Source of the DNA: a virus | Lineage: Duplodnaviria > Heunggongvirae > Uroviricota > Caudoviricetes | Virus record (IMG/VR): IMGVR_UViG_2645727901_000004 | Length of the DNA: 12,268 bases | Direction: 5' to 3' (one strand) | Shown: positions 1 to 12,268 of the stretch, in pieces | Layout of the letters: every line of letters begins with the position of its first letter | Numbering within the stretch: position 1 is the stretch's first letter | The notes under the pieces: model-generated | Seen by the model: only the letters and a program-made list of their open reading frames with translations | Databases searched by the model: none | Told to the model about the DNA's origin: nothing | Made by a program: the position numbers and the translations under genes

Positions 1-96
1 CGGGGAGGAAGGAAACTACCGGATGGAAAGAGTCCCCCTAAAGCAGACTGACAGACATCACAAATCCCCGGGTGGGGATTTGTGTATAAGAGACAG
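1..96. mobile_element. Partial insertion-element/transposon end (extends beyond window start). Minus-strand reading from 96 is CTGTCTCTTATACACA, matching the first 16 nt of the Tn5/IS50 mosaic end, followed by a perfect 9-bp-stem palindrome (61..82).
   Basis: Plus strand 81..96 TGTGTATAAGAGACAG is the reverse complement of the Tn5 mosaic-end core, with 17/19 identity over the full 19-bp end. Lambda-like H coding sequence ends exactly at this boundary. The palindrome at 61..82 is CAAATCCCC-GGGT-GGGGATTTG and contains CCCGGG. Only one end is visible, so the element type and size are unknown. Confidence 0.45.
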
Positions 97-431
97 CTGA
101 GCATGGGGATCATCCCGCCGAAGGAGTCCTTCACCTGACCACCCTGTTGCAGCAGGATCAGCCACGGACTTTGCCCGCCTGCAAGCTGCGTGACCACGTC
201 GGTGAACTGCGCAGGCAGCATACGCATGGCAGCTTTATACTGCCCGACGGAAATCCCCGCTTTCTGTGCAGCCAGTGCCTGTCGGCTCAGCGACTGTTCA
301 ACGACTGCCGCTGTTTTTTTCGCATCACTTTCCGTACCGGAAAAATGACGCCTGACTCTGGCCATCTGCTCGTCAAATCTGGCCGCATCCAGACTTAAAT
401 CAACGACCAGATCGCCTACCGGTTCAGCCAT
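97..431 (-). CDS. H: Tail tape measure protein gpH, N-terminal ~110 codons. Lambda-like sequence stops at 97; the frame stays open through the adjacent IR-like sequence to the window edge but encodes an atypical Cys/Pro/Gly-rich peptide.
   Basis: ATG at 431..429 overlaps the T stop by 8 nt. Manual translation gives MAEPVGDLVVDLSLDAARFDEQMARVRRHFSGTESDAKKTAAVVEQSLSRQALAAQKAGISVGQYKAAMRMLPAQFTDVVTQLAGGQSPWLILLQQGGQVKDSFGGMIPM, which matches lambda gpH as I remember it. After codon 110 it reads LSCLLYTNPHPGICDVCQSALGG... Confidence 0.75.
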
Positions 432-864
432 ACCGGATTCCTCCTGCGATCCCTTCTGATACTGTCATCAGCATTACGTCATCCTCCGTCATGTCCGCCA
501 CATCCGGGGAAACGGGGATAACTTCATTCCCGTCCGGGCCAAAACGAACGCCTCCGGCAAGCCCTGCCGCTTTCTGCATCAGCACATCATCTTCAGGCTC
601 TTCGTCAGCCTCACGCCGGTTCAGCAGACTGAAATCCAGCGGATGCATATCCGGATCGCTGAAAAACAGGCTGAGCACGGTGTACGTCAGCCCGGAAAAG
701 TGCATATCCAGCAGAACATCATGAAAATAATGGGTACTGTAAAAGCGGTGCCAGTCGGCATACTCCGTGGATGACATCCCGGCAAGCATGGCACGCCAGT
801 CGGGTCGCCCCATCTCGCGCGCCAGTTTCAGGGCAAAACTCAGCTCACCGTCGAACACTTTCCC
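424..864 (-). CDS. T: T segment of the tail assembly chaperone gpGT, expressed as a G-T fusion by -1 programmed ribosomal frameshift at the end of G
   Basis: ORF track 424..858 (144 aa, VFDGELSFALKLAREMGRPDWRAMLAG...). It has no independent ATG; the track's first residue is a GTG codon in the -1 frame immediately after the slippery heptamer. Position and length as in lambda. Confidence 0.85.
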   Translation of the reverse strand, partial: GKVFDGELSFALKLAREMGRPDWRAMLAGMSSTEYADWHRFYSTHYFHDVLLDMHFSGLTYTVLSLFFSDPDMHPLDFSLLNRREADEEPEDDVLMQKAAGLAGGVRFGPDGNEVIPVSPDVADMTEDDVMLMTVSEGIAGGIRYG

Positions 865-1262
865 GCAGAAACAGGCTCTGCAGGCCCGGCGTCCTCTGCC
901 TGTTCAGGGGCATCATTCACCACAAACTCATACATACCGGACAGCCGGTACACCACGTTTTCAGCATGAGAAATTGCCTCCGCGGGCCAGGTGGTAAGCA
1001 CTTCCTGCTCAATCTGTTTAACGGCTTCATTCATGGACGGCATCTGCGTCTTCTTCGGATGGTTATGCCACAGGGACATCGCCACCACAAAAGCGCCGGT
1101 TCTGATGGCGTCTTCCACAGTAAACTTCCGGTTGCTGTCTGACTCCGCCTGTTCTGCCTGCCGTTTCATCAGGGCGAGATGCTCAATACGCTGCAGGGCT
1201 GACAGTTCAGAAAGCGTGACGGTCACGCCGTTATGTTCAAATGATTCGGTTTTCAGGAACAT
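840..1262 (-). CDS. G: Tail assembly chaperone gpG (140 aa)
   Basis: ORF track 840..1262 with ATG at 1262..1260. Protein MFLKTESFEHNGVTVTLSELSALQRIEHLALMKRQ...SAGKCSTVS matches lambda gpG in length and sequence from memory. Start lies 15 nt downstream of the V stop. Confidence 0.9.
   Translation of the reverse strand: MFLKTESFEHNGVTVTLSELSALQRIEHLALMKRQAEQAESDSNRKFTVEDAIRTGAFVVAMSLWHNHPKKTQMPSMNEAVKQIEQEVLTTWPAEAISHAENVVYRLSGMYEFVVNDAPEQAEDAGPAEPVSAGKCSTVS
858..864 (-). promoter_or_regulatory. -1 programmed ribosomal frameshift slippery heptamer G GGA AAG (plus strand CTTTCCC) at the 3' end of G
   Basis: Manual codon alignment: in the G frame the codons are GCG GGA AAG TGT TCG ACG GTG AGC TGA. 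Shifting -1 on GGGAAAG continues as GTG TTC GAC GGT GAG CTG, i.e. VFDGEL, the start of the T ORF. Confidence 0.85.
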
Positions 1263-1277
1263 CGCTGATTCTCCGGA

Positions 1278-2018
1278 TTAACTGGCGGTGACGTTGATTT
1301 CTGCAACCGCAGCAAACTCACCATTACCGGATACGACCGGAATGTTGACCTTGCCTGCAGCAACACCTTTCACGGTGATGGTCATACCACTGACCGACAC
1401 GGTGGCTTTTGTTTTATCCGCAGACACCGCACGGAAGCTCTTGTCGGTTGCGCCTTCCGGCTGGAATGCCACGGTCAGCGTCGTGCTCTGCCCTTTCACC
1501 ACCGAGGTGCTGGCAGGCGTCACGGTCATGCCGGTTGCCGCTGTTACCGTGCTGCGATCTTCTGCCATCGACGGACGTCCCACGTTGGTGACTTTCACCG
1601 TGCGGGTGATCACTTCCTTCGCCGTCACCGCCTTACCGATACTGCTGACCCAGCCGCGGAACACATCGACCGTGCCGTTCGGGAAGCGGATTTTATAGGC
1701 ACGGGTATCACCTTCATTAAACCACGCCAGCAGCGCCTGCTGCCCCTGCTCTCCGGGCATCCACGCCAGCGTGAAGCTGGTATCTCCAGCGGATTTCTGC
1801 CCCTGTCCGGTCGCGGCCCAGTCCGCATCTTCATCATCGAGATAACTGTCGTCATAGGACTCAGCGGTCAGTTCTCCGGGCGTCAGGTCTTTAACCTTTG
1901 CCAGACGCGACCAGTCATTGTCTGAAAGCGGGTTTGCATATGGGTCGCCGTTCCCGTTATAAACCCACAGTGTGGTCCCGGCCCCTTTCACCGGTGCCAG
2001 AGGATTTGGTGTTGGCAT
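1278..2018 (-). CDS. V: Major tail tube protein gpV (246 aa) with C-terminal Ig-like domain
   Basis: ORF track 1278..2048. The likely true start is the ATG at 2018..2016 ([20 protein letters not shown]...), giving 741 nt as for lambda V. The upstream in-frame extension is probably not translated. Ends ...[16 protein letters not shown]. Confidence 0.9.
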
Positions 2019-2025
2019 ATCGTCC

Positions 2026-2421
2026 TCACATTTCATAGGTAATGACATAAGTCAGATCGGCTGAACTCCACAGGCCCGCATCATCGTCGCGCCTGTAGTC
2101 ATAGCCACTGGCCACCATACTGGTGATCAAATCTGACAGTGCCGGGATATCGCTCATCACCGGATAAATCCGGGACTCCATCCACGCATCCAGCTCTGAA
2201 TCCGGCACCTGAGCAGGCAGGAAAACTTCGATATGCAGCTCCGCCTGCCAGGTATCGCTGTCCAGCTCTTCGCCCGTGTATTCAGCGCCGGTGAGATAAA
2301 CGGCAACTGCCGGAAAATCCGCCTCATCAAAAACAGCGGGGCGACCATCAAAAAACGTCGCCCCGGTGTCATGCTTCTCCAGTGCATCCAGTACGGCTGC
2401 ACGGAGTTCAGTATGTTTCAT
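2026..2421 (-). CDS. U: Tail terminator protein gpU (131 aa)
   Basis: ORF track 2026..2421, [54 protein letters not shown]..., matching lambda gpU from memory. ATGA start/stop overlap with Z. Confidence 0.9.
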
Positions 2422-2996
2422 CGCTTTATTACCATCCTCAGTTGATGCTGCAGCGCATAGCCCAGCTCTTTCGGAAGACGTTCACGCCGTATCCGCTCAA
2501 TATTTTGTTTAAACGCCGTGGTCAGCGGCACCGCCATCGGGATTTTCACTACATCAATGGGGTAACGGTTTTTCCCGGCCACACGCTGCATGACATGCCA
2601 CCGGCCATTTTTCAGTTGCTGAATAAACGCGCCGGGAATACGACGGTTACCCACCACAAGCACGCTGCCGCCACCTTTCAGGGATGAACGCTGCCCCTTT
2701 TTACGACGCCTGCGTCGGGACAGGACAATCCGCGCGTTACCCAGCTTTATTACGGGCAAATCCCCCCGGTTAACCTTGATTCTGGCCTGCGGATTTTTGA
2801 CCGTGGCCCTTTCCAGCCTGGCCCTTTCCTTTACCAGTTTCCGGCGTACCTTTGTCTCACGGGCAACCTGTGACGCCGACTGCGATATCGCGGATGAAGC
2901 AACGCGGTTAATAGCCATTGCGGCGGCACCGGGCACCGCCGTTCTGCTGATACGGCTGAGGTTTTCAACGGCCTGCTCAAGACCTTTTATGGCCAT
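2418..2996 (-). CDS. Z: Tail completion protein gpZ (192 aa)
   Basis: ORF track 2418..2996, MAIKGLEQAVENLSRISRTAVPGAAAMAINRVASSAISQSASQVARE..., with an arginine/lysine-rich stretch RRRRRKKGQR. Same length as lambda gpZ. Confidence 0.9.
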   Translation of the reverse strand: MAIKGLEQAVENLSRISRTAVPGAAAMAINRVASSAISQSASQVARETKVRRKLVKERARLERATVKNPQARIKVNRGDLPVIKLGNARIVLSRRRRRKKGQRSSLKGGGSVLVVGNRRIPGAFIQQLKNGRWHVMQRVAGKNRYPIDVVKIPMAVPLTTAFKQNIERIRRERLPKELGYALQHQLRMVIKR

Positions 2997-3007
2997 ACAT
3001 CCCCCTT

Positions 3008-3361
3008 TCAGCGGCGACGGTTAACGGCAGGCGGTACGCCCCGCCCAAGCCAGAGATGACAGCTTCCGCCATCATCCGGCGAAATCCGGTCTATCCAGAA
3101 GTTTTCCTCACCGATGGTCAGCGTGTCGCCGCGCCGCAGCTGCCGCACATCATCAGTCCGGACAAACAGGGACGGGCTGGAGCCTTCAACGCGCACGCCC
3201 TGTCCGGCATAGCTGATATTTTCAGGGTCATCAAAAACACCACGTATTACTGCGCCGGACTGCTCACCGGATGTCATGGTGGCTGACGTTCCCATGTACC
3301 CGCGTATCGTTTCATCGGCGCGGGCAATGGCAGCATCGAACAGGTTATCGAAATCAGCCAC
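3008..3361 (-). CDS. FII: Head-tail joining protein gpFII (117 aa), GTG start
   Basis: ORF track 3008..3361, MADFDNLFDAAIARADETIRGYMGTSATMTSGEQSGAVIRG... The start codon read from the sequence is GTG (plus strand CAC at 3359..3361). Starts 11 nt after the FI stop, as in lambda. Confidence 0.9.
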   Translation of the reverse strand: MADFDNLFDAAIARADETIRGYMGTSATMTSGEQSGAVIRGVFDDPENISYAGQGVRVEGSSPSLFVRTDDVRQLRRGDTLTIGEENFWIDRISPDDGGSCHLWLGRGVPPAVNRRR

Positions 3362-3372
3362 AGCGCCTCCCG

Positions 3373-3771
3373 TTATTGCATTCTGGCCAGGCCACGTTCT
3401 GTCATTTCGGCTGCCACACCGGCAGAGACACGAAACGCCGTTCCCGGCAGCACAAATGCCACAGGTTCATCCCGCGTGGCGTGAAGTGCATCAGTATGCA
3501 GCTTCACCAGTGCCACGACCGTGACCAGTTCAGACGTATCCAGAATCACGGTATCCGGCTGCGCTGATCCCACCTCATTTTCATGTCCGGTCAGCACATT
3601 TTCCCGGCTGAGAGGGGTGTCCTGACCGGCAGTTTCATCCGTGTCATCAAGCTCCTCTTCCAGCTCTGCCACACGGAGCGCCAGTTCTTCTTTCGTCCCC
3701 GTCAGGCTGACATCACGGTTCAGTTGTTCACCCAGCGAGCGGAGACGGGCAATCAGTTCATCTTTCGTCAT
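3373..3771 (-). CDS. FI: DNA-packaging/head assembly accessory protein gpFI (132 aa)
   Basis: ORF track 3373..3810. Likely true start is the ATG at 3771..3769 (MTKDELIARLRSLGEQLNRDVSLTGTKEELALRVAELEEELDD...), preceded by GGAGGAG. The 41-nt gap after the E stop equals lambda's. Confidence 0.85.
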   Translation of the reverse strand: MTKDELIARLRSLGEQLNRDVSLTGTKEELALRVAELEEELDDTDETAGQDTPLSRENVLTGHENEVGSAQPDTVILDTSELVTVVALVKLHTDALHATRDEPVAFVLPGTAFRVSAGVAAEMTERGLARMQ

Positions 3772-3792
3772 GGACTCCTCCACAGAGAAACA

Positions 3793-3810
3793 ATGGCCCC
3801 GAAGGGCCAT
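3793..3810 (-). other. Intergenic RNA stem-loop between E and FI: 7-bp stem with a C(UUCG)G tetraloop on the sense (minus) strand
   Basis: Plus strand ATGGCCC-CGAA-GGGCCAT at 3793..3810; sense strand is AUGGCCC-UUCG-GGGCCAU. It sits 2 nt downstream of the E stop codon and immediately upstream of the FI ribosome-binding site. Confidence 0.4.
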
Positions 3811-3812
3811 GA

Positions 3813-4838
3813 TTACGCCAGTTGTACGGACACGAACTCATCAGGGTCAGCCAGCAGCATCAGCGGTGCTGACTGAATCATGGTGAACTCACGCGCCGGA
3901 TCGCCGGTGGTCACCCAGTTTTTCGGGTAACGGGCAGAGGCGTTAATGCCTTCGCGCTGTGCGTCCGCATCCTGAATGCAGCCATAGGTGCGCAGACCGC
4001 GTGCCTGAGTGTTCCCCAGCACCATCGTGTTGTCCGGCAGGAAGTTCTTTTTGACGCCGTTTTCCACGTACTGTCCGGAATACACGACGATGGCCACATC
4101 GCCATACATCCCCTTATAGGACACCGCTTTGCCCAGGTCTTTCACCGCTGTCTCCAGCTCGGAATTAGAGCCACGACGGGTATCCAGCTTCTCCCTGACG
4201 GCTTTGAAGGAACGGAACAGCGCCCAGCCTTTCGGATCGAACACGATGATATTCACCACGCCGCTGGCGTTCAGCGCGTAGGCTTCGATATCGTCGGTCG
4301 GGTCATACGTGGACTTGTCACGCTTGCTCCACTCCGTGCCGCCGGACTGCGTGATGTTATTCTCCTCACTGCGGCCCATATCCACCTCAACCGGATCGAA
4401 GGCTTCACCGGTCATGGTGTATTTGCCCTTAAGCACGGCAGAAACTGCCTGCATCTCTTCGACCTGAGCAATGGCCAGCTCTTCGTCACGCATGTTCTGC
4501 ATGATGATGCGACGGCGGCGGTAAGCCGGGTCCGCCAGATTCTGCGGATCTTCATCCGGCAGGCGACGCAGGGTCATTTGCGGATTCACTTCATGCTTCG
4601 GCTTGACATATCCCGGCGTAAATTCAGAGGTGGAGCCGCCACGGGAACGGATAACCTCACCGGAAACAATCGGCGAAACGTACAGCGCCATGTTTACCAG
4701 TCCCGGAATTTGTGAGAGATAGACTTTCTCCGTGGTGAAGGGATAGCTCTCACGGAAAAAGAGATGCAGAAACAGCGGATCAAACTTAAATTTCTGCTCA
4801 TTTGCCGCCAGCAGCTGGGCGGTTGTGTACATCGACAT
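3813..4838 (-). CDS. E: Major capsid protein gpE (341 aa, HK97-fold)
   Basis: ORF track 3813..4865. Likely true start is the ATG at 4838..4836 (MSMYTTAQLLAANEQKFKFDPLFLHLFFRESYPFTTEKVYLSQIPGLVNMALYVSP...). The 55-nt gap from the D stop equals lambda's. Confidence 0.92.
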   Translation of the reverse strand: MSMYTTAQLLAANEQKFKFDPLFLHLFFRESYPFTTEKVYLSQIPGLVNMALYVSPIVSGEVIRSRGGSTSEFTPGYVKPKHEVNPQMTLRRLPDEDPQNLADPAYRRRRIIMQNMRDEELAIAQVEEMQAVSAVLKGKYTMTGEAFDPVEVDMGRSEENNITQSGGTEWSKRDKSTYDPTDDIEAYALNASGVVNIIVFDPKGWALFRSFKAVREKLDTRRGSNSELETAVKDLGKAVSYKGMYGDVAIVVYSGQYVENGVKKNFLPDNTMVLGNTQARGLRTYGCIQDADAQREGINASARYPKNWVTTGDPAREFTMIQSAPLMLLADPDEFVSVQLA

Positions 4839-4851
4839 AAAAAAATCCCGT

Positions 4852-4872
4852 AAAAAAAGCCGCACAGGCGGC
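4852..4872 (-). terminator. Terminator-like hairpin plus U-run in the D-E intergenic region (sense strand GCCGC-CUGU-GCGGC followed by UUUUUUU)
   Basis: Plus strand 4859..4872 GCCGCACAGGCGGC, flanked by A7 at 4852..4858 (U7 on the sense strand). A second U7 run at 4839..4845 directly precedes the E start. The stem is only 5 bp, so this is a weak or partial terminator at best. Confidence 0.35.
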
Positions 4873-4893
4873 CTTTAGTGATGAAGGGTAAGG

Positions 4894-5226
4894 TTAAACG
4901 ATGCTGATTGCCGTTCCGGCAAACGCGGTCCGTTTTTTCGTCTCATCGCTGGCAGCCTCCGGCCAGAGCACATCCTCATAACGGAACGTGCCGGACTTGT
5001 AGAACGTCAGCGTGGTGCTGGTCTGGTCAGCATCAACCGCCAGAATGCCAACGGCAGCACCGTCGGTGGTGCCATCCCACGCAACCAGCTTACGGGTGGA
5101 GGTGTCCAGCATCAGCGGGGTCATTGCAGGCGCTTTCGCACTCAATCCGCCGGGCGCGGTTGCGGTATGAGCCGGGTCACTGTTGCCCAGCGGCTGGTAA
5201 TGGGTAAAGGTTTCTTTGCTCGTCAT
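4894..5226 (-). CDS. D: Head decoration protein gpD (110 aa)
   Basis: ORF track 4894..5232 ([45 protein letters not shown]...). Lambda gpD begins MTSKETF, so the second ATG (5226..5224) is the likely start, 9 nt after the C/Nu3 stop as in lambda. Confidence 0.9.
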
Positions 5227-5235
5227 AAACATCCC

Positions 5236-5841
5236 TTACACTGGTGTGTTCAGCAAATCGTTAACGGCATCAGATGCCGGGTTACCTGCAGCCAGCGGTG
5301 CCGGTGCCCCCTGCATCAGACGATCCAGCGCAGTGTCACTGCGCGCCTGTGCACTCTGTGGTGCTGCGGCCAGAATGCGGCGGGCCGTTTCCACGGTCAT
5401 TCCGGGGGTTTCTGCCAGCACGCGTGCCTGTTCTTCGCGTCCGTGAGCCTCCTCACAGTTGAGGATCCCCATAATGCGGCTGTTTTCTGCCGCAACCGCT
5501 GCGGTGATCTGCGCGTTCACGTCCGGCTGCGCCGCGCTGGCGTTTTCGCCCTCCGTCGCTGACACCACGTCAGTAACATCAGCCTGCGAAGCAGTGGCTG
5601 AAACAGTTGTTGATTGAGTCTCTTTGGTCATTCGCCCTCCTGAGAGACGGGGTTTACGTGCATCCAGTGCATCACGCATGACGGTGATCGCATCGGTGCT
5701 GTTAACAAGTTCATCAGCCAGTCCGGCATCAATGGCCTCCTGACCGCTGTACACTGCAGCCTCTGTATCCAGCACAGCCTGCACGGACAGGCCGGTATAT
5801 GCCGACACCTTCTGCGCAAACATCTGGCGGGTTGCATCCAT
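5236..5841 (-). CDS. nu3: Scaffolding protein gpNu3, translated from an internal in-frame ATG within C (201 codons, same stop as C)
   Basis: In-frame ATG at 5841..5839 (MDATRQMFAQKVSAYTGLSVQ...) is 606 nt from the shared stop, the same geometry as lambda Nu3 inside C. This rests on recalled lambda coordinates. Confidence 0.7.
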   Translation of the reverse strand: MDATRQMFAQKVSAYTGLSVQAVLDTEAAVYSGQEAIDAGLADELVNSTDAITVMRDALDARKPRLSGGRMTKETQSTTVSATASQADVTDVVSATEGENASAAQPDVNAQITAAVAAENSRIMGILNCEEAHGREEQARVLAETPGMTVETARRILAAAPQSAQARSDTALDRLMQGAPAPLAAGNPASDAVNDLLNTPV

Positions 5842-6535
5842 CCGGGACTGCAGTGTCTCCCGGACGTCATCCGGAAGATGGCTGTAGGGATTGCCATCCA
5901 CCTTATGGCTGCCGCTGTAAATCAGCGTGATTTCCACGCCCTGTTTCTCCAGCGCAGCACCGTAATTACTGTGAGCCATCATGACGCCGATGGAGCCTGT
6001 CCGGGCGGTCTGCGTGACCAGACGCCGGGAGGCGGCACTGGCAAGCAGCTGACCTGCACTGCAGTTCATGTCGTTGGCCAGCGCCCATACCGGTTTTATG
6101 TCACGCACACGGGCGATGATGTCAGCGCAGTCAAATGCCCCCGCCACCATCCCGCCGGGCGTGTCCATATCGAGCAGAATGCCGTCCACCATCGGATCGC
6201 TGGCAGCCTGTTGCAGACGGGCGATAATGCCGTTGTAACCGGTCATCCCCGAATACGGCTGCAGCGCCCGCGTCCGGCTGACCAGCGTGCCGGACACCGG
6301 CAGCACGGCGATGCCGTTCATGACCTGATAACTGCGGGCCTGTCGTGGTCCGTCATCATCACCGGATAACGCCAGCGTCGCGGGTGCCTCTCCGGCAGCC
6401 AGGCTGTCACCGGACACCGCATCTGTCAGGCGGCTGATCCCAAGCTGGCCTGCAAGCGCACAAAAGAAAACCCGCGCATAGGCGGGTTCAAGCATCAGCG
6501 GCTCATTAAAGGCCATGCTGGCAATATGCGGGAGA

Positions 6536-6555
<20 letters not shown>
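5236..6555 (-). CDS. C: Capsid assembly protease gpC (439 aa), GTG start overlapping the 3' end of B by 20 nt
   Basis: ORF track 5236..6690 has an N-terminal extension. The lambda-like N-terminus (V/M)TAELRNLPHIASMAFNEPLMLEPAYARVFFCALAGQLGIS begins at a GTG (plus strand CAC at 6553..6555), giving the same 1320-nt length as lambda C. Protease-like core ...DTPGGMVAGAFDCADIIARVRDIKPVWALANDMNCSAGQLLASAAS. Confidence 0.85.
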
Positions 6556-10236
<3,681 letters not shown>

Positions 10237-10262
<26 letters not shown>

Positions 10263-10782
10263 TCAGCAACCCCGGTATCAGTTCATCCAGCGCGGCTGCT
10301 TTGTTCATGGCTTTGATGATATCCCGTTTCAGGAAATCAACATGTCGGTTTTCCAGTTCCGGAAAACGCCGCTGCACCGACAGGGGGATCCCGTCGAGAA
10401 TACTGGCAATTTCACCTGCGATCCGCGACAGCACGAAAGTACAGAATGCGGTTTCCACCACTTCAGCGGAGTCTCTGGCATTTTTCAGCTCCTGTGCGTC
10501 GGCCTGCGCACGCGTAAGTCGATGGCGTTCGTACTCAATAGTCCCTGGCTGGAGATCTGTCTCGCTAGCCTGCCGCAGTTCTTCAACTTCCCGGCGTAGC
10601 TTTTCGTTCTCAATTTCAGCATCCCTTTCGGCATACCATTTTATGACGGCGGCAGAGTCATAAAGCACCTCATTACCCTTGCCACCGCCTCGCAGAACGG
10701 GCATTCCCTGTTCCTGCCAGTTCTGAATGGTACGGATACTCGCACCGAAAATGTCAGCCAGCTGCTTTTTGTTGACTTCCAT
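10237..10782 (-). CDS. nu1: Terminase small subunit gpNu1 (181 aa; N-terminal winged helix-turn-helix cosB-binding domain)
   Basis: ORF track 10237..10782, MEVNKKQLADIFGASIRTIQNWQEQGMPVLRGGGKGNEVLYDSAAVIKWYAERD..., same length as lambda gpNu1. ATG at 10782..10780, about 189 nt from the cohesive-end sequence. Confidence 0.92.
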
Positions 10783-10799
10783 TGTTCATTCCACGGACA

Positions 10800-11030
10800 A
10801 AAACAGAGAAAGGAAACGACAGAGGCCAAAAAGCTCGCTTTCAGCACCTGTCGTTTCCTTTCTTTTCAGAGGGTATTTTAAATAAAAACATTAAGTTATG
10901 ACGAAGAAGAACGGAAACGCCTTAAACCGGAAAATTTTCATAAATAGCGAAAACCCGCGAGGTCGCCGCCCCGTAACGGCCCGGATCGCCGGAAAGGACC
11001 CGCAAAATGATAATGGTTATCATTTCAATG
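10800..11030 (-). other. cos: cos packaging site: cosB (Nu1-binding R sites and A/T-rich IHF-like site), cosN (12-nt cohesive-end sequence, plus strand AGGTCGCCGCCC at 10960..10971), and cosQ-side palindrome ATGATAA-TGG-TTATCAT at 11007..11023
   Basis: Sense strand reads ...GTTACGGGGCGGCGACCTCGCGGGTTTTCGCTATTTATGAAAATTTTCCGGTTTAAGGCGTTTCCGTTCTTCTTCGTCATAACTTAATGTTTTT..., which matches the joined lambda right and left ends from memory. It lies immediately upstream of nu1. Confidence 0.85.
10809..10920. repeat. cosB R-site repeats (Nu1 binding): GGAAACGACAG at 10811..10821 and CTGTCGTTTCC at 10848..10858 in inverted orientation, plus a third GGAAACG copy at 10912..10918; A/T-rich putative IHF site between (about 10873..10905)
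   Basis: Direct reading of the GTTTCC/GGAAAC-containing elements. Arrangement corresponds to lambda R1, R2, I1 and R3 as recalled. Confidence 0.6.
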
Positions 11031-11222
11031 TAGTCCGGTTTCTTCCACCATCGCACCGGACAGGCGACTATGAGGGGACAACGCCGCGCTCCGTTAACGC
11101 GGTAAACCCCGGTGTGTATCGTTTTTGATTATCCCCGCACACTCGCGCAGAGGAGTCTCCCGGTCGGGCTGCGGTCTCTGTTAATGCGGGGATACGGCGA
11201 CAATACCGCGCATCAGCAAAAC

Positions 11223-11690
11223 TTATTTCAGGCACTGAGTGCGGATATATTCCTGCGCCACTTCCAGCTGCTTCTGCATCAGCATCAACCGCTCTCTGAG
11301 AGTGAAATAATCCCGTTCAGCGGTGTCTGCCAGTCGGGGGCCGGTTGCATTATCCACGCCGGAGGTGGTGGGGGCTTCACGCACGGTACCGGGGCAGGTG
11401 GCGTTGATCCGCAGGCGCTTACGACCAGCGGCAACGTCAGCGCGCAGAGTTTCATTTTCAGCTCTCGCATCGGCTAATTCCCTCGAGTATCTGGCATCAA
11501 GTGCAGCAACATCACGCTGGCGCTGCTGCATATCAGTAATGGTTGCATTTGCCTGCTCCAGCTCACTGACTTTTTTATCGCGCTGCTCTTTGTAGGTTAT
11601 GGCGTTATCACGGTAATGATTCAGCCCCAGACTAAGCGCACCACAGGCCACCAGCAGGGCAATGATGACCACGCACAGTACGCGGTTCAT
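11223..11690 (-). CDS. Rz: Spanin inner-membrane subunit Rz (i-spanin, 155 aa)
   Basis: ORF track 11223..11690, MNRVLCVVIIALLVACGALSLGLNHYRDNAITYKEQRDKKVSELEQANATITDMQQRQRDVAALDARYSRELADARAENETLRADVAAGRKRL... N-terminal transmembrane segment plus coiled-coil periplasmic domain. Clearly homologous to lambda Rz but more diverged than the head proteins. Confidence 0.9.
   Translation of the reverse strand: MNRVLCVVIIALLVACGALSLGLNHYRDNAITYKEQRDKKVSELEQANATITDMQQRQRDVAALDARYSRELADARAENETLRADVAAGRKRLRINATCPGTVREAPTTSGVDNATGPRLADTAERDYFTLRERLMLMQKQLEVAQEYIRTQCLK
11285..11470 (-). CDS. Rz1: Spanin outer-membrane lipoprotein subunit Rz1 (o-spanin, ~60 aa), embedded in the +1 frame of Rz
   Basis: ORF track 11285..11470, MRELKMKLCALTLPLVVSACGSTPPAPVPCVKPPPPPAWIMQPAPDWQTPLNGIISLSESG. 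It has a lipobox-like LVVSAC and a proline-rich region, very similar to lambda Rz1 as recalled, and lies wholly inside Rz. Confidence 0.85.
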   Translation of the reverse strand: MRELKMKLCALTLPLVVSACGSTPPAPVPCVKPPPPPAWIMQPAPDWQTPLNGIISLSESG

Positions 11691-11691
11691 T

Positions 11692-11790
11692 TCACCACCA
11701 GCGTATCTGACCGATGAAATAACCGGAGGCCATAATCACAAACACCAGCCAGATAAGAATGAACTTCCAGGTGGATAATTTTTCAGCCAT
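11692..11790 (-). CDS. Hypothetical 32-aa single-pass membrane peptide (MAEKLSTWKFILIWLVFVIMASGYFIGQIRWW) immediately upstream of Rz; not in the supplied ORF track
   Basis: Manual translation. ATG at 11790..11788 is preceded by GGGAG at a 9-nt spacing. The TGA stop (11694..11692) is 1 nt from the Rz ATG. The hydrophobic core FILIWLVFVIMASGYFIG is about one transmembrane helix. No known homolog recalled. Confidence 0.3.
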   Translation of the reverse strand: MAEKLSTWKFILIWLVFVIMASGYFIGQIRWW

Positions 11791-11865
11791 CACTCGAATC
11801 TCCCGAATCAGTTTGCTAAAATCAAACACACTTTCTCCTTTGACTTTTCCGGAGTCAGGAAACAC

Positions 11866-11899
11866 AAAACCCCGCTTGGTGCCAACAAACGGGGTTTTT
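11866..11899. terminator. Bidirectional rho-independent-terminator-like hairpin in the endolysin-Rz linker (AAAACCCCG...CGGGGTTTT with flanking T/A runs on both strands)
   Basis: Plus strand AAAACCCCG-CTTGGTGCCAACAAA-CGGGGTTTTT followed by ACTTTTATT. On the sense (minus) strand the stem is followed by UUUUGUGUUU. Confidence 0.45.
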
Positions 11900-11988
11900 A
11901 CTTTTATTCACTTACGTTTCGCCAGTTCGCAGGATTTCATGTTATCCGCCCGCGTGGCCATGCTTTATTTTTCAGCAAAATATTCTGC

Positions 11989-12268
11989 TTATCTGTCGAT
12001 ACCCCAGCACGCCAGCGCGCTCTCCTGGTCACGACGGGATACCTGACCGTAGCAGTTGTTTGAACGAATACGGCAGTCTCTGCCACCGTCCTTAATCCAC
12101 CAGCGAATCGCCTCACACGCTCCCCTGCGATCACCTGCATTAATTCGTTTATAAAACGTCGACGGGAAACACTTACCGGGACCAATGTTGTACGGACAGA
12201 ATGACGCGATCCCCGCTTTCTGGGGTTCGCTCAATGGCACTTTGATGTTTTTCTCCACCCACGCCAGC
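11989..12268 (-). CDS. R: Endolysin, lysozyme type (T4-lysozyme-like muramidase), C-terminal ~92 codons; 5' end lies beyond the window
   Basis: ORF open to the window edge: ...LAWVEKNIKVPLSEPQKAGIASFCPYNIGPGKCFPSTFYKRINAGDRRGACEAIRWWIKDGGRDCRIRSNNCYGQVSRRDQESALACWGIDR. This closely matches, from memory, the R lysozyme of Stx-type lambdoid phages such as 933W, and is not lambda's transglycosylase R. Confidence 0.85.
   Translation of the reverse strand, partial: LAWVEKNIKVPLSEPQKAGIASFCPYNIGPGKCFPSTFYKRINAGDRRGACEAIRWWIKDGGRDCRIRSNNCYGQVSRRDQESALACWGIDR

Follow-up and report, generated by a model that had tools for sequence, protein, structure and literature searches.

The first 96 bases of the window (the whole stretch of 12,268 bases that was analysed) are the left end of an insertion sequence, and the tail tape-measure gene H of a lambda-like E. 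coli prophage breaks off where they begin. We consider it highly probable (roughly 0.92) that the natural element ISEc13 (IS4 family, IS50/Tn5-like, 1550 bp) has transposed into H. The insertion point would be after H nucleotide 335, and the transposase gene would read in the direction of H. The window covers one junction and 96 nucleotides of the element; the transposase gene, the right terminal repeat, the other copy of the target duplication and the 3′ remainder of H would all be found outside it. The likeliest arrangement beyond window position 1, we infer, is the rest of the IS followed by H resuming.

The genes of the window lie on the minus strand and make up the late region of a lambda-like prophage; the finding is therefore to be read on the minus strand, from position 431 down to 1. 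Starting at the right edge of the window, the gene order on this strand is the C-terminal part of the endolysin gene, Rz, Rz1, Nu1, terminase A, W, portal, S49 protease/scaffold, D-like decoration protein, capsid protein E, FI, FII, Z, U, V, G and T, and then the start of H at window position 431. The endolysin gene (Phage_lysozyme, C-terminal part only, 11989-12268, minus strand) is cut by the window edge and is followed by Rz (11223-11690, minus strand) with an embedded Rz1-like ORF (11285-11470, minus strand); a terminator-like hairpin, AAAACCCCGCTTGGTGCCAACAAACGGGGTTTTT, is present at about 11866-11900. A homologous prophage, ∼98% identical to the window, resides in E. coli O157:H7 EDL933 (locus L004, 11618-17273). 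Its tape-measure gene is called at only 446 aa; next come 4.3 kb in which no genes are called, and then the head-tail genes of a second phage. EDL933 thus carries another, different truncation of the same tape-measure gene. Exact protein matching linked the window to this prophage through the tail tube protein, and through the large terminase to four other prophages, whose tail tube protein is a different one.

The 5′ part of H, cut by the insertion, occupies window positions 97..431 (minus strand), as seen from translation, from a match to the Pfam family TMP_2 and from DNA identity. The H-derived sequence consists of codons 1-111 plus 2 nt; its translation runs MAEPVG...DSFGGMIPMLS, after which the frame continues into the IS, read as CLLYTNPHPGICDVCQSALGG.... 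Residues 54-114 in the frame of H match positions 2-62 of the 208-position TMP_2 profile, and G and T adjoin H upstream, a synteny that matches lambda-type gpH. Intact homologues have ∼855 aa (855 aa in E. coli 536); gpH is cut at residue 111 of ∼855, with the rest of TMP_2 and the C-terminal Tape_meas_lam_C domain absent from the window. When the reverse complement of window positions 1-400 was compared by BLAST with 5,426 complete E. coli genomes, its first 304 nt matched genes annotated ‘phage tail tape measure protein’ in thousands of these genomes, at a DNA identity of 99.3%. Every match to an intact tape-measure gene ended at window position 97. As the DNA homology of H ends exactly there, the abrupt switch that a sequence-only reading of the window had placed at 96/97 is correct; that reading had followed H up to the residues GGMIPM, while H actually runs 5 nt further.

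In the alignment with the intact H of E. coli 536 the common part reads ...GATCCCCATG(C/T)TCAG; past the junction the intact gene goes on with GGGGCTTGCC, and the window with CTGTCTCTTATACACAAATCCCC.... Codon 111 of H is CTC (Leu) in the window (99-101, minus strand) versus TTC (Phe) in E. coli 536; this difference sits inside the predicted target duplication, adjoining the junction. The peptide that continues the H frame past the junction, described in the sequence-only reading as rich in Cys, Pro and Gly and unlike any tape measure, is the non-coding IS leader read in the frame of H. Read through this leader, the H frame would stop after 210 residues, and we rejected a genuine coding extension of H on these grounds.

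Window positions 1..96 (minus strand) correspond to nucleotides 1-96 of the 1550-bp element; read from 96 down to 1, they are identical at 96 of 96 positions to the left end of an annotated ISEc13 copy (locus L001). They form a non-coding leader 5′ of the transposase gene, which reads in the direction of H and begins 165 nt from the IS end, past window position 1. A 110-nt junction query (14 nt of H plus the 96 IS nt) was used in a sensitive BLAST search. It produced matches in 1610 of the 5426 complete E. coli genomes, at up to 31 places per genome, and also in plasmids of Escherichia, Shigella, Salmonella and others; many hits were 100% identical from the first base of CTGTCTC on. For the IS part of the query many E. 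coli records matched at 100%, and the number of records with identity of at least 99% was 552. Animal, water and human sources are represented among the hundreds of natural isolates with the same 96 nt. At all inspected loci with a complete element the 96-nt sequence stood ∼165 nt upstream of a gene for ‘IS4-like element ISEc13 family transposase’ (NCBI PGAP annotation in E. coli genomes, e.g. E2348/69). Judged by this identity, the element is ISEc13, a natural, catalogued, IS50-like member of the IS4 family, and the proposal of the sequence-only reading that an IS4-family element was inserted in gpH and truncated it was borne out. A search of the window and of one ISEc13 locus against Rfam returned no family.

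The 19-bp terminal inverted repeat (IRL), CTGTCTCTTATACACAAAT, was delimited by comparison with the Tn5/IS50 ends and lies at window positions 78..96 (minus strand). Complete ISEc13 copies are 1550 bp long and start with this same left end; their right end, read inward, is CTGTCTCTTGATCAGATCT, and in reference copies IRL agrees with the right end of its own element at 13 of 19 positions. Within IRL, at window positions 81..89 (minus strand; IS nt 8-16), a pattern match to the DnaA-box consensus TTATNCACA predicts a site, TTATACACA. The right end coincides at 19 of 19 positions, GATC Dam sites included (L001 4535-4553), with the sequence that we take to be the IS50 inside end (the same sequence is present in a mini-Tn5 primer), although the transposases of the two elements have clearly diverged. 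Other differences from IS50 and Tn5 are found in length (1550 bp in ISEc13, 1534 bp in IS50), in the perfect hairpin that ISEc13 has just inside its left end and in target choice, which is nearly random in Tn5 while ISEc13 strongly prefers CCCY-N8-RGGG. The target duplications are of similar length (8-9 bp in ISEc13, 9 bp in Tn5).

The 457-aa ISEc13 transposase aligned with Tn5 transposase structures (PDB 1MUH/4DM0) over residues 6-453 with E = 6e-84; the motifs EDTT, CDREAD and Y..R...E......K (Y-R-E-K) were kept in the alignment. In Pfam, Tnp_DNA_bind and DDE_Tnp_1 scored above the cut-off and the Tn5 dimerisation domain just below it. Transposase and end features of this kind define the IS50 subgroup of the IS4 family (PMC2266710). 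Still, ISEc13 is a homologue that has diverged from Tn5 transposase with its DDE and YREK residues kept, and with a left end at 17 of 19 positions to the IS50 outside end it is a relative of IS50 rather than IS50 proper. The differences from the outside end, CTGACTCTTATACACAAGT, are T at position 4 and A at position 18; the DnaA-box-like TTATACACA is kept in both (outside-end and mosaic-end sequences, as well as the report of a DnaA site in the Tn5 end, are from PMC3347997).

The first 16 nt of the ISEc13 end, CTGTCTCTTATACACA (window 96..81, minus strand), are identical at 16 of 16 positions to the Tn5 mosaic end, as the sequence-only reading had pointed out. With up to 2 mismatches allowed, CTGTCTCTTATACACA had one match in the window and none in any of 200 shuffles. 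Taken by itself, agreement with the first 16 nt of the mosaic end, CTGTCTCTTATACACATCT, would suit an engineered Tn5 derivative (mini-Tn5, EZ-Tn5) or an untrimmed Nextera/tagmentation adapter. However, ISEc13 has AA, not TC, at positions 17-18, giving 17 of 19 instead of 19 of 19; the next 77 nt are ISEc13 leader, not adapter, vector, marker or cassette; and hundreds of natural isolates carry these same 96 nt. We give practically no credence to an engineered origin, and the suggestion of a lab construct made in the sequence-only reading falls with it. The ISEc13 left end, like the mosaic end, joins the inside-end T at position 4 with the outside-end ATACAC core, but the mosaic end is engineered and hyperactive (Nextera/EZ-Tn5) while the ISEc13 end is natural and is followed by IS sequence. 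With the left end at 17 of 19 to both mosaic and outside ends and the right end at 19 of 19 to the inside end, the likeness is explained as homology of two natural relatives.

The target preference of ISEc13 was derived from 41 distinct left flanks taken from complete genomes, IMG/VR contigs and metagenome contigs (loci L001, L002, L009-L013, L015-L035 and L089-L139; window 97-108). C was observed at positions -13..-10 in 32-36 of the 41 sites, and position -9 was mostly T or C. Eleven complete copies had a recognisable duplication, of 8 bp in 8 of them and of 9 bp in 3; in all 11 a C-rich run, the duplication and a G-rich run followed each other, with CCCY exact in 10/11 and RGGG exact in 10/11. 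The target motif is therefore CCCY-N8(9)-RGGG, symmetric and strong. This preference is not described in the searchable literature mentioning ISEc13. Many ISEc13 sites resemble terminator stems just 3′ of genes, for example CCCTCCTTCGGGAGGG with a T-run (L011) and ...GAGGGGGCTTTTTTTT (L009).

The left flank in the window, CCCC followed by ATGCTCAG, fits the preferred target. The left arm CCCC lies at 105..108 (minus strand) and is assigned from the 41-site preference; ATGCTCAG, at 97..104 (minus strand), is the predicted left copy of an 8-bp target-site duplication, as judged from the 11 complete copies and the intact site of E. coli 536. The C-run of the window is at -12..-9, a less common register than the usual -13..-10 and one shared with L002 and L012. 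E. coli 536 has a single CCCY-N8-RGGG motif, CCCCATGTTCAGGGGG, in the 7304 bp around its intact H, exactly at the junction; the junction of the window falls directly after the N8 of a site of this type. By analogy with Tn5, DDE cut-and-paste transposition would proceed with the transposase bound to the 19-bp ends and would make staggered cuts in a CCCY-N8-RGGG target, in H CCCC-ATGYTCAG-GGGG, the expected product being a duplication of 8-9 bp. A simple insertion with an 8-bp duplication would read ...CCCCATGCTCAG-ISEc13-ATGCTCAGGGGGC....

The sequence-only reading had also named a chimeric or mosaic junction. In an assembly chimera the ISEc13 end would have been wrongly joined to an intact H; the region is hard to assemble, as the window ends within an element that exists in many copies, and no other sequence of the collections searched has the junction. 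On the other hand, the join is placed exactly at the first base of the IS terminal repeat and on the sole CCCY-N8-RGGG site in 7.3 kb of the H region, two requirements that a random misjoin is unlikely to meet together. We regard a chimera as very improbable. A recombination mosaic with another phage was rejected; the 96 nt have no phage homology and are part of an IS. Since the junction coincides with the first IS base and with the only preferred site in 7.3 kb, a genuine insertion is favoured over chimerism, and there is strong indirect evidence, drawn from the sequence, for such an insertion with the predicted duplication ATGCTCAG.

The exact left junction was absent from IMG/VR, from GTDB genome contigs and from metagenome contigs, and BLAST did not find it in the 5,426 complete E. 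coli genomes. A right junction predicted to consist of right repeat, ATGYTCAG and H was likewise absent from IMG/VR and the E. coli genomes. As the insertion was seen in none of the collections searched, the event at H codon 112 is probably specific to one strain or lineage.

The position at which the window ends has counterparts elsewhere. Several IMG/VR contigs (L017, L024, L025 and L026) likewise break off after precisely 96 nt of the ISEc13 left end, and several metaSPAdes contigs (L097, L102, L103 and L105) after 55 nt. L024, which stops at 96 nt, and L031 represent the same site, and in L031 the complete 1550-bp IS is present with the duplication GTTTATGC. De Bruijn graph assemblers produce fixed overhangs, such as these of 96 or 55 nt, when they meet a multicopy repeat; the end of the window is thus most likely a break made by a short-read assembler at such a repeat. 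The value 96 is presumably the k of one widely used assembler.

What lies past position 1 could in principle differ from a simple insertion: after the insertion of ISEc13, distal H and the tail genes downstream may have been lost through an IS-mediated deletion or through recombination between IS copies, or the 96 nt may be a solo left-end remnant. Four ISEc13 copies, L023 and L030 at full length and the internally shortened L098 (1414 bp) and L104 (1402 bp), have no matching duplications, which in L023 and L030 suggests rearrangement between IS copies; F-type plasmids carry a left-end remnant of ∼100 nt without transposase (L014); and in EDL933 the tape-measure gene is cut at 446 aa with a second prophage adjoining. 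Against this, the 96 nt of the window are 100% identical to active-looking copies while the plasmid remnant is only ∼95% identical, and where a contig that stops at 96 nt has a longer counterpart, the insertion turns out to be complete (L024 versus L031). We therefore rate a deletion or a remnant as unlikely, and a complete ISEc13 in H stays the preferred reading. The plasmid remnant itself (L014 1801-1902), ∼100 nt of the ISEc13 left end at ∼95% identity without a transposase gene, is carried by ∼180 F-type plasmids, with a site-specific integrase gene on one side and a replication initiation gene on the other.

Just inside the terminal repeat the leader contains a perfect hairpin, CACAAATCCCC-ACCC-GGGGATTTGTG (IS nt 13-38; window 59..84, minus strand), detected by an inverted-repeat scan and a minimum-free-energy fold. 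The palindrome of the sequence-only reading, its ACCC loop and its CCCGGG site (window 67-72) are all present, but the stem has 11 bp, not 9; it shares with the terminal repeat the inner seven bases of the latter, positions 13-19. We regard the CCCGGG site as incidental. All ISEc13 copies have the hairpin.

Relatives of the ISEc13 transposase (49-80% protein identity) come from Scandinavium, Pantoea, Buttiauxella, Alishewanella, Alteromonas and others. Their elements share a layout: the same 19-bp end, AAATCCC, a variable stem-loop, GGGGATTT, T6-7 and TTGAAC, with a GATC-containing stretch after TTGAAC, ∼100 nt before the start codon. Seven of them (L038, L043, L046, L053, L055, L071 and L083) have a homologous hairpin with T6-7 within the first ∼55 nt. 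In an alignment of ten ends a 12-pair helix had standard pairs in 108 of 108 cells, with four pairs changed on both sides; its covariation score was reached by none of 500 shuffles, and sliding the partner strand by 1-3 columns lowered pairing to 44-68%. Wobble G-U pairs occurred only on the inward-reading strand (the other strand would have C-A mismatches), which suggests that the hairpin acts in RNA transcribed into the element. A covarying hairpin with a T-run, as seen in the relatives, looks like an inward-facing terminator.

In comparison with sister elements the ISEc13 hairpin is shortened and ∼63 extra nt precede the T-run/TTGAAC; as a result the ISEc13 transposase starts 165 nt from the end and not ∼100 nt. 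Its 11-bp stem is followed by AUUUGUGAUGU, overlapping or past the stem, with no adjacent T-run. A terminator/promoter scan of one ISEc13 copy did not flag the hairpin, and the efficiency of termination in ISEc13 is therefore uncertain. Positioned upstream of the transposase promoter, the hairpin would stop transcription coming in from outside; most likely it serves to shield the transposase gene from such transcription as an intrinsic terminator. Protection of this kind is familiar from IS10 and IS50.

A second pairing was predicted in RNA folds between AGGGGGA (IS nt 58-64; window 33..39, minus strand) and the C-run of the target flank in read-through RNA. It was predicted in 33 of 41 real flanks versus 20 of 200 random flanks, and in the window would join 33-39 with 105-111. 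This pairing would enclose the terminal repeat and the hairpin of the read-through RNA in one long imperfect stem. The covarying left-end hairpin and the AGGGGGA pairing are not described in the searchable literature mentioning ISEc13.

One may imagine ISEc13 and its sisters as ‘palindrome-seeking’ IS50 relatives that combine CCCY-N8-RGGG targets, many of them terminator stems, with an inward terminator hairpin and, in ISEc13, re-pairing through AGGGGGA. We put this forward tentatively and would sooner doubt it than rely on it. If true, the three features would keep outside transcription away from the transposase gene and might give back to the upstream gene some of its termination. The searchable literature mentioning ISEc13 holds no description of such a scheme. 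The target choice of ISEc13, its kept left-end hairpin and the AGGGGGA pairing are modest leads for transposon specialists.

The case carries a practical warning, in that a natural end of the IS50 family can pass for the mosaic end of Tn5 or Nextera. These 96 bases ought to be kept rather than removed as adapter, and the end of the contig is best understood as a break in the assembly caused by a repeat.

ISEc13 also adjoins tail genes in other lambdoid prophage contigs, namely U (L020 119/120) and V (L030 1719/1720), so that hits of this sort in prophages are not unusual. IS629 in O157 prophages is an example of an IS inactivating lambdoid prophage genes. Other insertions in lambdoid prophage genes likewise have an IS splitting an essential morphogenesis gene; here the IS is a different one and so is the site. 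The element is already catalogued and routinely annotated, and an IS that splits a prophage gene is commonplace; what we see is ordinary prophage decay, not a lab construct. It adds one more known IS disabling a resident prophage and matters little for this window. Gene H is essential for tail assembly in lambda, and only 111 of ∼855 H codons precede the IS, so that this prophage is probably unable to make tails. The tape-measure gene should be annotated as disrupted and the prophage treated as probably tail-defective.

Follow-up and report, generated by a model that had tools for sequence, protein, structure and literature searches.

What lies between the lysozyme gene R and the spanin gene Rz of this phage, and what could it do there? 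The window analysed here is the whole stretch of 12,268 nucleotides from a Caudoviricetes virus (IMG/VR record IMGVR_UViG_2645727901_000004), and 298 nt of it separate the R stop from the Rz start. No gene occupies this place in lambda-type prophages, as the initial annotation had noted for lambda itself, and in the K-12 prophages DLP12 and Qin the R and Rz genes overlap by 4 nt. The reading preferred here, with a probability of about 0.5 and drawn from sequence comparison, is that positions 11692–11908 form a portable membrane-peptide cassette under antisense control (type I TA-like), which would also couple the translation of Rz.

The gene between R and Rz

The genes and translation signals of this region are as follows.

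11989–12268, minus strand: 3′ part of the R lysozyme gene (context), running off the window; PF00959, E 2.6e-12; ‘lysozyme’ in PGAP
11692–11829, minus strand: small membrane-peptide gene, long conserved form, MFDFSKLIREIRVMAEKLSTWKFILIWLVFVIMASGYFIGQIRWW; GTG start, 45 codons plus TGA
11692–11790, minus strand: 32-codon ORF of the initial annotation, MAEKLSTWKFILIWLVFVIMASGYFIGQIRWW; ATG 11790–11788, TGA 11694–11692
11835–11840, minus strand: Shine–Dalgarno (SD) sequence AAGGAG, 5 nt upstream of GTG 11829
11800–11804, minus strand: internal SD-like GGGAG (codons R9–E10), 9 nt upstream of ATG 11790
11688–11699, minus strand: junction GGTGGTGA-A-ATG, SD-like over its Trp-Trp-stop codons, with the Rz start 1 nt on
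11223–11690, minus strand: Rz, the i-spanin (context); PF03245, E 8e-49
11285–11470, minus strand: Rz1, embedded in Rz; PF06085, E 8e-21

The ORF upstream of Rz is present on the minus strand as initially described, its stop separated from the Rz ATG (11690) by the single base 11691. However, its length of 32 codons does not hold, because the open frame continues upstream of the ATG and the conserved gene comprises 45 codons from GTG 11829. Nor is the gene unannotated, since it is called by PGAP in some genomes and the family is held in PHROGs. The PHROG 6632 profile matches the product end to end (residues 1–45 on positions 1–45 of 45, E 1.2e-29), and an identical 45-aa CDS (WP_000459345.1, ‘hypothetical protein’) is annotated by PGAP in E. 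coli O55:H7 DEC5D and also in strain 98198. Both entries are the same protein as that of the window, and in neither source is anything said of function, RNA context or coupling to Rz. Records differ in their annotation, with a hypothetical protein listed under the match in only 5 of 17 full-length rows, while the H-19B record and most PGAP rows show the lysozyme and the lysis protein alone. A 361-bp core is 100% identical to that of E. coli O55:H7 DEC5D, with differing flanks, and the best 2-kb matches of the window are Stx1a-type prophages, 95–97% identical. A full-text literature search with the peptide sequence and WP accession numbers returned no match, and nothing specific was found in the literature on small ORFs at R/Rz, antisense RNA or sRNA.

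The small frame between lysozyme and Rz is almost certainly a real conserved gene, judging from its pattern of substitution. Conservation of the frame had been named as one way to check the ORF, and in relatives the frame is kept with synonymous-biased change and with neither frameshifts nor stops. Across 10 orthologs from different Enterobacterales genera (56–87% identical), pN/pS is 0.31 in the ORF frame vs. 0.49–1.84 in the other five frames, dN/dS relative to the window is 0.09–0.26, and indels or stops are absent. Synonymous sites are saturated in codons 15–45 (pS 0.80), with a pN of 0.25 for the peptide core. All 65–66 of the 65–66 copies collected through the upstream hairpin, i.e., independently of the ORF, are intact and 0 are disrupted. 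A search of 1.84e9 proteins yielded 40 clusters at 50% identity. The gene is conserved across Enterobacterales and in an Azoarcus MAG; the N-terminal 13 aa are kept in distant members, and the N-terminal motif is conserved to roughly 35–45% identity.

The start of translation deserves separate treatment. The plausible ribosome-binding site of the initial annotation exists, in that GGGAG lies 9 nt before ATG 11790, but the conserved start is GTG 11829 with its strong SD, and an AAGGAG/AGGGAG/ACGAGG equivalent precedes the GTG/TTG/ATG start in all orthologs. The internal ATG 11790 with its own SD is possibly a second start giving a second product. Its residue, Met14, is invariant in two alignments (A1/A2), the E10 codon is GAG in 16/18 family-1 cassettes (GAA in 1/18, GGG in 1/18), codons 9 and 10 do not vary at their third positions, and one Serratia locus (L016) encodes the short form only.

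Comparative sequence analysis shows the product to be a 45-residue bitopic inner-membrane peptide under purifying selection, with a predicted N-in/C-out topology. The single hydrophobic helix initially proposed is borne out by hydropathy (residues 24–42, mean Kyte–Doolittle 2.13, with a net charge of +2 on the N-side) and by the AlphaFold2 model of the 45-aa form, which shows helices at residues 4–17 and 20–44 with a pLDDT of 85.8. The predicted layout is a cytoplasmic amphipathic helix (~4–17), a break at S/P19, a TM helix (~20–44) and an ...IRWW end. No similarity to a known type I toxin, holin or defence protein was found in Pfam, NCBIfam or PADLOC, and the holin families of Pfam and NCBIfam gave no match. 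An Epiglycanin_C match (E 0.12) was set aside as reflecting TM composition only, and YmfR of the K-12 e14 prophage, similarly placed before baseplate genes, was rejected as a homolog, being an unrelated 60-aa protein with two TM segments.

Translational coupling of the ORF to Rz, as initially suggested, is plausible because phages of E. coli, Citrobacter and Salmonella, like the lambdoid sample, have conserved the stop-N-ATG junction. Wherever an Rz start is recognised in a lambdoid architecture, the form ...IRWW-stop-N-ATG(Rz) is present, and it is also seen in Citrobacter and Salmonella; in most contexts the downstream ATG lies 1–7 nt from the stop. The K-12 Qin and DLP12 prophages were considered as a route to Ribo-seq data and discarded, as both lack the cassette.

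The RNA leader and the candidate antisense RNA

Upstream of and within the first codons, four further elements were located or predicted.

11866–11898, strand not assigned: cassette hairpin with the shape of a bidirectional intrinsic terminator, a GC-rich stem between an A-tract and a T-tract (terminator scan)
11834–11862, minus strand: SD-occluding stem-loop, in which UUUCCU/GACU pairs with AGUC/AGGAGA in the sense RNA (MFE fold)
11814–11822, plus strand: predicted antisense promoter, extended −10 TGcTAAAAT, opposite codons 3–6 (GAT TTT AGC AAA)
11829–11908, plus strand: predicted cis-antisense RNA of ~75–80 nt, placed by the geometry of promoter motif and terminator

A conserved RNA leader around the translation start is very likely on comparative grounds. 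Compensatory changes in the cassette hairpin were detected by RNAalifold, and in the covariance-model (CM) alignment 99.6% of its cells are paired and 5/9 pairs change on both sides. The SD stem (helix 1) has 84% of cells paired with 4/5 pairs changed on both sides, and an equivalent 5–7 bp stem occurs at the same place in other cassettes with different sequences (CCTTG/CAAGG, CGTTA/TAACG, TCCTAT/ATAGGA, CCTTCTG/CAGAAGG). Taken jointly, hairpin and SD stem show 94.3% of cells paired and double changes in 9/14 pairs; 0/500 shuffles were as good, and slid controls reached 25–67%. The spacing from hairpin to ORF start is fixed at 32–39 nt in 19/21 cassettes, namely those in which a perfect stem was located. 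At two loci (L111 and L112) the cassette hairpin is present in addition to the upstream gene's own terminator. The module of hairpin, SD stem and antisense −10 also precedes unrelated family-2 peptides, and both families end in TGG-TGG-stop beside the following gene.

On the opposite strand, TAnnnT is found at the same register in 21/21 cassettes (17 with TG) vs. 4% expected. The pattern T-T-G-n-T-A-A-n-A-T is invariant in alignment A3, and in Azoarcus the antisense −10 persists although encoded residues have changed (D>N, S>I). The family-2 peptides, although unrelated, have TATACT/TACAAT in this position. Of the N-terminal codons, 6/12 show no variation at the third position, vs. 0/27 core codons (Fisher 2.8e-4). 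The −35 region of this candidate promoter is poor (TCGAAT/TCGCAA). The RNA predicted from it folds with an MFE of −23.2 kcal/mol (z −3.3), and the covariance model (R1) finds one such element per cassette at 38–89 bits. Based on these sequence features, a cis-antisense RNA that starts opposite the GTG, covers the SD and ends at the hairpin and its U-tract is somewhat favoured. No Rfam family matched the element, nor did any reach its gathering score in the whole window, and the Rfam models of AgvB, AsxR, Esr41, STnc100 and Sok have no match there. An AgvB/AsxR-type anti-sRNA on the CA-rich antisense strand was rejected, since those genes occupy the PR′ moron site, their Rfam models miss the window and no matching sequence is present in the supplement of PMC4104026.

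The hairpin may mainly serve the sense RNA, because the sense strand carries T6 tracts (L102, L107, L112) and the G–U pairs of its inner stem are valid on that strand only; in the sense direction it is at least an equally good terminator. As to the strand that the hairpins serve, G–U pairs give mixed evidence, with 15 to 5 for antisense in the CM-fitted alignment, which is itself biased toward antisense. At the Serratia locus with the short ORF, hairpin and antisense motif are absent, so that at least one lineage can do without the module. The window promoter scan shows no sense sigma70-like promoter on the minus strand between R and the ORF. A candidate between hairpin and ORF (−35 CCTTGA, −10 GTGATT) was discarded for its poor −10 and its absence from the scan.

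Genomic settings and competing explanations

The cassette accompanies four unrelated holin/endolysin types, in E. coli, Citrobacter, Edwardsiella and Salmonella. The family also occupies a baseplate V/W-like slot in Yersinia, Pantoea and Serratia, and other members lie after tail-fibre genes, in tail modules or alone in TA-rich cargo islands. From this distribution, the family is not lysis-specific, and the initial suggestion of a small lysis modulator is weakened, as close members sit in baseplate, tail-fibre and TA settings.

The alternative that survives best, an unlikely one, is nevertheless a lysis-specific accessory, i.e., an antiholin-like or spanin-associated factor that would tune lysis timing or aid the insertion and function of Rz and be co-translated with it. 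Its position between endolysin and Rz in E. coli, Citrobacter, Edwardsiella and Salmonella phages is consistent with such a role, as are the 1-nt stop–start wherever an Rz start is recognised in the lambdoid sample, the predicted N-in/C-out topology shared with the i-spanin, and the possible dual start (GTG 11829/ATG 11790), which recalls holin/antiholin pairs. In P2, too, a gene for a membrane protein (lysA) separates the endolysin gene from the spanin genes. However, members in baseplate and tail modules are 56–87% identical, a distant one (P0055) is found in cargo islands without lysis genes, and the four unrelated types of holins and endolysins leave no constant partner but Rz. Given these settings, a lysis-specific partner is unlikely, though the peptide may still affect lysis. 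The peptide has one TM helix, its ...IRWW C-terminus bears no holin-like charged tail, no Pfam holin family matches, and the holin of the cassette, of class II, is encoded by a gene of its own. Only ~3 residues (RWW) follow the TM helix, giving no periplasmic domain, there is no lipobox, and Rz/Rz1 are separate downstream genes. Furthermore, Sakai- and EPEC-type prophages carry other, unrelated small TM peptides in the same R–Rz slot.

Somewhat less probable is a moron expressed in the lysogen, which would act at the inner membrane in superinfection exclusion or anti-phage defence, as the phage moron HK97 gp15 does. Presence/absence polymorphism at the R–Rz junction and the alternative TM peptides in the slot fit this explanation, being a diversity typical of conflict genes, and so do the TA/defence-type cargo neighbours at several loci (L102, L108–L110). 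The stand-alone L108 copies each follow a strong sigma70-like promoter (TTTACA-17-TATCAT). Against it, lysogen expression is unlikely in the lambdoid setting, because the window and its lambdoid relatives have no sense promoter and carry a terminator directly upstream. In addition, no PADLOC model matches, and the conserved, predicted antisense promoter and the SD-occluding stem suggest repression rather than constitutive expression. Relative to the moron concept (PMC4104026), the cassette is likewise an extra small membrane-protein gene, variably present between conserved late genes and with its own transcription signal; however, that signal is an upstream terminator plus a predicted antisense promoter, whereas a moron has a sense promoter and a downstream terminator. 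The cassette has an upstream hairpin only, and its 3′ end abuts the next gene.

Improbable to much the same degree, if marginally more so, is the idea that selection acts on the RNA element as cargo, i.e., on a gene for a small regulatory RNA with its promoter and terminator. The peptide would then be mainly a translated bridge by which ribosomes still reach the downstream gene once the element has entered an operon. The presence of one module before at least two unrelated peptide families ending in TGG-TGG-stop, together with the SD-like GGTGGTGA at the 3′ end so close to the next ATG in most contexts, would be in keeping with a bridge. However, purifying selection acts at the amino-acid level on the core, where synonymous sites are saturated, and the N-terminal motif persists to low identity; Serratia has the peptide without the RNA element, and the stand-alone L108 copies have no abutting downstream gene. 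Finally, a functionless chance ORF in a mosaic linker, also raised initially and favoured by short length and by absence from many record annotations, is refuted, with a negligible residual probability, because purifying selection is frame-specific and every hairpin-anchored copy is intact, with start codon and SD conserved in a family that spans Enterobacterales and the Azoarcus MAG.

Proposed mode of action and relation to known systems

For the antisense-controlled cassette, the following mode of action can be envisaged. In lysogenic cells, three elements would jointly hold the peptide off, namely the terminator, the antisense RNA and the SD-occluding stem. After induction, Q-antiterminated late transcription would pass the hairpin and outrun the antisense RNA, and the peptide would then be translated with GTG 11829 as its start and possibly with the internal ATG 11790 as another. 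Ribosomes ending at the SD-like UGG-UGG-UGA would move to the Rz AUG 1 nt on, a handover that would retain the coupling given by R in lambda. The type I TA-like layout, i.e., a small hydrophobic peptide with an antisense RNA, leads to the best guess that the peptide is membrane-active and that its late expression is harmless or helpful to lysis. A toxin-like activity proper is doubtful.

In classical type I systems the toxin has its own promoter. With 45 aa (<60 aa) and a helix at residues 20–44, the peptide has the size and TM character of type I toxins, and in the window it has no promoter of its own. The cassette shares with hok/sok-type systems a small one-helix hydrophobic peptide, an SD-hiding leader and a prophage location. 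However, its short cis-antisense RNA, with its own promoter and terminator and lying over the initiation region, is predicted only, its peptide has no sequence similarity to Hok or another known toxin, and the lambdoid cassette lies in the late operon without a toxin promoter and with its 3′ end fused to the next start. HokW of hokW–sokW, a type I TA system of the Stx2 phage Sp5, was reported to assist phage-mediated lysis (PMC8621323).

The layout predicted for the antisense RNA is similar to that of P22 sar and lambda OOP, with no sequence or Rfam relationship. These are phage cis-antisense RNAs of ~70–80 nt with an intrinsic terminator that lie over a ribosome-binding site or gene end, their targets being ant and cII, whereas the cassette has its predicted promoter within the opening codons of the ORF that would be targeted. 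A further comparison is offered by lambda S107/S105, the dual-start holin/antiholin, where both in-frame starts have an SD of their own and a stem forms in the RNA around the initiation site. In the window, too, the gene lies in a lysis cassette, encodes a small membrane protein and has two in-frame SD-preceded starts (the second a possible one) and an initiation stem. However, its two forms would differ by 13 residues, i.e., the whole amphipathic helix, rather than by 2, and its peptide has a single TM helix, no charged tail and no holin match, in a family that also occurs outside lysis cassettes.

More tentatively, we propose as a joint claim an undescribed portable class, the ‘IRWW-peptide cassettes’, in which a bidirectional terminator, an SD-occluding stem, a dual-start gene for a single-pass membrane peptide and a Trp-Trp-stop end would be combined. 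In such cassettes the first codons would double as the promoter of the cis-antisense RNA and the end as the ribosome-binding site of the downstream gene, at least two unrelated peptide families would share the chassis, and insertion into late operons (R/Rz, baseplate V/W) would occur without polarity. As part of the same tentative proposal, the class would be a new type I TA-like family whose peptide acts on the inner membrane late in infection.

If this is true, a new antisense-controlled membrane-peptide family would join the few type I-like modules known from Enterobacterales, and the cassette would show how small genes can be inserted without polarity into tightly coupled phage operons via a self-supplied ribosome-binding end. 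The R–Rz gap would then be a hot spot for small membrane peptides with a possible influence on when lysis occurs and, with it, on the release of toxin and phage. The arrangement occurs in 871 of the 5,426 complete E. coli genomes (~16%), and many Stx1-, Stx2a- and Stx2c-converting phages carry it in the lysis region that releases Shiga toxin.

The small ORF, its reading frame and its conservation

The initial annotation described a 32-codon membrane-peptide ORF directly before Rz, and its coordinates, hydrophobic helix, RBS-like GGGAG (11804-11800) and 1-nt junction are all real, as are the flanking genes that it assumed. One base separates the ORF stop from the Rz ATG.

Features of the locus
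ATG 11790 to TGA 11694-11692, minus strand: short ORF, encoding MAEKLSTWKFILIWLVFVIMASGYFIGQIRWW
ATG 11690, minus strand: Rz, 155 aa (Pfam Phage_lysis/Rz, E 8e-49)
11285-11470, minus strand: Rz1, embedded in Rz (PF06085)
Ending at 11989, minus strand: upstream gene, a phage lysozyme fragment (PF00959)
11866-11898: GC-rich hairpin with A-tract and T-tract flanks, upstream of the ORF and travelling with it
11814-11822, plus strand: extended -10 promoter motif TGnTAAAAT, opposite frozen codons of the ORF

However, the gene is neither unannotated nor only 32 codons long. Across 361 bp that include the ORF, the sequence is 100% identical to that of a prophage in E. coli O55:H7 DEC5D, in which PGAP annotates, in the same frame, a 45-aa hypothetical protein (WP_000459345.1) starting at GTG 11829; the window flanks are unlike DEC5D, the nearest 2-kb matches being Stx1a-type prophages (95-97% identity). 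This GTG follows a strong SD, AAGGAG, with a 5-nt spacer, and the 45-aa form aligns with PHROG 6632 over its full length (E 1.2e-29), with no match in Pfam, NCBIfam or PADLOC. Databases already list the family, with no function assigned, and annotate it unevenly: the record for H-19B and a majority of RefSeq rows show only the lysozyme and lysis protein. Of 5,426 complete E. coli genomes, 871 have this arrangement, as do many Stx-converting phages.

Searching 1.84 billion representatives with a profile recovered 40 clusters, and relatives occur in E. albertii, E. fergusonii, Salmonella, Citrobacter, Trabulsiella, Edwardsiella, Yersinia, Izhakiella, Sodalis, Brenneria, Pantoea, Symbiopectobacterium, Serratia and an Azoarcus MAG. 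Distant members keep the N-terminal motif x-D-x-S-K-L-I-R-E-L-R-x-M-x-E-K-L-x-x-W-K-F, and therefore the 45-codon form is the conserved gene. Among ten orthologs of exactly 45 codons each, which showed no indels or stops, substitution was biased to synonymous sites in the annotated frame (pS 0.656, pN 0.206, ratio 0.31) compared with the five other frames (ratios 0.49-1.84), with dN/dS of 0.09-0.26 relative to the window. To avoid ascertainment through the protein, 112 lambdoid loci were fetched via the upstream hairpin alone; 65 carry the family ORF and one more a D3N variant, every copy being intact. The frameshifts or stops that would mark a chance ORF were thus not found in these relatives, and that reading was rejected.

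Three related database proteins (P0013, P0017, P0027) have altered C-termini, so occasional decay occurs outside the sampled set. In another, P0025 from E. coli, WEVHSYLAGVCDYG replaces WKFILIWLVFVIMA before the normal frame resumes, which suggests either a sequencing error or two frameshifts that compensate each other.

Purifying selection and the predicted structure support a real small membrane peptide: AlphaFold2 gives an amphipathic helix at residues 4-17, a break and a helix at 20-44 (pLDDT 85.8), and hydropathy and charge suggest an N-in/C-out topology. A second, 32-aa product from Met14 (ATG 11790) is plausible, because Met14 is almost invariant, an SD-like run precedes it (with a Glu codon that is GAG in 16 of 18 cassettes and GAA and GGG in one each) and Serratia encodes the short form alone.

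The RNA leader and the antisense promoter motif

The hairpin ends 32-39 nt before the start codon in 19 of 21 cassettes, those with a locatable perfect stem, and shows compensatory changes. In two relatives (L111, L112) a separate terminator of the upstream gene precedes it, so the hairpin is part of the cassette. Next to the SD, or overlapping it, is a second short stem, in versions such as CCTTG/CAAGG, CGTTA/TAACG, TCCTAT/ATAGGA and CCTTCTG/CAGAAGG; the window version pairs UUUCCU with the SD, AGGAGA. With a covariance model of the unit, each cassette yielded a single element (38-89 bits) and the K-12 prophages yielded none. In its alignment, 94.3% of cells were paired, with both-side changes in 9 of 14 pairs, figures that are somewhat inflated since the alignment was fitted to the model; none of 500 shuffles reached these values, and slid controls were 25-67% paired.

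Synonymous divergence is saturated in codons 15-45 (pS 0.80) versus 0.33 in codons 2-13, and the third position is invariant in 6 of 12 codons at the N-terminus versus 0 of 27 degenerate codons of the core (Fisher 2.8e-4). The frozen GAT-TTT-AGC-AAA reads TTTGCTAAAATC on the opposite strand, where T-12, A-11, T-7 and the TG of the promoter motif are invariant and only position -9 varies. The Azoarcus copy carries D to N and S to I substitutions that alter bases only at non-consensus promoter positions, and unrelated peptides on the same module (family 2) have TATACT or TACAAT in the same register, suggesting a constraint on nucleotides rather than amino acids. In 21 of 21 cassettes, a TAnnnT places its -7 T opposite ORF nt 5-11, versus 4% expected. 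Initiation at this promoter would give a transcript that begins across from the start codon, crosses the SD and ends at the hairpin. This predicted antisense RNA of ~75-80 nt (11829 to about 11908, plus strand; MFE -23.2 kcal/mol, z -3.3) matched no Rfam family, and no description of it was found in the literature.

The junction with Rz and the R-Rz gap

In every lambdoid architecture whose Rz start was recognised (+174, +211/212 or +518 nt after the hairpin), two different peptide families end in IRWW-stop 1 nt before the Rz ATG. Read from sequence, the Trp-Trp-stop codons, GGUGGUGA, match the anti-SD at 7 of 8 positions. Lambda-type phages couple Rz to R, and here the small ORF occupies that place; the coupling proposed earlier is probable from the geometry of this constant junction. 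In K-12 DLP12 and Qin, as in lambda, R and Rz overlap by 4 nt with no such gene between them, and the element therefore behaves as an insertion.

The terminal Trp-Trp-stop (TGG TGG TGA/TAG; window 11692-11700, minus strand) is nearly universal and doubles as an SD-like sequence ahead of the following gene; with only one codon for Trp, selection on the protein and selection on the RNA are inseparable here. Lambdoid prophages have a hot spot for alternative small TM-peptide ORFs in the gap between R and Rz. Sakai-type prophages (L097 1889-2146, O157:H7 RIMD 0509939) have a 7-codon remnant followed by a 37-aa MKGIEVETPASLDLTRAAAFAIRIVAIAVLVWAIRWW, and EPEC E2348/69 (L098 1590-2153) has a row of four small TM ORFs, the first a homolog of the window peptide without PGAP annotation (LIDFSKLIRELRLMISQLPNWKF...AIKG). 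The alternative peptides of both loci also end in IRWW-stop 1 nt before Rz.

Genomic context and interpretation

There is good support for a real, mobile membrane-peptide gene of 45 codons, with two conserved stems in its RNA leader and a conserved promoter-like motif on the opposite strand. The predicted antisense RNA, the terminator and the SD-occluding stem may keep the peptide silent until antiterminated late transcription arrives, after which ribosomes would couple from the small ORF into Rz. This layout recalls type I toxin-antitoxin modules, one of which, of Hok type and in an Stx phage, was reported to aid lysis (PMC8621323). However, the window copy lacks its own sense promoter, its hairpin is equally good as a sense terminator, and its peptide, of only putative toxicity, is not homologous to any known toxin. 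The architecture, both regulatory and as a portable cassette, appears undescribed.

A lysis-specific accessory protein, one of the possibilities first raised, is unlikely. Although the family is found before Rz in four lysis cassettes (those of E. coli, Citrobacter, Edwardsiella and a P22-like Salmonella phage), their holin/endolysin types are unrelated; members are also flanked by baseplate V-/W-like genes in Yersinia (87% identical), Pantoea and Serratia, lie 3' of tail genes in Izhakiella, Sodalis, Brenneria and L112, and stand alone among ParE, YafQ/RelB, HicAB and PrlF/YhaV modules. The family is not tied to lysis; of the initial interpretation, the membrane peptide and its probable Rz coupling stand, and lysis specificity falls with the 32-codon length and the unannotated status. 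A lysogen-expressed exclusion or defence moron, considered beside the stand-alone members and the missing sense promoter, is more doubtful still. An RNA element as cargo, with the peptide mainly a coupling bridge, has the conserved leader on its side and frame-specific selection against it, and is the least likely by a little.

In L108, another relative, a ~370-nt leader occurs in three copies (3100-3470, 3805-4175 and about 5330-5700), each before a small IRWW-peptide ORF, one of family 1 (that of the window peptide) and two of family 2. Both fully read copies, the third being read over its last ~170 nt only, contain a strong promoter-like TTTACA-17-TATCAT and a first terminator-like hairpin followed about 170 nt on by the cassette hairpin. 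ParE, YafQ/RelB and other TA modules lie between the copies on the opposite strand, with terminase genes just downstream; the leader may be a late-promoter/antitermination leader or a complete mobile unit. L112 has tandem hairpin-plus-peptide cassettes (3184-3363 and 3501-3647) 3' of a gpJ-like tail gene, and its first peptide (59 aa, C-terminus AAIRWW-stop) belongs to neither family. In a Sodalis locus (L011 3134-3271) the family ORF is followed, through TAG-C-ATG, by a second 45-aa TM peptide, MLIILGTTSREGADAAQRILSICIGISLLIASAGLTIAAILYAIG; therefore small-TM-peptide arrays are not confined to E. coli prophages.

Outside the window, four relatives (L002 1885-2442, L003, L004, L098) have an extra gene between S (holin) and R (lysozyme), whose product is in some a YdfR-family protein and in others a hypothetical protein of 185 aa. 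In the window, about 440 bp (10783-11222) separate the Rz end from a lambda-like Nu1 gene (10782-10237), an interval that in lambda is about 2 kb, bor included, and that holds DUF1398 and ynfO genes in DEC5D-like relatives.
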